DNA of 64,000 nt from a virus (IMGVR_UViG_3300032315_000486); one strand, 5' to 3'. Shown: positions 1 to 64,000, numbered from the stretch's first letter. Numbers and translations are program-made. Notes: a model not told the origin generated them from the letters alone.

Positions 1-127
1 GAACGTCGTTATGCTCTAGGCTACAAAACTTGCCTAGAGCACTCAGAACCTATGAAACAGTTTACAGTAGCTCCTGCGTATAACAAAGGAGCATATCAAC
101 TTATTACTAGAACATCGGTGGCAGACA

Positions 128-646
128 TTGGGCGATAAACAACTTTATGAGCAGCTAGCCGGGTCTTGGGCTAGCCAGTGCGAAGACGTAATTAGGACCT
201 GGACTGGCTATCAAAACTTCTTACTTAGTAAACGTGAGTTAGATTGGTCTACCCGTAGACGTAGTAGCCGAGGTGGCGTATATAAAGAAGGTCCAGGTAT
301 TAGCATTGCTATGAGCTTAGCGTGTATGCCCCGTACTAATCCTTATAGAATGTATGAATATAAGAGTTTTGATGCTGATCCGCTAATTGGAGGGTTCTAT
401 GCAACAGAAGAAAATCTCTCGCTTGGACTGCATGTATGCCATGAAATGGCACATGCGGCTCAATTCTACTCTCACTTTAATCTAGGCATACTGTCAGATA
501 GACCACACGGAAATCTTTTTAAAGATTCTTATAGAAAACTAAGGGTGGCGGTATTAAATCGACACATTCCTGTAAATCAAAAACAATTAAAAGAACAATA
601 CGAAGAAATGTTACTCAGTTTTGTTCGCGGAGGCAATTTACGTTGA
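128..646 (+). CDS. HExxH (HEMAH) motif protein, SprT-like zinc metallopeptidase domain candidate
   Basis: 172-aa ORF; motif LHVCHEMAHAAQF followed by HG..F resembles SprT/WLM zincin core. Confidence 0.4.
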   Translation: MGDKQLYEQLAGSWASQCEDVIRTWTGYQNFLLSKRELDWSTRRRSSRGGVYKEGPGISIAMSLACMPRTNPYRMYEYKSFDADPLIGGFYATEENLSLGLHVCHEMAHAAQFYSHFNLGILSDRPHGNLFKDSYRKLRVAVLNRHIPVNQKQLKEQYEEMLLSFVRGGNLR

Positions 647-855
647 ATGCAATAGGCTTTTTAGGTGCTGCTCTAGTGGTGTTAGGTATTTTGGGATATG
701 TGGGCGTTTTAGTATCCCTATTGGGCGGACTTATAGTTGCAATATCAACATATTCAATGTATAAATTCCATCAAGATATTTCAATATTAGCTTTCTCAAT
801 TAGTTATCAGACTGCTATGATGATGGAAGACGAGGAAGAACACGAGGAAGAATAA
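643..855 (+). CDS. small membrane protein with acidic C-tail
   Basis: 70 aa, two hydrophobic helices, EDEEEHEEE tail; ATGA overlap with upstream and downstream genes. Confidence 0.4.
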   Translation: MNAIGFLGAALVVLGILGYVGVLVSLLGGLIVAISTYSMYKFHQDISILAFSISYQTAMMMEDEEEHEEE

Positions 856-2558
856 TGGATTATCAGTCTTTAAAGAAAATCGTATTATATCACGACAAAC
901 TATATTACGATCTTGGCAAGCCTGTATTAGAAGATTCAGAATATGATGGTTTGTTTGACCAATTGGTTGAAATAGAGAAGCTACAGAATTGGAAAGATTC
1001 TGATAGTCCAACTGTGCGTATCACAGCGTCGACAGGTAAAGTAAAGCATCCTCACCGTCTGTACTCACTCAAAAAAGTGTATGAGCGTACAGATGTAGAT
1101 GCTGCTTTCTCCATTGAGCTACCCAAACTAGACGGTGTTAATCTTAGCATTACTTATGTTAAAGGTAATCTTAATACGATGCTTACTCGTGGCGATGGCG
1201 AGTATGGTGAAAGTGTTATGCACTTGAGCCGTGTGATTAAGGGTGTTCCTATTTCAGTTAACGATGACTTCACATATGTTGGAGAAGCGGTTACAGACAA
1301 TCACGATGTAGAGAACTTCCGCAACTATGTTGCGGGAGCTCTTGGTCTTAAGAGTGCTAAAGAGGCTGAAAGTAGAAACTTACGGTTTATTGTTCATGAC
1401 ATTCTTGGGTGTGAACTATCTTACCTAGGTAGAATGGCCCTAGCCCGCGCTAACGGCTTTGACACTGTAGATGTTGGCGACTATTCTGCTTACCCACAGG
1501 ACGGAATTGTATTCCGCACTGATTCTTATGATGCTGAGCAAGAACTAGGTTATACTGCAAAGTACCCTAGATTTGCTGTAGCTCTAAAAAAGAAAGAACA
1601 TTTCAGTGCCGTTACTTATCTTAAAGATATTCAATGGGCTGTAGGCCGTAGCGGTGTAGTAACTCCTGTAGGTATTGTCGAACCTGTCGTTCTAGATAGC
1701 GCCACAGTTAGTCGCGTAATTCTTCACAATATTGATTTTGTAGAACAAAATGGTTTGCGCCGTGGCGATATGGTTCTTATTGAACGCCGTATCACTCCTC
1801 AGTTCGTAAAAGTAGTTGAGCATTCAAACTATGAACTGTTTACTATTGCAGATGCTAAAGCATCACTAAATATGGATGTATACCGTAAAGGCCCAAAACT
1901 ATACGTAGACGAAGACAATGGTTATCGTCTAGTAGAATACTTTGTAAAGACTCTAGGCATAAAAGGTTTGGGTGAGGCTAGTATTAAGAAACTAGACATT
2001 CAGCACCCCAGTGAGTTGTTTGGTCGTTCTGATTGGGATATTCTAGGTAAGAACGGACAAAAGATTCAAGAAGAGCTAAACCGCCCAAAGGATTACGCTA
2101 GCGTACTAGGTTCTCTAGGTATTCCTAATGTCGGCAAAAATACGGCTAGGCTTATTGTAGATAACATTCCAAAATTTGAAGATCTCAGAAATATCGCTAA
2201 TATCAGTATTAAGGGTATTGGGCCAACTACAGTTGAGAGTATTCTAGCGTGGATTGATGTTAACGAAGACTGGGTACTAGAGCTGCCATACGAGCTAGAA
2301 GATACAAAAGAAAAACAAAACTCTTTTTCAGATACAAAGAAGATAGCTATCAGTGGTAAGTTAGATATGACTAAGAAGGAATTAGCATCTCATCTAGCTA
2401 GACACGGTTTTGTACTGAGTGACACAGTAACTAAAGATTGTCACGCACTTATCTCTTCTGGAGAAGAGTCTACTAAAACTAAACAAGCAGCTCGATTTGG
2501 TATTCCTGTATATAATTACTGGAATAACAGAGCCTCAATCTTAAAAGGATTAATTTAA
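855..2558 (+). CDS. ligA: NAD-dependent DNA ligase
   Basis: 567 aa; adenylation motif KLDGVNL (KxDG), OB/HhH-like and C-terminal BRCT-like region (GKLDMTKKEL...GIPV) typical of LigA. Confidence 0.88.
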   Translation: MDYQSLKKIVLYHDKLYYDLGKPVLEDSEYDGLFDQLVEIEKLQNWKDSDSPTVRITASTGKVKHPHRLYSLKKVYERTDVDAAFSIELPKLDGVNLSITYVKGNLNTMLTRGDGEYGESVMHLSRVIKGVPISVNDDFTYVGEAVTDNHDVENFRNYVAGALGLKSAKEAESRNLRFIVHDILGCELSYLGRMALARANGFDTVDVGDYSAYPQDGIVFRTDSYDAEQELGYTAKYPRFAVALKKKEHFSAVTYLKDIQWAVGRSGVVTPVGIVEPVVLDSATVSRVILHNIDFVEQNGLRRGDMVLIERRITPQFVKVVEHSNYELFTIADAKASLNMDVYRKGPKLYVDEDNGYRLVEYFVKTLGIKGLGEASIKKLDIQHPSELFGRSDWDILGKNGQKIQEELNRPKDYASVLGSLGIPNVGKNTARLIVDNIPKFEDLRNIANISIKGIGPTTVESILAWIDVNEDWVLELPYELEDTKEKQNSFSDTKKIAISGKLDMTKKELASHLARHGFVLSDTVTKDCHALISSGEESTKTKQAARFGIPVYNYWNNRASILKGLI

Positions 2559-2825
2559 TTGAATACTGATAATGTGGTCTATCTCAGTGCTTTTGCTAGG
2601 CACAAGCCTGAACAAAATGTTGTAAACGATCTGTTAAGCTCTGTAGTACAAGATTACAAAGATAAACTTGCTTTTTATAACATAAACGTAGAAGACCCTA
2701 CTATTGCTTTTGATGTGGCTACTATTCAGTATTTACTTCACGGTATGGCTCATCGTAGCCAAGGAGAGACGCATCCTAGTCAAACTATCTTGAATACTCT
2801 AAGAGGTAATATGCTAGGATTCTAA
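2559..2825 (+). CDS. hypothetical protein
   Basis: 88-aa ORF directly abutting ligA stop. Confidence 0.35.
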   Translation: MNTDNVVYLSAFARHKPEQNVVNDLLSSVVQDYKDKLAFYNINVEDPTIAFDVATIQYLLHGMAHRSQGETHPSQTILNTLRGNMLGF

Positions 2826-2984
2826 CTCTCCAAAGGAGAGCTTAAATGGATTCATTAGATCTACTTTATACTTCTACTGCTATGCAGGCAAAGAATAAAG
2901 GTATATTAAATTTCAAAGGAGACCGTGATAAATGGAAACAAAAAAAGAGAAATATACGAAGAACAGATCGGATGAATTTAAAAA

Positions 2985-3233
2985 ATGCAAGTAAAAATAA
3001 CGTGCCACACGTCACAACTTGAATCTTACATAGAATACTATGAAGCTTCTGGTTTCTCTCTTTTAGGAAAAAGTATAGAGGGTGAGGACGCAATCTTAAC
3101 TTTTCAAGGCCAAAGTACTGCACACGCAGCTGAGGCATCATATTGGGATTCCAGTGCTCAAGCATTTATCGAGTTTCAGGATGGAACTACTAGTCCGCTG
3201 TACGTGAGGCGTTCACGCTGGATGGAGGACTAG
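2985..3233 (+). CDS. hypothetical protein
   Basis: 82-aa ORF, no motif recognised. Confidence 0.3.
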   Translation: MQVKITCHTSQLESYIEYYEASGFSLLGKSIEGEDAILTFQGQSTAHAAEASYWDSSAQAFIEFQDGTTSPLYVRRSRWMED

Positions 3234-3280
3234 ACCATCTTTAAATAAATTTTTTGTTGCATCTGGCTCTCGAATCACGT
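3231..3280 (+). promoter_or_regulatory. sigma70-like promoter TTGCAT-N17-TAATGT with CGAATC spacer motif
   Basis: ttgttgcatctggctctcgaatcacgtaatgtatatac; same CGAATC-in-spacer architecture as promoters of the GC-rich cassette array at 59-63.5 kb. Confidence 0.45.
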
Positions 3281-3321
3281 AATGTATATACATACACAAA
3301 AACTTATGGGGTTTTAAAACA

Positions 3322-3642
3322 GTGTCAGAAACTCAACAAAACTACACAACTGAACAAACAAAGCAACTACTATCTCTCTATGAAGAGCTCGGAACAGACG
3401 GCATTGACGATATTGCAGAGCTTATGAAAAAGCCTGTAAGATCAATTAGATCTAAACTAGTTAAAGAGGGCGTATATGTACCCTCTCAAAAACAAGATAA
3501 CAAGAAAAATGGCCCTAGTAAGAAAGAACTTCTTAACACGCTAGAAAGCCTGGTAGGTTTTGACACTACTGGATTTAGTGGCTCAACCAAACAAGTATTG
3601 GCTGATTTAATTGTATATCTAGACAAAAATCACACTAAGTAA
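3322..3642 (+). CDS. small conserved protein, paralog family A (AT-rich copy)
   Basis: 106 aa, GTG start; shares NYT.E..QML.MYAELG.DGI..IAE.LGKPVRS.RSKLV.EGVYV...KKELLN.LESLVGFD with ORFs 60647-60973(-) and 63661->64000(-). Confidence 0.55.
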   Translation: MSETQQNYTTEQTKQLLSLYEELGTDGIDDIAELMKKPVRSIRSKLVKEGVYVPSQKQDNKKNGPSKKELLNTLESLVGFDTTGFSGSTKQVLADLIVYLDKNHTK

Positions 3643-3720
3643 TTAGAGTGACAGGTTAGGCTCTTAGTAAGAAGAATATCATATTAGTCTGCAATGTCAG
3701 AAGACTGTGATGAGCCATTA

Positions 3721-3748
3721 AGAAGAGCGGCGGCGGGGCTGCTTCTTA
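3721..3748 (+). repeat. GC-rich dyad aagaagagcggcggcggggctgcttctt downstream of paralog gene
   Basis: perfect 9-bp arms around GGCGGCGGGG core; resembles the GGGGCGCC core of the cassette-boundary elements at 58-63.6 kb. Confidence 0.4.
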
Positions 3749-3926
3749 AACAAATTCCCTATCAGAAGACGATAGTCTGGCGTCGGGGAGCCTGTTGTGA
3801 GTGGTACAGGTTAACAAAAAAACTCTCTGAGGGCTTGTGAATTTAACCTCAGCACACAACCAAATTTACCGATATAGAGCCGATCGTATATAAGTCCTAG
3901 TGTGCATTAGGCATGGCTTTGTTTAA

Positions 3927-3968
3927 GGCGTGTGGTAGTTAAGTGTCACACGCCTTAAATTTTATCTT
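3927..3968 (+). terminator. rho-independent terminator
   Basis: ggcgtgtg-N12-cacacgcc hairpin followed by ttaaattttatctt. Confidence 0.55.
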
Positions 3969-4007
3969 GCGTCTAAGTTATTTTTATCGTATATTATATT
4001 TATTGAA

Positions 4008-4265
4008 ATGATGGAGATAAATATGTACACAGTTCGCAAACTATTCACTGACGTATATGAAGTAGCTAACTTCGGTGATCGTAAAGATGCAGATGCAGTA
4101 TACACGGTTCGCAAAGCTAAGTGCAGCTGTCCCGCTGCTTGGGGTAAGCGATCATGCAAGCACGTAGGTCTAGTAAATCGTTTTAAAACTCTACGAGAAG
4201 GTGCTTGGTGGTTTGAGATCGTTGACAACGAAGTCATCTCCCACCGGCTACAAGCTTTCGAATGA
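4008..4265 (+). CDS. SWIM-type zinc-finger protein
   Basis: CSCPAAWGKRSCKHV fits CxCxnCxH SWIM signature. Confidence 0.5.
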   Translation: MMEINMYTVRKLFTDVYEVANFGDRKDADAVYTVRKAKCSCPAAWGKRSCKHVGLVNRFKTLREGAWWFEIVDNEVISHRLQAFE

Positions 4266-4315
4266 AATTCGATATTGACTGTAGGTTAAAAATAACTTAT
4301 AGTTAATATAACAAA

Positions 4316-4392
<77 letters not shown>

Positions 4393-4708
4393 ATATATTA
4401 CACGAGGTCTCAGTGACAGAAGAAAAACAAAAGAAGAAGTGGCCTAAAGATTATTATGCTACTGCTTATGAATGCTCCTTGGAGCATCTAAAACACACTA
4501 CTCCAAGTAGAGCACGTAAAGCTGGTATTTTAGGCTGGCGTAATTGGGATGATAAAGCCAACGTACTAGACGCAGTGAAACCTCAGGCTTAGTATGAGGC
4601 TAGATAGCTAGTAGACCTACCCTGAGGGTGTAGACGGGCAATCAAATAAAAATAGTTGTTGACACTCAGTTAACAGCATGCTATATTACTTGTAACAATA
4701 CAGAATAT

Positions 4709-4785
4709 ACTCCGGTAGCTCAATTGGTCAGAGCTGAGTGCTCATAACGCTTAGGTTGGGGGTTCGAGTCCCTCTCGGAGTACCA
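4709..4785 (+). tRNA. tRNA-Met/Ile2 (anticodon CAT), copy 1
   Basis: acceptor actccgg/tcggagt, anticodon loop ctcataa, T-arm gggggttcgagtccctc, CCA. Confidence 0.75.
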
Positions 4786-4801
4786 AAATTATAAACAATA
4801 T

Positions 4802-4878
4802 CCGAGTGTAGCGCAGTCTGGTAGCGCAATTGCTTTGGGAGCAATGGGTCGATGGTTCAAATCCTTCCACTCGGACCA
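4802..4878 (+). tRNA. tRNA-Pro (anticodon TGG)
   Basis: acceptor ccgagtg/cactcgg, anticodon stem attgc/gcaat loop tttggga, T-loop ttcaaat, CCA. Confidence 0.75.
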
Positions 4879-5058
4879 AGTTTTTCATCCCGGAACTGCG
4901 GGTGATAGAATATAGTTTTTGAAGCACTATAACTATATTTGACTATGAATTAACATAGTATTGTAAGTGCTGCAACGGGTATGCTGTCCGTCGGCATACA
5001 CAGAGATAATACTGAGTGCTATGCAGAGGTATAGGGCGGACCAAATAAAAACAATACT

Positions 5059-5141
5059 GCCCCCTTGGTGAAATGGTAGCCGCGCGAGACTTAAAATTTC
5101 GTTCCTACGGAGTGCCGGTTCGAGTCCGGCAGGGGGCACCA
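5059..5141 (+). tRNA. tRNA-Leu (anticodon TAA), type II
   Basis: acceptor gccccct/agggggc, anticodon loop cttaaaa, long variable arm, T-arm ccggttcgagtccgg, CCA. Confidence 0.75.
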
Positions 5142-5159
5142 ACCTAATAGGGTAATCGA

Positions 5160-5366
5160 ATGTCCACCACAGATAAAACTAAATATGTAAGCGGAGGAAC
5201 AGGATTTCTTGGTTTACTAACTATACTATTCATACATCATAAGCTCGTAGGTACTATTGCTTGGAGTTGGTGGTGGGTATTATCGCCTATCTGGATTCCA
5301 GTAGCTATTGCCTTAGTAGCACTCATAATTGCAGCCGCTATCGGCTTTTATTTAAGTAAACGATAA
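5160..5366 (+). CDS. small membrane protein
   Basis: 68 aa, two hydrophobic segments (WSWWWVLSPIWIPVAIALVALIIAAAIGF); sits between tRNA genes. Confidence 0.35.
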   Translation: MSTTDKTKYVSGGTGFLGLLTILFIHHKLVGTIAWSWWWVLSPIWIPVAIALVALIIAAAIGFYLSKR

Positions 5367-5450
5367 GGAAAGATCGTGAAACTGTCAAATCTGACTAACG
5401 GGTGGTTACGTAATAAACTCACGAGACGTCACGGTTAACGTCTCAACATT

Positions 5451-5526
<76 letters not shown>

Positions 5527-5825
5527 TCTATAAGTACCTGTTTGACACTTCGCCGGTCTGGCCGGAAGCAAGAGGCAGGATAAGGGTGCAAGCTCGGGGC
5601 TTACATCGCTGTCACCAGACATATACCGTCTTGTCAACGGATAATGGGCAGGTATTTTTACATGGAATACACAATCACAGATTACAACTATATAGCCAGC
5701 GCCATAGGTAATGGTATATTTAGCGGCCTAAGTCTAGAACAGATTTGGTCGTGCATTGCAATGTGTGAAACGAGAGAACAACTCGATGCTGCTATCTTAG
5801 CGGCCATCCGGTTACAAGAGTTATC

Positions 5826-5899
5826 TAGGGGTTAAGTGTTACGGTAGCACATCAGTCTCCAAAACTGAGAGCCAGGGTTCGACTCCCTGTTCCCCTGCC
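5826..5899 (+). tRNA. tRNA-Trp (anticodon CCA)
   Basis: anticodon stem tcagt/actga perfect, loop ctccaaa; T-arm cagggttcgactccctg; acceptor has two U-U mismatches. Confidence 0.6.
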
Positions 5900-5906
5900 A
5901 TATAAC

Positions 5907-5982
5907 GGGGTATTAGTGATAAAAGGTAGCACATCACACTTGCAATGTGAAAGAAACGGGGCGGTACCGTTATACTCCACCA
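5907..5982 (+). tRNA. tRNA-Ala-like (anticodon TGC) with G3:U70 but non-canonical T-loop
   Basis: acceptor ggggtat/atactcc gives G3:U70; anticodon stem tcaca/tgtga loop cttgcaa; T-stem aacgg/ccgtt but T-loop GGCGGTA; CCA encoded; only Ala decoder in the set. Confidence 0.45.
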
Positions 5983-6135
5983 AAATTCAACAATAAGGCA
6001 GATGCCGTGTGGAAAGATACGCCGTTCAGCATGTACTCGTGCAACTAGAACAACTAGCAGCACAGCTAGAGGCAGAAAATCGCCCGTCCAGGGCTTTGAG
6101 AACTGCCATAATGATAATTGCAAGGGAGATTAAGA

Positions 6136-6504
6136 ATGGTTCTTGAACATAAACACCTTATAGTACGCGCAGAAGTTAACCGCCCACCTACAAGTGAAGA
6201 GTGGGCTGTTGAGTGGGTACGAGATCTAATATCAAAAATAGGCATGAAGGCTCTAGTTGGACCTTTTGCTAAATATCTAGATGTTCCAGGAAATCGCGGA
6301 CTTACTGTGGCCTGCATCATAGAAACATCGCACATAGCGATGCACGTATGGGATGAGCCTAGTCCAGCACTCGTTCAGTTGGACGTATACACTTGTGGTT
6401 CTCTCGATATTAACATTATTTTTGATGAGTTAAAACAGTTTGAGCCTGAAAAGGTAGAATACAAATATCTTGACAGAGAGCATGGATTGAACTTTGTTCA
6501 ATAA
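6136..6504 (+). CDS. S-adenosylmethionine decarboxylase-like pyruvoyl enzyme (SpeH/AdoMetDC class I-like)
   Basis: ETSHIAMHVWDE matches the proenzyme self-cleavage/pyruvoyl signature (E-S, HxxHTWPE) of small AdoMetDC; start uncertain (ORF opens at 6118). Confidence 0.5.
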   Translation: MVLEHKHLIVRAEVNRPPTSEEWAVEWVRDLISKIGMKALVGPFAKYLDVPGNRGLTVACIIETSHIAMHVWDEPSPALVQLDVYTCGSLDINIIFDELKQFEPEKVEYKYLDREHGLNFVQ

Positions 6505-6510
6505 ATGTAT

Positions 6511-6586
6511 TGGGGGATAGTTCAGTTGGCAGAACGCGGGTTTTTGGTACCCGATGTCGGGGGTTCGAGCCCTCCTCCCCCAGCCA
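6511..6586 (+). tRNA. tRNA-Gln (anticodon TTG)
   Basis: acceptor tggggga/tccccca perfect, D gttcagttggcagaac, anticodon stem cgggt/acccg loop ttttggt, T-arm gggggttcgagccctcc, CCA. Confidence 0.8.
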
Positions 6587-6614
6587 TACAAACACTAGCA
6601 TAAGCTAATCCAAG

Positions 6615-7475
6615 GTGTTTGTAGTGAGACTATATTTGACACTAACTAAACAACACGTAGAACAAATGCTGCACGGCAATCCAGACATAGACGAGTGGTT
6701 CTCGGCTATGTCTTTATTATTTCCAAAGTATGGAATAAATGCGCCTGCACGAATAGCTGGATTTGTAGCCCAATGCGGGCACGAATCCCAAAACTTCAAA
6801 ACCTTAGAAGAAAATCTTAACTACTCAGCCGAAGGCCTAAATAAGATATTTCCTAAGTACTTCATAAAAGCTGGAAGAGACGCTCAAGCGTATCACAGAC
6901 AACCAGAAAAGATTGCAAACGTAGTGTACGCTAGCCGTATGGGTAATGGCGACACTGCAAGCGGCGAAGGCTGGAAGTTTAGAGGTCGTGGAGTTATCCA
7001 GCTAACTGGAAAAGATAATTACTCTAGATTTGCTAAGCACATAGGTAAATCACTAGACGAAACCATCGAGTATCTAAAAACAAAACAAGGCGCACTAGAA
7101 AGTGCTTGCTGGTTCTGGGAAACTAACGGGCTAAATGCAATAGCGGATAGTGGTGACATTGTTGCTATGACAAAGCGCATCAATGGTGGAACTATAGGTC
7201 TAGAGGATAGACAAAAGCACTACACACACGCACTAGCAGTTTTAGGCGGAAAAGCTCACGCAGTTAACGATCAGATAACTGATTCAGTAACTCAAACCTT
7301 GAAAAAAGGCGCCAATGGCTCTGCCGTAGCTAAAATGCAAAAAGCTTTAGGAATAAAAGCAGACGGTGACTTTGGTCCTGGCACTGAAACAGCACTTAAA
7401 AAATGGCAAACTGCTAATGGATTAACTGCTGATGGCGTAGCTGGCCCAAAAACTCTTGCTAAGTTGTTAGGATAA
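6615..7475 (+). CDS. endolysin: GH19 (chitinase-like) catalytic domain + C-terminal peptidoglycan-binding domain
   Basis: FVAQCGHESQNF...NLNYS and GRGVIQLTGKDNY typical of GH19 lysozymes; C-terminus KMQKALGIKADGDFGPGTETALKKWQTANGLTADGVAGPKT is a PG_binding_1 repeat. Confidence 0.75.
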   Translation: MFVVRLYLTLTKQHVEQMLHGNPDIDEWFSAMSLLFPKYGINAPARIAGFVAQCGHESQNFKTLEENLNYSAEGLNKIFPKYFIKAGRDAQAYHRQPEKIANVVYASRMGNGDTASGEGWKFRGRGVIQLTGKDNYSRFAKHIGKSLDETIEYLKTKQGALESACWFWETNGLNAIADSGDIVAMTKRINGGTIGLEDRQKHYTHALAVLGGKAHAVNDQITDSVTQTLKKGANGSAVAKMQKALGIKADGDFGPGTETALKKWQTANGLTADGVAGPKTLAKLLG

Positions 7476-7480
7476 CTGTA

Positions 7481-7708
7481 ATGGCCTATAAAACTTACAA
7501 AAGAGAAATCGCTGCCAGTGCATTGATCATACTGTACAGTTTTATAGGCTATACACTTTATACTCTAGCTGATTTAGGACAGACAGATGCTATGGTAGAT
7601 TTAGTTGGTATTCTGGTAATTCCTACCTTTGCTACTGTAGCTGCTGCTTTTGGCATTGACAGCTATTTTAAACAAAATAAACGAGACAAACTAGACGAAC
7701 CAAAGTAA
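7481..7708 (+). CDS. holin-like small membrane protein (2 TM)
   Basis: 75 aa, two TM helices, charged C-tail, immediately downstream of endolysin. Confidence 0.4.
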   Translation: MAYKTYKREIAASALIILYSFIGYTLYTLADLGQTDAMVDLVGILVIPTFATVAAAFGIDSYFKQNKRDKLDEPK

Positions 7709-7757
7709 TATGTTATTTGAACACTCCTGATTTATATGTTATTATTATTTATAAATC

Positions 7758-8327
7758 ATGGAGAATAGCATGGCTACTGCCCATACAGTTATCAATAACT
7801 TTACTCGCAAAGGATTCAAGATGCTTGGACACGGTTGTTATGCAGCTGTGTTTGAAAGCAACACAGATCCAAATCTGGTCTACAAAGTAGGTGCTAGGGT
7901 TACTGATCCGTTCTTGGCATACATCCAAGAACCATCGCTAATTAACAACCCTCACTTTCCTCGTATCTACGAAATCTTTACAGATGAAACTTGGTATTTG
8001 GTAAAGATGGAGAGGCTAGAGCCGACACCGTCACACAAAGTAGAAATGAGTTCAGAACTCAGTTCTGTAGTGCGCGGAGAGTCAAACACTTTACAACACC
8101 TTAAGCCTAGTCACGAGCTGTATAGTATTGCCCATCAAATTAGAGAACTATCAGAGCGTCTTGATGTAAAACTGGATTTACATCCAGGCAATATAATGAT
8201 GCGAGGCACTACTCCCGTTATTACTGATCCTCTATGCGATCACAATATTTATAGTGAATGGGCTTTGGAGAATTGGTTTGGTAAACAGAGGAACAAGGAA
8301 CAGAGAAACACGAGTTGGAGTTATTAA
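7758..8327 (+). CDS. putative protein kinase-like protein
   Basis: LGHGCYAAVFES (Gly-rich loop), VYKV (VAIK-like), LDLHPGNIMM (catalytic-loop-like). Confidence 0.4.
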   Translation: MENSMATAHTVINNFTRKGFKMLGHGCYAAVFESNTDPNLVYKVGARVTDPFLAYIQEPSLINNPHFPRIYEIFTDETWYLVKMERLEPTPSHKVEMSSELSSVVRGESNTLQHLKPSHELYSIAHQIRELSERLDVKLDLHPGNIMMRGTTPVITDPLCDHNIYSEWALENWFGKQRNKEQRNTSWSY

Positions 8328-8481
8328 AACCCCTTGCGTTTTGCTGTGCAAACTCGAAGAGGACACTTGCACAGGCTGTGGACGGTCAGTAGACCAGATA
8401 CGATATTGGAGCACTTATAGTGACGAACAACGAGAACGAATCATCAGAGAAATATTTACCGCTAAATCCGGTAACATCTAG
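8254..8481 (+). CDS. DUF1289-like Cys-rich protein
   Basis: PCVLLCKLEEDTCTGCGRSVDQIRYWSTYSDEQRERI matches C.G.C..DE..C.GCGR....I..W...S..ER pattern; start uncertain (overlaps upstream ORF). Confidence 0.4.
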   Translation: MNGLWRIGLVNRGTRNRETRVGVIKTPCVLLCKLEEDTCTGCGRSVDQIRYWSTYSDEQRERIIREIFTAKSGNI

Positions 8482-8634
8482 ATTTGTTATCAATTACAAA
8501 CGACAGTTAGTTGAGGCAATACAAATGAAAAATTCAGCGCGGGTTCGAGTAGTTCTGAGCGTGTTGGCTGCACTAAACCCCGTTGAGTATAAAGAATATC
8601 TAAATAAAAGAAAGAAGAATGTAGAGAAGTAATC

Positions 8635-9171
8635 ATGGACACTCTAGTACTAAACGCTGATGGTCTACCAGTAAGTCTTCTGCCTGTCAGTGCAGTAAGC
8701 TGGAAAGAAGCCATTCTATATATGTATCACGACAAATGTGATGTGCTAGAGTGGTATGATAATTGGGTAGTTCACAGCGCCAACTGGGAAACTCATGTTC
8801 CAGCAGTAATTATGCTTAAAAGCTACCTACGTAGAAATACAGATGTGCGTTTCAGCAAGGCAAATGTATTTCTTAGAGATAGCTATCGCTGCATGTACTG
8901 TAGTGTGGGTGTAAACAATAATACAGCTACTATGGACCACGTTCTTCCTCTTAGTAAAGGCGGTAAGACTACGTGGGAGAATATCGCTACTGCATGTTCT
9001 CCATGTAATACACGAAAAGAAGATAAGCTGCACATGAAACCACAGTATCAACCATACAAGCCAGGATACTATGAGCTTGTACGTAAACGTAAACAACTAC
9101 CATTCCAACTTCGTCATGATAGCTGGGCTAGGTGGCTAGGATTGGAGGATGAAATTGGGAAAGAGAAGTGA
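8635..9171 (+). CDS. HNH endonuclease
   Basis: CMYCSVGV...DHVLPLSKGGKTTWENIATACSPCNTRK = C..C...DH..P...GG....N....C..CN..K. Confidence 0.75.
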   Translation: MDTLVLNADGLPVSLLPVSAVSWKEAILYMYHDKCDVLEWYDNWVVHSANWETHVPAVIMLKSYLRRNTDVRFSKANVFLRDSYRCMYCSVGVNNNTATMDHVLPLSKGGKTTWENIATACSPCNTRKEDKLHMKPQYQPYKPGYYELVRKRKQLPFQLRHDSWARWLGLEDEIGKEK

Positions 9172-9715
9172 TTATGAGCGTAAACCAAGGGATTTCTACC
9201 CAACCCCGTTGGCAGCAGTTAAACCACTGATCCCGCATCTTCCTGAAAGTTTTACTTTTTGTGAGCCGTGTGCGGGTGATGCTAGATTGATTTATCACAT
9301 TGAAACCCTACATGCAGATGCTAGTTGTATTACGGCATACGATATTGAGCCTCAAGCTGACGACGTTGAAGAGCTAGATGCGCTAGATTTAGATGAAACT
9401 CATGTTGAGCATTGTGATTTTATTATAACAAATCCACCATGGGAGCGCTCGAAAAAGAGCGGATACCTACTTCATGCCATGATTGAGCGGTTCAGTGATC
9501 TTAGACCTACCTGGTTACTTTTTGATGCTGACTGGATGCACACTGAGCAAAGTGCTGATCTTGTTAAGGATCGACTTGTTAAGATTGTTAGTATAGGTCG
9601 TGTGAAATGGATTGAAGATAGCGCTGGAACCGGTAAAGATAACTGCTGCTGGTACCTGTTCGACAAGCCAAATCAGAGTGGAACGGAGTTCCACGGGCGT
9701 TCAAAACAAAAATGA
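9149..9715 (+). CDS. putative N6-adenine (DNA or RNA) methyltransferase
   Basis: DFYPTP..., FCEPCAGDA (motif I-like), IITNPPWE (NPPW motif IV). Confidence 0.55.
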   Translation: MKLGKRSDYERKPRDFYPTPLAAVKPLIPHLPESFTFCEPCAGDARLIYHIETLHADASCITAYDIEPQADDVEELDALDLDETHVEHCDFIITNPPWERSKKSGYLLHAMIERFSDLRPTWLLFDADWMHTEQSADLVKDRLVKIVSIGRVKWIEDSAGTGKDNCCWYLFDKPNQSGTEFHGRSKQK

Positions 9716-9729
9716 TCTTGCGTCTCTCG

Positions 9730-9756
9730 TTGTTTCGTGTTATTGTTATATGTAAC
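9730..9756 (+). promoter_or_regulatory. conserved promoter-like motif TTGTTTCRTGTTATTGTnTATRTAAC (copy 1)
   Basis: ttgtttcgtgttattgttatatgtaac upstream of ORF 9765; near-identical copy at 24704-24729. Confidence 0.35.
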
Positions 9757-9764
9757 AAGGAGAG

Positions 9765-10067
9765 ATGAGCATGACCAAAAATCTTAATGATAACTTCCAA
9801 GGCCGTCTGGTAAGCCCAATGAAACTCGCAGAGGTTTACAGCGCAAACGAGTGGTTCCGAAATGGATACTTGAATGCTTTTAAAGAACAGCCGTATGAGT
9901 ATGATATTCCTTTGCAGTCTGCTGCAACGGCATATGAACGCGGTCGTGCTTTTGCTATCTGGTGTAAGGCTAACAAGATGCCTCGCGCTGTGTGGCGTAA
10001 CGGAGTTACTGCTAAGACTGTACGTGAACGCCTTGTATTAGCTATCTGCCAACGAGCAGTTATTTAA
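9765..10067 (+). CDS. hypothetical protein
   Basis: 100 aa; RBS aaggagag 8 nt upstream of ATG. Confidence 0.45.
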   Translation: MSMTKNLNDNFQGRLVSPMKLAEVYSANEWFRNGYLNAFKEQPYEYDIPLQSAATAYERGRAFAIWCKANKMPRAVWRNGVTAKTVRERLVLAICQRAVI

Positions 10068-10074
10068 AATTTCT

Positions 10075-10115
10075 TCTTGCTCTGCGCTTGAGAATCACTT
10101 ATAGTATAAGAATAG
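10075..10115 (+). promoter_or_regulatory. sigma70-like promoter with A/T UP-element (tttaaaatt-N-cttgctc-N17-tatagt)
   Basis: TTGCTC/17 nt/TATAGT; UP-like tttaaaatttcttc shared with promoters at 17130 and 21735. Confidence 0.5.
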
Positions 10116-10118
10116 AAA

Positions 10119-10280
10119 ATGGCACTCCTAGTTAAAGAACGAAAAGCTCTAGAACAGTTAGAACAAGCATTTGTTCGATACTATGAGCAAATTCTTCATT
10201 TAGATCTAGCGGTTGACCAATCAAAAACTGTAGAAGAACGGCTGTTATTTTTAGCAGTCGAACTAAATACAGTACAATGA
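10119..10280 (+). CDS. hypothetical small protein (53 aa)
   Basis: ORF below the 60-aa track threshold, directly downstream of the promoter; 3' end overlaps tRNA. Confidence 0.3.
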   Translation: MALLVKERKALEQLEQAFVRYYEQILHLDLAVDQSKTVEERLLFLAVELNTVQ

Positions 10281-10350
10281 TTATTGCGGGGTAGAGAAGC
10301 GGCATCTCGTTTGGCTCATAACCAAAAGATCGTGGGTTCGAGTCCCACCC
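10275..10350 (+). tRNA. tRNA-Met (anticodon CAT)-like, copy 2, irregular acceptor
   Basis: anticodon stem tttgg/ccaaa loop ctcataa; D gaga/tctc; T-arm gtgggttcgagtcccac perfect; acceptor pairing imperfect or 8-bp. Confidence 0.55.
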
Positions 10351-10433
10351 AACGCAACCAAAGTTAGGTGCTGCTACTTGAAATGCAGCTAAGTCACCTG
10401 AATACGAAGGTAGAGCCTAAATTAACTTTTCAC

Positions 10434-10462
10434 TTGCTAACAGCTTAGAAAAGAATTATAGT
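10434..10462 (+). promoter_or_regulatory. strong sigma70-like promoter P_A (TTGCTA-N17-TATAGT)
   Basis: cacTTGCTAacagcttagaaaagaatTATAGT; consensus-like, 17-nt spacer. Confidence 0.6.
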
Positions 10463-10479
10463 TAAGTATAAGTTGGATG

Positions 10480-10491
10480 AGTTCAGCAACT
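10480..10491 (+). promoter_or_regulatory. leader dyad AGTTcagcAACT (copy 1)
   Basis: palindromic motif ~18 nt after -10 of P_A; recurs at 10596, 12183, 25903, 27206. Confidence 0.35.
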
Positions 10492-10553
10492 TTCAAAAAA
10501 TTTCTTACCATGAATCAAGAAACTTTCAAGTTCATCCAGATTTAATTTTACAC

Positions 10554-10582
10554 TTGCTAAACGGTTATTTATAAGATACTAT
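10554..10582 (+). promoter_or_regulatory. strong sigma70-like promoter P_B (TTGCTA-N17-TACTAT)
   Basis: cacTTGCTAaacggttatttataagaTACTAT; tandem duplicate of P_A 120 bp downstream. Confidence 0.6.
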
Positions 10583-10589
10583 TAATTAT

Positions 10590-11234
10590 AGGATAAGTTC
10601 AGCAACTTACAGCTCGGTATAGCAACAAGTTTATCCTGAATATTTAAAGCCTGAAAACTACCGTGCGCGGAGTGAGTAGGCATCAGCTTCGGAGTGTGAT
10701 TACCGATATTAGTTTCGGTAATAGGCGGTGTGCCGTGAGGGGAAAACACTCTAACTAATTTCTCCGTCATCTAAGATGGTAAGACGTAGGATTCAGTTTT
10801 TACGAATGGGTGGTTACAGTCCACCCCGGAGATTTGTCCCTTCTCTCCTAGGATTAGGGAACCGCTTGTAGAGTCTACACGTGTACGGCAACACGTTATA
10901 GTTGTTTTTAGTTTAGTCAGCCGATTGATCATCGGCGTTCATATAAACCCTGAAAATGAACCTTGTGACAAACTTTTTCGAGTGACCTGGGATGAACTCC
11001 AGTCAACTACCAGAGTTATGGTGATAGTAACTTTCTGGATATAGGTAGCCTGCATACCTTAAAATAGGGCAGTATATCACCGTTCAGTTCAGAATCTGAC
11101 ACGACGAAACAGTGTCGCCGGATTAGTAACCGGCTCTCAATTTAAACCGTAAACAGGACACTTCAAGCTGTTTTACGTCTCAGACAAGGCAGGCACAATC
11201 ATCCAGAGCCTGTTTACGCTTTAAGTTGAGTATC
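10590..11234 (+). ncRNA. candidate ~650-nt structured non-coding transcript / long tRNA-precursor leader
   Basis: no ORF above ~30 aa on the plus strand; driven by tandem consensus promoters; several perfect hairpins (gggtggttacagtccaccc, gccgattgatcatcggc, gacacgacgaaacagtgtc); ends at tRNA-Gly pair. Confidence 0.35.
10596..10607 (+). promoter_or_regulatory. leader dyad AGTTcagcAACT (copy 2)
   Basis: same motif, same position relative to P_B. Confidence 0.35.
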
Positions 11235-11308
11235 GCGGGTATGGTGTAGTGGCTGCGCCTCAGCCTTCCAAGCTGATGAGACGAGTTCGATCCTCGTTAC
11301 CCGCTCCA
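11235..11308 (+). tRNA. tRNA-Gly (anticodon TCC)
   Basis: acceptor gcgggta/tacccgc perfect, anticodon stem tcagc/gctga loop cttccaa, T-arm acgagttcgatcctcgt, CCA. Confidence 0.8.
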
Positions 11309-11315
11309 AACTAGT

Positions 11316-11390
11316 GCGGATGTAGCTCAGTGGTAGAGCTTCTGCTTGCCAAGCAGAAGGTCGTGGGTTCGAACCCCATCGTCCGCTCCA
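11316..11390 (+). tRNA. tRNA-Gly (anticodon GCC)
   Basis: acceptor gcggatg/cgtccgc, D gctcagtggtagagc, anticodon stem tctgc/gcaga loop ttgccaa, T-arm gtgggttcgaaccccat, CCA. Confidence 0.8.
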
Positions 11391-11394
11391 AGAA

Positions 11395-11815
11395 TAGGAT
11401 AGATTAGAGTGATTGCCTAATGTATCGCTATCGTCATAGCCTTTACGACGTAAATGCGAAGGTCGCTTGTGCAGTGCGAGAATCCTGCATCCCACCAAGG
11501 GAGTGGAAATCCTTCGGCAGGTAGTTGGTAGGTTGGCCTGTTGCGACAACTACACATATGACTTATGTTAAAGTCTCGGAGCACACAAGAGTTCTAGAAT
11601 GATTGTCTAATCAGCAATCTCTTGTATTAGTCAGCTACCTGTTGCAGGTCGATTAAATGCTGGCATGAGAGTACAATACGTGCGGCTCTCATTCTAATTC
11701 CACCTAAACATTAGTGTTTAGCTGCAATTAGGATGGCTACAGCAATAAATCAAGCATTTATTTTTGGTATGAACAAGCAACAAACCCATCCTGTAATATT
11801 GACGGAGGAGACACA
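11395..11815 (+). ncRNA. second ORF-free structured segment (~400 nt) downstream of the tRNA-Gly pair
   Basis: no ORF; hairpins gtagttgg...caactac and tgagag...ctctca; function unknown. Confidence 0.25.
11731..11752 (+). repeat. direct repeat taggatggctacagcaataaat (left copy)
   Basis: 19/22 identical to 12045-12066; the two copies bracket ORF 11819-12046. Confidence 0.4.
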
Positions 11816-11818
11816 CAC

Positions 11819-12046
11819 ATGACAAAAAACGCCTTTGAGATCCGTTCAGATATTCTAGCACTAGCCAAGGATTACATGGACAAGCAGGCCCAGATTAACG
11901 TAGAGTTTACTAAAGCGCTAATCACCGCAGGCACTGCTAATATGCAGGAAATAGCAAAAGCAGTTCAGACCAGTTATTCAATGGACGAACTTCTTAAAAC
12001 AGCCGATAAAATGTATACATTTGTATCGAAGCGAGATAAAGAATAA
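11819..12046 (+). CDS. hypothetical protein (75 aa)
   Basis: ORF with ggaggag RBS; bracketed by 22-bp direct repeats. Confidence 0.4.
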   Translation: MTKNAFEIRSDILALAKDYMDKQAQINVEFTKALITAGTANMQEIAKAVQTSYSMDELLKTADKMYTFVSKRDKE

Positions 12047-12066
12047 TAGCTAATAGGTTGGCTACA
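12045..12066 (+). repeat. direct repeat taggttggctacagcaaaaagt (right copy)
   Basis: partner of 11731-11752. Confidence 0.4.
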
Positions 12067-12125
12067 GCAAAAAGTACATACTTTGTACGTTGCAGGTTCG
12101 AGCCCTGTTCCACGCTCTTTGCGTA
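12050..12125 (+). pseudogene. degenerate tRNA-like remnant (T-arm only recognisable)
   Basis: gcaggttcgagccctgt T-arm as in tRNA-Asn at 12497 but no acceptor pairing, no D-arm, no CCA. Confidence 0.35.
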
Positions 12126-12182
12126 GATAGATCAATTGGATAGATCAACAAACTAAAACCCAACCTGAATACCTATAGAATC

Positions 12183-12192
12183 AGTTCAGCAA
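12183..12192 (+). promoter_or_regulatory. leader dyad AGTTCAGCAA (copy 3, partial)
   Basis: cagttcagcaaaaaat immediately upstream of the degenerate tRNA at 12196. Confidence 0.25.
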
Positions 12193-12195
12193 AAA

Positions 12196-12270
12196 ATTTG
12201 TAAGCTCGCTGGTAGAGCATTTGACTTCTAATCAAACTGAGCCGTTCGATTCGGCACAAAACCCCTGATT
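12196..12270 (+). pseudogene. degenerate tRNA-Arg(TCT)-like element
   Basis: D-arm agctcgctggtagagca, anticodon stem tttga/tcaaa loop cttctaa, T-arm gccgttcgattcggc (4 bp), but acceptor stem does not pair and CCA absent. Confidence 0.35.
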
Positions 12271-12405
12271 CTGAAAAAATATAACTAACTGCATAGTGTT
12301 CAACAGCTCCTCACGCTTGTATCTCGTTATACAAGGTTTTAGGGGGTGAGACCTCGCTAAATAGCAGTCAGACCAGCAAAAGCGTGAGGTTGGTCAATAA
12401 TATAT

Positions 12406-12488
12406 GCGGGTGTGGCGTAATTGGTAGCCGCACTAGATTTAGGTTCTAGCGAGTAATCGTGGGGGTTCGAGTCCCTTCACCCGCACCA
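12406..12488 (+). tRNA. tRNA-Leu (anticodon TAG), type II
   Basis: acceptor gcgggtg/cacccgc perfect, anticodon stem ctaga/tctag loop tttaggt, long variable arm, T-loop ttcgagt, CCA. Confidence 0.8.
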
Positions 12489-12496
12489 AATATTGT

Positions 12497-12572
12497 TTCT
12501 AGTTAGCTCAGTTGGTAGAGCAGCTGACTGTTAATCAGCGGGTCGCAGGTTCGAGCCCTGCACTAGGAGCCA
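12497..12572 (+). tRNA. tRNA-Asn (anticodon GTT)
   Basis: acceptor ttctagt/actagga, D gctcagttggtagagc, anticodon stem gctga/tcagc loop ctgttaa, T-arm gcaggttcgagccctgc, CCA. Confidence 0.8.
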
Positions 12573-12731
12573 AATCTCTAATCTGTGAATTGTCTTGTGT
12601 CTTATTAGAAATAGAACCTACTCCGCGAACAGGTTCGATAAGGTATAGTGAGCGGCACGGCGCTGCATTCATTGCTTTTTCTAATGCGTGACGTACCCTA
12701 AGGAGTAATCCAATACTGCAGGGCCCAAAAT

Positions 12732-12989
12732 ATGCAGAAAATGAAGATGATGTTGTGGCATCTTGACAAGACAATTCTCACATTAGAGGTAATGATGAAT
12801 ATACGACAACAAGCTGATTATGTAATATGGTCTACTCTACAGGGGGACGATTATGCGGTCGCTCTACGGTTTGTAGATCACTGTCAAAAAATGTCAGCAA
12901 TGTATGGAACTCCTATTGAAGAACTTATGCAAATTGTAAATACAAAACTAGCTGCAAATGTTTCAAGAGGTCAATCAGTTGACACTTAA
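12732..12989 (+). CDS. hypothetical protein
   Basis: 85-aa ORF. Confidence 0.3.
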   Translation: MQKMKMMLWHLDKTILTLEVMMNIRQQADYVIWSTLQGDDYAVALRFVDHCQKMSAMYGTPIEELMQIVNTKLAANVSRGQSVDT

Positions 12990-13251
12990 TATTACTGTAG
13001 ATCAGCTAGTTGATTTAGCTAAGCAGGCAGAATATAAAAACCCTATAGATTGGGGCGAACTTCCAGTAGAGGAAGATACTATCTATACTGCTTTTGCTCA
13101 TGCAATGTATAACGCATATATTAGAACTGATCCGGCTACTCGTGACCTAGTATTGCTAGCCAGCCTAATTAAACTTCAAACAGAGAACTTTGCACTGGGT
13201 CAACACCAAAAAATATTGCTCAACTCTATTGCAGCACTACAAGATAAATAA
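12958..13251 (+). CDS. hypothetical protein
   Basis: 97-aa ORF, overlaps previous by 32 nt. Confidence 0.35.
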   Translation: MFQEVNQLTLNITVDQLVDLAKQAEYKNPIDWGELPVEEDTIYTAFAHAMYNAYIRTDPATRDLVLLASLIKLQTENFALGQHQKILLNSIAALQDK

Positions 13252-13252
13252 G

Positions 13253-13341
13253 GATAGGTGGCAGAGTCTGGCTTATTGCACCGGTCTTGAAAACCGACGT
13301 ACCGACAGGTACCGTGAGTTCAAATCTCACCCTATCCGCCA
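13253..13341 (+). tRNA. tRNA-Ser (anticodon TGA), type II
   Basis: acceptor ggatagg/cctatcc perfect, anticodon loop cttgaaa, long variable arm, T-loop ttcaaat, CCA. Confidence 0.75.
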
Positions 13342-13359
13342 ATATGCAAAGGATAATAT

Positions 13360-13920
13360 ATGTCAGAATTAAAAATGCTAATAAATACCCCTTCAGATAT
13401 AAATGAACATCTAGAGGTAATGCACTCCTACGCTAAGAAGTGCGATCATATTACTGAGATGGGTGTACGAGATATAATATCTGCCTGGGCATGGATAGAA
13501 GCACACCCTAGTAAATTAGCGATGTATGATTTTGCTGATCCTCCATCTGATAGGTTAGCTCAAATACAAAATTATGCTGCTGAACACGGCATTGAATTAA
13601 CCTTTACAAAAGCAGATGTTCTAGAAGTAGAAATAGAAGAAACAGATCTATTATTTATTGATACTGCGCATTACTACGATCAACTCAAAAAAGAATTTGA
13701 GCTTCATGCTCCTAAGACTAGAAAATATATTATACTTCACGACACCGAATTTTTTAAGTATTTTGGAGAAGACTCTAAAGGAAACAAATACGATAGCGCA
13801 GGTACTAGGTATCGCGGTCTAGGAGCTGCAGTAGATGAGTTTCTTAGTGAAAATACTAATTGGACTTTAAAAGAACATCGCCCCAATAATTGGGGGCTTT
13901 CTGTTCTAGAAAGAAAATAA
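13360..13920 (+). CDS. class I SAM-dependent methyltransferase-like (CmcI/O-MTase-like) protein
   Basis: ITEMGVRDIIS (motif I-like) and LLFIDTAHYYDQ...YIILHD resembling the ID..H....L...Y..V..G.Y..V.D pattern of CmcI-family MTases. Confidence 0.35.
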   Translation: MSELKMLINTPSDINEHLEVMHSYAKKCDHITEMGVRDIISAWAWIEAHPSKLAMYDFADPPSDRLAQIQNYAAEHGIELTFTKADVLEVEIEETDLLFIDTAHYYDQLKKEFELHAPKTRKYIILHDTEFFKYFGEDSKGNKYDSAGTRYRGLGAAVDEFLSENTNWTLKEHRPNNWGLSVLERK

Positions 13921-14111
13921 CTTATTGCCTAAATCTCCGGTATTTGGTCTAGGACGTAATTGGAAGCACCGCCCTCGTGGTAGTTCTTACGCTCCATCGG
14001 CTGCTAACGTAAATCTGCGAGGCAAGAAATATCGACGCATGGGTTGCGGATGTTGTTTCTGTCTAGATTTTAGAGAAGACGCTGCTCGTAAAGAGCACGT
14101 AAAAGAAATAC

Positions 14112-14202
14112 GGAGCGTTGGCCGAGAGGCTTAAGGCAGCGGTTTGCTAAACCGTCGTACCTGAATAGGGTACCACTGGTTCGAATCCAGTACGCTCCGC
14201 CA
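14112..14202 (+). tRNA. tRNA-Ser (anticodon GCT), type II
   Basis: acceptor ggagcgt/acgctcc perfect, anticodon stem gcggt/accgt loop ttgctaa, long variable arm, T-arm actggttcgaatccagt, CCA. Confidence 0.8.
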
Positions 14203-14210
14203 ATGAAATT

Positions 14211-14286
14211 GGCTTGTTAGTCGAGCGGTCAAGACGCCTGCCTGTCACGCAGGAAATCACGGGTTCGATCCCCGTACAAGTCGCCA
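14211..14286 (+). tRNA. tRNA-Asp (anticodon GTC)
   Basis: acceptor ggcttgt/acaagtc, anticodon stem cctgc/gcagg loop ctgtcac, T-arm cgggttcgatccccg, CCA. Confidence 0.8.
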
Positions 14287-14302
14287 TAAAAGGAAAACAC
14301 AC

Positions 14303-14581
14303 ATGTCACACATTGTATACTTCGGACAAGAAGAAGATAAAACCGACAGTTCATTAGACCGCTGGAATCAGTTGATCTATGATTTGCAAGGTACTTGCAT
14401 CGAGTTAAATTCTTTTCTTGAACGACATAATGCAGAAGACCTAATCGACCATATACCTTTTCTAGAGTATCTAGATAATCACATTTTTCTATGTGACAGT
14501 TGTGGTTGGTGGTGTGAGCTGTCAGAAATGTCTGATGAAGGCGTGTGCAGTGATTGCTGCTATAATGAATACGAAGAATAA
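14303..14581 (+). CDS. zinc-ribbon protein (Cys-rich C-terminus)
   Basis: CDSCGWWCELSEMSDEGVCSDCC; aaggaaaacacacATG RBS. Confidence 0.45.
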   Translation: MSHIVYFGQEEDKTDSSLDRWNQLIYDLQGTCIELNSFLERHNAEDLIDHIPFLEYLDNHIFLCDSCGWWCELSEMSDEGVCSDCCYNEYEE

Positions 14582-14582
14582 T

Positions 14583-14658
14583 GGTTCTATAGCACTACGG
14601 TAGTGCAGCCGTGCCCTAACACGGTCGGAAGCAGGTTCAATTCCTGTTAGGACCACCA
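14583..14658 (+). tRNA. tRNA with non-canonical anticodon arm (8-nt or 6-nt loop; candidate anticodon CCT or CTA)
   Basis: acceptor ggttcta/taggacc, D gcac-tacggta-gtgc, T-arm gcaggttcaattcctgt, CCA; anticodon region gccgtgccctaacacggt folds only as 5-bp stem + 8-nt loop or 6-bp stem + 6-nt loop. Confidence 0.55.
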
Positions 14659-14841
14659 TAATCACCCACCTCTCGGCGATGTGGCGCCAGAGCTAGGCAA
14701 GGGGACGGATATAGGCATAGATAAAACCGCTCCACCAAATAAACTATAACATCAGGAGATACACTTTGTAGATTACTAAACCACCTTAGCCTTGATTAAT
14801 GCTTAAAGATAACGTATTTTAACATAATCAAGGAGATAAAA

Positions 14842-15309
14842 ATGTCTGTAGAACTAAAAATTAAATCTAAACATCTTAGCGTAGAAGCTCAAATCATTCG
14901 TTTTGAAGAACAAAAGCTACTCAAACAGTATCAGTGGTCCCTAGACAAATACACTAAAGCAGGAAACAACGATATGTATCCTCGTTGGAAAGATACCGCT
15001 TTTATGAGTTATTGCTCACTGAACAATCACCGTCGTTGGGACGTTCGTAATGAAAACCGTGCAACATTTCTAGCACGAGCTTACATTTCTGGTGTGCCGT
15101 ACAATTCAGTTGAGAAAAAACGCAAACCAGAAAACGAGCTTAAGTTTAAAACTTATATCTTTCCTCGTGTAGTAGCAATGGCTGCTAAGTATGGTAAAAT
15201 AAAAGTACCGTTAAAGATTTATGACAGAACAAAAGGTGGTTACGTAGATAATCCTGCACTTGCTAGGATTGCTAAAGACGTAACTCAATGGATTGAGACT
15301 ACTGCGTAA
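14842..15309 (+). CDS. hypothetical protein (155 aa)
   Basis: ORF with aaggagataaaaATG RBS. Confidence 0.5.
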   Translation: MSVELKIKSKHLSVEAQIIRFEEQKLLKQYQWSLDKYTKAGNNDMYPRWKDTAFMSYCSLNNHRRWDVRNENRATFLARAYISGVPYNSVEKKRKPENELKFKTYIFPRVVAMAAKYGKIKVPLKIYDRTKGGYVDNPALARIAKDVTQWIETTA

Positions 15310-15735
15310 GCAGTAGCAATCAAAGCCCAGTAGAGCCAGCGTAGCAAATCTACTTAGGATGGATACTGCAACTAATAACGTGTAGCAATACACATTATCA
15401 TGAATGGGTTGGATAGTATCGTTGAGGTCCACAGACCATCCAGTAACTAAATTGTGGATAGTATGCGATATGAATCCAATCACTGCTTACGGTAGTTAGC
15501 TCTGGTAAACTAAGCGTAAGCATTTCGCTCTAGATACCTATGTATAGCAGTCGCAAGACGGGTCACTCAATTCTAGATGTTAGACTCAAAGTGTGAGAGT
15601 CATTTATTATAAACGGCATTTATATCTTTCAAGATGCGGTTGCTAGTTCCGTGCCATAACTAGCCTAACACTCTATACCCAAGCGCGTTTTAGCGCCAAA
15701 ATAGCGGTCTTAAAATAGAGTGTTCCAGATAGATT

Positions 15736-15810
15736 GCGGAATTAGCTCAGTGGTAGAGCGCCTCGTTTACACCGAGGATGTCGGGAGTTCGACCCTCTCA
15801 TTCCGCACCA
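15736..15810 (+). tRNA. tRNA-Val (anticodon TAC)
   Basis: acceptor gcggaat/attccgc perfect, D gctcagtggtagagc, anticodon stem cctcg/cgagg loop tttacac, T-loop ttcgacc, CCA. Confidence 0.8.
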
Positions 15811-15830
15811 AATAAATTAGGAGAAGTACA

Positions 15831-16016
15831 TTGGAATCCCACAAAAGATCAATCGTCAAGTCTATAACTTGGCGAGTCATTGCCACGCTAATTGCAGCCT
15901 GGTGGGTGGGATTTCAGGTAGCTATTATAATGAATATAGTCCAGACTGTAGCGTACTACATACACGAACGTGTGTGGGTGCGTATCAATTGGGGCATGAA
16001 TAAGGGCACTCAGTAA
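15831..16016 (+). CDS. small membrane protein
   Basis: 61 aa, hydrophobic (ITWRVIATLIAAWWVGFQVAIIMNIV). Confidence 0.35.
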   Translation: MESHKRSIVKSITWRVIATLIAAWWVGFQVAIIMNIVQTVAYYIHERVWVRINWGMNKGTQ

Positions 16017-16189
16017 AGAGTCAAGATTGACAGCGCCACAAATCACATAGTGTGCGGTGATAATAAAGACGTTAGTCTGCGGAGTGTGAATCTCCAAGTG
16101 TCTACCAATTATGTCGGTACTCTTCGCGCGAAGATTGAGCTAAGTTAATGTGATAATCTGAAGCCGACAGCAACTAATAGAATCATTAC

Positions 16190-16236
16190 AGCAACTAATA
16201 AAAATGACTGGTTCGATTCCAGTACTCCCCACCACT
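16190..16236 (+). pseudogene. tRNA 3'-half remnant (T-arm + acceptor strand + CCA only)
   Basis: actggttcgattccagt-actcccc-a-cca; no complementary 5' acceptor (ggggagt), D- or anticodon arm upstream. Confidence 0.35.
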
Positions 16237-16535
16237 GGTACATTGGCTGAGGTGCGTAGCTCTTCGGAGTAGAAATCAGCATAACAGTGTATCTTTGACG
16301 GGAAGTATGGCAAGGTGCCGCTAAGAGCAATCTTAGCTTCCCCAATGATTCTGACAATTTTGAGGTAGGGAAAGCGTGCTATGCTAGCTAGATAGTACGG
16401 CAGAGTAATTAACTGCAAACGGAGCATGGGCACCTAAGAGGGTTATTCCTCTTGGCAGATACCGCACCGGCCTCAACTTAATTAATCTTGCTTGATAGTG
16501 TTTGATCTGTTATCTTGTATAAAAGGAGATAAATC

Positions 16536-17135
16536 GTGATCCACGTTCAAGGCAAAATTCCTCGCACAGTGTATGTAGCGTTCAGCGGCGGAGTTGACAG
16601 TGTTGCTGTTGTAGATTTTCTACGCCGCAACCACACCGTAGTTCTAGCGCACATCAACCACGGAAATGAAATTTCCTCGGCGGAGCAGGCTTTTGTAGAG
16701 CAGTTTGCTGAGAATCGTCAACTCCCTTTGCTACTCAAGCAAGGCAACGCTGATAAGCCGGCCGATGAATCTTGGGAAGAACACTGGCGTAATGAGCGTT
16801 ACCGTTTCCTGCATACTATTAACGGCACAGTAATCACTTGCCATCACCTCGACGATTGTGTTGAGACTTGGTTGTGGAATATGTGTAACGGGCGTGACCA
16901 GACTATCGCCTATCGTAATGTTAATGTAATTCGTCCATTCCGTACCACAAGAAAATCTGAATTTGTTGACTGGTATCAACGCAAGCAGCTCGCGTGGTAT
17001 GAAGATCCTACCAATGCTAACCCACAATTCGCTGTTCGCAACTACATCCGTCACGTGATGGTTCCTGCTGCAATGAAGGTTAACCCCGGCATTCACACTA
17101 CAATTCGCAATAAGCTGTTGCAAGAAAAAATTTAA
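16536..17135 (+). CDS. tilS: tRNA(Ile)-lysidine synthetase-like PP-loop ATPase (short TilS-like)
   Basis: GTG start with aaaggagataaatc RBS; PP-loop VAFSGGVDSVAV; CHHLDDCVETWLWNMCNG....IRPF matches the TilS motif HLDDQAET..LRLLRG....IRPLL. Confidence 0.65.
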   Translation: MIHVQGKIPRTVYVAFSGGVDSVAVVDFLRRNHTVVLAHINHGNEISSAEQAFVEQFAENRQLPLLLKQGNADKPADESWEEHWRNERYRFLHTINGTVITCHHLDDCVETWLWNMCNGRDQTIAYRNVNVIRPFRTTRKSEFVDWYQRKQLAWYEDPTNANPQFAVRNYIRHVMVPAAMKVNPGIHTTIRNKLLQEKI

Positions 17136-17170
17136 AATTGTTCTTGCCTATCCGCTGAAAATAACCTATA
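17130..17170 (+). promoter_or_regulatory. sigma70-like promoter with UP element (tttaaaattgttcTTGCCT-N17-TATATT)
   Basis: same tttaaaattgttcttgcc module as at 21735. Confidence 0.5.
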
Positions 17171-17171
17171 T

Positions 17172-17350
17172 TATATTTAACAAGGCAAAAGCCTTTTGGA
17201 GAGAAAAACAATGAACACCTGCATGATTAAGACCGAGCGTTTTTATCACAGCTCCAGTGGAGGGGCAAACTCGTGAAATGATAATTTCACCTGTTTGTTA
17301 GTGTTTGTTTACACCCCCTAGAATCTGAATGGTTTTAGGGGGTTTTTTAT
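17172..17350 (+). ncRNA. candidate small RNA (~180 nt) bounded by promoter and intrinsic terminator
   Basis: only a 20-aa ORF inside; hairpin aaggcaaaagcctt near 5' end; terminator acacccccta-N-tagggggttttttatt at 17323-17350. Confidence 0.35.
17323..17350 (+). terminator. rho-independent terminator
   Basis: cccccta...tagggggtttttta. Confidence 0.5.
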
Positions 17351-17351
17351 T

Positions 17352-17427
17352 GGTCGGGTGCTAGAATTGGTTATAGCGCGGATTGCAAATCCGTTGTATG
17401 TGGGTTCGAGTCCCATCCCTACCTCCA
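17352..17427 (+). tRNA. tRNA-Cys (anticodon GCA)
   Basis: acceptor ggtcggg/ccctacc (one mismatch), anticodon stem gcgga/tccgt loop ttgcaaa, T-arm gtgggttcgagtcccat, CCA. Confidence 0.65.
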
Positions 17428-17443
17428 AATTTAGGAGACTGTT

Positions 17444-17614
17444 ATGATAGCTTGGATTTACACTTACGACCTGGACAAATACATGCACCTGATGCGTGAT
17501 GAAGGATGTGACCCATCGGTAATTTCTCAGACTGACGATAAAAGTCATGTCGAAATGACCCTCAACGTAGCTTCCGAATGGAATATGTTGGGTCTCTGGT
17601 ACGAAATGGGCTAA
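17444..17614 (+). CDS. hypothetical small protein (56 aa)
   Basis: ttaggagactgttATG strong RBS, between two tRNAs. Confidence 0.45.
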   Translation: MIAWIYTYDLDKYMHLMRDEGCDPSVISQTDDKSHVEMTLNVASEWNMLGLWYEMG

Positions 17615-17622
17615 ATAATACG

Positions 17623-17697
17623 GTGTTGTAGCTCAGCTGGTAGAGCAGTAGACTCATATTCTATTGGTCGTAGGTTCAAGTCCTACCAACACCACCA
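17623..17697 (+). tRNA. tRNA-Met/Ile2 (anticodon CAT), copy 3
   Basis: acceptor ggtgttg/caacacc perfect, D gctcagctggtagagc, anticodon stem gtaga/tctat loop ctcatat, T-loop ttcaagt, CCA. Confidence 0.75.
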
Positions 17698-17930
17698 ATT
17701 AACTGTAATAATACGGAACTAACCAATGAAAAACCTGCCTAAAGAAGAAATCCTAGTAGATCTAAAGTTTATGCTAGAACAAAGCTACCTTGTGGCGGTA
17801 AGGGGGAATCATTGAAAGCATCATCGAAGCTGAACTGACAGACGTCTCTCCTGTGGTCTACGTGCTGTAAGAAACTGTTTGCTTGACAGGTTAGTTTCAG
17901 TTATATTGTTTATATGAGATAAAAAAAAAT

Positions 17931-18014
17931 GGGTTGGACGCCGCAAGGTGCGGCAGCGGACTGTAACTCCGTCGCTGAGAAGCACGCTAGGTTCGATTCC
18001 TAGTCAACCCACCA
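17931..18014 (+). tRNA. tRNA-Tyr (anticodon GTA), type II
   Basis: acceptor gggttgg/tcaaccc, anticodon stem gcgga/tccgt loop ctgtaac, long variable arm, T-arm ctaggttcgattcctag, CCA. Confidence 0.75.
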
Positions 18015-18031
18015 TACAACAAGGATTTTAA

Positions 18032-18313
18032 ATGTACTATCTTTACATTGTAAACTCTGTCAGTGATGTGTGCGATGAAGTCCCATATGAGAAACGTGAA
18101 TGGTGGTTATTAGAGCAAAAATCTGCTGACAAGCAGTATCTAATAAATATAGCCTCAGAACGTAAGTCTCCGTATTGGAGACACAAACTCGTATATGCTG
18201 AATACACTCTTAGCGACTTCTTTTACCCGCGTGCAGAAATTAAACGTAGAACAAACGCATCAAAAATGCTTAAAGCCACAGGATATGGAAATGAAACAAA
18301 AACAAGCACCTAA
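18032..18313 (+). CDS. hypothetical protein
   Basis: 93-aa ORF. Confidence 0.4.
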   Translation: MYYLYIVNSVSDVCDEVPYEKREWWLLEQKSADKQYLINIASERKSPYWRHKLVYAEYTLSDFFYPRAEIKRRTNASKMLKATGYGNETKTST

Positions 18314-18473
18314 GCCACGAAATCCTTTCGTGCAACATCTGGTGAAGCGCAAAAGTGGCGCCCACCAAAAACCTTACAAAACTGTTCGCAGAGATGCTAA
18401 GGTGGAAATGAAAAAAGACTACTCCGAAAAACACGACGATGTTTCTCCGAGTAGTCTTTGGATCGGTAGCTGA
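18285..18473 (+). CDS. small basic protein, weak ArfA-like (ribosome-rescue factor) resemblance
   Basis: MEMKQKQAPKPRNPFVQHLVKRKSGAHQKPYKTVRR resembles ArfA core (..NP.FRQRVVK.KKGKGSY.RK); larger ORF opens at 18195. Confidence 0.25.
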   Translation: MEMKQKQAPKPRNPFVQHLVKRKSGAHQKPYKTVRRDAKVEMKKDYSEKHDDVSPSSLWIGS

Positions 18474-18536
18474 GTTGGTTTAGCGATGGACTTTTAATCC
18501 GTGTCAACGTGGGTTCGAACCCCACCCGATTCACCA
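18460..18536 (+). tRNA. tRNA-Lys (anticodon TTT)
   Basis: acceptor ggatcgg/ccgattc, anticodon stem atgga/tccgt loop cttttaa, T-arm gtgggttcgaaccccac, CCA. Confidence 0.75.
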
Positions 18537-18709
18537 TTATTTTGACGTGTCTAGTAGCTGTGGTCAGTTTCTCTCTAATCGAGGTCAAACGTCCTTAATT
18601 CAGCTCTCGACGGCATCGGGATTGATCACCCACCGCCAAGATACGCTAGCAGTGAGATCCTGTAGTTCTAGAGCCTTACAGGAGTTCATACTAGACACTT
18701 CTAAATAAT

Positions 18710-18785
18710 GCCTATGTAGCTCAGTTGGTAGAGCAGTGCGCTGAAGACGCACGTGTCAGCGGTTCAATTCCGTTCATAGGCACCA
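18710..18785 (+). tRNA. tRNA-Phe (anticodon GAA)
   Basis: acceptor gcctatg/cataggc perfect, D gctcagttggtagagc, anticodon stem gtgcg/cgcac loop ctgaaga, T-loop ttcaatt, CCA. Confidence 0.8.
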
Positions 18786-19082
18786 TTACTTTAAATTATG
18801 CGTAAGACGCTCTTCAATAACAGCTATGTTTTGACGATTAACGGCAATAGCTTCTTTGTTTTGTTCGATTAGATAAACTAAATCTTGACGTAGTTTTTCT
18901 CTTGCAAGTTCAGCACCAGTATTAACTGCTTGTTTGTTATCATCTGTTACTACCAAACTAACTTTGGATCGTAACTCTTGAATTTCGCCTTGCATAGTGC
19001 CTATCACTGTTACCACATATATAACACCCGATGACAGTATAGGTAGTAAGGCTAGCAGCCCGTTTTTAAGAAAATCGTTCAT
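18786..19082 (-). CDS. N-terminal TM + coiled-coil protein (i-spanin-like topology)
   Basis: 98 aa; TM LLALLPILSSGVIYVVTVIG then heptad-rich periplasmic segment. Confidence 0.35.
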   Translation of the reverse strand: MNDFLKNGLLALLPILSSGVIYVVTVIGTMQGEIQELRSKVSLVVTDDNKQAVNTGAELAREKLRQDLVYLIEQNKEAIAVNRQNIAVIEERLTHNLK

Positions 19083-19094
19083 AAATAATTCCTT

Positions 19095-19409
19095 TTATAT
19101 TTTAGTGGTGTCCTCAACAGTAGCTGTTTCTTCTTCTTTTTTTCTAGATGCCGATCTAGAACTGGTCAACATAATACCTGACAGTGTTCCTGTTAAGAAT
19201 GTTGCAATAGGTTGGATTAGTTCAAAGAACTTCTGGTCATTAGGCGCTGAAGCATTCATTGGCTGAGTAACGTGTATTAGTGAATACAGCACAGCAAATA
19301 TTATTCCTGTTAGCGTAAATGATAGGCAGATTCCTACTATAAATTTAAGCTTGGCTTCAAGTAAATCTATATAATCTTCTTTTCTTATTTTACTCATTAG
19401 GTGTCTCAC
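19095..19409 (-). CDS. membrane protein
   Basis: 104 aa, two TM segments. Confidence 0.4.
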   Translation of the reverse strand: MRHLMSKIRKEDYIDLLEAKLKFIVGICLSFTLTGIIFAVLYSLIHVTQPMNASAPNDQKFFELIQPIATFLTGTLSGIMLTSSRSASRKKEEETATVEDTTKI

Positions 19410-19677
19410 TCGTGGCCGTTAGGTCACTACTAAATTCTAGAGTCGGAGAAACAGATTCACTGTACACCGATTCTGGTATATCTATAAGATATTTTGTGCA
19501 TAGACCCATTGCTTCACAAGCTGGCGGTTGACATTCTTCAGTCTGCCAGTTAGCAGGGTCCATACATGGATAGCGATACACGTCTTCACCAAATATTATA
19601 AAGTAAAAACATGTCAGTATTAGTATTACAGGTAAAGCTATATACATGATTAGTGATTTCATTTCCTTTCTCCGCAC
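19390..19677 (-). CDS. membrane-anchored/secreted Cys-rich protein
   Basis: N-terminal hydrophobic segment then CMDPANWQTEECQPPACEAMGLC. Confidence 0.4.
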   Translation of the reverse strand: MRRKEMKSLIMYIALPVILILTCFYFIIFGEDVYRYPCMDPANWQTEECQPPACEAMGLCTKYLIDIPESVYSESVSPTLEFSSDLTATSETPNE

Positions 19678-19821
19678 TATTATATTAGCACGATTTTACT
19701 GTAAAGACAACAGAATAGTTTTTAATAACCAAAAATGGTATACTGTTTTTTTGGTTTTGCTCATGAAATGAGCCGTGCCCCTGGGGTTGGGCATGTCAAA
19801 GCAATCATCCCACTGAATTTC

Positions 19822-19907
19822 TGTCGTATACTTCAGTTGGTAGAAGGCTGAGCTGATAACTCAGATGTCACTGGTTCGATCCCAGTTGCGACAACCAATG
19901 ATAACTT
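19822..19907 (+). tRNA. tRNA-Ile (anticodon GAT)
   Basis: acceptor tgtcgta/tgcgaca, D cttcagttggtagaagg, anticodon stem ctgag/ctcag loop ctgataa, T-arm actggttcgatcccagt, CCA. Confidence 0.75.
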
Positions 19908-19944
19908 GCTCTCTTGCTTTAGATGAGCTATTATATATTATAAC

Positions 19945-20021
19945 GTCCCCATAGATTACGATGGCTAGATCATCGCCCTTTCAAGGCGAAGAAACGGGTT
20001 CGACACCCGTTGGGGATACCA
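19945..20021 (+). tRNA. tRNA-Glu (anticodon TTC)
   Basis: acceptor gtcccca/tggggat, anticodon stem tcgcc/ggcga loop ctttcaa, T-arm acgggttcgacacccgt, CCA. Confidence 0.75.
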
Positions 20022-20035
20022 ATAGAAAGCCGACT

Positions 20036-20305
20036 ATGCCTTTAGTTTTAAACGCTCGTAAAAGCGGTATGTTAGTTGACAACAGTGTGTATGTAGGTAG
20101 ACCTTCTGAGTTTGGCAATCCTTTTAAAGTAGGAGTTGACGGTAACAAAGTAGAGGTCATCGAAAAATACGAACAACATGTTCGTTCAAATGCAGAACTG
20201 CTAGCACTAGTCAAGGCAGAGTTGAGAGGGAAGCATCTAATTTGTTGGTGTGCCCCCGATTTTTGCCACGCGGACGTATTGCTTAAAATTGCTAATGAGG
20301 AATAA
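20036..20305 (+). CDS. DUF4326-family protein
   Basis: C-terminal KHLICWCAPDFCHADVLL motif typical of DUF4326; the 19961 start in the ORF track overlaps tRNA-Glu, so the ATG at 20036 is preferred. Confidence 0.5.
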   Translation: MPLVLNARKSGMLVDNSVYVGRPSEFGNPFKVGVDGNKVEVIEKYEQHVRSNAELLALVKAELRGKHLICWCAPDFCHADVLLKIANEE

Positions 20306-20306
20306 A

Positions 20307-20843
20307 ATGGATTATAACAAATATATACTCCCTGTTAAATATCTAGTATTCCTTGATATTGATGGGGTTTTTACTTCGGCCCGTGTGCAGTACGCAAGTG
20401 CTAATCCACACGACTTATGGAATAAGTTCGACCCTATTGCTATTGAGTTTATGAATAGGATTCATGATCGAGTTGACGGTGTTTACTTCATGCTGATCTC
20501 TACCTGGAAAGACCACCTAGTTACGGATGATGTAATGCTAGAGTATTGGATTACGTCCAGTTTTAGAAATGCAGGTTTCCGTGGAGAATTTAATCGTCCT
20601 TGGAAGACTAACCATCAGAACATCTATAATAACAGAGAAACTCGTGCTCACGAGATTAGAGACTTCATCAAGGGCAGAGATTTAAAAGACTATATCATCT
20701 TTGACGATTCTGACTATGAGTTTGATAAAATTCTAGGTAAGCGTCGCCACATTAAAACTGACAGTGAGAATGGCTTACTGTTTAAACACATGAGAAATGC
20801 TATGAGCATCATCGGAGAATGGGAGCCAAAAAATGGAACCTGA
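20307..20843 (+). CDS. HAD-superfamily hydrolase-like protein
   Basis: motif I LVFLDIDGVF (DxDG) near N-terminus; later STWKD and FDDSDYEF acidic motif. Confidence 0.45.
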   Translation: MDYNKYILPVKYLVFLDIDGVFTSARVQYASANPHDLWNKFDPIAIEFMNRIHDRVDGVYFMLISTWKDHLVTDDVMLEYWITSSFRNAGFRGEFNRPWKTNHQNIYNNRETRAHEIRDFIKGRDLKDYIIFDDSDYEFDKILGKRRHIKTDSENGLLFKHMRNAMSIIGEWEPKNGT

Positions 20844-21486
20844 AACAGTATGGAATAAATCAGATCACAATAGTTGGATGCGAAGCGCACTTATAGATGC
20901 TATGCGCTCTGGAAAACCTCTACCAAGCCGCGATATTGTAGGCTCTCGCTTTAAAGATGGAGACTTTGTACGTCTTAAGAATGGTACTTCTCCTATGAGA
21001 GTGGTTGAGGCTAAAGGCTATGCAATTCGTTGTGAGTATATGTCTAGCGGCAAGCAAATGGCATTTAGAAGCCAAGACGACTTTGTTATATACGAAGCCG
21101 ACACTGCAAAAGAATTAAATGAAATCACAGTAAAAAAGGAAACTGAAATGACTGTTAAACTATATAAAACCGTAGACGGCAATCGTTATGGCGAATACAA
21201 AGCTAACGATGGCGACAAAATCCTCCTGTTGATGCAGGACTCAAATACCTATGAAGCCTTCACCCCAGACGCAATCAAGCGTGTTATGGCTTTCACTTTC
21301 GACGTAATGTTCAATGGCCAAGATAAGGTTTACTCTTATCTAGGTACTGAAGGCGAAGTTGCTGTAGGCGACTTGCTGCTAACTGACGAAATGAGCATCG
21401 CTCGCGTTGTAGCTGTCGGTACCGAAAGCGAAACTGCTACCAAGCGTTTCAAAGGTGTTAAACTAGCCGCTGTGCGTCTAGGCTAA
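20833..21486 (+). CDS. hypothetical protein (217 aa)
   Basis: ORF overlapping upstream stop by 11 nt. Confidence 0.5.
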   Translation: MEPETVWNKSDHNSWMRSALIDAMRSGKPLPSRDIVGSRFKDGDFVRLKNGTSPMRVVEAKGYAIRCEYMSSGKQMAFRSQDDFVIYEADTAKELNEITVKKETEMTVKLYKTVDGNRYGEYKANDGDKILLLMQDSNTYEAFTPDAIKRVMAFTFDVMFNGQDKVYSYLGTEGEVAVGDLLLTDEMSIARVVAVGTESETATKRFKGVKLAAVRLG

Positions 21487-21493
21487 TACCGCT

Positions 21494-21568
21494 GCCCCAG
21501 TAGCTCAGCGACAGAGCAGCGCTTTAGTAAAGCGAAGGTCCGCGGTTTGATCCCGTGCTGGGGCACCA
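21494..21568 (+). tRNA. tRNA-Thr? (anticodon AGT, A34)
   Basis: acceptor gccccag/ctggggc perfect, D gctcagcgacagagc, anticodon stem gcgct/agcga (27:43 mismatch) loop ttagtaa, T-loop tttgatc, CCA. Confidence 0.6.
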
Positions 21569-21574
21569 TATAAC

Positions 21575-21649
21575 GTCTCTATAGCTCAATGGATAGAGCA
21601 CCGCGCTACGAACGCGATGATGTGGGTTCGACTCCTACTAGGGACTCCA
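21575..21649 (+). tRNA. tRNA-Arg (anticodon ACG)
   Basis: acceptor gtctcta/tagggac, D gctcaatggatagagc, anticodon stem ccgcg/cgcga loop ctacgaa, T-arm gtgggttcgactcctac, CCA. Confidence 0.75.
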
Positions 21650-21655
21650 ATATAT

Positions 21656-21731
21656 TCTGACATAGTGTTAGCGGACAGCACGTCTGATTGTGGATCAGAT
21701 AGGAGTGGTTCGAATCCACTTGTCAGGACCA
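21656..21731 (+). tRNA. tRNA-His (anticodon GTG)
   Basis: acceptor tctgaca/tgtcagg, D gtgt-tagcggaca-gcac, anticodon stem tctga/tcaga loop ttgtgga, T-arm agtggttcgaatccact, CCA; no encoded G-1. Confidence 0.7.
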
Positions 21732-21734
21732 AAT

Positions 21735-21775
21735 TTAAAATTGTTCTTGCCATCGCGTTTATCTTAGTGTATATT
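21735..21775 (+). promoter_or_regulatory. sigma70-like promoter with UP element (tttaaaattgttcTTGCCA-N17-TATATT)
   Basis: drives the Dps-like gene. Confidence 0.5.
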
Positions 21776-21809
21776 ATTATTAACGCTAGAGAGCGTAGGA
21801 GAAATAAAT

Positions 21810-22256
21810 ATGGAACAAGACAATGAAAATCTTATTGACCAACTGAAGGTAGCTCTTGCTACAGCTTTCACTTTTTACATGAAAGCACACAACTATCACA
21901 TCAACGTAGAGTGCAGAAACTTTTCTGAAGTTCATGAGTTTTTTGGTGAGATCTACGAAGAAGTTCACGGGTATACAGACAGTATCGCAGAGCTGATTCG
22001 CACGTTAGGCACCTACAGCCCATTCTCGTATTCTAGGTTCATAGAACTATCTAATATCTCAGAAGAGACTACAGTACCTACTGTAGATATTATGTTCCAG
22101 AATCTGTGTTCGGACAACGAAACACTACTTGCAACTCTATACAGCACTCGCAAAGCTGCTGAAGATGTTGGAAACTATGGCATAACTAATCATCTAGAAG
22201 AGCTGATTACTGCCACACAAAAAAGACACTGGATGCTAAAAGCACATAAAATGTGA
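21810..22256 (+). CDS. Dps-like ferritin-fold DNA-binding protein
   Basis: YMKAHNYHINVECRNFSEVHEFFGEIYEEVHGYTDSIAELIRTLG resembles the Dps ferroxidase-site region (H.W..G..F..LH..F.E.Y......D.IAERI..LG). Confidence 0.55.
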   Translation: MEQDNENLIDQLKVALATAFTFYMKAHNYHINVECRNFSEVHEFFGEIYEEVHGYTDSIAELIRTLGTYSPFSYSRFIELSNISEETTVPTVDIMFQNLCSDNETLLATLYSTRKAAEDVGNYGITNHLEELITATQKRHWMLKAHKM

Positions 22257-22356
22257 TAAGCGTCGGTTTGTTTCAGCATAAAATTTATCTATCACATTGA
22301 ACAAGCGGAAGACGGGAGTCTCCGCAACAAACCAGAAATCTTTGAAAGGAAACTAA

Positions 22357-23778
22357 ATGAACACTTTTGCTAACGCAGTCCTAAATGACAGCATCACTCC
22401 TCGTACCGCTAATGGTATGCGTGCACACGCTACCACTTCTAGTGCAGTACTCGATCTATTCGGTATGATCGGCTCGGCTCGTGGCAAAGATGTGTCACAG
22501 CATTTCATGGCTGCTATCGGCGAGAACGAAGAACTTGCCGTTCGCACTCTGCTTTGGGCTCGTGACATCCGTGGAGGTGCTGGTGAGCGCCAGACATTCC
22601 GTAATCTGCTAGCTGCCTTAGAGCGCGCTAATGCTTCTCTTGCTGGCCGTATCATGCACAAAGTTCCAGAGCTTGGTCGCTGGGACGACTTGTTCACTTA
22701 CGCTGAACACTTCAACCGTACTGCTGCTATGGAGATGATTCGTCAAGCCCTTGCGGACAATAATGGTCTGTGTGCAAAGTGGATGCCTCGTAAGGGTCCA
22801 GTTGCTGTTGAGTTGACTCGGTTCCTTGGCCTATCGCCTAAAGCTTATCGTAAGCTGATAGTTGGCCTGACTCAGGTTGTTGAAACTCAAATGTGTGCTA
22901 AGACTTGGACTGAGATTAATTTCTCACACGTTCCTAGCGTTGCTAGCGCTCGCTACCAGAAGGCATTTGGTCGTAACGCCTCCGAAGCGTATACTCGTTA
23001 TATTCAGGAGCTTCAGAAGCCGCAGGCTGAGCGTGATCCTAAGGTCAAAATCAACGCAAGTGCAGTTTACCCACATGACGTTGTAAAAAGCGTCGCTAAT
23101 GGTAATGCTGCTGTAGCCAACGAACAGTGGAATGCTCTTCCAAACTACGTTGGCGATGCAATGGTATTCCCCATGGTTGACGTTTCTGGTTCGATGGGTA
23201 GCCTAGCATACTCTCGTCCTGGCCACGTTCAGCCAATCGAAGTTGCCGTTGCTCTGGGTCTATACCTTAGTGCCAAGAACTCCGGTCCTTTCAAAGACCT
23301 GTTCCAGACTTTCTCTGGTCGTCCGACTATGGTAAAGCTGACTGGTTCTTTGAGTGATCGTATTCGTACCATGAGCACTGCTCATTGGGAAATGAATACT
23401 AATCTGCACGCTGCTTTTGATCAGATTCTGCAAGTTGCTGTAAACGGTAACGCAGATCCTGCAGATATGCCTCAGATTCTTCTGATCCTTAGCGATATGC
23501 AGTTTGACCGTTGCACTCGCTATGACGACAGTGCGCTGCAGATGATTGCTCGCAAGTACGAGCAGGCTGGATATGCGATGCCAAAGATCGTGTTCTGGAA
23601 TCTGAACTCTGGCTACGGTAACGTACCTGTTCAGTTCGATAGTCGCGGTACTGCACACGTCTCTGGTTTTAGCCCAGCAATCATGAATAGCGTTCTGGCA
23701 AACGATCTTGAAGACTTCACGCCTTACAATGTAATGCTGAAGACTCTGATGGACGATCGCTATGCTTTCGCTGCATGA
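22357..23778 (+). CDS. Ro60/Rsr-like TROVE + vWA (MIDAS) domain protein (DUF2828-like)
   Basis: N-terminal LDLFGMIGSARGKD and LLWARDIRGGAGERQTFRNLL resemble TROVE motifs (FLCFGSEGG.., LLYARDERG.G.G.R..FR); MIDAS DVSGSMG plus downstream LILSDMQFD. Confidence 0.5.
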   Translation: MNTFANAVLNDSITPRTANGMRAHATTSSAVLDLFGMIGSARGKDVSQHFMAAIGENEELAVRTLLWARDIRGGAGERQTFRNLLAALERANASLAGRIMHKVPELGRWDDLFTYAEHFNRTAAMEMIRQALADNNGLCAKWMPRKGPVAVELTRFLGLSPKAYRKLIVGLTQVVETQMCAKTWTEINFSHVPSVASARYQKAFGRNASEAYTRYIQELQKPQAERDPKVKINASAVYPHDVVKSVANGNAAVANEQWNALPNYVGDAMVFPMVDVSGSMGSLAYSRPGHVQPIEVAVALGLYLSAKNSGPFKDLFQTFSGRPTMVKLTGSLSDRIRTMSTAHWEMNTNLHAAFDQILQVAVNGNADPADMPQILLILSDMQFDRCTRYDDSALQMIARKYEQAGYAMPKIVFWNLNSGYGNVPVQFDSRGTAHVSGFSPAIMNSVLANDLEDFTPYNVMLKTLMDDRYAFAA

Positions 23779-23905
23779 GAGGTTCGGCCACTGGCTGCAA
23801 CAACGATTAATGTCTACGCCCCGACAAGGGCGTAGACGACCCCAACCAAACAAAGATTTAATCTTAACTCGCATCCTTCTTAAAATTTTAGCCCAGGAGT
23901 AATAG

Positions 23906-24181
23906 ATGGCAAAAGGTAAAAAATCGTCCGGTAAGAACTACACATCGTCAGGTCTTCACCGCAATGTAGCTCGCAAGATGACCAATGCTCTACGTAGTGA
24001 GTATCTGGCTTCTGGTGATCGGCTAGCTAACCAGCTTAATGCTTTTCGGTCAGGTAAGCGTGTAGTGCTAACTATCGAGAACCCAAACAAGGAAGAACGC
24101 AATAAGCCGTTCATCCGTGTAGAAGCCTCTACGGTATGGAAGAACCGTTCTGCTGATGGTTTCGTTATTAAAGGAGCATAA
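23906..24181 (+). CDS. small basic hypothetical protein
   Basis: 91 aa, Lys/Arg-rich N-terminus; aggagtaatagATG RBS. Confidence 0.45.
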   Translation: MAKGKKSSGKNYTSSGLHRNVARKMTNALRSEYLASGDRLANQLNAFRSGKRVVLTIENPNKEERNKPFIRVEASTVWKNRSADGFVIKGA

Positions 24182-24690
24182 TGTTAAGAGTATGTAAAAT
24201 ACACCCATCAGCCTACCTACCTAAGTTGGCTACTGCAGGTTCAGCCTGCTTCGATGTACACGCATCGCTAATACCCGGCACTACCGTTAAGTGTTATTGC
24301 TATGGAGAAACTGCCCCTAGCGATCTTGTAGTAAACGCTTTTAGTTCTATCACTATTCCCGCAGGGGCTCGTACACTCGTCCCTCTAAACCTTGTTCTGG
24401 ATATTCCTCTAGGCTACAGTGTGCGATTTCACCCACGTAGTGGGATTAGCCTTAAGCAAGGTCTAACACTGTTCAACTGTGAGGGTGTTATTGATAGTGA
24501 TTACGTAGATCCGTGCTTCGTGACGCTCTACAATATTTCAGGTGTTGATCAGATTGTGTGCGACGGAGATCGCATTGCCCAAGGGGAATTGGTTGTGACA
24601 CTCGAATACACCATTGAAGAGACAGATACCGCTCCCGTTCAGAAAACTGATCGAGCTGGTGGTTTTGGGTCTACTGGCGTTAAATCGTAA
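24181..24690 (+). CDS. dut: dUTP diphosphatase
   Basis: ATAGSACFDVHA (motif I AGSAG.DL), PRSG (motif II), NCEGVIDSDYVD (motif III G.IDSDYRG), RIAQ (motif IV). Confidence 0.85.
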   Translation: MLRVCKIHPSAYLPKLATAGSACFDVHASLIPGTTVKCYCYGETAPSDLVVNAFSSITIPAGARTLVPLNLVLDIPLGYSVRFHPRSGISLKQGLTLFNCEGVIDSDYVDPCFVTLYNISGVDQIVCDGDRIAQGELVVTLEYTIEETDTAPVQKTDRAGGFGSTGVKS

Positions 24691-24703
24691 CTTGCTCAAC
24701 AGC

Positions 24704-24729
24704 TTGTTTCATGTTATTGTGTATATAAC
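24704..24729 (+). promoter_or_regulatory. conserved promoter-like motif TTGTTTCRTGTTATTGTnTATRTAAC (copy 2)
   Basis: ttgtttcatgttattgtgtatataac; near-identical to 9730-9756. Confidence 0.35.
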
Positions 24730-25116
24730 ATGAAAGGGATGAACATGATTATTATTGCAGACGATAAAACTCTGTATGACCTGGCTGCGTTCGCCGCAGT
24801 CAGGCTTCATCTTATTGACGAGGACCTAGAGGTCGATATTGAGATTAAACCTGGTCTAGCAGATCTGATGCACGGGTATATGATTGGTGACGAGGATGTG
24901 TACCTGGTACGAGTAGCTTCAGTAGACCCCGTCACTGTTTTTCACGAAATGGTACACATTGACCAGTATGTTACTGGCCGCCTTGTGCGCGCTCATGGTA
25001 AAGCTTACTGGCGTGGTCAGGAGATCTCTGATGATGTTCCGTACTTGGAGCGTCCTTGGGAGATTGAAGCTGAGCAAATGGCTCTTGAAATGGCTGAATG
25101 GTGGGATATACAATGA
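24730..25116 (+). CDS. HExxH (HEMVH) motif protein, SprT-like metallopeptidase domain candidate
   Basis: VFHEMVHIDQY...HG..W; second HExxH protein in the window. Confidence 0.35.
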   Translation: MKGMNMIIIADDKTLYDLAAFAAVRLHLIDEDLEVDIEIKPGLADLMHGYMIGDEDVYLVRVASVDPVTVFHEMVHIDQYVTGRLVRAHGKAYWRGQEISDDVPYLERPWEIEAEQMALEMAEWWDIQ

Positions 25117-25493
25117 GAGTATTAGTTTGTGGGGGTCGAGATTATGGGAAGAACCCAGACGGCTCGATCAACGACATAGAAATGGATTTTCTATTCAACT
25201 TTCTTACTGAATTACTACTAAAACACCCCGATATGTTAGTGATTCAAGGAGAGGCACGAGGTGCCGATAGATTGGCCAAGAACTGGGCAGAATTTATAAA
25301 TGTTCCAGTAGTTTCTTTTCCAGCGGATTGGGTTCGTTACGGACGTAACGCAGGGCCAGTAAGAAACCTGCAAATGGTTCAAGAAGGTAAGCCAGACCTA
25401 GTAGTTGCTTTTAGGGGTGGAGCTGGCACTAGAGATATGATTAAACAAGCAATGCAACATAATATAGAGGTACAAACACCATGTTTAAAGTAG
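25113..25493 (+). CDS. DUF2493 / SLOG-family (DprA/LOG-like Rossmann) protein
   Basis: MRVLVCGGRDYG....IQGEARGADRLAKNWA....AGPVRN....DLVVAFRGGAGT matches DUF2493 signature. Confidence 0.5.
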   Translation: MRVLVCGGRDYGKNPDGSINDIEMDFLFNFLTELLLKHPDMLVIQGEARGADRLAKNWAEFINVPVVSFPADWVRYGRNAGPVRNLQMVQEGKPDLVVAFRGGAGTRDMIKQAMQHNIEVQTPCLK

Positions 25494-25849
25494 GCGACAA
25501 ATTTTACACAGTAAGAGAAGAACTGACAGGCCTTGGCCGTAAGAAGATTTCTATGACAGACGAGAACGGTATTGAGTGGTATCGGCACGACAAGCCTGTT
25601 CGTATTTATATTATCGAAGAATGGTCTATTGTAGGTAGAGGCGAGTTCAGCCTTGAGGGAGAGCAAGTGCCGTGTGAGTGGTTTACTACTGGGCCAGTAC
25701 TGTACTGCTCAGGCCCAGAAGCAGAAACTGATGTATTTCCAGAAGAAGATTTTCAACAGTGGATTGATTCTGGAAAGTACTATTTCGCAACAGCAGAAGC
25801 TGCACAAGCCCACATTGACGCAACTATGCTAGAAGAGAAAGGTGTTTAA
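25481..25849 (+). CDS. hypothetical protein (122 aa)
   Basis: ORF, no motif. Confidence 0.45.
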   Translation: MFKVGDKFYTVREELTGLGRKKISMTDENGIEWYRHDKPVRIYIIEEWSIVGRGEFSLEGEQVPCEWFTTGPVLYCSGPEAETDVFPEEDFQQWIDSGKYYFATAEAAQAHIDATMLEEKGV

Positions 25850-25877
25850 ATTAATTAACTTTTAGCTTGCCAGCCTG

Positions 25878-25905
25878 CTTGTTAGGTGCTATATTATATG
25901 TATAG
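25878..25905 (+). promoter_or_regulatory. sigma70-like promoter TTGTTA-N16-TATAGT upstream of natV
   Basis: cttgttaggtgctatattatatgtatagt. Confidence 0.45.
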
Positions 25906-25919
25906 TTCAGAGAGAACTA
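25903..25919 (+). promoter_or_regulatory. leader dyad TAGTTCagagagGAACTA (copy 4)
   Basis: perfect 6-bp inverted repeat at predicted TSS of natV. Confidence 0.4.
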
Positions 25920-25946
25920 TATTAACTGTAAAAGGAGTTTTTACAA

Positions 25947-27020
25947 ATGCGTGATGCACTAGTATTTATCGGTCGGTTCCAGCCGTTTCACAATGGACAC
26001 AAAGCAGTTATTGATGCTGCACTTGAGCAAGCTAAAGAGGTAGTTGTAGTAGTCGGCTCTAGCTTTGCTGCTCGAAATATACGAAATCCATTTACGTTCC
26101 AAGAACGCAAGGCTATGATTGAAGTCTGTTTCAACAAACCACAGCACTTTGCTTATGAGGGTGCTCAAGGTCGAGTGAAGACGTCTCGCGTAAAAGTTGT
26201 TCCAGTCTCTGACTTCCCGTATGACGACAATAAATGGGTCAATGCAATTCAACGTATTGTTGATGTGACTGTTCCTGATGCACAAGATGTTGGTCTGATT
26301 GGTCACTCAAAAGACAGCACTAGTTACTACCTGAACATCTTCCCTCGCTGGAAGAACCATATTGAAGTTGATGATGTTGGTGGTATTAATGCTACTGACA
26401 TTCGTAAGCTGATGTTTGAAGGTAACGACGCTGGTACAAGCTCGCACTTTATTTCTACAATGATGCCTAAAGAAGCTCACGGAAAGATGTGTGACGTTAT
26501 CAATCAGAATGCCAAGATCGGCGGTGCATGGGACACTATTTGCAAAGAATACCAAATGGTACGAAAATACAAAGAAGCGTGGAAGGCCGCTCCGTTCCCT
26601 CCTACTTTCATGACTGTTGACGCTGTTGTTATTCAAAGCGGTCATATTCTTCTTGTAAAGCGTGGCGACATGCCTGGCAAAGGTCAATGGGCACTGCCAG
26701 GTGGTTTCTTGAACCAAGACGAAACTATGCTTGACGGGGCTATTCGTGAACTGAAAGAAGAAACCAAGATCAAAGTTCCTGCTCCGGTTTTGAAAGGTTC
26801 TATCAAAGCTTCCAAGACTTTTGACGCTCCTAACCGTTCTACTCGTGGCCGTACTATCACTCAAGCATTCTTGATTGACCTTGGTGTTGGCGAGCTTCCA
26901 AAGGTTAAAGGTTCTGATGATGCTGAAAAAGCATTCTGGGTTCCTTTCAAGGATGTGAAGCAAGAGAAGATGTTTGAAGACCACTTCCACATCATCGACA
27001 ACTTTATCAACATTGGATAA
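25947..27020 (+). CDS. natV: bifunctional NMN adenylyltransferase / Nudix ADP-ribose pyrophosphatase (NatV-type)
   Basis: N-terminal FIGRFQPFHNGH (nucleotidyltransferase HxGH); C-terminal Nudix box GGFLNQDETMLDGAIRELKEETKI. Confidence 0.8.
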   Translation: MRDALVFIGRFQPFHNGHKAVIDAALEQAKEVVVVVGSSFAARNIRNPFTFQERKAMIEVCFNKPQHFAYEGAQGRVKTSRVKVVPVSDFPYDDNKWVNAIQRIVDVTVPDAQDVGLIGHSKDSTSYYLNIFPRWKNHIEVDDVGGINATDIRKLMFEGNDAGTSSHFISTMMPKEAHGKMCDVINQNAKIGGAWDTICKEYQMVRKYKEAWKAAPFPPTFMTVDAVVIQSGHILLVKRGDMPGKGQWALPGGFLNQDETMLDGAIRELKEETKIKVPAPVLKGSIKASKTFDAPNRSTRGRTITQAFLIDLGVGELPKVKGSDDAEKAFWVPFKDVKQEKMFEDHFHIIDNFINIG

Positions 27021-27023
27021 CAG

Positions 27024-27200
27024 ATGGTTAAAGTAATTTCAGTGGGTGCTTTACAGGTTACCTGTCACAAGTGTAAATCTGTATTAGAGTACACTCACAG
27101 TGATATAAAAGAGTACCATGACTATGACTATGGTGGAGGTCATGATATTTACCGTGGGTTTAACTGCCCAATTTGTAATACGCTACTAACGCCAAAATAA
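27024..27200 (+). CDS. zinc-ribbon small protein (58 aa)
   Basis: CHKC...CPIC pairs; below track threshold. Confidence 0.35.
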   Translation: MVKVISVGALQVTCHKCKSVLEYTHSDIKEYHDYDYGGGHDIYRGFNCPICNTLLTPK

Positions 27201-27205
27201 AAGTC

Positions 27206-27222
27206 CAGTTCAGAGAGAACTG
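27206..27222 (+). promoter_or_regulatory. leader dyad CAGTTCagagagGAACTG (copy 5)
   Basis: perfect 6-bp inverted repeat 25 nt upstream of nadV ATG. Confidence 0.4.
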
Positions 27223-27247
27223 GCATTAACTTTAGAGGAGTTCTAAA

Positions 27248-28678
27248 ATGAAAACAGTACTACATCTTATCTCAGCTATCCTTCGTACCGATAGCTACAA
27301 ATTTTCTCAGTGGGTTCAGTATCCAGCAGGTACTACTCACATTTCTTCGTACATTGAAAGCCGCGGTGGCGAAGATGAGAGTGTGTTCTTTGGTCTGCAA
27401 GCGTTTATGAAAGACTATATGACCACGCCTATCACAATGGCGGACGTAGATCGTGCAGAACGTATTGTTCTAGCACACGGTCTACCTTTCAACCGCGAAG
27501 GTTGGGAAATTATCGTAAACGAATATAACGGTATGTTGCCAGTGCTGGTAGAAGCAGTACCAGAAGGTACGGTTATGCCAACCCATAACGTACAGGTTCA
27601 GGTAGTTAATACAGACCCGCGCCTGTGGTGGTTGACTTCGTACTTGGAAACAGCTATGCTTCGTGGTGTGTGGTATCCTTCTACTGTGGCGACGAAGTCG
27701 CGCAAGATGAAGAAAATCATCAAGCGTGCTCTTGAAGAAACATCTGACGTTTCAGTAGAAGCTCAGATCAATTTCAAGCTCCATGACTTTGGTGCTCGTG
27801 GCGCATCGTCTAGTGAAACTGCGATGCTCGGCGGCATGGCTCACCTAGTAAACTTTATGGGTACTGATACTGCCGAAGCTCTTGTAGGTGTTATGGAATA
27901 CTACAACACTGATGAGGTTGTTGGGTTTAGCATCCCAGCTAGTGAACATAGCACTATCACTTCTTGGGGTCGTGCACATGAAACTGATGCTTATGACAAC
28001 ATGATCGACCAGTTCGCAGGTGAAGGCAAGCTGTATGCTTGCGTATCTGATAGCTTCGACATCTATCACGCAGCTGGCCATCTATGGGGTGAAGTTCTTC
28101 GTGAGAAGATAATCAATTCAGGCGGCACCTTGGTGGTACGTCCTGATAGTGGTGATCCCGAAACTGTACCTGTAGAGATTGTCAAAATCCTTGCTAGCAA
28201 GTTTGGAACTACTACAAACTCGAAAGGGTTTAAGGTTCTGCACCCAAGCGTTAGAGTTATTCAAGGCGATGGTATCAACGAACACTCGCTACCTAAGATT
28301 CTAGAAAATCTGAAAACGGCAGGGTTCTCGGCAGAAAACATCACATTCGGTATGGGCGGCGGGTTGCTACAAGCTTGGAACCGTGATACTCTCAAGTATG
28401 CAATGAAGGCATCAGCTATTCGTGTTAATGAGAGTGATTGGGTTGGATTCTCAAAAGACCCAGTAACTGATCACGGTAAGCGTTCTAAAGAAGGCCGTAT
28501 TGCTCTAGTCAAAGAAGCTGGATTTGGTATTGCTCCATACATCCGCACCGTTCCAGCAGACTATTTCTGGGAGCGTCCAAGCGCAGAAAACCTGTTGCAG
28601 CCCGTGTTCATGAACGGCGTTATACTCGTTGAAGATACGTTTGAAAACATTCGTGAACGTGCAAAGGAAGGTGTGTGA
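27248..28678 (+). CDS. nadV: nicotinamide phosphoribosyltransferase (NadV-type NAMPT)
   Basis: 476 aa; TDSYKFSQW, HDFGARG, GTD....EHST blocks characteristic of NAMPT/NadV. Confidence 0.85.
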   Translation: MKTVLHLISAILRTDSYKFSQWVQYPAGTTHISSYIESRGGEDESVFFGLQAFMKDYMTTPITMADVDRAERIVLAHGLPFNREGWEIIVNEYNGMLPVLVEAVPEGTVMPTHNVQVQVVNTDPRLWWLTSYLETAMLRGVWYPSTVATKSRKMKKIIKRALEETSDVSVEAQINFKLHDFGARGASSSETAMLGGMAHLVNFMGTDTAEALVGVMEYYNTDEVVGFSIPASEHSTITSWGRAHETDAYDNMIDQFAGEGKLYACVSDSFDIYHAAGHLWGEVLREKIINSGGTLVVRPDSGDPETVPVEIVKILASKFGTTTNSKGFKVLHPSVRVIQGDGINEHSLPKILENLKTAGFSAENITFGMGGGLLQAWNRDTLKYAMKASAIRVNESDWVGFSKDPVTDHGKRSKEGRIALVKEAGFGIAPYIRTVPADYFWERPSAENLLQPVFMNGVILVEDTFENIRERAKEGV

Positions 28679-28814
28679 TGAATCGTAGTGATGAAGCACG
28701 TCTAATGGCAGAAGCATGGCGCCTAAACGACGAGCGCAACAAGCGACGAGCAGCAGAAGCAGCTGAGGCAAAGAAGTGCTACACACCAATCGACGACCCA
28801 AATCAAGAGTAAAT

Positions 28815-28848
28815 GAACAGGCGGTGGAAACACTGCCTGTTTTCTTTT
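28815..28848 (+). terminator. rho-independent terminator
   Basis: acaggcggtg-gaaa-cactgcctgt hairpin then tttcttttg. Confidence 0.55.
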
Positions 28849-28899
28849 GCTCAGTTCCTTTTCTTTGTGTTATAAATAATTATAAAGAAGGAGAGAGAG

Positions 28900-29721
28900 A
28901 TGAGCGACTGGAACAGCTTTGTTGATTCACTGACAGACGATACCACGCCTATCCCTCTGAAGGCGTCGGCAGAAAAGCGTTATCCGTGCGGCCAGTGTGC
29001 TGGCACGGGCTTGTACAGTGGTGTGCGTGTGCATCAGGACAAGCGTGAGTGCTTTGCTTGCCGCGGTAAAGGTTATTTCAAAACCGACCCTCGCAAGCTG
29101 GAGAAGGCTCGTCAACAGCGCGCTAAGAAAAAGCAAGATGCCGTCGAAGCTGCACAGCAGTTGAACCGCGAGACTGCTATCTATGCTCAAGTGTTTGCTA
29201 TGGTCGGTTGGAATGATCTGGCTCGGTCCTTGGCTGAGCAGCACAACGCAGGTAAGGCTTGGAGCGAAAAACAGGTAGCTGCTATTCAGGCTATGCTGGT
29301 TCGCATGGAAGAGCGTCGCGCCCAACGTGAAGCCGAGGCTAAAGAGGTCAATCTTCAGTCGATCATTGATATGTTTGATTATGCTCGGGAGAAAGGCTAC
29401 AAGCGTCCTGTGTACCGTGCTGAAGGCTTGAAGATTTCTCTGGCTCCGGCTACTGGTAATAATGCAGGTGCTCTGTATGTCAAGACTGAGAATGACGAGT
29501 ACATCGGTAAGGTTGCAGACGGTCGTTTCTTTGGTACTCGCGAAGCTACTGACGAACATAAGACGGCTCTCAGTGTGATTGCAGAGAACCCGCGTGAAGC
29601 AGCTGTTCGTTATGGTCGTCGTACTGGTTCGTGTGCTTGCTGTGGTCGTGTACTTTCTAATAAACAAAGCATTGATCTTGGGATTGGCCCAATCTGTGCA
29701 GAAAAATGGGGATTTATATAA
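28900..29721 (+). CDS. Cys-cluster protein (N-terminal C4 zinc ribbon, coiled-coil, C-terminal GSCACCGR...GIGPICAEKWG)
   Basis: CGQCAGTG...CFACRGKG; long Ala/Glu/Arg-rich helix; terminal Cys cluster. Confidence 0.5.
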   Translation: MSDWNSFVDSLTDDTTPIPLKASAEKRYPCGQCAGTGLYSGVRVHQDKRECFACRGKGYFKTDPRKLEKARQQRAKKKQDAVEAAQQLNRETAIYAQVFAMVGWNDLARSLAEQHNAGKAWSEKQVAAIQAMLVRMEERRAQREAEAKEVNLQSIIDMFDYAREKGYKRPVYRAEGLKISLAPATGNNAGALYVKTENDEYIGKVADGRFFGTREATDEHKTALSVIAENPREAAVRYGRRTGSCACCGRVLSNKQSIDLGIGPICAEKWGFI

Positions 29722-30275
29722 AAATGTCAGGAAATATTTGGCTAGTAAGCGACACACACTTTAACCATTCTAACATTCTCAAGTTTACCGACTCTGAGTC
29801 TGGTGAGCTTATTCGTCCGGGGTTTTCGTGCGTAGAAGAAATGAACGAGGTTATGATTCATCGTTGGAATACGATGATTAAGCCGGGAGACAAGGTTTAT
29901 CACCTTGGCGACGTAGTTATGGGCAACGACCAAGAAGATTGGATGAAGCGCCATTGGCCCCGTCTAATGGGTCAAAAGCGTCTCGTTGTGGGAAACCACG
30001 ATAATATCAAGATGCTTGCCAGCGGTGGCTGGTTTGCTAAAGTTGAAATGTGGCGGGTATTTAGCGAGTTTGGTATTATCCTAAGCCACGTTCCACTGCA
30101 TGAGAGTAGCCTGTATCGTGGTGGGGGCGAAGGCAAGCAGATGCTTAACGTGCATGGGCATATTCACCAGAACCTAAGTCCGAAAGGACCATACCACTGC
30201 GTTTGTGTTGAGCAAACTGATTACTACCCTGTCAATATCGAAGATCTAGCTGCAATCGCAAGGAAAATGCAATGA
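29706..30275 (+). CDS. calcineurin-like metallophosphoesterase
   Basis: LVSDTHFNH (D.H), YHLGDVV (GD), VVGNHDN (GNHD), HGHIH. Confidence 0.75.
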   Translation: MGIYIKMSGNIWLVSDTHFNHSNILKFTDSESGELIRPGFSCVEEMNEVMIHRWNTMIKPGDKVYHLGDVVMGNDQEDWMKRHWPRLMGQKRLVVGNHDNIKMLASGGWFAKVEMWRVFSEFGIILSHVPLHESSLYRGGGEGKQMLNVHGHIHQNLSPKGPYHCVCVEQTDYYPVNIEDLAAIARKMQ

Positions 30276-30418
30276 GACTAATCTATGCACTAACTACAGT
30301 AGTGTTTGCTGTAGCAAGTTATCAAGTATTTACTGACGGTTTTAGTCAGCCTTGGGTATCCGCCGCTCTAGGTTGGGGTCTTTCATGGTTTGCAATATCT
30401 GCTATTAAAGGAGACTGA
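30272..30418 (+). CDS. small membrane protein (48 aa)
   Basis: hydrophobic ORF filling the gap; below track threshold. Confidence 0.3.
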   Translation: MRLIYALTTVVFAVASYQVFTDGFSQPWVSAALGWGLSWFAISAIKGD

Positions 30419-30419
30419 C

Positions 30420-30797
30420 ATGTCTTGGAATAATGTAATTCCTAACGATGTACTGCATGAATGGATGGCTAAGAATCCCATCCCTGAGCGCAAACCGATT
30501 GAAAATCCACGCGTGGACATCCCAGAACATCTAGTTACTGACTGCTTGATTCGTTACGACTTTGAAGGTCATTACGGAGTTACCGCAGCGCACGAGGACC
30601 ACCCAGCTTTTGCAGAAGTGCGTCGACTACTTAAATCACGTGGGTACATTGAAATTCCGCCTTACGCTTGTTGGAATGGTGATCGAGTTCTAAAACGCTT
30701 TCGATTTAACGGATTTCAGCTAGAACCTGGAGATACGTTTTATTGTGCTGCTGCTTGGGCTAATAAAATTTCTTTTGAGAAGAGAAAATCGCTATGA
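30420..30797 (+). CDS. hypothetical protein
   Basis: aaaggagactgacATG RBS; track ORF opens at 30390. Confidence 0.45.
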   Translation: MSWNNVIPNDVLHEWMAKNPIPERKPIENPRVDIPEHLVTDCLIRYDFEGHYGVTAAHEDHPAFAEVRRLLKSRGYIEIPPYACWNGDRVLKRFRFNGFQLEPGDTFYCAAAWANKISFEKRKSL

Positions 30798-31159
30798 TAG
30801 AGCTATATGAGTTTGTAGTTGCAGATTATTTTGCAACAGGAGAAGGACGTACTGTATGTATGCTAGTTACTCGCGCCTATCCTAAAAGTAGCGATTATGT
30901 AAAAGAGAGTCACTTTGACGAATACGGAAAATGGCACTACGAACCAGAGACTAGGAACACACCTGCTGAACGAGCGCGGCGAGAGTTCGAAGATCTATTC
31001 GGAGCATACATGACTACAGGTGCAGAGGTAGTAGATCGTAAAACATTCTTGTCTCGTTTTGACAATATGATACCGCCTGCACTAAAACATATGTTGGCTC
31101 ATGCTGATCAACCTGGTAATATGAGTTTCTCGCAAGAATTTCATGTTAATTTTTCATAA
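30794..31159 (+). CDS. hypothetical protein (121 aa)
   Basis: ATGA overlap with upstream gene. Confidence 0.45.
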   Translation: MIELYEFVVADYFATGEGRTVCMLVTRAYPKSSDYVKESHFDEYGKWHYEPETRNTPAERARREFEDLFGAYMTTGAEVVDRKTFLSRFDNMIPPALKHMLAHADQPGNMSFSQEFHVNFS

Positions 31160-31170
31160 GGCACGATTAA

Positions 31171-31326
31171 ATGACAGTACTACTAATTTTAGCAGTTGTA
31201 GTATATGCTGTATACTGGTTCGCTCGTAGAGCGGCAGGCGGTACAGCAAGCTACACATACGAACAATATGTCGATGAACACGGCAACACAATTGAACAAG
31301 TAAAAGAAAACGAAGGAAATAACTAA
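31171..31326 (+). CDS. small membrane protein (51 aa)
   Basis: MTVLLILAVVVYAVYWFARR...; below track threshold. Confidence 0.35.
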   Translation: MTVLLILAVVVYAVYWFARRAAGGTASYTYEQYVDEHGNTIEQVKENEGNN

Positions 31327-31327
31327 C

Positions 31328-32701
31328 ATGAACGAACAAGAATTTATCTCTATGCTTAAAAAGATTGCTAAGCGCACAGCCCTAGGTGTAGCAGGCCTAT
31401 TCGTAGCAACGTCCACTTGGTTCACTACCAGTGAAGGCTATATCTACTACGTACAGAATAAGCTGACTGGTAATACCGAAGTGTATTCCGAGCCGGGCCT
31501 ACACTTGAAGATGCCGATGTTTACTAACATCTATGAGTACAAGCGAGTAGCTACAATTGATATGTCGGCTGATGCTGCAACTGAGTTTACTCGTGATCTA
31601 GATGCGATCGGTGTTACTTTTGCTGATACGTATGGCGCAGATGTTCCGATGACATTCCGCTTCCGTCTTCCAATTGACGAGAACAACTTCCGCAAGTTGC
31701 ACCAAGAATTTCGTAGCTTTGAGAACCTAGTTGATGCGCTTCTTGTAAGCAATGCTCGTAACGTCGCTGTAGTTACCGCAACTCAGTATACTGGCGAAGA
31801 GTTTATTCAAGGCGGTGTTAACTCTTACAAGGCTCAGATGGAAGATCAGCTTCGTAATGGTTTGTATGTTACTAAGCGTGAACAGGTAGAAGTCAAAGAT
31901 AGCGGTTATGCACCGGTAAGCTCTACCAACTCTGATTCCCGCAAGGTAGAAGAGACTACTCGTCTGGTTATGAAGAACGTAATTCAGATTGATAGCGCAT
32001 CTGGACTACCTAAACGTCTTGAGAACCCAATGGAGCAGTATGGTATTGAGGTTAGCCAGGTTAGTGTTGCCGCCGATCCAATTCCTGATGAACAACTTAA
32101 TGTGCTGTTGCAAGAAAAGCGTAAGCTGGTTGGTAAGAAAATCTCTGCTCAACAACAGATCGAAACCGCTCAGGCCGAAGCCGAGGCTGCAAAGCAAGAG
32201 CGCGAGATCCAGAAGCAGCGTGACATCCAGGATGCACAGAAGCAGAAAGAACTTGCTATCATCGGCGAGCAGCAGCAGACTGAAGTCGAACGTCAGCGCG
32301 CACAAAAAGAAACTGTGCAGCGTGAGAAAGAGAAGGCTCTAGCTGTTATCGACAAGCAGCGTGAACTCGAGATCGCTCAGGCGAACCGCGGGATTCAGGA
32401 AGCTGCTGCAGAAGCTGCTCGATTCGAAGCGGATGCTATTCGGGCCAAAGGTCTTGCAGAAGCAGAAGTTGAACGTGCAAAGCTGAACGCAAAGCAATCT
32501 GCTGCCGACATCTACATGGCAGAGATTCAGCGTGACATTGCTCAGGTCATGTATCCTGCTCTTAAGGATGTAAAAATCGACATGCCCGACTTCTACTCAG
32601 GAGCAACTGCAAGTGGGGCGGCCCCAACCAGTCTAGACGTATATACTACTCTAGGCGCGTTGAAAGAGCTTAAGGACCGTCAGGAACAGCCTGTAAAATA
32701 A
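31328..32701 (+). CDS. SPFH/band-7 (stomatin/flotillin/HflC-like) membrane protein with long coiled coil
   Basis: N-terminal TM, SPFH-like core (PMFTNIYEYKRVATIDMSAD...), then ~150-aa QAEAEAAKQEREIQKQRD... coiled coil. Confidence 0.55.
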   Translation: MNEQEFISMLKKIAKRTALGVAGLFVATSTWFTTSEGYIYYVQNKLTGNTEVYSEPGLHLKMPMFTNIYEYKRVATIDMSADAATEFTRDLDAIGVTFADTYGADVPMTFRFRLPIDENNFRKLHQEFRSFENLVDALLVSNARNVAVVTATQYTGEEFIQGGVNSYKAQMEDQLRNGLYVTKREQVEVKDSGYAPVSSTNSDSRKVEETTRLVMKNVIQIDSASGLPKRLENPMEQYGIEVSQVSVAADPIPDEQLNVLLQEKRKLVGKKISAQQQIETAQAEAEAAKQEREIQKQRDIQDAQKQKELAIIGEQQQTEVERQRAQKETVQREKEKALAVIDKQRELEIAQANRGIQEAAAEAARFEADAIRAKGLAEAEVERAKLNAKQSAADIYMAEIQRDIAQVMYPALKDVKIDMPDFYSGATASGAAPTSLDVYTTLGALKELKDRQEQPVK

Positions 32702-32788
32702 TTAGTAGGGCAGGGAGCAATCTCTGCCCTTTTTCATTTGCACGCCTGCTTTAATTTTGTTATATTGGTTTATAAGAGGAGAATCAAT

Positions 32789-32941
32789 ATGCGAACTGTT
32801 GAAGAAATTAAACGCGACATTCAAGCACTTCGTCAAGAGATTAAGTATGCTCAGGTTGATGGGCAAGAACTAGAAGTTGAACTTCTGATGGTAGACCTAG
32901 ATGAACTCCAAGAGGAATTGTGGGCTTCACAAAGTGCATAA
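32789..32941 (+). CDS. small coiled-coil protein (50 aa)
   Basis: aagaggagaatcaatATG RBS. Confidence 0.35.
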   Translation: MRTVEEIKRDIQALRQEIKYAQVDGQELEVELLMVDLDELQEELWASQSA

Positions 32942-33229
32942 ACTAGGGCGTATCATAACTGTAGAAATCTCCCTAGGAGGAAGGTATAACTCAGAACTTG
33001 GTCTGCTGTTAACTATGGGAGCAGGCCAACATAATGGTCAACTAGACAGTAGTTGGACAGTGACATCTTTTGATAGTGTACCTCACCATTTCATGAGTAA
33101 AGACGAAGGTAATGTGGCTTTTCTAGTTAGTTTTTTAGCACATCTGATGAATAAAGCAGACGTTACCAAGATAAGTGATCTGGTAAATAAGCCAGTGCTC
33201 TGTGAGTTTAAAGAAGGCGAGTTAATATC

Positions 33230-33772
33230 ATGGAACTTGTGGGACCAGACAGTATAGCCGTGCATCTGCATGGGCGGTATTTTAGTATGAATCTACACCG
33301 TGCTTGGCTGGGTGAAGATACTGCTATCGTTCCTCTATGGAATCTTAGTGGGCAGCTAGTTGGGTATCAACAGTATAGACCTAACGCTTCAAAAGAAGCT
33401 AAAAACGATCCTCGTGAGGGTAGATACTTTACTCGCTTAGCCAGAGACCGAGTAGGCGTTTGGGGATTAGAGAGCTGGCAGTTCAGCGACACGCTATTCC
33501 TGTGTGAAGGTGTGTTTGATGCTTGTAAGGTTACTTGGCTAGGTTACAGCGCACTAGCAGTTTTCAGCACTGAGGTTAATGATACTACAGCTAATTGGCT
33601 TAGTGTTTTGAGAAGCCATAGACGAGTTGTAGCACTTTGTGACGGAGATCACGTAGGGCTACGTCTAGCTAAATATGCTCATGACCACATTCAGATCTCG
33701 CCTTGGCATGATGTAGGTGATGCGCCACTTGGCTATGTTAACGACCTTTGCCAGCGGTTCAACGAAGATTGA
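33230..33772 (+). CDS. TOPRIM-domain protein
   Basis: LCEGVFDACKV...VALCDGDHVG fits Toprim E....D.D acidic signature. Confidence 0.4.
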   Translation: MELVGPDSIAVHLHGRYFSMNLHRAWLGEDTAIVPLWNLSGQLVGYQQYRPNASKEAKNDPREGRYFTRLARDRVGVWGLESWQFSDTLFLCEGVFDACKVTWLGYSALAVFSTEVNDTTANWLSVLRSHRRVVALCDGDHVGLRLAKYAHDHIQISPWHDVGDAPLGYVNDLCQRFNED

Positions 33773-33824
33773 ACTTGCTGGCAGGTTTGTTTATTGCTAT
33801 ATTTATTTATAAGAGGAAATTTAT

Positions 33825-34025
33825 ATGTTATTCACTGTTGACCAAATTAATAAGATCCACACACTACTACAAGAATACCCTACCGCTACTCACGTTTCTA
33901 TTATTGACAAGGCCAATGAATCAGGAATTGGTCCCAATACAGAAGCAAAGTTTTTGGTCTGGAAGTTCCCTAAAAAATCTGAAATACTTGGAACCGTTAA
34001 CATAACTGATGTAGGAACATGGTAA
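33825..34025 (+). CDS. hypothetical protein
   Basis: aagaggaaatttatATG RBS. Confidence 0.4.
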   Translation: MLFTVDQINKIHTLLQEYPTATHVSIIDKANESGIGPNTEAKFLVWKFPKKSEILGTVNITDVGTW

Positions 34026-34228
34026 TGAACACTTGGGCTGAACGTATTCGTCAACACGCAACCTGTCATTATACCGAAGATGGCTGGGATATTCTAGTAG
34101 AGTGCTGGACTGATGAGTACATCAACGAAATCATCGGCGACTGTAAAACCTACGAGGATGCAGTCGTTCAGTGCTCGGAAGTATTGAGTGTTATGGACGA
34201 CTTTCGAAGAGAGATTCAACTTGCATAA
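34019..34228 (+). CDS. hypothetical protein
   Basis: ORF overlapping previous stop. Confidence 0.4.
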   Translation: MVMNTWAERIRQHATCHYTEDGWDILVECWTDEYINEIIGDCKTYEDAVVQCSEVLSVMDDFRREIQLA

Positions 34229-34273
34229 TTGCTTGGTTATACGCTATATTAGTGTGTAAGCAAGGAGAAAACT

Positions 34274-34585
34274 GTGTCTAAGCAAAGATTTGACATGACT
34301 GCTATTATTTATGATAAGCGTGGTCGTGTTCTTAGCATCGGTAAGAATAGTTATGTAAAAACCCATCCGCTTCAGCATCATCATGCGTGCAAAGTGGGTC
34401 TGCCTGATAAACAGTTTCTTCACGCAGAGATTCATGCAATTGCACGTTGTCGTCAGCTTGATCGAGCGCATCGTATTGTAGTTACTAGATTTGGCTCTCA
34501 TGGAGAGCCTAAAAACGCTAAACCCTGTCCTGTATGTGAGAGTGCTATTCGAGCAGCAGGTATTAAATATGTAGAACATACTTGA
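34274..34585 (+). CDS. small cytidine/deoxycytidylate-type zinc deaminase-fold protein (103 aa)
   Basis: HAEIHAI (H[AC]E zinc ligand/proton shuttle) and PCPVCESAI (PCxxC); GTG start with caaggagaaaact RBS. Confidence 0.55.
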   Translation: MSKQRFDMTAIIYDKRGRVLSIGKNSYVKTHPLQHHHACKVGLPDKQFLHAEIHAIARCRQLDRAHRIVVTRFGSHGEPKNAKPCPVCESAIRAAGIKYVEHT

Positions 34586-34593
34586 GGATATAA

Positions 34594-34824
34594 ATGAATC
34601 GTCTACTGGACCTACTCAAAACTGAACGAGTTATCGTTACCTTTACTAAGAAGGATGGTTCTCGTCGTGAAATGCTATGCACTCAGCGTAGCGATTTGAT
34701 TGATTCACTAACATATAGCCGCTCACAAGGACCAGAAGGCATTGCTTGTGTGTGGGATTTGGAGAAAGAAGCGTGGCGCAGTTTCAAGCACGATAGCGTC
34801 ATTGACTATAGGAAAGCAGAATGA
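34594..34824 (+). CDS. hypothetical protein
   Basis: 76-aa ORF. Confidence 0.45.
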   Translation: MNRLLDLLKTERVIVTFTKKDGSRREMLCTQRSDLIDSLTYSRSQGPEGIACVWDLEKEAWRSFKHDSVIDYRKAE

Positions 34825-34991
34825 CAGAATATGTATATAAAGTACTGACTGAAGACGAAGAAGTTTATTGGGTTAATGACCCTCATGAGATTACCCAGTC
34901 GTTTGGTACAGTTGCAGAAGTAGTTAAGTATAGAGTAGTCGACCCAGAAGATATTACTGATCCTATCAATGGAGAATACTACTATGACTAA
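34821..34991 (+). CDS. hypothetical small acidic protein (56 aa)
   Basis: ATGA-coupled ORF below track threshold. Confidence 0.3.
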   Translation: MTEYVYKVLTEDEEVYWVNDPHEITQSFGTVAEVVKYRVVDPEDITDPINGEYYYD

Positions 34992-35640
34992 ACAACTAAC
35001 TCGTCTAGTCGGAGACATTCATGGTCTGTTCAACGACTATAAGGCTTATGCAGTTGACAAGTTTGAAGGTCCGCACATTCAAGTAGGTGATTTTGGTGTA
35101 GGCTTTGGTCAAAGCGATTATTGGCATGAAAGCGTAGACGGTTATATGTGTGCTAGTAATGGACGTTTCATTCGTGGAAATCATGACAATCCTGCTGTGT
35201 GTAAAACATTCCAGAGCTGGATTCCAGACGGTCGTGTAGAGAATGATGTGATGTTCGTTGGTGGGGCCTGGTCTATTGACAACCCACAGGCTCCTCCTGG
35301 CTGGTATAAACGTCAGAAGAACGTAGACTGGTGGGAAGATGAAGAGTGCTCAGACGATCAGTTTGCACAGATGTTGGACACCTATAGCACCGTCAAACCC
35401 CGTGTAATGATTACTCACGACTGCCCCCATAATATTGCAGATGAGATGTTTTGGAAAACAGGGCTTCTAAAAGGTCCGCGATATAATACTCGTACTGGCG
35501 ACTTCCTACAACGCCTATTTGAGATCCATCAACCAGAAGAATGGTATTTTGGACACTGGCATCACACCGTGCACCACAAGTACGGACGCACTATGTTTCG
35601 GTGTATTGGAATTTTAGAATATGTGGATGTAGAGCTATAA
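34984..35640 (+). CDS. calcineurin-like metallophosphoesterase (second copy)
   Basis: VGDIHG, QVGDFGVG, RGNHDNP, ITHDCP, GHWHH. Confidence 0.6.
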   Translation: MTKQLTRLVGDIHGLFNDYKAYAVDKFEGPHIQVGDFGVGFGQSDYWHESVDGYMCASNGRFIRGNHDNPAVCKTFQSWIPDGRVENDVMFVGGAWSIDNPQAPPGWYKRQKNVDWWEDEECSDDQFAQMLDTYSTVKPRVMITHDCPHNIADEMFWKTGLLKGPRYNTRTGDFLQRLFEIHQPEEWYFGHWHHTVHHKYGRTMFRCIGILEYVDVEL

Positions 35641-35641
35641 C

Positions 35642-35920
35642 ATGACAGAAACTTTTGCAGAATCATATGCTCGCGCTCGCAGGCATGTAGCTTGGGAGCG
35701 CGAGAACCTTAAGCCTAAAACGAAGTTTTATTGGCCTTGGACCGAAGCTTCAGCACAATGGTGTAAGGATCAAGACAACTTTAAAAGCCATTTTGCTTTT
35801 TGGGATGAATGGACTGGTGGTCGATACGAACGGGTAGAAAACCCTGACCAATCTAAAGTCAAGGATCGTTTTAGCGTGTGCAGGACAAATGCAGTAACTG
35901 GAGAATGGGAAGCGCTATGA
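35642..35920 (+). CDS. hypothetical protein
   Basis: 92-aa ORF. Confidence 0.45.
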   Translation: MTETFAESYARARRHVAWERENLKPKTKFYWPWTEASAQWCKDQDNFKSHFAFWDEWTGGRYERVENPDQSKVKDRFSVCRTNAVTGEWEAL

Positions 35921-36201
35921 CAAAACGTTATGCTACTTTTACTACTGTATCTGTGTTCAAACACCGATACGTAGTTGAAATGAAAGAAGGCGATACTCTA
36001 GAGAACCTAGCAGATCTAGTCACATGCGATGATCTGGAAGAGTTTTCACAGAAACATGTAGACGAACTTATTGTTGATTCTTATATCGTCTCTGAAGAAG
36101 AAATGCTCAAACTGTTTAGGCAAGATAACGCCTACTTGAATAGTTGGAGCGATGAATATGTACTGAAGTGGGTTAAACGGTTAGAGGAAAAATATAAATG
36201 A
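35917..36201 (+). CDS. hypothetical protein
   Basis: ATGA overlap start preferred over 35878. Confidence 0.45.
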   Translation: MTKRYATFTTVSVFKHRYVVEMKEGDTLENLADLVTCDDLEEFSQKHVDELIVDSYIVSEEEMLKLFRQDNAYLNSWSDEYVLKWVKRLEEKYK

Positions 36202-36773
36202 CTTGTATTGTAGGTCTAGCACACGGAGGCGACGTATACATTGGATCAGATTCGCTAGGCTCTGGTAATGGTGTAAAGCAAGTATATTGCACGCCGAAAC
36301 TACTCGTACTAGACGTTTTTGAAAAGAAAGAACTTAGCCTAACTAAAATTAGCATGGGTATTGGATATACTACATCTTATAGGATGGGCGATATTCTTAG
36401 ATATAACTTTACTCCGCCGCCAATCGAATCTGATGAAGACGAAAATGAGTATCTGGTTAAAGATTTTATTCCAGAGCTTATAAAGTGTTTTGATGAACAT
36501 TCTTTTGCAAAGACAAAAGAAGGTAACAAGAGCGGAGGAAACTTTCTAGTGGGCTTGCGTGGTAGACTATTCCACGTGCAAGAGGATTTCTCAGTGCTTG
36601 AGCCTAGTTGCGATTATACTGCTGTAGGTAGTGGACAGGAATTTGCTATGGGGGCTATGTTTGCATACGCTAATAGCGCTTCAAAGCCAGAAACCTGTGT
36701 AATAGGTTCCATCAGGGCTGCAATCAAGTTCTCTACTACTGTAGGTGGATCTCCAGACTGCATTAAGATTTGA
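36198..36773 (+). CDS. Ntn-hydrolase (proteasome beta / HslV-like) peptidase candidate
   Basis: N-terminal MTCIVGLAHGGDVYIGSDS: Thr1 after Met and GSD motif typical of HslV/20S beta subunits. Confidence 0.45.
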   Translation: MTCIVGLAHGGDVYIGSDSLGSGNGVKQVYCTPKLLVLDVFEKKELSLTKISMGIGYTTSYRMGDILRYNFTPPPIESDEDENEYLVKDFIPELIKCFDEHSFAKTKEGNKSGGNFLVGLRGRLFHVQEDFSVLEPSCDYTAVGSGQEFAMGAMFAYANSASKPETCVIGSIRAAIKFSTTVGGSPDCIKI

Positions 36774-36899
36774 TTTGACAACGGGCTGAATTATGAGTAT
36801 AATAGTATCTGTAATAGCGGGATTAGTTATTTTGGCAATCTTCGCTGGATTTTATTTGACTGTGGTCTACATAGTCTACGCAATTATAACAGGTGGAAA

Positions 36900-37634
36900 A
36901 TGAAAGTATATATCGGCCCTTATCGCCAATGGTTTGGTCCTTATCAACTAGCTGAAAAGCTAATGTTCTGGGTTCCCAAAGAAAAGGATGAGTACGGATT
37001 TCCCCGTACTGCGGACCGAGTACACAAGTTTGGAGAGTGGTTGGCTCACGGAAGCATTGCCCCCGATCCTGAAGTTGGGGAGATATACGATATGATGGAT
37101 TATCGTCCAAACACTATAATCTATCGCTTTCTGCTTTGGCTTGACAAGTTCAAAGAGCGTAAGATTAAGGTACGTATTGACCGTTGGGACACCTGGTCAA
37201 TGGACAACACTCTCTCATACATTGCGCTGCCTATGCTCAAACAACTTAAAGAGAATAAGCACGGAGCACCTAGTGTTGATGATGAAGATGTACCAGAACA
37301 TCTTCGTAGTACTGCTGCTCGCGCTCTTACTTCTGAAGAAAAGAACATGCACGCACCAGATGAGCACCACTTCGCTCGTTGGGATTGGGTTCTAGACGAA
37401 ATGATTCACGCCTTTGAAACTAAGGCAGGAACGCTACAAGATTGGGAAGATCAGTTTAGAAGCGGTAGCTCTCGTTTTCGATTTAAAAAGATTAGCGAAG
37501 ATGGAACCAGTGAAATGGTTAGAGATGAAGAAGACACTTACAAAATCGACTGGGATGGGCAAAAGGCTTATGCCGCTCGTATCCAAAACGGATTTCGACT
37601 ATTTGGAAAATACTATCAGGGGCTTTGGGATTAA
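36900..37634 (+). CDS. hypothetical protein (244 aa)
   Basis: ORF with ggtggaaaATG RBS. Confidence 0.5.
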   Translation: MKVYIGPYRQWFGPYQLAEKLMFWVPKEKDEYGFPRTADRVHKFGEWLAHGSIAPDPEVGEIYDMMDYRPNTIIYRFLLWLDKFKERKIKVRIDRWDTWSMDNTLSYIALPMLKQLKENKHGAPSVDDEDVPEHLRSTAARALTSEEKNMHAPDEHHFARWDWVLDEMIHAFETKAGTLQDWEDQFRSGSSRFRFKKISEDGTSEMVRDEEDTYKIDWDGQKAYAARIQNGFRLFGKYYQGLWD

Positions 37635-37636
37635 CG

Positions 37637-37948
37637 ATGCGTGAAACTACTAGTAATCTACTAGCTATCATATCTGAGCTAGGGCAGGATATGCAAAAAG
37701 AACAAGACTCTTATGAAGCCGAGAATGACGCTTGGTGGAATGGGCTTACTCTGCAAGAACGTGAAGATGCGTTTTACGCTGTAGTAAAGCGTATCTATAA
37801 AGGTGAAATCATAGACAAAGGAACTTACCGATACATTCTATATGATGTATTTGGTTTTGATGGGTCTATGTATATGCGTGGTATGGACTGCGGTTATATG
37901 ACTCTGCATAATGCTATAGTTAATGCAGATACAGGAGAACAAGTTTGA
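37637..37948 (+). CDS. hypothetical protein
   Basis: ORF (track start 37625 is TTG). Confidence 0.4.
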   Translation: MRETTSNLLAIISELGQDMQKEQDSYEAENDAWWNGLTLQEREDAFYAVVKRIYKGEIIDKGTYRYILYDVFGFDGSMYMRGMDCGYMTLHNAIVNADTGEQV

Positions 37949-38154
37949 GCAGATATGCAATTCGTCGTAATGGTGAGCTAGTGCGTCATGTAGTTTTTGA
38001 GGCTAGCAACGATAACTATGCAAACTCTAGTGTGGTGATGGTAGCTTACGATTCTATTAAGAGTGCCCAAGAACTACTTCAGATTTGGCCAGATGCACAG
38101 ATTTTTGATTTAAAAAATAATTTGCATGTTGTGTACGAATCGGGTATAGTATAA
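37945..38154 (+). CDS. hypothetical protein
   Basis: ORF overlapping previous stop. Confidence 0.4.
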   Translation: MSRYAIRRNGELVRHVVFEASNDNYANSSVVMVAYDSIKSAQELLQIWPDAQIFDLKNNLHVVYESGIV

Positions 38155-38310
38155 TGTATCGAGTAACGTTAATTAACACACAAACTAACCAACCGCATGA
38201 GGTTGGTGGTACTCCTGTTATAGTACCTACCGAAAATCCAGATTTTACCTCTGAGCAGCTTCTCAGAAATAGAGATACAAAACTATTCAGAGTTCATATA
38301 GAAAAAGAGT

Positions 38311-38508
38311 GTGAAGATGACTCGTAAAGAATGGCTAAGCAAAAAGCACCGCGAATTGGACTATCAGGTAAGTCAATTAGAAGCTGAACGAAACTTGAAT
38401 CGTGACGTAGTACATAAATCACTTCTGGTAGACTTAAAAAAGCAAAGACTAGCTGTGAGAACTGAAATTCTATCTTTAGAGGCTAATGAACAATCTAGCG
38501 TCAACTAA
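38311..38508 (+). CDS. small coiled-coil protein
   Basis: 65-aa ORF. Confidence 0.4.
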   Translation: MKMTRKEWLSKKHRELDYQVSQLEAERNLNRDVVHKSLLVDLKKQRLAVRTEILSLEANEQSSVN

Positions 38509-38810
38509 GTTGTTCATGAAATGAACTAGGGCTTGTAGGTTTGACGACCTACTAAAATACGCCAGACTGATACTCTGGAGATTTGGGCATAGCTCGACCA
38601 ACTTGGGGTCTCCCATGTAGTATAAGGGTTCCGCCTAGTGTGGAAACGAAAAAGGGTTTATATTAGTAGGCACAACCCAGAAACCCTAAAATACCTATTA
38701 AGATCGTCTGTTAGATGCCTAACCACACAAATATAATCTATACTGTAGGCGAAAAGAGCGACGGCTCCTGATAATGCCTCCACATTATCTAGCCTTTTCT
38801 TGGAGGAGAA

Positions 38811-39437
38811 ATGACTTATGAAGAATACATACTATCTAATGTAATAGATAAAAAAGTAGATAATTATGAGCTTCTGATAGAGGCTATGCTACAAACATCT
38901 GTGGCACCTAGTACTTACCTAGAAAATAAATTAACTAAACAAAAAGTTAGTGTTGGACTCACGAAAATCTTCGGAGAGAAGGCACACAAAGACAAGAATA
39001 CATCTTTTAATTTTTATTTTCTAAAACAGTACAGGGAAGAAATTTTAGGAATAGAAGAAGACACAATAAAGACATGCTCTGCTTGCAACAGAGAGTTACC
39101 AATAACGGAGTTTTACTCTAATGGGTATCAACCTAGTGGTAAGAAAAAGTATAAATCAAAATGCAAAAACTGCCAAATAGTGCAAAACGATTCTAGAAAA
39201 GAAGATATAATATTAAAAGTAGTCGGGTCTTACTCATGTAATATATGTGGGTATAGTAAATGTAAACAGGCTCTAGAGTTTCACCATGTGGACCCGCAGA
39301 TTAAAGAATACAAAATATCTGATCTAAGTACGCATAAAGAAGATATTATAGTACTAGAGTTAGAAAAGTGTATTTTAGTATGTGCCAACTGCCATAGAGA
39401 AATACACTATGGATTGCATCCAGAATATATAATTTAA
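38811..39437 (+). CDS. HNH homing-type endonuclease (very AT-rich, free-standing)
   Basis: CSAC..(n)..CKNC zinc ribbon, then CNICGYSK....EFHHVDPQIK.....LVCANCHREIH (HNH core); ~300-nt ORF-free flanks on both sides. Confidence 0.7.
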   Translation: MTYEEYILSNVIDKKVDNYELLIEAMLQTSVAPSTYLENKLTKQKVSVGLTKIFGEKAHKDKNTSFNFYFLKQYREEILGIEEDTIKTCSACNRELPITEFYSNGYQPSGKKKYKSKCKNCQIVQNDSRKEDIILKVVGSYSCNICGYSKCKQALEFHHVDPQIKEYKISDLSTHKEDIIVLELEKCILVCANCHREIHYGLHPEYII

Positions 39438-39760
39438 GTGCTCCGTTTGTAGCAAGTTGTGAAGATGGAATGGACACGGCTCTCGGATGCCGTTACCTCC
39501 ACCAACCATATTAATTATGGGGGTAAAAGGGATCGACATACGTTGTAGCAATGCGTGAGGAGCCAGTGAGCAAGCGACTGTAACCGCAAGAAAATCAATA
39601 AGTGCAAATGAAAATTCAGCACCTGTTAAATTAGCTCTAGTAGCTTAATTTAAGTGGGTATGGGTTCCACCTAGAAACAGAACGGGCCCACCTTATAAAC
39701 TTATCAGACAAAGTAATATTAATATTGCTTAGATCGGATAGTGTATGCTATATTAAGGAT

Positions 39761-39934
39761 ATGATGATTACAAGAACATATAGTGTGGATGATATATTTC
39801 AAGACATTGAGGACGATGAAGACCTCTGCCTTATGGTAATTCCACAAGAAGTATTAGACGTCACTGGTTGGGTTCCCGGCGATACTCTATCCGTCTCAGT
39901 AGAGAATCATTCTATTGTGATTACGAAAGTGTAA
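39761..39934 (+). CDS. SpoVT/AbrB (MazE-like) swapped-hairpin DNA-binding domain protein
   Basis: LMVIPQEVLDVTGWVPGDTLSVSVENHSIVITK matches the AbrB/MazE fold consensus; track ORF opens at 39725. Confidence 0.45.
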   Translation: MMITRTYSVDDIFQDIEDDEDLCLMVIPQEVLDVTGWVPGDTLSVSVENHSIVITKV

Positions 39935-39970
39935 TGCTAAAAACCCGAACTAAAACAATTGGAGTAAATA

Positions 39971-40327
39971 ATGAATAAACTACTAATCGCAGCTACCGCA
40001 GTACTAGCCATCAGCGCAGGCTCAGCAATGGCTGCAGATCTAACTGATAAACTAGCTTGGAACACCGAGCTTACCACTACTTATGACGTATCAAATGAAT
40101 TATTCGGCACTGATTTTGAAACTGGACTAGCCTTCCAAGCTACCGCAGATCTATCGGCTTACGGCACGCTGTATGCAGATGTTAAAGCCGGTGAGTTTAC
40201 TGGTTCTGAGTTTGGCGTAGTGTACGCACCATCGCAGCTCAAGTATCTAACTGCTACTACTTACATGACTCTAGACAACAACTTTGAAAAAGAACAGGCT
40301 TTTGTTGAACTGTCTGTAAAGTTCTAA
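39971..40327 (+). CDS. secreted/periplasmic protein with cleavable signal peptide
   Basis: MNKLLIAATAVLAISAGSAMA|AD (AxA site); beta-rich mature part; followed by terminator. Confidence 0.55.
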   Translation: MNKLLIAATAVLAISAGSAMAADLTDKLAWNTELTTTYDVSNELFGTDFETGLAFQATADLSAYGTLYADVKAGEFTGSEFGVVYAPSQLKYLTATTYMTLDNNFEKEQAFVELSVKF

Positions 40328-40333
40328 TTTATA

Positions 40334-40361
40334 GGGGCTGCCTTCGGGCAGCTCCTTTTTA
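40334..40361 (+). terminator. rho-independent terminator
   Basis: ggggctgcc-ttcg-ggcagctcc + ttttt. Confidence 0.65.
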
Positions 40362-41009
40362 GTGAGAAGGTTACTGGAAGATTTTGATTCGTGGGAGCTA
40401 TACCCGCAACACAGAAAGTGGTTTGATAAACTACACCTGTCTATGTTTTTAGGATACTGTTGTGGTCCTAGCGGAGTAGCACCAAAAGCGTCAGCTAAAT
40501 ATATAGTGAGACCCACATATAACCTAGCAGGAATGAGTGTAGGAGCTAAGATTGTTTACATACAGTCTGGAGATTATACTAAAGTTCCTCCAGGATATTT
40601 CTGGTGCGAATTATTTACAGGCGATCATGTGAGTGTAAACTACACTCTTGATAATGGAGTACATAACCCCGTAGTCTCTTGGTTAGGTGAAAAATCGGAA
40701 GATGGTATAAGATTTTCAAGATGGTCTCGCACTGACAAACTAATTGAGCTACCAGAACCGTTTAGAAGTATGTCAGACGTTGCAGATATAAACGCAGAAT
40801 TTATAGACGGAAAGCTAATAGAGGTTCATTTTAGAGAATCTCCCGACCCAGATTATGATGAGTTCATACCAGTCTGGGAAGATAATGAAGAAATTGTATA
40901 CAGATACATACAGCAAGGCTACACATTCATAGAGAATGAAGACGATGCCAATGGATTTTTGGACGTAAAGAGAAAAGGATTTTTAATAAATGACCAAAAT
41001 CGTATATAA
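40362..41009 (+). CDS. hypothetical protein (215 aa)
   Basis: ORF, no motif recognised. Confidence 0.45.
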   Translation: MRRLLEDFDSWELYPQHRKWFDKLHLSMFLGYCCGPSGVAPKASAKYIVRPTYNLAGMSVGAKIVYIQSGDYTKVPPGYFWCELFTGDHVSVNYTLDNGVHNPVVSWLGEKSEDGIRFSRWSRTDKLIELPEPFRSMSDVADINAEFIDGKLIEVHFRESPDPDYDEFIPVWEDNEEIVYRYIQQGYTFIENEDDANGFLDVKRKGFLINDQNRI

Positions 41010-41089
41010 CAATATGCCACTATTTCACTGCCTAGCCCAATGGTTATCGGACGGTCGGCTACTATCCATAATCAGTAGACTCTATACCT

Positions 41090-41512
41090 ATGTCTGACAC
41101 TGTAGGATTTACTTGCTCTACTTTTGACTTGTTACATGCTGGCCATATAGCAATGTTGAGAGAAGCAAAGAGTCAATGTGATTGGCTTATAGCAGGGTTG
41201 CAAGTAGACCCTTCTGTAGACCGAAATAATAAAAATAAACCTGTTCAGACACTGGTCGAACGGTATATTCAGCTTTCAGCAGTTAAGTATGTAGACGAGA
41301 TCATAGTATATCACACAGAGCAAGATCTAGAAGATATACTCAGTCTCTTTCCAATAAACGTTCGAGTACTAGGAGAAGAGTATAAGGATAAAGATTTTAC
41401 TGGAAAAGACATATGCAAGAAGCGTGACATAAGTCTCTACTTCAACACTAGAGACCATAGATTTAGTTCTAGCGGATTACGCGCTAGAGTATCGGAAATG
41501 GAAACAAAATGA
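41090..41512 (+). CDS. cytidylyltransferase-like nucleotidyltransferase (TagD/RfaE-domain-II-like)
   Basis: CSTFDLLHAGHIAML = G.FD..H.GH signature of CTP_transf_like family. Confidence 0.6.
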   Translation: MSDTVGFTCSTFDLLHAGHIAMLREAKSQCDWLIAGLQVDPSVDRNNKNKPVQTLVERYIQLSAVKYVDEIIVYHTEQDLEDILSLFPINVRVLGEEYKDKDFTGKDICKKRDISLYFNTRDHRFSSSGLRARVSEMETK

Positions 41513-42315
41513 AAATAGCTATTGTAGGCGTTGGATTTGTTGGCAATGCAGTTGCAGCAGCATTCCAAACTAATAAACTTTTACTAGTTGACCCAAAGCT
41601 GGGAGTAGACATATCTGCTGTAGTAGATTTTGAGCCTAATGTTAGTTTTGTGTGTACTCCTACTCCATCATCAGAAGATGGTCAGGCAAGTACTAAAATA
41701 ACTCTAGAGGCAATTCAATACCTACTTCAGAATACATACGGTCTTGTAGTAGTAAAAAGTACTGTTCCTCCCAGCTTTGCAGCGCAATTTGCTAAGAGCG
41801 AACGCGTAGTGTTCAATCCTGAGTTCTTAACTGAGCGTAACGCTGTAGCCGACATGATCGGAGCCAGTACCGTTATTTTAGGCGGTACTGAGTATGCCAC
41901 TGATTTAATAGAGGAATACTATCGTAAGTACTCTATATGCTTTGCATATCGGTATCAGCATGTTAGTGGTGAAGAAGCCTGCTGGGTTAAATATATTACC
42001 AACACAATGCTTGCAATGAAAGTTGCATACCTAAACGAACTGTATAACTATTTTGATGATAAGCAAAGCTGGCATCATGTAGTCAACTCACTACAAACTG
42101 ATGCTCGTCTTGGAACAAGCCATTGGTTAGTGCCAGGACTAGATGGTAAAAGAGGATTTGGCGGAGCCTGCTTCCCAAAAGATTCAAAAGCCCTCTTGCA
42201 TGAAGCTCCTGATTTGTCTATACTTAAAACTGTGATAGAAAGTAATAATTACCTTAGATCACTTTATGAACCTGAATCTCGTGAACTCGAACAAAACATC
42301 AAATTTAAGGAATAA
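41509..42315 (+). CDS. nucleotide-sugar dehydrogenase (UDP-glucose/GDP-mannose 6-dehydrogenase family), short form
   Basis: MKIAIVGVGFVGNAVA (Rossmann), FNPEFLTERNAVAD (NPEFL.EG.A), catalytic Cys block GGACFPKD. Confidence 0.6.
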   Translation: MKIAIVGVGFVGNAVAAAFQTNKLLLVDPKLGVDISAVVDFEPNVSFVCTPTPSSEDGQASTKITLEAIQYLLQNTYGLVVVKSTVPPSFAAQFAKSERVVFNPEFLTERNAVADMIGASTVILGGTEYATDLIEEYYRKYSICFAYRYQHVSGEEACWVKYITNTMLAMKVAYLNELYNYFDDKQSWHHVVNSLQTDARLGTSHWLVPGLDGKRGFGGACFPKDSKALLHEAPDLSILKTVIESNNYLRSLYEPESRELEQNIKFKE

Positions 42316-42320
42316 TACAC

Positions 42321-42590
42321 TTGTTTAACGTAAATCTGTATCGTGAACCTCATGGCCTACAAGACACTATCGAGGTAGAAGTGCTGAAACAAGAAGATGA
42401 GCGCTTCCTCAAGCGCAACCGTATCCAGGTGGATATGATTGATAAAATCTTTGGAATCGTACTTCTAGCCCGTCTAGAAGATGGTCGTGAAGTTAATATG
42501 CAGAAAGGCACTATGAGCGTTCGTGATGCCTTCTCCGCTCTCGTTGCATCTTGCCGGGAGCTGGTAAATAAACCAGCATTGGTACACTAA
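42321..42590 (+). CDS. hypothetical protein
   Basis: 89-aa ORF (non-ATG start in track). Confidence 0.35.
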   Translation: MFNVNLYREPHGLQDTIEVEVLKQEDERFLKRNRIQVDMIDKIFGIVLLARLEDGREVNMQKGTMSVRDAFSALVASCRELVNKPALVH

Positions 42591-42591
42591 T

Positions 42592-42894
42592 ATGCTTAAA
42601 TACCTTGCAGCCTTCCTGCTAGTAATGCCTACAATCGGCTATGCTCTTACAACAGAAGAAGGTTGCAAGGTACTAGCTGAACATGCAGAAATCATCGCAG
42701 TAGCCAAAGAGTTTGGACTAGAGCATGATAATGCTATTGATTGGGTCGCTGATCTACCCTATGTAGAACCGTGGTCCGGTATGCTGGCCTCTACTGTAGA
42801 GTACATGTATACAGAAGCAGATGGACTACCCCCAGAACAATTAGGCGTTAGCACTTTCATAGCTTGCGTCGGAGCAATAGGATCACTACAATGA
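42592..42894 (+). CDS. small secreted protein
   Basis: signal-like MLKYLAAFLLVMPTIGYALT. Confidence 0.4.
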   Translation: MLKYLAAFLLVMPTIGYALTTEEGCKVLAEHAEIIAVAKEFGLEHDNAIDWVADLPYVEPWSGMLASTVEYMYTEADGLPPEQLGVSTFIACVGAIGSLQ

Positions 42895-43076
42895 AAAATA
42901 TTGAAGAAGTTACCATCGGTTTTTATGATAATGGGTTTGTGCTAAGCTTCTCATATCGGGATGATCGTGATGATTATCAAACAAAACGTATGGTATTTAT
43001 GAATATCGCAGAAGTGCATAATTATCTAGACCAATTAGTAGCAGCACATAATAAGCATGGCAATACTAGCATTTGA
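42891..43076 (+). CDS. hypothetical protein
   Basis: ATGA-coupled ORF. Confidence 0.35.
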   Translation: MKNIEEVTIGFYDNGFVLSFSYRDDRDDYQTKRMVFMNIAEVHNYLDQLVAAHNKHGNTSI

Positions 43077-43761
43077 CGTTGACGGAACCATAACAAACGC
43101 TAGACGACCAATCGACCCTCTTATGCTAGATCTGATGCTAGACATATGTGCTAAAGAAGCAGTCTGGTTAATTACTGGAAGCGACGAACCAAAGTGTCGT
43201 GAGCAAGTAGGTAAGCTATTTAATGCTGCAGATCGTGTATATTGCTGTGCAGGAGCAGAGCTGTGGTTTGGTCCTGTGCGGTTTAAAGCTGACCAATGGA
43301 ATCCTCCAGTACAACTAATTCTTGATCTACACTCTGCACTTCAGCGCAGCGGGTACCCGGAACAAACAGGAAACCACGTAGAGATAAGAACTGGTATGGT
43401 AAATCTGTCTATCCCTGGCAGAAATGCTACTCAAGCACAACGAGAGAGTTTCACTGCTTGGGATGAGAAAACAGGCGTTCGTCGCCGTATCGCAGACGAA
43501 ATAAACCGTAAATACCCACTAGCACACGCAACACTAGGTGGAAAAACTGGTATTGATGTTACAGAGCGTGGTAAGGGTAAGCACGTGGTTCTAGCAGACA
43601 GAGATGATGATGTGTGGTTTTGGGGCGACGAATGTCGCGCAGGCGGTAACGATTACACTCTAGCACAAGAACTTTCACTTCGGCCCAAAGATCGTGTGTT
43701 TCACACTACCGGGTGGCAGGATACTTATCATCAATTAAAAGAGATATTGGATATTAAATGA
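43057..43761 (+). CDS. HAD-IIB phosphatase/phosphomutase, eukaryotic-type phosphomannomutase-like
   Basis: FDVDGTIT (motif I), GGKTGIDVTERGKGK, WFWGDECRAGGNDY (FGD..GGNDYE). Confidence 0.5.
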   Translation: MAILAFDVDGTITNARRPIDPLMLDLMLDICAKEAVWLITGSDEPKCREQVGKLFNAADRVYCCAGAELWFGPVRFKADQWNPPVQLILDLHSALQRSGYPEQTGNHVEIRTGMVNLSIPGRNATQAQRESFTAWDEKTGVRRRIADEINRKYPLAHATLGGKTGIDVTERGKGKHVVLADRDDDVWFWGDECRAGGNDYTLAQELSLRPKDRVFHTTGWQDTYHQLKEILDIK

Positions 43762-44333
43762 TTAACGAGAAACTAATTCTCACTGACTGCGACGGAGTTT
43801 TGCTACATTGGGAGTGGTCGTTTGATCGCTGGATGTCAAATCACGGATATGTGAAACATTCTGAAGGCGCATACGACATTGACAAGTGCTATAACATTAA
43901 CCGTACAAAAGCCGAAGAACTCGTCAAGATGTTTAACGAAACTGTGTTTGTGACTAACCTACCTCCGTATCGTGATGCTATCAAATATGTTCGCAAGCTG
44001 CACGAAGAGCACGGTTATGTATTTCATGTAATTACTAGCATCGGTGATGAACCAGAAATCGTAGAAGGGCGTGTAAGGAACTTACATAACGTGTTTGGTG
44101 TAAGCCCTTTCTACCGTATCACTTGTCTAGACCCTTCTGTATCTAAAGCATCTGTACTCAAACAGTATGCAGGCAGTGGTTGTGTTTGGATAGAAGATCA
44201 TCTAAGCAACTTCCATCTTGGCAATGATCTAGGTCTTAACAGTATTCTAGTAGATCAGCACTACAATCGGACATTCGATACAGACTCTCGTGTACGCACT
44301 TGGCGAGAGATATACAAAGAAATTACTAGCTAA
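43758..44333 (+). CDS. HAD-like hydrolase (nucleotidase-like)
   Basis: LTDCDGVLL motif I; WIEDH late motif. Confidence 0.45.
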   Translation: MINEKLILTDCDGVLLHWEWSFDRWMSNHGYVKHSEGAYDIDKCYNINRTKAEELVKMFNETVFVTNLPPYRDAIKYVRKLHEEHGYVFHVITSIGDEPEIVEGRVRNLHNVFGVSPFYRITCLDPSVSKASVLKQYAGSGCVWIEDHLSNFHLGNDLGLNSILVDQHYNRTFDTDSRVRTWREIYKEITS

Positions 44334-44661
44334 GATTGCCAGCCTTGAGCTGGCAATTCTCATATGGAGCGCACAGATGGATTGGGATATGGTTATGAGT
44401 GGTACAGAAGAATATAGTTGTGAGACACTAACAGCTGATGGGTATAAACGAACGCTACAAAATCCTGAAACCGTGTATCGTGCAATGCAGTTAGGATCAA
44501 TAGCTAAACCAGGTATAGTTGACATTATCAAGCTGTATCCAGAGCATTTCGGCAAACTAACACGCTTTGCAGAGCGTCAAAGCATACCCCTAGAAGAACT
44601 CTTCGATTGGGTTAGCGACTATATCACTTGGTCTGAATCAGAAGATTTTATAGACCGATAA
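44290..44661 (+). CDS. hypothetical protein
   Basis: 123-aa ORF overlapping upstream gene by 44 nt. Confidence 0.35.
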   Translation: MYALGERYTKKLLAKIASLELAILIWSAQMDWDMVMSGTEEYSCETLTADGYKRTLQNPETVYRAMQLGSIAKPGIVDIIKLYPEHFGKLTRFAERQSIPLEELFDWVSDYITWSESEDFIDR

Positions 44662-44683
44662 AACTAAGACAGTATAGGTACGA

Positions 44684-44861
44684 ATGACAATAACTATTGG
44701 ATTATGGGCCATACCCGCTGCAATAACTGTTATTATATGGCTGTGGGCTTACTTACAAGATAGAAAAGACCCAGTGCTAGGACAGCTTTGGGCATTTGCA
44801 GCGGCAGGAGCTACTGTCGCTAGTTGGATTTTTTATGCGCTATTGTGGATAGTGCTTTAAG
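44684..44861 (+). CDS. small membrane protein (59 aa)
   Basis: two hydrophobic helices; below track threshold. Confidence 0.35.
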
Positions 44862-44923
44862 TGTGTGCTTGCTTGTCAGGCACACATTTTGTATTATAGG
44901 TAATACAAACAAAGGAATAACCA

Positions 44924-45301
44924 ATGCTAGAAATGGCCATCGTAACTTGCCTAGCCCTTAATATTTATCACGAAGCTCGTGGTGAAAGCATTGATGCACA
45001 AATGTTAGTAGCAGAAGTAACGCTCAATCGTGCTCAAGAAGAGCATAAAACTGTGTGCGAGGTAGTGTGGGAAGACGATCAATTCAGTTGGACCAACGAC
45101 GGAAAGAGTGATCGCCCAAAAGATCTAGACGCATATGCACAGTCTGTTATCCTAGCTAATCAAGCTCTTACTGATCCACACTCGCTACTCGGTAGCGGAG
45201 CTAATCACTATCACAAAGCTTCCATTCACCCATCATGGGCAAAGCATATGACCCGTCTCGGTCAATATGGTAAACACATTTTTTACACGGATAAACTATG
45301 A
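44924..45301 (+). CDS. SleB-like cell-wall hydrolase domain protein
   Basis: NIYHEARGES.....VAEVTLNR matches Hydrolase_2 (SleB) core. Confidence 0.5.
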   Translation: MLEMAIVTCLALNIYHEARGESIDAQMLVAEVTLNRAQEEHKTVCEVVWEDDQFSWTNDGKSDRPKDLDAYAQSVILANQALTDPHSLLGSGANHYHKASIHPSWAKHMTRLGQYGKHIFYTDKL

Positions 45302-45774
45302 CAAGAATTTATTTAGACTGTGACGGAGTTCTAGCTGACTTTGACGATGGGTTTCGTCAGCAATTTGGTATGGACCCTAGAAAATATGAAGAAAAGTATG
45401 GCAGTAATACTTTCTGGCATAACATCCGTACTTCTGGTAATTTCTACCAAAACCTTCCGCTCATGCCTGACGCTCGTGAATTGTTTGAGGCGGTCGAACA
45501 TCTACGCCCAATCATTCTAACAGGGTGCCCGTTTGGCGGCTGGGCTGAACTTCAGAAGATGCGCTGGAGGGACAAACACTTTCCAGGTATTCCAATGGTC
45601 ACTTGCATGAGCAAGAACAAGCGTGACTACTGCAAGCCTGGGGACTTCCTCATTGACGACTATCTAAAATATCGTGACCTGTGGACAGAGGCTAAAGGTA
45701 ATTTCATACACCACACTAGCGCAGCTGACTCTATTCGTCAACTAAAAGATTGGGGAATCTTATATGACCATTGA
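45298..45774 (+). CDS. 5'(3')-deoxyribonucleotidase (NT5C family, HAD)
   Basis: YLDCDGVLADFD = DMDGVLADF signature of NT5C; ILTGCP; LIDDY. Confidence 0.65.
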   Translation: MTRIYLDCDGVLADFDDGFRQQFGMDPRKYEEKYGSNTFWHNIRTSGNFYQNLPLMPDARELFEAVEHLRPIILTGCPFGGWAELQKMRWRDKHFPGIPMVTCMSKNKRDYCKPGDFLIDDYLKYRDLWTEAKGNFIHHTSAADSIRQLKDWGILYDH

Positions 45775-45952
45775 TGAAGTAGCACAAATCTACGAACGAC
45801 AGTTCGGCGGGCGGTTTCCGTGTGAAAACGATGAAACTGAAGATACATTTACTGTTATGACAGCAAACGATCTATATCAGTTTGCACACGCTGTAGTAAG
45901 AGAGCATCTAGCTAAGCAATTGGAGAAGGCCTATGGACCCACTAACACCTAA
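45764..45952 (+). CDS. hypothetical protein
   Basis: 62-aa ORF. Confidence 0.4.
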   Translation: MTIDEVAQIYERQFGGRFPCENDETEDTFTVMTANDLYQFAHAVVREHLAKQLEKAYGPTNT

Positions 45953-46151
45953 ATTTACTGGTCGCCGCAGGCACCGTGTGCAAAAATTAGGTTGGTTTCG
46001 GCCTAAATATGTGTTAGTATTACAATATGAACTCGAAGGTTTTGTTCCAGAGTTCTATGGCGGACAAGTAGACGGGTCAATTAAACGTTGGTGGGTAGAT
46101 GCCCGCCCAGAGTGGGAAATGCAACATGACGAAGGTGAATCAGCTTCTTGA
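45933..46151 (+). CDS. hypothetical protein
   Basis: 72-aa ORF. Confidence 0.4.
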   Translation: MDPLTPKFTGRRRHRVQKLGWFRPKYVLVLQYELEGFVPEFYGGQVDGSIKRWWVDARPEWEMQHDEGESAS

Positions 46152-46500
46152 GAAAGCTCTCTCCACTCAAAGTGAAGAGGAAGCAATCTCATGTTTGCGC
46201 TTGGCTCGTAAACGACATACAGGCGAGGCAGTAGATGTAAAACCTACGGCAGCACAGCAAAGTAAAGAACTTTACTGGCGTGAAGTGGCTGAAAAGTATC
46301 TTCGTATGGCTCAGGGTTATGACAATCAAGCTGCGATACACAGGCGTCTGGCCTCTGAGTATCTGGACAAATATCTCGACGAATCCAAACGCAGCCAGAA
46401 GCTCCAAAGTGAGAATAGCGGACTAAGAATTAATGTAGCTCTCTGGAGAGTGTTGTCCGCAGTCCTCTTTGGATTAATGATAGTAGCAGTGCTCATATGA
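46099..46500 (+). CDS. membrane-anchored protein (C-terminal TM)
   Basis: 133 aa; C-terminal LSAVLFGLMIVAVLI. Confidence 0.4.
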   Translation: MPAQSGKCNMTKVNQLLEKALSTQSEEEAISCLRLARKRHTGEAVDVKPTAAQQSKELYWREVAEKYLRMAQGYDNQAAIHRRLASEYLDKYLDESKRSQKLQSENSGLRINVALWRVLSAVLFGLMIVAVLI

Positions 46501-46859
46501 CATACACTCTTTTCTTAGACGACATCAGATTTCCAGAAGATGTCAAGTACCCCTATGGACACTACTCTAACGTAATTGTATGTCGTAGTTTTGATGATGC
46601 AGTTTGGACAGTAAAACATCATGGCGCTCCCCGCTTTATTAGCTTTGATCATGATCTGGCAGATGTACACTATATTATTGGTGACGGAGAAAAGACTGGC
46701 TACACTTTTGCTAAGTGGTTTTGTGATTGGGTTATTGATAATGACGTTGATCTTGGGTCTCGTTTCAATTTTCATGTTCATAGTATGAACCCTGTAGGTG
46801 CTGAAAACATCCGGTCGTACATGAGAAACTTCCTAGATAGGTATAAATATGTTTCGTAA
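46497..46859 (+). CDS. hypothetical protein (120 aa)
   Basis: ORF; LFLDDIRFPED N-terminus. Confidence 0.45.
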   Translation: MTYTLFLDDIRFPEDVKYPYGHYSNVIVCRSFDDAVWTVKHHGAPRFISFDHDLADVHYIIGDGEKTGYTFAKWFCDWVIDNDVDLGSRFNFHVHSMNPVGAENIRSYMRNFLDRYKYVS

Positions 46860-47181
46860 AATCGTATGCGCTCTAGGCTTTCATCGTTGGTACACTGTAG
46901 ACGCGACGAACTGCTTTGCAACCACCTACAACGATATGCCGCGTTGGGAGCCTCGTCATCACATGGTGTGGTATCAGCAATGTTCATGCTGTGGAAAACG
47001 TCGAGCGAAAGATACAGTTAAACAAGATTCCATAAGCGGTCATGAGCGTCACAACGGAGTTGAATTGGCGAGAGTCAATTGGGTAGAGAACGGTGTTATG
47101 TATTTAGGATCTAAAGGCTCATTCAAAGTACCTCCAGTACGGCGTAAACCACGACTAACAGTAATTAAAGGAAAAGAATAA
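46849..47181 (+). CDS. Cys-containing hypothetical protein
   Basis: 110 aa; CSCCGKRR. Confidence 0.45.
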   Translation: MFRKIVCALGFHRWYTVDATNCFATTYNDMPRWEPRHHMVWYQQCSCCGKRRAKDTVKQDSISGHERHNGVELARVNWVENGVMYLGSKGSFKVPPVRRKPRLTVIKGKE

Positions 47182-47669
47182 TGGCAACAGTAATTAAAGC
47201 TCCAGAACCACACGAATTAGACGATCGTGTAACCGTGTTCCTAGGTGGTTCTATTGACATGGGGGCTGCAGAACTCTGGCAAGACCGACTAGTTAAAGAT
47301 CTAGAAGACTATGACAATCTAGTTCTACTAAATCCTCGTCGTGATGATTGGGATTCATCTTGGACGCAAGACCCAACTCCAGGCACTCAGTTCTATGAGC
47401 AAGTAGACTGGGAACTACGTTGGCAAGACCAAGCTGATCTAATCGTTTACTACTTCGCTGCAGATTCTAAAGCGCCAATCACTCTTCTAGAAATGGGCCT
47501 ATTTTCAGGCGATCATGTTCTAGTCTGCTGCCCTCCGTCATTCTATCGCTATGGTAATGTGAAGATGGTGTGTAGGCGTTATGGAATTGACATGGTAGAG
47601 AGCTACGAGGATATGGTTTCTCATCTTCGTGCAGCCATAGATGCGGAGCCTGACAATGCAGACATTTAA
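47181..47669 (+). CDS. nucleoside 2-deoxyribosyltransferase-like (NDT/Rcl fold) protein, AT-rich copy
   Basis: VFLGGSIDMG...WQDRLV...NPRRDDW...QVDWELRWQDQADLIVYYF....TLLEMGL matches the NDT-like flavodoxin-fold pattern. Confidence 0.5.
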   Translation: MATVIKAPEPHELDDRVTVFLGGSIDMGAAELWQDRLVKDLEDYDNLVLLNPRRDDWDSSWTQDPTPGTQFYEQVDWELRWQDQADLIVYYFAADSKAPITLLEMGLFSGDHVLVCCPPSFYRYGNVKMVCRRYGIDMVESYEDMVSHLRAAIDAEPDNADI

Positions 47670-48057
47670 GATTAATCGCAACTCTTGGCACTATCGACTA
47701 AACCGTTCTTGCTGGAATGAGAACGAGCACTATATGGAACCTTGGGAACGTAAACACTCTAACTTTTGCGCCTACTGGCGTGCTACTGTATTTCGCATGA
47801 TAGGCGTTGCACTTGTGAGCCTGTTTCTAATTAGTCTAGGTGCTATGCTTGCTGCCGCCGTTGTGTCAAACCCTGCCGCAGCTGGATACACTATTGTAGG
47901 TGTTGTAGGATTCTTTGCAACAATCATTGGCCTTGCTATAGGTCACGAATACCTGCAAGGTTACAAGGAAAAGAACCCTGAACCAAAAACTCTAGTCGGT
48001 AAGCAGTATACAGCATATAAGAGCAAAATCTGCCCGACAGTGGAGTTTGGCCAGTGA
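47656..48057 (+). CDS. membrane protein
   Basis: 133 aa with two TM helices. Confidence 0.45.
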   Translation: MQTFKINRNSWHYRLNRSCWNENEHYMEPWERKHSNFCAYWRATVFRMIGVALVSLFLISLGAMLAAAVVSNPAAAGYTIVGVVGFFATIIGLAIGHEYLQGYKEKNPEPKTLVGKQYTAYKSKICPTVEFGQ

Positions 48058-48239
48058 AATATCTAATTGTATCTCCAGATGGCTCACTACGAATTACAGA
48101 AGACCCTGTTGGGGATTTTGAACAAGGCAAGCTGAGCAAAAACGATAAGATTCATACTGTCGGACCAGAACAACGAATTAAGATCGGTCTAGACAGCTAT
48201 AAGGTTACAAGGAGTATCAACCCTCATGACGACCGATAA
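48054..48239 (+). CDS. hypothetical protein
   Basis: 61-aa ORF. Confidence 0.4.
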   Translation: MKYLIVSPDGSLRITEDPVGDFEQGKLSKNDKIHTVGPEQRIKIGLDSYKVTRSINPHDDR

Positions 48240-48540
48240 TTTTGAACGGTGGTTCAACGAGCTAGAAGGATACTCAACTCGCTCTGAACGTTTCTGGGAA
48301 GACCTAGAGTGTAGTGACCCGCAACGAGTTAAGGATTGGCTTCGTGCTGCGTATAATCAAGGCGCTAGGGACGCTCAACAGATTAATGTGTTTGAGCAAC
48401 TATTTCCTAGCCCAACTAAAGCTCCTGTGTTTGTTCAGCCTAAACGCACCTGCTCTCGTTGTGGAATAAGCCTAGAAGGTGTAATGGGTTATGTGTGTAG
48501 CGATAGCCATTGCCCAACTTTCATAAAACCTACTTGTTAA
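48226..48540 (+). CDS. hypothetical protein with C-terminal Cys cluster
   Basis: CSRCG...CSDSHC. Confidence 0.4.
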   Translation: MTTDNFERWFNELEGYSTRSERFWEDLECSDPQRVKDWLRAAYNQGARDAQQINVFEQLFPSPTKAPVFVQPKRTCSRCGISLEGVMGYVCSDSHCPTFIKPTC

Positions 48541-48551
48541 GGAGTGAATAA

Positions 48552-48725
48552 ATGACTAAGAATGTTCGCGTTGAGAACGCAGATACCTCTAGCTATGTTG
48601 TCGTTGTAGAAGTTTGGGATGTTGCAACACAGAAATGTGTAGAGACACGTAGACTTCCAAATCCGGCAGATCTAGGAACATTTTCTATTTGGAAAGGTCG
48701 ATACCTAGTAGTTAAGGAAGAGTAG
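48552..48725 (+). CDS. hypothetical small protein (57 aa)
   Basis: ggagtgaataaATG RBS. Confidence 0.35.
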   Translation: MTKNVRVENADTSSYVVVVEVWDVATQKCVETRRLPNPADLGTFSIWKGRYLVVKEE

Positions 48726-48775
48726 CGCTTGCTGCTCTTCTTTTCATATGCTATTATCTTATAAAGGAGATAATA

Positions 48776-49009
48776 ATGAAAAACTATACAGACGAAGTTG
48801 TTGCGGCTTGTATTTCCAATCTACTAGCCAGACTGGATGAAGTATATGGCGAAGGTATGCACTGGTACGGTCAAACACCGGATTGGTATGTGTGTGCAGC
48901 TATGGTATCGTGCGACATTGAAGATACAAACGGTGAAGCCTCCCGATATATTTTAAAAGAAGCAGAAGAGCGTAAAGAAAATGATTCTAGTGATTCTACA
49001 CACAGCTGA
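48776..49009 (+). CDS. hypothetical protein
   Basis: aaaggagataataATG RBS. Confidence 0.45.
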   Translation: MKNYTDEVVAACISNLLARLDEVYGEGMHWYGQTPDWYVCAAMVSCDIEDTNGEASRYILKEAEERKENDSSDSTHS

Positions 49010-49178
49010 ACGTACTGAGTATGATTACAACGGTCGCATTATTGAAGAGAAGGGTACTGTATTAGTGTCACACGGCATTGACTGCGAAACTGGTAAAACA
49101 GTCATTCTACCTTGTGAACGTTGGAGCAATTTCAGGCACCACTGTGTGCAATATGAAGGGGAGTGGTATTTACGATGA
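48981..49178 (+). CDS. hypothetical protein
   Basis: 65-aa ORF. Confidence 0.35.
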   Translation: MILVILHTAERTEYDYNGRIIEEKGTVLVSHGIDCETGKTVILPCERWSNFRHHCVQYEGEWYLR

Positions 49179-49329
49179 GGTATCATATAGCAGTAGCGTA
49201 TTCTTCAAATGAACTCGTCATTCTAGTTAACGACTATATTAAAAATGGTTGGCGGCCTTATGGTGGAGTAGCTTTCACAGCAGAGGGTGGGCGAGAAAAG
49301 TGGGCACAAACGATGGTGAAAGATGATTA
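49165..49329 (+). CDS. hypothetical small protein (54 aa)
   Basis: ORF filling gap. Confidence 0.3.
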
Positions 49330-49523
49330 AGGTAACAGTAGCGACTATTCCAGATTTCGACTTTGAGGTTATAGATGTAGTAATTCGCATCGAAGATGAT
49401 CGTGGTACTAGTAACTGCTGGTCTCGCGGTTTTGATGATGATGAGTGGGAAGCAGCAGAACAATATGCTCGTGATCTGGCTAAAGCATTAGGTTGTGAGT
49501 ATGTAGGCGAGGTTGAAGAATGA
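49323..49523 (+). CDS. hypothetical protein
   Basis: 66-aa ORF. Confidence 0.4.
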   Translation: MIKVTVATIPDFDFEVIDVVIRIEDDRGTSNCWSRGFDDDEWEAAEQYARDLAKALGCEYVGEVEE

Positions 49524-49672
49524 CTGTAGCACAACTAATTGAGTTACTAAAAAAGATGCCTCAAGATGCCGTTGTATTTCGTGATGGCGGAGATTATGCT
49601 GATGATTGGCGACGCATCCACTCAGTAAACAATCTAAACTCCTGGGGAACACAAGGAGTACTAATAGAATGA
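49520..49672 (+). CDS. hypothetical small protein (50 aa)
   Basis: ATGA-coupled. Confidence 0.3.
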   Translation: MTVAQLIELLKKMPQDAVVFRDGGDYADDWRRIHSVNNLNSWGTQGVLIE

Positions 49673-49980
49673 AGATTGATCCTGATTGGAAAAAGTACTC
49701 TAAGATAGTTCCTTGCATGACATGTAAAGGTACTGGGGTTGTTGAGCGGTCCGAGTGTACATCTTACCACAAAGCAGACTATGATTACTGGAATGAGCTA
49801 TGTGCTAGATGTGATGGTGATGGTAGGCTTGTTCAGGTAGAGTATTCATTTCGTGTAGAGTTCACTACTCCAGACAGTAAATACCAGTTTGCTGATGCGC
49901 ACCAAGATTACATGCACACAGCCGTAGAAAAGCTAGATGGTCGTAAGACTTCAGACGTTTACGAGATAGGCAGACGATGA
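49669..49980 (+). CDS. DnaJ-type CxxCxGxG zinc-finger protein
   Basis: CMTCKGTGVV and CARCDGDGRL repeats. Confidence 0.45.
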   Translation: MKIDPDWKKYSKIVPCMTCKGTGVVERSECTSYHKADYDYWNELCARCDGDGRLVQVEYSFRVEFTTPDSKYQFADAHQDYMHTAVEKLDGRKTSDVYEIGRR

Positions 49981-50195
49981 TTAATTTTTATCAGGCTTGG
50001 AAAGAAGATAAAGAGAGCAATCCTAAGATCCGTCGAGGCAAGGTCGGCACGGAGTGCCGCATTTGCGGAAAGTATGTAGGCGGCTTGAAAAGCCACGTAG
50101 AAGACGCACACGGTCGTGGAATGTGGTCTCGGTACTTAGCAGCAGAAGAACGTGAACGTCAGCTAGTCAAGCAAAGGTTTTTGGAGCTGTTATGA
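49977..50195 (+). CDS. small zinc-finger protein
   Basis: CRICGKYVGGLKSHVEDAHG (C2H2-like). Confidence 0.4.
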   Translation: MINFYQAWKEDKESNPKIRRGKVGTECRICGKYVGGLKSHVEDAHGRGMWSRYLAAEERERQLVKQRFLELL

Positions 50196-50377
50196 TGGAT
50201 GATAAAGACTACGACACCCTAAACGGCAAGTACATCGGCTCTGAGTATGGCGATATGCGCCGAGAGCGTAAACAGCTGATGGAACGCATGATTTTTAGAA
50301 ATGATGCTACAGTTAAGCCTCGTATTCGTGAATTAACCTTACAAATGCTGGAGTACATGCGATGCCGTGCCACGTAA
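50192..50377 (+). CDS. hypothetical protein
   Basis: 61-aa ORF. Confidence 0.4.
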   Translation: MMDDKDYDTLNGKYIGSEYGDMRRERKQLMERMIFRNDATVKPRIRELTLQMLEYMRCRAT

Positions 50378-50616
50378 CATTTGACTTCTTATCAGACCAT
50401 AACGGCGAGTACTGGTACAAGTGTGATACTTGCGGAGCTCGTGATTGGTTTGGTAGATCAGCAAGCCCTCGCAGCGATAATCCTCTAGAAGGTTGTCAAG
50501 CTAAAGACCTGCAAGACATGACACGAGAGCAGTTGATGGGTCAGGTGATGCGATATCGCAGACGTCTAGACCGGATTGAAGATTGGCTAGAAACGTTTCC
50601 AGGAAAGAAGCCATAA
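50362..50616 (+). CDS. hypothetical protein
   Basis: 84-aa ORF; CDTCGARD. Confidence 0.45.
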   Translation: MPCHVTFDFLSDHNGEYWYKCDTCGARDWFGRSASPRSDNPLEGCQAKDLQDMTREQLMGQVMRYRRRLDRIEDWLETFPGKKP

Positions 50617-50850
50617 ATGAAGCTACACTTTAAAGATACAGAAATCTCTTTCACTCCTATGATGCGCCAAGAGATTGACTACTGGCTGAGTCGAGGATAC
50701 AAGATTTTTACTCACCGAGGAATTAACTGGATGCGAGTTCTTCATGCTGACGGCCATCGCATAATGATTATGGCTCCAGATGAAGAACTAGAACGTATCG
50801 ACACTCGTAGATTTGAACGTGTCGGTATGGTAACGAGGATGAAACAATGA
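50617..50850 (+). CDS. hypothetical protein
   Basis: 77-aa ORF. Confidence 0.45.
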   Translation: MKLHFKDTEISFTPMMRQEIDYWLSRGYKIFTHRGINWMRVLHADGHRIMIMAPDEELERIDTRRFERVGMVTRMKQ

Positions 50851-51251
50851 AGTTTTTTACATGGGCAAAAGATGGAGGTCCAGAATCTCCAGTAGATGCC
50901 TTCTTCCTATTTGAGATTAAGAGTGTGTGCAGCGTAGCCTTTCTACGTTTTAATCCTGGAAGCCGTGAAGCGTCTCACACTCATGCGTTCAACGCTTGGA
51001 CTTGGTTTATTAGCGGAGAGCTGCTAGAAGAACATCTAGACGATGATGGCTGGATTAAGTACAAGTTTTACAAGCGTTCACTACTTCCCAAGGTCACACG
51101 CCGCAGTAGAAACCATAGAGTGCTAGCAGATCGCACATCTTGGTGTTTTACTGTTCGTGGGCCTTGGGCTAAAACTTGGACAGAAGATACAGACACCCAT
51201 CGTATTACGCTAACGCACGGGCGTAAGATTGTAGAGAGAGTTGAGAAATGA
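50847..51251 (+). CDS. hypothetical protein (134 aa)
   Basis: ORF. Confidence 0.45.
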   Translation: MKFFTWAKDGGPESPVDAFFLFEIKSVCSVAFLRFNPGSREASHTHAFNAWTWFISGELLEEHLDDDGWIKYKFYKRSLLPKVTRRSRNHRVLADRTSWCFTVRGPWAKTWTEDTDTHRITLTHGRKIVERVEK

Positions 51252-51610
51252 AACTATACATCGCAATTCTTGACGAATTTCCAGACTACATGACGCCAAC
51301 TCTTGTAGCTCATGCTATGTTAGGAGCACATCTAAACTTCATGGCTGACATTGAAATACTAAATATTTTCGATGAAGAGCAAACTGAAAACTTAAAAAAC
51401 TACGAACGGTGGATTTCTCAGTCGTTCAAGAAGTGTGTAGTGCGAGTCAACCAACGAGAGTTTGACAAGATTGCAGCTCTACCTAACGTATATCTAGCGC
51501 ATGAAAGCACAGTTCTTGAAGGCCGTAAATCGTGTGCAGTTGTTTGCCCACGCGAAGAACTGCCTAACGTACTCAAATTCGCAAAACTATGGAAACCAAA
51601 GCATGAGTGA
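51248..51610 (+). CDS. hypothetical protein (120 aa)
   Basis: ORF. Confidence 0.45.
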   Translation: MKLYIAILDEFPDYMTPTLVAHAMLGAHLNFMADIEILNIFDEEQTENLKNYERWISQSFKKCVVRVNQREFDKIAALPNVYLAHESTVLEGRKSCAVVCPREELPNVLKFAKLWKPKHE

Positions 51611-51833
51611 ACCAGCCCTTGAAGCAATTCGACTAGCCTTAAAGACTTGCGAGACAGGTGATGTACCTGATCTCGCTCAAGGCATACTTGCCGTTCTGCG
51701 GATGGAAGGATTTGATGTAATCAAACAGGCTCCTAAAGGATGGAGACAGAGCATCTACCAAACTATGGCTGAATGCGACTGTCCTCGTATGGACCTTTGT
51801 GAAGCTGTGGGACAGTGTTGGTTAGATGATTAG
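51603..51833 (+). CDS. hypothetical protein
   Basis: ATGA-coupled start preferred over 51501. Confidence 0.4.
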   Translation: MSEPALEAIRLALKTCETGDVPDLAQGILAVLRMEGFDVIKQAPKGWRQSIYQTMAECDCPRMDLCEAVGQCWLDD

Positions 51834-52005
51834 GTGGTATGATTGGGCAGTAGCTGTATTTGTAGCTGATTGGATTGTAGCTTCAGCAATTGCATCTGTA
51901 ACAGCAGCAGTGTGGTGGCAATCAGCGCTGAGTGTAGCTTGTGTGTATATGCTTTTTGTGTTATGGGATGATTGGTGTCAATGGAGACTGGAACGTGAAC
52001 GATAA
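51829..52005 (+). CDS. small Trp-rich membrane protein (58 aa)
   Basis: MIRWYDWAVAVFVADWIVASAIASVTAAVWWQSAL...; below track threshold. Confidence 0.3.
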   Translation: MRWYDWAVAVFVADWIVASAIASVTAAVWWQSALSVACVYMLFVLWDDWCQWRLERER

Positions 52006-52231
52006 AGATAAAGAATTTGTAGACGAGGTTAATGATGTGGCATATGCACACATCAATCATGTTCTCAAGCGTGTCGCGAACAACAAGATGAGCACCGCCG
52101 AGTTTGTTGGTAAGGCTTATGCATACATGGTAGCTGCGGAAGCCTTAGGATACCCACTACGTTCAATGTATCGCAAGTCTCGTCGAGTAGGAACTGAGTT
52201 GAGAGATCGGAGTGAAAAAGATGACGTCTAA
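51991..52231 (+). CDS. hypothetical protein
   Basis: GTG start downstream of membrane ORF; track ORF opens at 51941. Confidence 0.3.
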
Positions 52232-52385
52232 CATTGGGCTTTATGATGTGACGATGGTCGCGTTGGGAGCAGTAGCGCTCTGGGCAGTTACTGGTTACAT
52301 CTTTACTAGTATCATTCTGTCCGCCTGCTTTTACTTTGCGGGCATGGTCTTAGGCGAGTGGATTGTAGATAGGATTACACGATGA
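52220..52385 (+). CDS. small membrane protein (54 aa)
   Basis: hydrophobic ORF; below track threshold. Confidence 0.35.
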
Positions 52386-52630
52386 GCGAATCTCGCGACG
52401 AAGTCGCACGGGTGGTAACGCAGGTAGCTGAAGGAGGACTGCCACATCCCCGCAATCTAGATGCTGCATTGGATGCGATATTTGAGAGCATCAATAACGA
52501 ACAACTTCGACACTTTAGAGATATTAAATCAGCGCTCATAGACCTACTCGGAGCACTAGACGACGAAGATAATGAGAGAGTAGCCTGGGCTATGCAAGAA
52601 GCCCTAAATAGTCTAGGAGATATTGAATGA
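52382..52630 (+). CDS. hypothetical protein
   Basis: 82-aa ORF. Confidence 0.45.
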   Translation: MSESRDEVARVVTQVAEGGLPHPRNLDAALDAIFESINNEQLRHFRDIKSALIDLLGALDDEDNERVAWAMQEALNSLGDIE

Positions 52631-52887
52631 TTGAAGAAGAGATGATCGGATGGTTGGTCCGTAAAATCAACGCACTAGGTCCAACGTTTGTAGTTCAATT
52701 CGTTGACAGCTCTCGTGACAGCCTAGTGAAATATCACGACAGCCTAGGACGTATGATTCGTAACGAGTTCAAGATGTGGGACAACGATTGGAAGCCTCTC
52801 ATTGTCAACGGAGTTGACCACAGTCCAGAACATCCAGATCAGCGATCACAACGAGTTATCGAACAAACATGGGAACGCCTACAATGA
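52627..52887 (+). CDS. hypothetical protein
   Basis: 86-aa ORF. Confidence 0.45.
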   Translation: MIEEEMIGWLVRKINALGPTFVVQFVDSSRDSLVKYHDSLGRMIRNEFKMWDNDWKPLIVNGVDHSPEHPDQRSQRVIEQTWERLQ

Positions 52888-53426
52888 TTATAGCCTTCGC
52901 AGGGTTTAAAGGAAGCGGAAAGAGCGAAGCCGTCGCAACACTTGAACAGTTAGGTTTCGTAGATGTGAAGATGGCAGCACCGCTAAAACAGATGCTGAGA
53001 ATTATGTATCAGTATTGCGGTCTAACACACGACGAAGTGGAACGTCGTCTAGAAGGGGATCTAAAAGAGCAGCCAGATGAATGGTTGATCGGTCAAACAC
53101 CGCGCCATGCAATGCAACAGCTGGGTACTGAGTGGCGAAACTCGATCCATCCAAACCTCTGGATACCAATGTGGCAGCGTCGAGTGAGAATGCTCAAACC
53201 AAACTCGGTCTGCTGTAGTGATGTGCGCTTTCCTCACGAAGTGGACGCACTTCGTGCGGTAGGGGGCCGGCTCATCTGGATTGACCGTCCTGGAACTAAG
53301 AGTGATGGACACGCTAGCGAGCAAGATATTCGGCATCTAGCTGATAGCGTCATCACTAATGATCACGACCTAAACACATTAAGAAGCGCGGTACGCCGCA
53401 TAGCCTTGGAGCCTCAACTTGATTGA
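52884..53426 (+). CDS. deoxynucleoside monophosphate kinase (T4 gp1-like)
   Basis: P-loop AFAGFKGSGKSEAV; AAPLKQML; C-terminal RLIWIDRPG...DGHASEQDI....DSVITNDHDLNTL resembles T4 gene 1 (TVIHVVRPG..DTHITE...DLVITNDGSLEEL). Confidence 0.55.
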   Translation: MIIAFAGFKGSGKSEAVATLEQLGFVDVKMAAPLKQMLRIMYQYCGLTHDEVERRLEGDLKEQPDEWLIGQTPRHAMQQLGTEWRNSIHPNLWIPMWQRRVRMLKPNSVCCSDVRFPHEVDALRAVGGRLIWIDRPGTKSDGHASEQDIRHLADSVITNDHDLNTLRSAVRRIALEPQLD

Positions 53427-53952
53427 AATCGTAGCCTTACTTATCATTGCCATTCTAGGAATTGCATCAGTTGAATGGGACAACTCGTTTGGAGCTTTTG
53501 TAACATTTGTTGGAACTCTAGCTGTTGTTCAGTGGTGGTTTGCACTTCCAGTGTGGGCAACGTTAGTTGCAAACCCGCTGCTCATTGTGGCAGCCTTAGT
53601 CCTCTATGTGATCATTGGACTCTCATACTCAACTCTCATTCGCTTTCCTCGTTGGATTAATGCGTGCGGCCCTCAAATCTCTAGCCTGTGGGACGACTAT
53701 GTGAAGGCAAATCCAACCGACTATTCCCACGAAGAGTTTCGTCAGTCGTATCGTTTCCGGGAGTATACAGCCTCATGGAACGGTGACCGAATTGCTAGCT
53801 GGGCCATCATGTGGCCGTGGGGTCTAGCATGGGATCTGATTAATCGTCCTATCCGCGCTGTATATCGTCACATCTACCGAGCGTTTGAAGGTATCCTAGC
53901 ACGAGTAGAACGTCGTGCAATTGAACAAGCATCTACCAAAAAGGGCCCGTAA
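53419..53952 (+). CDS. polytopic membrane protein
   Basis: 177 aa, 3-4 TM helices. Confidence 0.5.
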   Translation: MIEIVALLIIAILGIASVEWDNSFGAFVTFVGTLAVVQWWFALPVWATLVANPLLIVAALVLYVIIGLSYSTLIRFPRWINACGPQISSLWDDYVKANPTDYSHEEFRQSYRFREYTASWNGDRIASWAIMWPWGLAWDLINRPIRAVYRHIYRAFEGILARVERRAIEQASTKKGP

Positions 53953-53970
53953 TGGGCCCTTTTTTATTTA
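53936..53970. terminator. bidirectional rho-independent terminator
   Basis: aaaaa-gggccc-gtaat-gggccc-ttttttattt between convergent gene sets. Confidence 0.8.
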
Positions 53971-54974
53971 GCTGGTATGAGTATGCGAGAGAACTGTTCA
54001 TAACACGATTTCCATGTCCAACGCGTAGAACTATCATAAGCATCCTGCCTGCTCAGTTTCATTGCTTCAACCACAGCTTCATGTAGATCATCACTTAAGT
54101 ACCCATTAACTCCTTGAGTTAATATGTCTATAGGCCCAGTAACAGGATATGCAGCTACAGGAGTTCCACAAGCCAGCGCCTCAATGTTTACAACTCCAAA
54201 TGTATCAGATCGAGAAGGAAATACGAACACTGATGCTCGTCTATACCAGTCACCAAGCTCGTGCCCTGTTCGCTTTCCAGCAAAAAGAACATCTGGATAC
54301 CGAGCCTTCAAAGCCTCCAGATATGGTCCATCACCTACTAGCACCTTTTGAGTGCCTGGAATGTCAAGACTGCAAAAGTCGTCCAGACCTTTTTCATGGC
54401 TCACACGGCTCACGCACAACACAATCTTAGTAGACCCAGCCTCTCCCGTGTATGGATAGAACGTGGCAGTATCAACTCCGCGTGTCCATGAGTGAACTGG
54501 CTGAGTGAATCCGTGACCGCGCAGCTCTCGAACCATTGATTCAGTTGTGGTTAAAACCGCAGTAGCATCACGATAAGCCCAACGCATCAGCCGCCAACCC
54601 CGCTCAACACTGATCCAAGGCCAACGAGCATTGACAAACTCAGGAAATTTGGTATGGCATGATGCTGAGAACGGGATGCGCAGTCTGCGACAAGTTCTAG
54701 CAAATGCAATTCCAAGTGGGCCTTCTAGAGTTGCAATGTGAATGTGATCCCAGCGTTGACGCTTGAGCAGTCTACGAATGTGCAGAGGATTTGGGATTCC
54801 TACCGTAACCTCAGGATACTGAGGAAGCGAGAACCGGACAGTACAGCGTCCAGGATGATAAACGTGTACCACATCTCCATGGTTTCTAGCTTCACGAACG
54901 AGGTTCGTTAGGGTTGTGACCACTCCATTAGTTTGCGGATGCCAAGCATCAGTTATCAGAAGTATTCGTGCCAT
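53964..54974 (-). CDS. glycosyltransferase family 4 (GT-B fold)
   Basis: MARILLITDAWHPQTNGV N-terminus; EX7E motif region FVFPSRSDTFGVVNIEALACGTPVAAYPV. Confidence 0.7.
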   Translation of the reverse strand: MARILLITDAWHPQTNGVVTTLTNLVREARNHGDVVHVYHPGRCTVRFSLPQYPEVTVGIPNPLHIRRLLKRQRWDHIHIATLEGPLGIAFARTCRRLRIPFSASCHTKFPEFVNARWPWISVERGWRLMRWAYRDATAVLTTTESMVRELRGHGFTQPVHSWTRGVDTATFYPYTGEAGSTKIVLCVSRVSHEKGLDDFCSLDIPGTQKVLVGDGPYLEALKARYPDVLFAGKRTGHELGDWYRRASVFVFPSRSDTFGVVNIEALACGTPVAAYPVTGPIDILTQGVNGYLSDDLHEAVVEAMKLSRQDAYDSSTRWTWKSCYEQFSRILIPAK

Positions 54975-55707
54975 CTAACCTAAACTCTATGATTTCAAAC
55001 CGACCGTCTGAGTGTTCTACAAGGGCAGTTGCGCTTTCAACCCAATCACCGCAATTCATGTATGCAACCCCATCAATCTGCTTGATCACAGCTGTGTGAA
55101 TGTGTCCGCAGATGATCCCGTCATAGCCTTCACGTTTGCAATATGCAGAAACGTGAGTTTCAAAGTGTGTGATGAATGATACAGCTTGTTTTGTAGTCTG
55201 TTTGAGCCAGTTGCTCAAACTCCAGTATTCTAGACCAAACCAACCTCTCACTCGGTTAAATTGAATGTTCGCGACGATGGCCGCGTTGTATGCCACATCA
55301 CCGATGTGCATCAGCCAACGTTTGTCAACCATCAGCGAGTCAAAGAAGTCTCCATGAATCACCAGCAGCCGCTGTCCGCTCACAGAGTGATAGTCACAAC
55401 GATCTACCAGACGGATGTTGCCAACTTCAATGTCGAATTGAGTGAACTTGCGAAACACCTCATCGTGGTTTCCGGTCGTGTATGTGACCTCAGTTCCTCT
55501 TTTCGCTGCGGTAAGGATACGACGTATCACATTCGCATGGCTTTGAGGAAACCACCACCGACGGCTAAGTTGCCAGCCGTCGACAATGTCTCCAACCAGA
55601 AACAGTCGATCGCATGTGTGCTGCTTTAGAAACGCACACAGCGCGTCTGCTTGACAACCGCGAGCTCCTAGGTGAATGTCCGATATGAAAATGCTGGTGT
55701 AATGCAT
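54949..55707 (-). CDS. LpxH-like calcineurin-type metallophosphoesterase
   Basis: FISDIHLG, LVGDIVDGW, TGNHDE; overall layout as UDP-2,3-diacylglucosamine hydrolase family. Confidence 0.65.
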   Translation of the reverse strand: MHYTSIFISDIHLGARGCQADALCAFLKQHTCDRLFLVGDIVDGWQLSRRWWFPQSHANVIRRILTAAKRGTEVTYTTGNHDEVFRKFTQFDIEVGNIRLVDRCDYHSVSGQRLLVIHGDFFDSLMVDKRWLMHIGDVAYNAAIVANIQFNRVRGWFGLEYWSLSNWLKQTTKQAVSFITHFETHVSAYCKREGYDGIICGHIHTAVIKQIDGVAYMNCGDWVESATALVEHSDGRFEIIEFRLDGTNTSDN

Positions 55708-56510
55708 TATGCGCTAAACACGACCCCAACATAATTTGCAGAGGCCTGGGAGGCTCCACCCCAGAAATATGTGGTGACCGGTTCACTAGCTTGGAACGCT
55801 GAGATACCATATCCACCAGTGGTAAGAGCAGGTCCTGGAGTGTCGCCGTCAAGACGAGCTCCCGGCTGGATTCCCCAAACTCCGTCATCACGAGAGAAGA
55901 ATGAGGTTGTATGATAACCGTTGGCAGTAGGATCTTGAGCCGATGAAAACTGAAATCCACTAGTTTCATTGCTGCCATCTAGGATGATGTCTCCAGTGTT
56001 AGATATGATGATCGGACGATATTGACGGAACAGTCCATCACCAGTTTGAGGTGAGAACATGGTGGCTGGTGTGGTAACAGGTCGAGCAGAAGGAACGACA
56101 GTTCCCCCAGAGTCTATCGTAGCGCCTGTCCAAGCCCAAACTAGGATCCCACGGAATTGAGTTCCATCCCAGAATGCCATAGCGCTCCAAGGTAATCCGC
56201 TAGCAGCAGCCGTCCCAGTTAGAGTTCCCAGATCACGAACCCCGAGAGGACCGCTAGCACGGTAACGGAAGTTACCTGCGCCAGGAATGGTCTGAACTCC
56301 TGTCATTGACTCACTCATGAGTGTGGGGACGGGAACTGCCCACGCTGAATATCCACGTAGCTCTACAGCTGTGACAGCCGCAGCCACGGCAGTGGCGTTG
56401 GCAGTGACCGAGGAGAGCGTTCTAGCCAGCGAACGTAGTTCGCCCAAAACTGTCCCACCTCCTCCAGGCACCCAAGAGTTAACTCCGAAGGTGTCGAAAG
56501 GTGATATCAT
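55707..56510 (-). CDS. Gly/Thr/Ala-rich protein (possible fibre/surface protein)
   Basis: 267 aa, low complexity. Confidence 0.45.
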   Translation of the reverse strand: MISPFDTFGVNSWVPGGGGTVLGELRSLARTLSSVTANATAVAAAVTAVELRGYSAWAVPVPTLMSESMTGVQTIPGAGNFRYRASGPLGVRDLGTLTGTAAASGLPWSAMAFWDGTQFRGILVWAWTGATIDSGGTVVPSARPVTTPATMFSPQTGDGLFRQYRPIIISNTGDIILDGSNETSGFQFSSAQDPTANGYHTTSFFSRDDGVWGIQPGARLDGDTPGPALTTGGYGISAFQASEPVTTYFWGGASQASANYVGVVFSA

Positions 56511-56749
56511 CCTAGAGTAACCTCACTTGGGAAGCTGGAACGAACCCAAACCACATTTCCACTAGCAGTTGGGAATATGTCAGTTAAAGCTCCGCGGTCT
56601 CCTTGGTTAGCCTCATAGACAAATCCGGCCGCAGGTGATACGTTAGTTCCTAGTCCTACGAAAACTGCACCCGATCCAGTGATCTGAAAAGCTACAGTTG
56701 AGTTGGCTGAGGCTACACGCCAGTCAGCATTTGTTGTAATTGTATACAT
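56507..56749 (-). CDS. small Gly/Ala/Val-rich beta-type protein
   Basis: 80 aa, aaaggagaaaatcgaATG RBS; first gene of minus operon. Confidence 0.45.
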   Translation of the reverse strand: MYTITTNADWRVASANSTVAFQITGSGAVFVGLGTNVSPAAGFVYEANQGDRGALTDIFPTASGNVVWVRSSFPSEVTLG

Positions 56750-56769
56750 TCGATTTTCTCCTTTGATTT

Positions 56770-56798
56770 AGAATACCACGGTCACCAGCTGAGGTCAA
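56770..56798 (-). promoter_or_regulatory. sigma70-like promoter of minus operon (TTGACC-N17-TATTCT)
   Basis: reverse complement of ggtcaa(56793-98)/agaata(56770-75). Confidence 0.5.
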
Positions 56799-56820
56799 GC
56801 ATAATCGTCTAAAAAGTGCA

Positions 56821-56833
56821 GCAACGGAGTTGC
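56821..56833. promoter_or_regulatory. operator-like palindrome GCAAC-gga-GTTGC (site O1)
   Basis: just upstream of the -35 of the minus-operon promoter; same family as O2-O5. Confidence 0.4.
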
Positions 56834-57247
56834 GCTGGGGGCAGGGCATTAAAGAATATTTTTAAAATGGTCGTCAACCATTGTTTTTGACAACTTTGCT
56901 ACTAGACTTTTTATTCATTTAGGTGTACGATTGAGAGGTAGACAAAAGAGCAGGGAGAACGAGATAGGCAATGGAATTGCCGTGCGTACTAAGATCACGC
57001 AGTGAAACGGCGGGGCCAGCAGCAGGCTACGAGCGTTAGCGAGCGCTGCTGACAGCATCACGAAGTGAATTAGTGGTGATCGAAGCGGATATTTGAGTCG
57101 TACTTACGTTTAAATCACTGTGTTAGATTGTTTAAACGTATTTTAACCTGTTTACGTCGTATTCTAGTTTATAGTATTATTATTCAGGCACATTCAGGCC
57201 TGCCAAGAATTGGCACAGGCGGCAAGTGATACTATCCCAGCCTGCGT

Positions 57248-57262
57248 TGCAACGTAGTTGCA
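57248..57262. promoter_or_regulatory. operator-like palindrome TGCAAC-gta-GTTGCA (O2)
   Basis: perfect 6-bp inverted repeat. Confidence 0.45.
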
Positions 57263-57306
57263 TTGGGTTGTACTGGCCTGCCATGAAATGGCTCGGGGTT
57301 GATTCC

Positions 57307-57332
57307 GTTGCATTGGTTGCAACGAAGTTGCA
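57307..57332. promoter_or_regulatory. overlapping palindromes CGTTGCA-ttggt-TGCAACG and TGCAAC-gaa-GTTGCA (O3)
   Basis: two dyads sharing the TGCAAC arm. Confidence 0.45.
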
Positions 57333-57368
57333 CTGGTGGTCCATGAAATGGCTCGGGGCCCTTACATC

Positions 57369-57385
57369 GTGCAAAGTATTTGCAC
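57369..57385. promoter_or_regulatory. operator-like palindrome GTGCAAA-gta-TTTGCAC (O4)
   Basis: perfect 7-bp inverted repeat. Confidence 0.45.
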
Positions 57386-57694
57386 TGGTGGGCCATGAAA
57401 TGGCTCGGGGTTTTTAGGTTTTCCTACTAGGATTCCGTCTATTTTTTAGACTCTCTTCGGATCCAGGACTCTGTCTAGTGATTATTTTTCAAATAAGAGA
57501 GATTTTAGTCTAGTAACGTATACTATCGGTAGCCGACCGCGCCAGAAATTCATAAAAACAGGTTGGTACCAGTGGTCTTGCCAAATAATCATTTAAAAAG
57601 TAGGATTCCTCAAAAATATTTCAAAAAACAACCGTTAATTGCTTGACCCCTGCCCGTCAGACCCGTGAAACTACGTTTCATACCGAATATGGCG

Positions 57695-57709
57695 TTGCAC
57701 GAAGTGCAA
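57695..57709. promoter_or_regulatory. operator-like palindrome TTGCAC-gaa-GTGCAA (O5)
   Basis: perfect 6-bp inverted repeat adjacent to terminator. Confidence 0.45.
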
Positions 57710-57745
57710 AAGGCCCCTAGGAGTGATCCTAGGGGCCTTTTTAGT
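57707..57745. terminator. bidirectional rho-independent terminator
   Basis: aaaa-ggcccctagga-gtga-tcctaggggcc-ttttt, 11-bp perfect stem. Confidence 0.75.
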
Positions 57746-57826
57746 ATGATTCGGTAGCCTGTGGCGTACCCAGGACCTTGTTTCAATCATTCACTAGTCA
57801 AAATCCTACCACACGCATCAAAATTC

Positions 57827-58158
57827 TACTTGCCGTTTGCCTACTGGTGCTTCGCACCCACCCACATCACGAAGTGATGCACCGTTGCAGGACTTTGAAA
57901 CGTAGTTTCGAATCGCACGAACCCCGCCACGCGCTTTGATTTTGTACTTGCCATTTGCCTACTGGTGCACGCACACACTTGCAATTAAACAGCAGCTGGA
58001 CCGAATCCCGCGTTTAAAATTTACTTTGTACTTGCCAAATGCCTACTGGCGCAGGGCCGCGCACACAGACTGACCGTCAACACGGACCTAATCGAAATTG
58101 CACTCGACGGCCGCATGGTCGAAAGTCTACTTTCTACTTGGCGCAAGCTGCGCTTGCC
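57827..58158 (+). repeat. iteron-like direct repeats TACTTGCCnTTTGCCTACTGGyGC (3 good copies + 1 degenerate)
   Basis: copies at 57827-57850, 57945-57968, 58029-58052, degenerate 58134-58158; spacing 118/84/105 bp. Confidence 0.55.
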
Positions 58159-58212
58159 AGCTATGCCTGCGGTTGCGGCGAAATCGCGTGGTGGTTGTGG
58201 TGGAAAAGATGA

Positions 58213-58270
58213 ATGAAATCAATTGCTTGGGAGGCCGGGCGCCCCGACTGTTAACCTGTTGAAATCCAAT
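58213..58270. repeat. cassette-boundary dyad element R1 (degenerate)
   Basis: aatcaattgcttgg...ggccgggcgccccg...ctgttaacctgttgaaatcc. Confidence 0.4.
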
Positions 58271-58509
58271 GGTTATTTTTCATTTGCATCAGTGCTGAGA
58301 ATCATGTATAACGTATGAGTAGGCAGTAAAGAGAAGCCTAGCCGATGCCGCGATAGACTGCACCGCTTACACTGTTCATGACAGGCGGCTTGCACGGATG
58401 ATACGGGTTGGTCAGATGAAGCGGGGTAGAGATGCGCATCCCCTGCCAATCGAATAGGCTTCTCCTTAGTGCCTACCAATAAACTCTTTGATTTCAGTAA
58501 CTTGGAATC

Positions 58510-58555
58510 AGAGGCGCCCCGCCCTGTATGTCCTTGAACATACAGGGTTTTTTAG
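58510..58555 (+). terminator. rho-independent terminator oriented for plus-strand transcription (R0)
   Basis: ggcgccccg then ccctgtatgt-ccttga-acatacaggg hairpin + tttttt. Confidence 0.7.
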
Positions 58556-58773
58556 TGCGCCTCGAATTGTGGGACTAAAGCCCATTCAACATTAGACAGC
58601 TCAGTCAACTCGCCATCTTCAATGCCGAGCATTTTCCAATTGCTGTAAGCGTCCCAGTCCTTTTTATCAATGGCCCCGCCTTCCCAGAGTTTACGGAATT
58701 CAGCATTGATTTGCGGAAGTGTGCCTTGTATAAAACAAGGCACTTCATCCTCCGTATAGATCAGCACATACAT
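58552..58773 (-). CDS. hypothetical acidic protein (73 aa)
   Basis: last gene of a tricistronic minus unit. Confidence 0.45.
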   Translation of the reverse strand: MYVLIYTEDEVPCFIQGTLPQINAEFRKLWEGGAIDKKDWDAYSNWKMLGIEDGELTELSNVEWALVPQFEAH

Positions 58774-58784
58774 TTTATTTCCTT

Positions 58785-59015
58785 TCAGAAAACAGATTGA
58801 GGATGGCCGAACAACACAACCAGAAGGTCATAGCCGTCGAGCAGATCAGCCAGAGCGGCAACGCGGTCAACCTCGTCCCATTCAGCGTATTCGACTTCGC
58901 CAGCGAGTGACACCCAAGCGGCACTGGTCATGAGATTGGGATCAACATCGGTTTCAACTTCGGTGAGCATATAATGGTCACCGCCATCACGCCAGACTAC
59001 AGTGTAGTTTTTCAT
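58785..59015 (-). CDS. hypothetical acidic protein (76 aa)
   Basis: ORF. Confidence 0.45.
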   Translation of the reverse strand: MKNYTVVWRDGGDHYMLTEVETDVDPNLMTSAAWVSLAGEVEYAEWDEVDRVAALADLLDGYDLLVVLFGHPQSVF

Positions 59016-59026
59016 GTCTTTTCCTT

Positions 59027-59149
59027 TCAGAGGATTGTGAGTGATTCGACAGTGGATTCATCTTCTGCCAAATGGTAACCAAAGTCAAGCAGAATTTGCA
59101 TAGTCAAATGATTCAGGTAGTCGATGTATTCTTCGTAGGTCAGGTCCAT
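59027..59149 (-). CDS. hypothetical small protein (40 aa)
   Basis: ATG 8 nt after ggaaaaacaaa RBS-like and correctly spaced from promoter Pm1. Confidence 0.3.
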   Translation of the reverse strand: MDLTYEEYIDYLNHLTMQILLDFGYHLAEDESTVESLTIL

Positions 59150-59172
59150 TTTGTTTTTCCTTTCGATGATTA

Positions 59173-59201
59173 TGTATAGGCTGATTCGTTACGCGTTGCA
59201 A
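59173..59201 (-). promoter_or_regulatory. cassette promoter Pm1 (TTGCAA-N17-TATACA, CGAATC in spacer)
   Basis: minus strand ttgcaacgcgtaacgaatcagcctataca. Confidence 0.55.
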
Positions 59202-59221
59202 GCCCTAAATTACTGCGTAAT

Positions 59222-59270
59222 ATCAATGAGTTACGACCCGGGGCGCCGGGGTGGTTAACCCCTTGTTATT
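59222..59270. repeat. cassette-boundary dyad element R2
   Basis: caatgagttacgacccggggcgccggggtggttaaccccttgttatt. Confidence 0.6.
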
Positions 59271-59466
59271 ATTCAGTTTCTTCCTCTGGGATGTCTTCAA
59301 CCTCGATTAGTTTCGCATCTAAATTATGCGAATCAAAGGTTTGCTCTTCCGAATCTTCCCAATCACCATTGCGGACCATAGCCCTAGCCTCTTCTTCTGA
59401 TTCGGCTTCAAGCCAGACTGTTTGCCGCCCGCTGAACGGCATTGAAAAGGTGTAAAGTTTGCTCAT
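59269..59466 (-). CDS. hypothetical acidic protein (65 aa)
   Basis: start MSKLYTF after gggagatcaaagc RBS; track ORF opens at 59505. Confidence 0.45.
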   Translation of the reverse strand: MSKLYTFSMPFSGRQTVWLEAESEEEARAMVRNGDWEDSEEQTFDSHNLDAKLIEVEDIPEEETE

Positions 59467-59546
59467 GCTTTGATCTCCCTGATCAGTTGTTTCAGGCGCG
59501 CCCAACGGCTACGCTTGGGCTTGCTCAGTCGAACTTTAATCCTCAT
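59463..59546 (-). CDS. 27-aa basic peptide (MRIKVRLSKPKRSRWARLKQLIREIKA), translationally coupled on both sides
   Basis: TAAAATG overlap with upstream stop and ATGA overlap with downstream start. Confidence 0.25.
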   Translation of the reverse strand: MRIKVRLSKPKRSRWARLKQLIREIKA

Positions 59547-59547
59547 T

Positions 59548-59775
59548 TTAGCAGCTCCCGATTTCAAGAATGTCAGAGTTAAATTGCGGTTGCAGAGTAT
59601 TTACCACATCTTCCCAAGTGGTAAATGATCCTCCAGCAGGATCACCATCACACCAAACACTATCATCAGATTCATCATCGCAGACAACGCTGAAATTAGA
59701 ATCCTCTTCCAAAGTGCCATAGCACTCCACGTCCCGACCTTGGTAGTGGACGATGTATACATGATTTGCTTCCAT
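59548..59775 (-). CDS. hypothetical Cys/Asp-rich protein (75 aa)
   Basis: aaaaggagaaacaaagATG RBS. Confidence 0.5.
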   Translation of the reverse strand: MEANHVYIVHYQGRDVECYGTLEEDSNFSVVCDDESDDSVWCDGDPAGGSFTTWEDVVNTLQPQFNSDILEIGSC

Positions 59776-59799
59776 CTTTGTTTCTCCTTTTGATGATTA

Positions 59800-59829
59800 A
59801 CTATAGCCCGAATCATGAGGACAGTGCAA
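59800..59829 (-). promoter_or_regulatory. cassette promoter Pm2 (TTGCAC-N18-TATAGT, GATTCG in spacer)
   Basis: minus strand ttgcactgtcctcatgattcgggctatagt. Confidence 0.5.
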
Positions 59830-59848
59830 GCACAAAGTTTCTGTGTGT

Positions 59849-59900
59849 TCTCAACGGGTTATGCTGCGGGGCGCCGGGGTGGTTAACCCCTTGTTATTAT
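59849..59900. repeat. cassette-boundary dyad element R3
   Basis: caacgggttatgctgcggggcgccggggtggttaaccccttgttatt. Confidence 0.55.
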
Positions 59901-60319
59901 AATTCTTCAACAGGTAGATATTCCCATTTAAAAGACCTAGAACCAGAAATTTCTAGCAGAGGAGATTCTGTCTTTTTATTGTATTTCAGAAAAGACTTGA
60001 CCTCCTTGAGCACGTGTTTGGCTTGTAGGAAAGTAATTGCAAAAACCTCAGTTTGCCCGCTATTCATTTTAAACCCTTGGCCGGTCTTAGGGTCTTGAAA
60101 GTTACCTGATACAACCACCTCGTATGCTTTGCCGCCTTTCTTTTCTGCAAGCATATGTGCAAGCACTTCAGCATCGGAATCTTCAATCTCAATGCTAGCC
60201 ATGCGAATGCGATCAGACTTTAGAAACCCGATTTGTTTTGCTCGGGACGTAACACTTCCGCGAGTTACACCGATTTTGGTAATTCCAAAACCTTCGTAAG
60301 TGACAGCATAGAGTTTCAT
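59897..60319 (-). CDS. GIY-YIG/T5orf172-like domain protein candidate (140 aa)
   Basis: start MKLYAVTYEGFGITKIGVT (..LY....G..KIGvT); promoter-consistent ATG at 60319 rather than 60373. Confidence 0.4.
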   Translation of the reverse strand: MKLYAVTYEGFGITKIGVTRGSVTSRAKQIGFLKSDRIRMASIEIEDSDAEVLAHMLAEKKGGKAYEVVVSGNFQDPKTGQGFKMNSGQTEVFAITFLQAKHVLKEVKSFLKYNKKTESPLLEISGSRSFKWEYLPVEEL

Positions 60320-60344
60320 GGTTGCTTCCTTTTCTGTTACCTTG

Positions 60345-60373
60345 TTTATAGCTGCTAAACTATAAGTCGTCAA
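60345..60373 (-). promoter_or_regulatory. cassette promoter Pm3 (TTGACG-N17-TATAAA)
   Basis: minus strand ttgacgacttatagtttagcagctataaa. Confidence 0.5.
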
Positions 60374-60393
60374 TATCGTTTAAAGACGATAGA

Positions 60394-60446
60394 AATCAAT
60401 GAGTTAGCTGCCCGGCCGCCCCACCCGCTAACCTGTTGAAATCATT
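60394..60446. repeat. cassette-boundary dyad element R4
   Basis: aatcaatgagttagctgcccggccgccccacccgctaacctgttgaaatcatt. Confidence 0.6.
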
Positions 60447-60471
60447 ACACATTTTCCGTGTCTTTCGTGCA

Positions 60472-60504
60472 ACAAAAAAGCCCCCGCATTGCTGCGAGGG
60501 CTTT
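60472..60504 (-). terminator. rho-independent terminator (minus orientation)
   Basis: minus strand gccctcgcagcaatgcgggggc + ttttttgtt. Confidence 0.55.
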
Positions 60505-60646
60505 AAGCGTGCATACTGTCTAGCACGATCAACCGGCGGGTGACGCAACCGACACGGATTTGTTTTGACCATTTAACGTCGGGTCTGGAGTCTTATCTGA
60601 ACCGAGACGATAGTTGGGTGTGACATTTCTGCCACACCCGTTAGGC

Positions 60647-60973
60647 TCAGGCGGCTTTCACCGCCTGCGCCAGAGCGATCACAGAGGCGATTGCCTCTTT
60701 AGTCGCACCCAGCAAACCGTCAACGGGAAAATCGACCAGCGACTCCAGTTCGTTGAGCAGTTCCTTTTTGGTCGGGCCTTCGACCTTGGCAGCCTTCGGA
60801 GCCTTCGGCTCGGCCACATAGGCACCCTCGCGGACCAGCTTGGACCGGACGGACCGGACAGGCTTGCCCAAGGTTTCGGCAATCTTTTCGATGCCGTCAT
60901 TGCCCAACTCGGCATACATCTGCAACATTTGCTCGACCATCGACTCGGTGTAGTTCACTTTTGCTTCAGCCAT
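60647..60973 (-). CDS. small conserved protein, paralog family A (GC-rich copy 1)
   Basis: MAEAKVNYTESMVEQMLQMYAELGNDGIEKIAETLGKPVRSVRSKLVREGAYV...KKELLNELESLVDF; start chosen from ggagaaaatcATG. Confidence 0.55.
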   Translation of the reverse strand: MAEAKVNYTESMVEQMLQMYAELGNDGIEKIAETLGKPVRSVRSKLVREGAYVAEPKAPKAAKVEGPTKKELLNELESLVDFPVDGLLGATKEAIASVIALAQAVKAA

Positions 60974-61004
60974 GATTTTCTCCTCAGATGGGCTGTTTCG
61001 CTTT

Positions 61005-61033
61005 CCGTTCAATATATATAGACGATTCGCGGG
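61005..61033 (-). promoter_or_regulatory. cassette promoter Pm4 (TTGCTG-N17-TATATA, CGAATC in spacer)
   Basis: minus strand ttgctgcctgcccgcgaatcgtctatata. Confidence 0.5.
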
Positions 61034-61103
61034 CAGGCAGCAAGAGTAATTTTTCGCTTGACACGCACAAAATGGGGTCTTGAAGTGACTAAATTATGCA
61101 ATG

Positions 61104-61162
61104 AAATCAATGGGTTAGCCGCCGGGGCGCCGCCCCAGCTATCTCATTGAAATAGCTGGGTT
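61104..61162. repeat. cassette-boundary dyad element R5
   Basis: aatcaatgggttagccgccggggcgccgccccagctatctcattgaaatagctgggtttttt. Confidence 0.6.
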
Positions 61163-61167
61163 TTTTG

Positions 61168-61371
61168 TTACAGTTCGTCAACGAGAGTTTCGTCGTCACC
61201 CTCCCAAGCGGCGTTCATCAGACACGAGTCTGCGCCTTCTTCTGGAGTCATGCCGCACTCATAGGAGTCACGGCTAAGCCAGTCGGGCAGCATCATACTG
61301 TCAAGCCCGCCAGTCCGCTTGACGAGAATGCGATCAACCTGCGTCATCCATTCTTCATAGGTTATAGTCAT
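61168..61371 (-). CDS. hypothetical acidic protein (67 aa)
   Basis: ggagg RBS; ATGA overlap with upstream gene. Confidence 0.45.
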   Translation of the reverse strand: MTITYEEWMTQVDRILVKRTGGLDSMMLPDWLSRDSYECGMTPEEGADSCLMNAAWEGDDETLVDEL

Positions 61372-61559
61372 TCAAAGTGTCCTCCAAATCGAGTGTGGCC
61401 GATAGCTACAGGAATTTCGTGCGTGGGATATCCATCAGCTTTGAGTTGTGAAGCCAGGGTTTCATCAGAACGAGTCAAGCCTTTCGGCCATGTTTTGGGA
61501 AATCCATACCGCCAGCCGCTTGGCGGGTCATACCAGTCAGGGACGAAAACTTTAGTCAT
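61368..61559 (-). CDS. hypothetical protein (63 aa)
   Basis: start MTKVFVPDWYD after caggaggttgct RBS; track ORF opens at 61634. Confidence 0.45.
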   Translation of the reverse strand: MTKVFVPDWYDPPSGWRYGFPKTWPKGLTRSDETLASQLKADGYPTHEIPVAIGHTRFGGHFE

Positions 61560-61580
61560 AGCAACCTCCTGTGATGATCG

Positions 61581-61609
61581 TATATAACGTGATTCGTTAG
61601 TGCGGACAA
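61581..61609 (-). promoter_or_regulatory. cassette promoter Pm5 (TTGTCC-N17-TATATA, CGAATC in spacer)
   Basis: minus strand ttgtccgcactaacgaatcacgttatata. Confidence 0.5.
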
Positions 61610-61628
61610 TAGGCAAATTTGTGTGCGT

Positions 61629-61680
61629 TATCAATGAGTTAGAATCGGCAGCGCCCCGCCCGCTAAGTGCTTGATTTAGT
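61629..61680. repeat. cassette-boundary dyad element R6
   Basis: atcaatgagttagaatcggcagcgccccgcccgctaagtgcttgatttag. Confidence 0.55.
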
Positions 61681-61710
61681 TGAGAAAAATGAGGGGCCGA
61701 AGCCCCTCAC

Positions 61711-62433
61711 TTAGGCGTTGACAACCTGCGGCAACTGTGCCTTGCCGTCGATGCCGAGTCGGGTGTTGATTTTCTTCCACACCGCGCCAGCCAGTTCGGC
61801 AGGGGACTTGACAACAGGCATTCGTTTCTTGCGCGACAGCGTCCGCACCAGCAAATCCGATTCGATTTCCACGTCGGACCAAGCGATATGCCGCTCTACA
61901 AATTCCGCTTGACAAAATTCGTATTTGTAAGCGGACTCGGCAGAGGTCGAAACGAATCGGCCAGACGCGCTGGCAGCGGCGACCGTGCCATAATGACGCG
62001 GCACCGATTCGCCCCAGAAATCCCAAATGTCCATCAGTTCCACGCGCTTGTCAAGCCACCGCGTAACCGTGCCGCCCGTCAAGACAGAGACGGTTTCAGG
62101 CAAGTATTTGAAATCAAAGGCAGAATTGTAGGCCGCGCAGATCACTCGATGGCCTGCCACCTGAAATTCGCCAATTTGGCGGTTATACTCCGCGCGAACG
62201 TCCAGCACATCCGCAGGCTGAATCAGCTTGCCATATGCGTCGTCAAAGTAGTGGCCCAGCTTTTCAGCGAAGAAAGGCACATCATGGCGGAACGCCTCGC
62301 GAATCACATACGACCCGCGACCATATTCGCGGCCACGCTTGTCAATGGTTTTCCATGCCACATCAAACGCGATGCGTTTTTTCATGGTGGTTTCAATGTC
62401 AGTCACGACGAACAGGGTGGGCTTATGGGTCAT
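61711..62433 (-). CDS. DEDDh 3'-5' exonuclease (DnaQ-like fold)
   Basis: Exo I LFVVTDIETT (D.E), Exo II ICAAYNSAFDFKYL, Exo III HIAWSDVEIESDL (H....D); start at 62433 consistent with promoter/RBS. Confidence 0.6.
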   Translation of the reverse strand: MTHKPTLFVVTDIETTMKKRIAFDVAWKTIDKRGREYGRGSYVIREAFRHDVPFFAEKLGHYFDDAYGKLIQPADVLDVRAEYNRQIGEFQVAGHRVICAAYNSAFDFKYLPETVSVLTGGTVTRWLDKRVELMDIWDFWGESVPRHYGTVAAASASGRFVSTSAESAYKYEFCQAEFVERHIAWSDVEIESDLLVRTLSRKKRMPVVKSPAELAGAVWKKINTRLGIDGKAQLPQVVNA

Positions 62434-62470
62434 GGCAGGTTTCCTTCGTTGTCTGCGCTTCCTTATGATC

Positions 62471-62499
62471 TTTATACGGTGATTCGCAGGGGGATGCAA
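62471..62499 (-). promoter_or_regulatory. cassette promoter Pm6 (TTGCAT-N17-TATAAA, CGAATC in spacer)
   Basis: minus strand ttgcatccccctgcgaatcaccgtataaa. Confidence 0.5.
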
Positions 62500-62517
62500 C
62501 AACTAAAAAACGCAGCA

Positions 62518-62580
62518 AAATCAAGGGGTTAGCGGCGGGGGCGCCGGGGTGGTTAACCCCTTGTTATTCAATGATTTCTG
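62518..62580. repeat. cassette-boundary dyad element R7
   Basis: aatcaaggggttagcggcgggggcgccggggtggttaaccccttgttattcaatgatttc. Confidence 0.6.
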
Positions 62581-62749
62581 TCCACACCGAAATCTTCTGG
62601 CAAGCCTCATCATATAAGCTATTGTTCACGCCTTCGATATAGAGGTCGATAGCACCCGCCCCTTGGGCAATTACTTCCTCAGGAATTTCCTCGATCCATT
62701 CTGTATCAGTTCCGGCATATCCCATGCTATAACCCATTTTAATCTTCAT
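62564..62749 (-). CDS. hypothetical acidic protein (61 aa)
   Basis: last gene of tricistronic unit. Confidence 0.4.
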   Translation of the reverse strand: MKIKMGYSMGYAGTDTEWIEEIPEEVIAQGAGAIDLYIEGVNNSLYDEACQKISVWTEIIE

Positions 62750-63039
62750 TAGTATTCTCCACTCGGCAAGATGTTTTGATATACAGGACCATTTTCCGCG
62801 ATTTTAATATCCTCATACGGGCCGACGATAACGCGGTTCAGTTCCATTTTAGCGCATTCCAGAGCGCCAACCATTTCATTGACCACGGCGTATTTCAGCC
62901 CTTTAGTGCGGATATAATTGGCGATGAATGTGGAAACCACGAAGTTCAATTCACCCGCATTTTCAGGAATCCAATCAATTCCAACATCTTGCATATCAAG
63001 ATGAATATCTTCGCGCTGTTGTTCGGGGATATACGGCAT
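62749..63039 (-). CDS. hypothetical protein (96 aa)
   Basis: ORF coupled to upstream NDT-like gene. Confidence 0.45.
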   Translation of the reverse strand: MPYIPEQQREDIHLDMQDVGIDWIPENAGELNFVVSTFIANYIRTKGLKYAVVNEMVGALECAKMELNRVIVGPYEDIKIAENGPVYQNILPSGEY

Positions 63040-63040
63040 T

Positions 63041-63487
63041 TTAAGCGACCTTTCTCAGGGTTTCAACATTGCGACCACGGCGGCCAATTTCGGAGGCAAT
63101 GGCGTGATACGCGCCTTTCACCAGATTGTCAGTATCAAGCCAAGTCCAGAGGTGGTGATGCGTAAATGCCACATCCGAAATTGCATTCGGCTTGATAGAG
63201 CGGCAGCTACCGACAGCATACACCGGCTTGCCCATACCGTAGGCCATACCGATTTCAACCAGAGCGCCGCGCTGTTCTTCCGATTGATCCTCAGAGTAGA
63301 GCAGCACGAAGTCCGAGTCGCGCACATCTTCGTAGCACATTTGCCACAGTTGGTCTTTGTGATTGGTGACAATCGGATCATTCTGGTTCAAGTCGATCCA
63401 GCGAGCCTGAACAGGCAGACCCAGCGTGTCACGCAACATTTTGAATTTGTCAGCGTGCCAGATTTTGCCAGCGGTGTAGAATTTCAT
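63041..63487 (-). CDS. nucleoside 2-deoxyribosyltransferase-like (NDT/Rcl fold) protein, GC-rich copy
   Basis: MKFYTAGKIW....SDFVLLYSEDQSEEQRGALVEIGMAYGMGKPVYAV matches NDT-like pattern; aaaaggaacctgccATG RBS. Confidence 0.5.
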   Translation of the reverse strand: MKFYTAGKIWHADKFKMLRDTLGLPVQARWIDLNQNDPIVTNHKDQLWQMCYEDVRDSDFVLLYSEDQSEEQRGALVEIGMAYGMGKPVYAVGSCRSIKPNAISDVAFTHHHLWTWLDTDNLVKGAYHAIASEIGRRGRNVETLRKVA

Positions 63488-63519
63488 GGCAGGTTCCTTT
63501 TCTCTCTTGCCGATGATTA

Positions 63520-63548
63520 TGTATAGGCCGATTCGTTGGGCATTACAA
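63520..63548 (-). promoter_or_regulatory. cassette promoter Pm7 (TTGTAA-N17-TATACA, CGAATC in spacer)
   Basis: minus strand ttgtaatgcccaacgaatcggcctataca. Confidence 0.55.
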
Positions 63549-63565
63549 CAGAAAAGAATCGTTGT

Positions 63566-63620
63566 GAATCAATGGGTTAGCCGCGGGGGCGCCCCGCCCC
63601 GTAAGTTGTTGAAATCATTC
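63566..63620. repeat. cassette-boundary dyad element R8
   Basis: aatcaatgggttagccgcgggggcgccccgccccgtaagttgttgaaatcattc. Confidence 0.6.
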
Positions 63621-63660
63621 AGAAAAATGTGGGGGAACCTGTGCGGTTCCCCCTTGACGG

Positions 63661-64000
63661 TCAGGCCGATTCGGTTTCATCCTCATCGGCGGGCGCTTCG
63701 TCCTGCGACTCAGCCAGCGCGATAACGTGCGCGATGGCTTCCTTCGTGGCACCCATCAGTCCCGACACGTCGAAGCCAACCAGCGACTCGAGCTGATTCA
63801 GAAGTTCCTTCTTCGTCGGACCTTCTTCCTTCTTCGCCTTGGGCTTTTCAGCCGCGGCGACGTAAACGCCTTCGCGCACCAGCTTCGAGCGGACCGAACG
63901 GACGGGCTTGCCGAGAGTCTCAGCAATCGTATCCAGACCTTCGTTGCCGAGGTCCGCATACATTTGGAGCATGGTTTCCACCATAGCTTCCGTGTAGTTC
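63661..64000 (-). CDS. small conserved protein, paralog family A (GC-rich copy 2), 5' end beyond window
   Basis: ...NYTEAMVETMLQMYADLGNEGLDTIAETLGKPVRSVRSKLVREGVYV...KKELLNQLESLVGFD; alignment with 60647 copy shows N-terminus continues past 64000. Confidence 0.5.
   Translation of the reverse strand, partial: NYTEAMVETMLQMYADLGNEGLDTIAETLGKPVRSVRSKLVREGVYVAAAEKPKAKKEEGPTKKELLNQLESLVGFDVSGLMGATKEAIAHVIALAESQDEAPADEDETESA

Follow-up and report, generated by a model that had tools for sequence, protein, structure and literature searches.

Promoter cassettes sharing a conserved dyad form a probable pre-early gene array in a distant T5-like phage

The gene block at the end of the 64,000-nt stretch of viral DNA analysed here (the window) very probably belongs to a pre-early gene array, and on balance we favour the fuller reading that it is the promoter-distal 5.5 kb of such an array, at least 9 kb long, in an uncultured, distant T5-like phage. 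It is quite likely that the array consists of shuffled promoter cassettes. At least 15 co-oriented mini-operons were found, all reading toward an untranslated repeat region. The dyad that accompanies their promoters is probably a protein-binding site rather than a hairpin, and the chance that the protein is IHF, as the sequence would suggest, appears evenly balanced. The array had been taken to end with the window; a public contig (L002) that overlaps the window end by 1462 bp with 0 mismatches adds 3593 bp of array, indicating that it continues at least 3.6 kb beyond.

The window phage is, judged by its sequence, T5-like and not T4-like. The array protein g05 matches T5 dmp (34% identity, E=2e-16), and an A2-like gene is present in the array in two copies, with a BLASTP match of paralogue a to T5 A2 (36% identity over 74 aa, E=7e-8); dmp and A2 are both consistently conserved T5 pre-early genes. 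The full gene of paralogue a extends to window-equivalent coordinate 64026 (121 aa), and its product matches phrog_1725, a DNA-binding protein family, and weakly PF26822 Phage_T5_A2 in precomputed Pfam matches; g17 is the paralogue of this gene (63661-64026). Counting against the reading, neither the window nor the related loci yielded a homologue of A1. The window further encodes an NAD-dependent ligase whose best matches are in T5-like phages (~32% identity), 27 tRNA genes, NAMPT, NMNAT-Nudix, HNH, dUTPase and a phosphatase. The same type of array was seen in every related contig examined, and in L019 it has tail genes on one side and other genes on the other, the arrangement that a collapsed terminal repeat would give. 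Because the dmp and A2 homologues adjoin an untranslated repeat region, the array resembles the first-step-transfer region of T5 and, by analogy, would be that region; we infer that the DNA enters in two steps and that the array is expressed early. The host-takeover flavour previously proposed for the cargo is plausible, since dmp and A2 belong to the array.

The units are listed in Table 1. The sequence-only reading had described a modular architecture, and this was borne out: a composite of promoter and GC-rich dyad is repeated and flanks small genes packed in short units from 58.5 kb. The two paralogous small proteins and the 27-aa basic ORF also exist. The counts of ~16 minus-strand genes in ~7 units were revised to 14 complete ORFs and one cut ORF, in 7 units with a promoter inside the window and one unit cut by the window end. 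As to function, the nucleoside 2-deoxyribosyltransferase-like call for g11 is weak (PF05014, E=6.5e-6, 26.7 bits, under the curated 28.8-bit cut-off), and no PDB sequence match was found. The DEDDh call for g14 comes down to the DxE, NxxFD and Hx4D motifs, whose residues D12/E14, N103/F106/D107 and H182/D187 do not vary among 11 homologues; neither Pfam nor PDB gave a sequence match. The T5orf172 call for g18 was very weak and not significant (Pfam E=0.075), and g13 matched nothing in Pfam or phrog.

Table 1. Features of the array and the adjoining region (window coordinates; strand "." where none applies).
Feature	Position	Strand	Description and basis
Untranslated repeat region	56511..58213	.	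Three 41-nt and three 49-nt direct repeats; directly downstream of array
Inverted module	58216..58312	+	Dyad 58216-58266, 21 nt, promoter TTGCAT-N17-TATAAC 58284-58312; profile and promoter reading
Candidate structured non-coding RNA	58318..58556	+	~230 nt; driven by inverted module; predicted fold
Degenerate dyad (58490-58541) fused to bidirectional terminator	58490..58548	.	Closes array; A6-CCCTGTATGT...ACATACAGGG, then T6 on + strand
Unit g22, g23, g24	58552..59149	-	40, 76 and 73 aa; ORF calls
Promoter	59173..59201	-	TTGCAA-N17-TATACA, CGAATCA in spacer; upstream of g22
Dyad	59220..59271	.	GGGGTTAACCACCCC subtype; profile match
Unit g19, g20, g21	59269..59775	-	g19 75 aa, g21 65 aa; starts coupled/overlapping
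g20	59463-59546	-	27-aa basic peptide; ORF call
Promoter	59800..59829	-	TTGCAC-N18-TATAGT, spacer TGATTCG (inverted motif); upstream of g19
Dyad	59848..59899	.	GGGGTTAACCACCCC subtype; profile match
g18	59897..60319	-	140 aa, low GC (41%); ORF call
Promoter	60345..60373	-	TTGACG-N17-TATAAA, spacer without GANTC motif; upstream of g18
Dyad	60392..60444	.	nhmmer 43.3 bits
Intrinsic terminator	60477..60504	-	After g17; terminator scan
g17	60647..60973	-	A2-like DNA-binding protein, paralogue b, 108 aa; phrog_1725, E=1.4e-6
Promoter	61015..61043	-	TTGCTG-N17-TATATA, CGAATCG in spacer; ~64 nt from dyad
Dyad	61104..61153	.	Left half extended to 8-bp hairpin after A6, a predicted terminator for antisense transcripts; profile match
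g16	61168..61371	-	67 aa, DUF5419-like; matches phrog_519
g15	61368..61559	-	63 aa; ORF call
Promoter	61581..61609	-	TTGTCC-N17-TATATA, CGAATCA in spacer; upstream of g15
Dyad	61628..61678	.	nhmmer 44.5 bits; both arms exact WATCAANNNNTTR matches
Intrinsic terminator	61684..61708	-	After g14; GAGGGGCTTCGGCCCCTC then T-run; sequence reading
g14	61711..62433	-	240 aa, DEDDh-exonuclease motif pattern; motifs, phrog_20187 match
Promoter	62471..62499	-	TTGCAT-N17-TATAAA, CGAATCA in spacer; upstream of g14
Dyad	62518..62569	.	AACAAGGGGTTAACCACCCCGGCGCCCC subtype; profile match; 23-nt core exact in 4 other IMG/VR contigs
g13	62564..62749	-	61 aa, acidic; ORF call
g12	62749..63039	-	96 aa, DUF6899; Pfam E=1.1e-21
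g11	63041..63487	-	148 aa, weakly nucleoside 2-deoxyribosyltransferase-like; Pfam PF05014
Promoter	63520..63548	-	TTGTAA-N17-TATACA, CGAATCG in spacer; serves g11-g12-g13
Dyad	63567..63618	.	TCAA-N4-TTAC...GGCGCC...CTAA-N4-TTGA; nhmmer 45.1 bits; promoter-proximal arm exact WATCAANNNNTTR match
Intrinsic terminator	63631..63653	-	After A2-like a; GGGGGAACC-GCAC-AGGTTCCCCC then T-run; upstream of dyad, separate element; terminator scan and sequence reading
A2-like DNA-binding protein, paralogue a	63661..64000	-	Cut by window end

A sigma-70-type promoter was predicted for all 15 units, with CGAATCR in the spacer of 12. The form TTGnnn-N17(18)-TAnnnW holds at every unit, but the lineage-specific CGAATC, claimed earlier for each promoter, lies 3-4 nt upstream of the -10 in only five of the seven in the window; GATTCG is found in one and neither in the remaining one. 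A generic sigma-70 scan did not flag the array promoters, because most of them have A, not T, at the last -10 position.

The dyad has a fixed geometry, A-tract-N9-ATCAA-N4-TTR-N8-GGCGCC-N8-YAA-N4-TTGAT-N9-T-tract. The true centre is GGCGCC and the conserved length 76 bp, not ~55 bp. Nine dyads were located, seven of them at 59.2-63.6 kb and the others at 58490-58541 and 58216-58266. A profile made from the dyad copies gave 9 sites in the window, all in 58214-63618, and 0 in the other 58 kb; GGGGCGCC has 8 occurrences in the window, where chance would give 0.58, and they are confined to 58238-63595. The exact palindromic consensus pattern had no match in 185,579 bacterial and archaeal genomes (596 Gb) and was present in only ~15 contigs of IMG/VR, 11 of which the related set already included. 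All 16 focal copies can be aligned gap-free, and 260 of 298 matches in related contigs are indel-free. In an extended profile (n=203) drawn from a comparison set of ~200 unique copies in ~40 related viral contigs, the A-tract occupies columns -10 to -5, ATCAA 5-9, TTR 14-16, GGCGCC 25-30, YAA 39-41, TTGAT 46-50 and the T-tract 60-65, with the -35 at column 71; the R of TTR is A in 176 copies, G in 11 and a pyrimidine in 0. Almost every promoter has a dyad in front of it, whose promoter-proximal A/T tract borders directly on the -35. Of 185 spacings between dyad and -35, 87 fall at 20-22 nt, and the distance at promoter 61015..61043 represents a second spacing mode.

The conserved blocks correspond to two inverted canonical IHF sites (A-tract, 9 nt, ATCAA, N4, TTR) around the GC core. 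The window has 13 exact matches to the IHF consensus of E. coli, which may differ from that of the host, where 3.6 would be expected, and nine of the 13 fall in 58.2-63.6 kb. A search of the phage DNA examined gave neither an IHF nor an HU gene. At symmetric spacer positions, a direct count gave pairing at chance level; in a structure-pair test 66.3% of cells paired versus 66.9 +/- 0.7 in shuffles, with a covariation score of 0.125 versus 0.130, and no mutual information was detected in any dyad column pair. This lack of covariation at the variable symmetric positions favours a site bound by protein over a hairpin under selection and, together with the IHF sites, argues against the dyad being simply a stem-loop, as it had first been read.

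These tests also bear on an RNA-level role, in which the dyads would be long imperfect bidirectional intrinsic terminators or attenuators, or RNase III or stabilising hairpins, that separate the units. The dyads indeed lie directly after stop codons and ahead of the next promoter, their A- and T-tracts form symmetric flanks, and 66% of the symmetric positions are able to pair. Sense-strand RNA spanning the dyad folds more stably than shuffled RNA (mean -19.6 kcal/mol, z=-2.7), folds end beside the T-tract in 82 of 203 copies, genuine local hairpins occur in subsets of copies, and in several the left half gives a good hairpin with a U-run behind it on the antisense strand, as flagged by the terminator scan. 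There is also a precedent, since PeSL stem-loops with polyG/polyC were shown to terminate transcription (PMC2839356). However, pairing equals the shuffle expectation and compensatory changes are absent; the best-conserved blocks, ATCAA and TTR, are AT-rich; and the 10 nt beside the T-tract, also AT-rich, stay mostly unpaired, so that no GC stem abuts the U-tract. Terminators need no length constant to the base pair, as found in the 260 indel-free copies, and in three units a separate canonical terminator stands just upstream of the dyad. One dyad even serves a plus-strand promoter without any gene upstream. We therefore consider an RNA-level role rather unlikely and retain the protein-binding site as the preferred reading.

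At the end of the array, the same dyad-promoter geometry serves the inverted plus-strand promoter at 58284, with a spacing (21 nt) within the modal 20-22 nt. The candidate RNA that it would drive has a predicted MFE of -94.2 kcal/mol (z=-5.4) and is conserved in L040 and L008; it had no Rfam match. The repeat region beyond is conserved in L040; the DnaA-box consensus is absent from it, a point against the favoured reading.

Gene order is permuted across 27 loci with constant orientation, and the boundaries of homology blocks are often no more than 3 nt, on either side, from a dyad centre. Where only the upstream gene was common, identity was 0.67 in the left dyad half and 0.56 in the right (p=1e-4); where only the downstream gene was common, the values were 0.54 and 0.61 (p=7e-3), against a baseline of 0.53 for unrelated pairs. 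That is, the left half co-segregates with the upstream gene and the right half with the downstream gene, which, with the permuted order and the block ends, upholds the proposed role of the dyad-promoter modules as cassette boundaries. In L040 a different ORF replaces g18 between the same control modules, and some exchange junctions lie at ORF edges, not at the dyad centre.

Such exchange could also be expected if the dyads were site-specific recombination sites (att- or integron-like), with GGCGCC as crossover core, the IHF sites as architectural arms and a dedicated recombinase or nuclease. Each half travels with the adjacent cassette, many homology blocks stop at the centre as described, and contigs that have otherwise diverged share an identical 23-nt core; the order of IHF site, core and IHF site recalls lambda attP. 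However, domain scans of array proteins and of 34 of the 38 window ORFs that lie outside the array and encode 150 aa or more, which together cover only part of the genome, revealed no domain of an integrase or recombinase. Moreover, some junctions lie at a start codon or dyad edge, as for general homologous recombination in a repeated 125-bp module, and the fixed dyad-to-(-35) distance argues for a transcriptional role. Dedicated recombination sites are thus unlikely. It is extremely improbable that the GGCGCC centres are strand-specific nick sites as in T5-type virion DNA: they do fit, on both strands, the nick consensus of the T5 record (5'-NPu^GCGCN-3'), but RGCGC is a short motif that GC-rich DNA often contains, and the three mapped major T5 nick sites have in common a longer motif, A^GCGCAGGG, which the dyad cores lack. 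T5 nicks are also few and on one strand, whereas the dyads would give more than 15 symmetric sites within 9 kb, and better look-alikes, GCGCAGGC-N4-GCCTGCGC hairpins, lie beyond the window end.

The base composition had suggested a foreign island. GC content is indeed higher in the block (49.7% at 58501-64000 versus 42.9% at 1-53900), but the earlier figures of 50-60% and ~40% were overstated. Per-kb values in the array range from 43.6 to 53.9%, the rise starts near 53 kb, and units g18-g19 reach only 41-44%. GC3 is 0.575 in the array versus 0.377 elsewhere, and relative use within the amino acid, array versus rest, is 0.06/0.34 for CTA, 0.09/0.40 for GTA, 0.11/0.36 for CCA and 0.05/0.18 for AGA. 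The higher GC reflects avoidance of A-ending codons decoded by the phage's own 27 tRNAs; T5 has the same trend, although weaker. This avoidance would fit genes whose translation must precede the arrival of the tRNA-bearing DNA. An accessory-gene island of foreign composition, acquired horizontally, could account for the GC difference, for the many ORFs without a database match and for the gain, loss and replacement of units among relatives. It is not supported, because the block contains the phage's own pre-early markers, dmp and A2, and every related contig examined has the array; the GC shift is, in addition, concentrated at third positions in exactly the codons served by the phage tRNAs, and GC is heterogeneous between units. 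We regard such an origin as very unlikely.

Taken together, we propose that unmodified host RNA polymerase of the sigma-70 type would switch on each unit from its own promoter. Host IHF, or a protein of the same specificity, may bind both dyad halves and bend the DNA sharply on either side of the stiff GC core; the double bend would insulate neighbouring units and position upstream DNA for the promoter, giving the dyad a possible insulating or activating role. IHF leaves the conserved GGCGCC core unexplained. The core may bind a second factor, for which the A2-like proteins are candidates. The hairpin beside the A-tract, frequent in left halves, would stop antisense transcripts. Because it is repeated at every unit, the ~125-bp module may act as a portable homology or boundary site, at which recombination would permute, replace and duplicate units among related phages.

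The suggested likeness to the PeSL (promoter-early stem-loop) cassettes of T4-type phages holds for the shuffling behaviour described for them (PMC2839356, PMC4122927): the dyad-promoter modules behave alike as boundaries, yet homology between the two kinds of element is lacking, and this is a T5-like phage. The layout, by comparison, matches that of the T5 left terminal repeat (LTR), in which an untranslated repeat region lies between pre-early and early genes; here the early genes beyond the repeats are on the strand opposite to the array, and the repeat region occupies a position equivalent to that of the T5 injection stop signal (iss) region.

The small minus-strand genes that the sequence-only reading had described as packed from 58.5 kb to the window end, with promoters and GC-rich dyads, were all confirmed in the sequence. 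The array holds 14 complete ORFs and one cut ORF within the window, organized in seven units with their own promoter and one cut unit. A 5,055-bp public contig, L002, codes for the same NDT-like protein as the window and overlaps the window end by 1,462 bp with no mismatch; the array thus runs on past the window end, and L002 lengthens it by 3,593 bp with an unchanged architecture. On this identical contig, 1.4 kb past the window end, lies a homologue of T5 dmp (34% identity over 178 aa, E=2e-16; precomputed Pfam assignment PF26880). The pair of paralogous small proteins noted earlier is present as well, and its members are homologues of T5 A2 (36% identity over 74 aa, E=7e-8). To look for an A1 homologue, T5 A1 was run by tblastn on the window plus 55 loci, with L002 as the upstream limit of the searched DNA; this gave no match, and pairwise comparisons were not significant.

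The gene order is also that of T5, in which the pre-early genes in the left terminal repeat (LTR) are followed by an untranslated repeat region carrying the injection stop signal (iss) and then by the early genes (AY543070; Davison 2020 preprint, doi 10.1101/866236). In the window, the array is followed by an untranslated region, three more genes and, on the opposite strand, a tRNA-rich block. The untranslated region is repeat-bearing, is conserved in the related locus L040 and occupies the position of the T5 iss. The DnaA-box consensus TTWTNCACA is absent from it, although the host's own form of the box may differ. Related contigs end within or close to the array, and in one relative (L019) the array lies directly 3' of the tail genes, between these and other genes, as expected if a terminal repeat had collapsed in the assembly. 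Taken together, these sequence data mark the array as the pre-early region of a clade of T5-like phages, made of shuffled self-promoted mini-operons. Indirectly, by likeness to T5, the array would be located in a long direct terminal repeat and would be the first DNA to enter the cell, in a two-step transfer.

The window also has genes for a NAD-dependent DNA ligase, NAMPT, an NMNAT-Nudix protein, an SPFH protein, an endolysin, an HNH endonuclease, a dUTPase, metallophosphatases and 27 tRNAs. Plus-strand genes occupy positions 1-53,952 and minus-strand genes extend from 53,964 to the window end. In tblastn the ligase scored best against T5-like phages of Enterobacter and Vibrio, where identity was only ~32%. 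A nucleotide search of the block against 50,697 phage records, in near and distant modes, returned no match, and a tblastn search of these records with the A2-like protein was equally negative. The 240-aa putative DEDDh protein (g14) found only matches of ~27% identity there, in Enterococcus phages, so that these two protein searches gave no cultured relative and no host clue. We consequently regard the phage, from its sequence affinities, as an uncultured and distant T5-like phage.

The GC contrast of the array was real but smaller than claimed in the sequence-only reading (49.7% versus 42.9%); the rise begins near 53 kb and is uneven between units. The claim that the block is foreign to its genome did not hold: a foreign-island origin is contradicted by the dmp and A2 homologues and by the codon pattern. 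GC3 was 0.575 in array genes and 0.377 in plus-strand genes, and codons read by the phage U34 tRNAs were 2-6 times rarer in the array, as seen in their use within the amino acid in the array and in the rest (CTA 0.06/0.34, GTA 0.09/0.40, CCA 0.11/0.36, AGA 0.05/0.18). T5 (AY543070; L001 and L056 in our comparison) shows a split in the same direction, though weaker, with a GC3 of 0.395 in the LTR and 0.331 in early genes; GTA, GCA, CCA and AGA are rarer in its LTR genes, and all four are served by T5 tRNAs. It is plausible that genes expressed before the tRNA-bearing DNA arrives must use host-type codons. As a separate observation, the three genes between the repeat region and the plus-strand block have a raised overall GC (49.5%), yet their GC3 (0.42) is near that of the rest of the genome. 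What the calcineurin-like phosphoesterase among them shares with T5 A1 is limited to metallophosphatase motifs, without significant similarity.

One module is common to all 15 focal intergenic regions. Its order is a terminator in some cases (a canonical intrinsic terminator precedes the dyad in three), the dyad, ~21 nt of A/T-rich sequence, the promoter, a short AGGAG leader and the ATG. The promoter consists of a -35 TTGCAn, a 17-nt spacer and a -10 TAnnnW that mostly ends in A, and all 15 focal units have a predicted TTGnnn-N17/18-TAnnnW with a T-tract at -46..-41. A generic sigma-70 scan left these promoters unflagged, because the last -10 base is mostly A and not T. GANTC, in the form CGAATCR or inverted, is found in the spacers of 12 promoters. 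In 87 of 185 cases the dyad lies 20-22 nt from the -35, and the distances have a second mode at ~63-64 nt. At the inner edge of the array, one dyad is used in the reverse direction; it has no upstream gene and serves a promoter on the opposite strand, which argues for a role at the DNA level. The transcript predicted from this promoter is a candidate non-coding RNA: it has a fold of -94.2 kcal/mol (z=-5.4) and is conserved at the nucleotide level in two relatives. Rfam returned nothing meaningful over 56-64 kb and no match for this candidate.

Coordinates of features of the array and its surroundings (window positions unless L002 is given)
Feature	Location	Strand	Remarks
tRNA genes	4.3-21.7 kb		27 genes
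tRNA-like gene (ARAGORN)	14583-14658	+	anticodon called abnormally, with two bases (tRNA-???); lies in the tRNA cluster
GT4 glycosyltransferase, calcineurin-like phosphoesterase and 267-aa protein of unknown function	within 53964-56510	-	3 genes between the repeat region and the plus-strand block
Untranslated repeat region	56511-58213		1.7 kb; three 41-nt and three 49-nt direct repeats, several palindromes
Dyad in reverse-direction use	58,216-58,266		21 nt from plus-strand promoter at 58,284
Candidate ncRNA unit	58284-58556	+	promoter TTGCAT-N17-TATAAC; ~230-nt transcript ending at a bidirectional terminator
g18	59897-60319	-	unrelated ORF in its place in L040
A2-like paralogue (g17)	60647-60973	-
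A2-like paralogue	63661-64026	-	cut by the window end
96-aa protein	L002 333-623		C-terminal ribosomal protein L7/L12 C-terminal-domain match
dmp homologue	L002 1722-2201
56-aa protein	L002 3257-3427		weak ribosome-modulation-factor match
Hairpin motif, copy	L002 139-175		window-equivalent ~67455, past the window end
Hairpin motif, copy	L002 1060-1090		window-equivalent ~66530, past the window end
Hairpin motif, copy	L002 2873-2905		window-equivalent ~64721, past the window end

The dyad is precise in geometry and confined to the array. The sequence GGGGCGCC occurs eight times in the window, always between 58,238 and 63,595, where 0.58 occurrences are expected. The 16 focal dyads align without gaps, and a profile built from them found nine window sites, all within 58,214-63,618; the remaining 58 kb has none. 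In ~40 related IMG/VR contigs the profile found 298 sites, 260 of them free of indels. A column profile built from 203 unique extended copies places in the left half an A-tract at columns -10..-5, followed after 9 nt by ATCAA at 5-9, N4 and TTR at 14-16; column 16 is A in 176 copies, G in 11 and a pyrimidine in none. After TTR come eight variable GC-rich positions and then GGCGCC at columns 25-30, the core being rich in G to the left and in C to the right. The right half mirrors the left exactly, with a T-tract at columns 60-65 and the -35 at column 71. None of 185,579 genomes of bacteria and archaea (596 Gb) contained the exact palindromic consensus, and in IMG/VR its matches were limited to ~15 contigs, of which the related set already included 11. 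We also observed that the short-read assembly of the source run (ERR2848561), represented by Logan contigs L002 and L069 (5.0 and 2.7 kb), breaks exactly at repeated dyads, with contig ends between g13 and g14; in this phage clade, then, the repeats cause assemblies to fragment.

The canonical IHF site is WATCAAnnnnTTR with an A-tract in its 5' half (PMC1874591). In the column profile of 187-203 copies, both dyad halves match every specified position of this consensus (WATCAANNNNTTR) in inverted orientation, with R being purine-only. The A-tract, and the T-tract that mirrors it, each lie 9 nt from ATCAA. Exact WATCAANNNNTTR was found 13 times in the window against 3.6 expected, and nine of these copies are in the array. 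A search of the available phage DNA with E. coli IHF and HU sequences as queries detected no gene for either, which leaves the host protein as the candidate binder.

A symmetric element of this kind could instead have been selected as an RNA or DNA hairpin, an idea that was rejected on the absence of covariation. At the 14 variable symmetric positions, complementarity equalled the shuffle expectation, with every z within +/-2. In an 88-sequence gap-free alignment, 66.3% of the cells of structure pairs were paired, compared with 66.9 +/- 0.7 in shuffles, and the covariation score was 0.125 compared with 0.130; a mutual-information scan revealed no covarying column pair inside the dyad. The conserved symmetric blocks therefore account for all of the pairing potential. 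Likewise rejected was the idea that the left half forms one conserved local hairpin, the signal being weak and present in a subset of copies only.

Other features bear on a role of the dyad as a terminator or attenuator. Sense-strand folds of the whole dyad are more stable than those of shuffled sequence (mean -19.6 kcal/mol, z=-2.7); in 82 of 203 copies the fold stops beside the T-tract. However, the 10 nt adjoining the T-tract are AT-rich and mostly unpaired, leaving no GC stem beside the U-tract, and in a test for Rho-independent terminators the dyad as a whole had no compensatory stem with an adjacent U-tract. Such a feature was found in three separate elements upstream of dyads and in some left halves: several of these have a hairpin beside the A-tract that reads on the antisense strand as a stem and then a U-run, although the hairpins differ in register and their signal across the alignment is weak. 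Given the stable folds and the hairpins of this subset, and despite the AT-rich flank, we keep termination or attenuation as a rival or secondary function. The reading that best suits the sequence is that the boundary element is a double IHF-type protein site, set at a constant distance from the promoter. The conservation of the GGCGCC core is left unexplained by IHF; as a speculation, the duplicated A2-like DNA-binding proteins are candidates for binding it.

Comparison with related phages, which the sequence-only reading had proposed as a check, revealed both reordering of units and replacement of ORFs. In tblastn searches of 24 focal proteins against 27 related loci, the same genes were found in permuted order and constant orientation, with two to three copies of the A2-like gene and one to two of dmp. 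Blocks of nucleotide homology often stop within +/-3 nt of the dyad centre. In L040, an unrelated ORF stands in place of g18 while the modules are kept, and homology stops at the start codon and at the next dyad. Pairs of dyads with only the upstream gene in common were more similar in the left half than in the right (0.67 versus 0.56, p=1e-4), and pairs with only the downstream gene in common were more similar in the right half (left 0.54 versus right 0.61, p=7e-3), against a baseline of 0.53. Each dyad is thus a hybrid of its two neighbours, which also accounts for the absent covariation between left and right halves. The proposal of modular, PeSL-like cassettes (PeSL being the promoter-early stem-loop cassettes of T4-type phages) was accordingly largely right, in view of the permuted order, the segregation of halves and the breakpoints at dyads.

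It is rather unlikely, in our judgement, that the dyad is a dedicated exchange site assembled by IHF, with the same complex insulating and activating the promoters on freshly injected DNA. In such a mechanism, two IHF-induced U-turns would make the GGCGCC core accessible to a factor of the phage, a role that the duplicated A2-like proteins might fill. The pre-early region would then be an integron-like platform on which self-promoted host-takeover or anti-defence genes are swapped between co-infecting phages at defined junctions.

The 240-aa protein had no Pfam match, no PDB sequence match and no match in bacterial host genomes, and its single-sequence AlphaFold model was unusable (pLDDT 33.6). 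On L002, the match of the 56-aa protein has E=1e-3 and that of the 96-aa protein scores 25.8 bits (cut-off 25.9); judged by these matches, the two products may be pre-early proteins aimed at host translation.

A speculative hint at the host comes from the promoters. Rhizobial promoters follow the consensus CTTGAC-N17-CTATAT, which the phage shape cTTGCAn-N17-cTATAnA resembles. Both rhizobial hexamers occur in those S. meliloti promoter papers that a full-text search returned. In Alphaproteobacteria, GcrA/CcrM-dependent methylated promoters carry the GcrA consensus TGATTCG (Haakonsen et al. 2015, PMC4647560), of which the spacer motif CGAATCA is the reverse complement. All 12 GANTC-bearing focal promoters fit YGAKTCK, and seven of them have the top consensus TGATTCG. 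GANTC and the promoter shape might hint, speculatively, at an Alphaproteobacterial host. The CGAATC motif was rejected as a universal feature of the module because it is lineage-specific, other relatives carrying TGCGATAAA. Across the window, GANTC was observed 143 times in the main part (1-53900) against 200 expected, and 65 times in the array against 35 expected, an excess to which the promoter copies partly contribute.

If our reading holds, PeSL-type promoter cassettes are not peculiar to T4-like phages and would be a recurrent means by which large virulent phages keep their fast-evolving, first-expressed genes modular and exchangeable; this first-expressed cargo likely has host-takeover or anti-defence functions. 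It would also give a precise definition of a DNA element, with GGCGCC between two inverted IHF sites and a constant spacing to the promoter, and link a host architectural protein to the expression, and perhaps the exchange, of the earliest phage genes. The compositional split within one genome would be explained, since genes translated before the phage tRNAs arrive use host-type codons. Finally, a widespread uncultured T5-like clade (~40 contigs) would be recognized, with a cargo that is a catalogue of small candidate host-modulating proteins.

Like the pre-early region of T5, the array has dmp and A2 homologues, a cargo of numerous small genes without known function, several strong promoters of host type (predicted here) and an untranslated repeat region before the early genes, and by analogy the tRNA cluster would belong to the DNA that enters later. 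It differs in that no A1 homologue or DnaA-box consensus was found in the searched DNA, all units run in one direction whereas T5 has two divergent arms, and A2 is duplicated or triplicated. The dyad module is missing from the T5 LTR, the profile finding no copy in the T5 terminal repeat. The dyad was also rejected as a T5 nick site, with which it has only the 5-bp RGCGC in common and not GCGCAGGG. On L002 we observed three copies of another hairpin motif, ATA-GCGCAGGC-N4-GCCTGCGCC-GGTGGTAAAATTGTG, which resembles the context of mapped major T5 nicks (A^GCGCAGGGCAATTGCCCTGC); by this resemblance, the GCGCAGGC hairpins may be nick sites or another regulatory repeat.

As in a canonical IHF site, each dyad half holds an A-tract in the 5' half, WATCAA, N4 and TTR in canonical order, as a sequence match only (PMC1874591). 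Lambda attP, like the dyad, has two IHF-type sites that bracket a short core. The 9-nt gap between A-tract and ATCAA is the same as in lambda H'. Unlike lambda attP and canonical IHF sites, the dyad has its two sites in exact inversion, with 22 bp between them and a palindromic GGCGCC at the centre; the dyad also occurs more than 15 times per genome, before promoters, with no evident recombinase arm sites. E. coli BIME or RIP-RIB elements have one central IHF site between two REP palindromes. The dyad resembles them as a repeated intergenic GC-rich palindrome with IHF sequences placed after genes, but it has one central GC core between two IHF sites and is phage-specific, its exact consensus being missing from the 185,579 genomes.

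Integrons likewise have arrays of small, co-oriented, mostly promoter-proximal ORFs with imperfect inverted repeats as boundaries, and in both systems each boundary site is a hybrid of two adjacent cassettes. In the phage, however, every unit has its own promoter, and no recombinase domain was detected in the scanned window and array ORFs. The dyad reads as double-stranded symmetric blocks, whereas attC is a folded single strand with extrahelical bases. The attC consensus is RYYYAAC...GTTRRRY and that of the dyad TCAA-N4-TTAG...CTAA-N4-TTGA; similarity to integron attC sites was rejected on this difference and on the lack of an integrase among the genes found.

In PeSL cassettes, the position of the stem-loop relative to the promoter varies, giving five subclasses, and the stem-loop is a demonstrated terminator (Arbiol et al. 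2010, PMC2839356; Comeau et al. 2014, PMC4122927). The phage dyad, in contrast, is fixed in length and position, lacks covariation and contains two IHF-consensus sites, a far more constrained geometry. The two have no sequence homology and unrelated consensus sequences, and the array lies in the pre-early region of a T5-like genome, not in the hyperplastic regions of T4-type myoviruses. Both are nevertheless composites of ~100-125 bp that combine a sigma-70-type early promoter, an upstream AT-rich stretch and a G-run/C-run dyad. Both recur between small ORFs of unknown function, directly after the upstream stop codon, and both mark the breakpoints of insertion, deletion, replacement and reordering between related phages.
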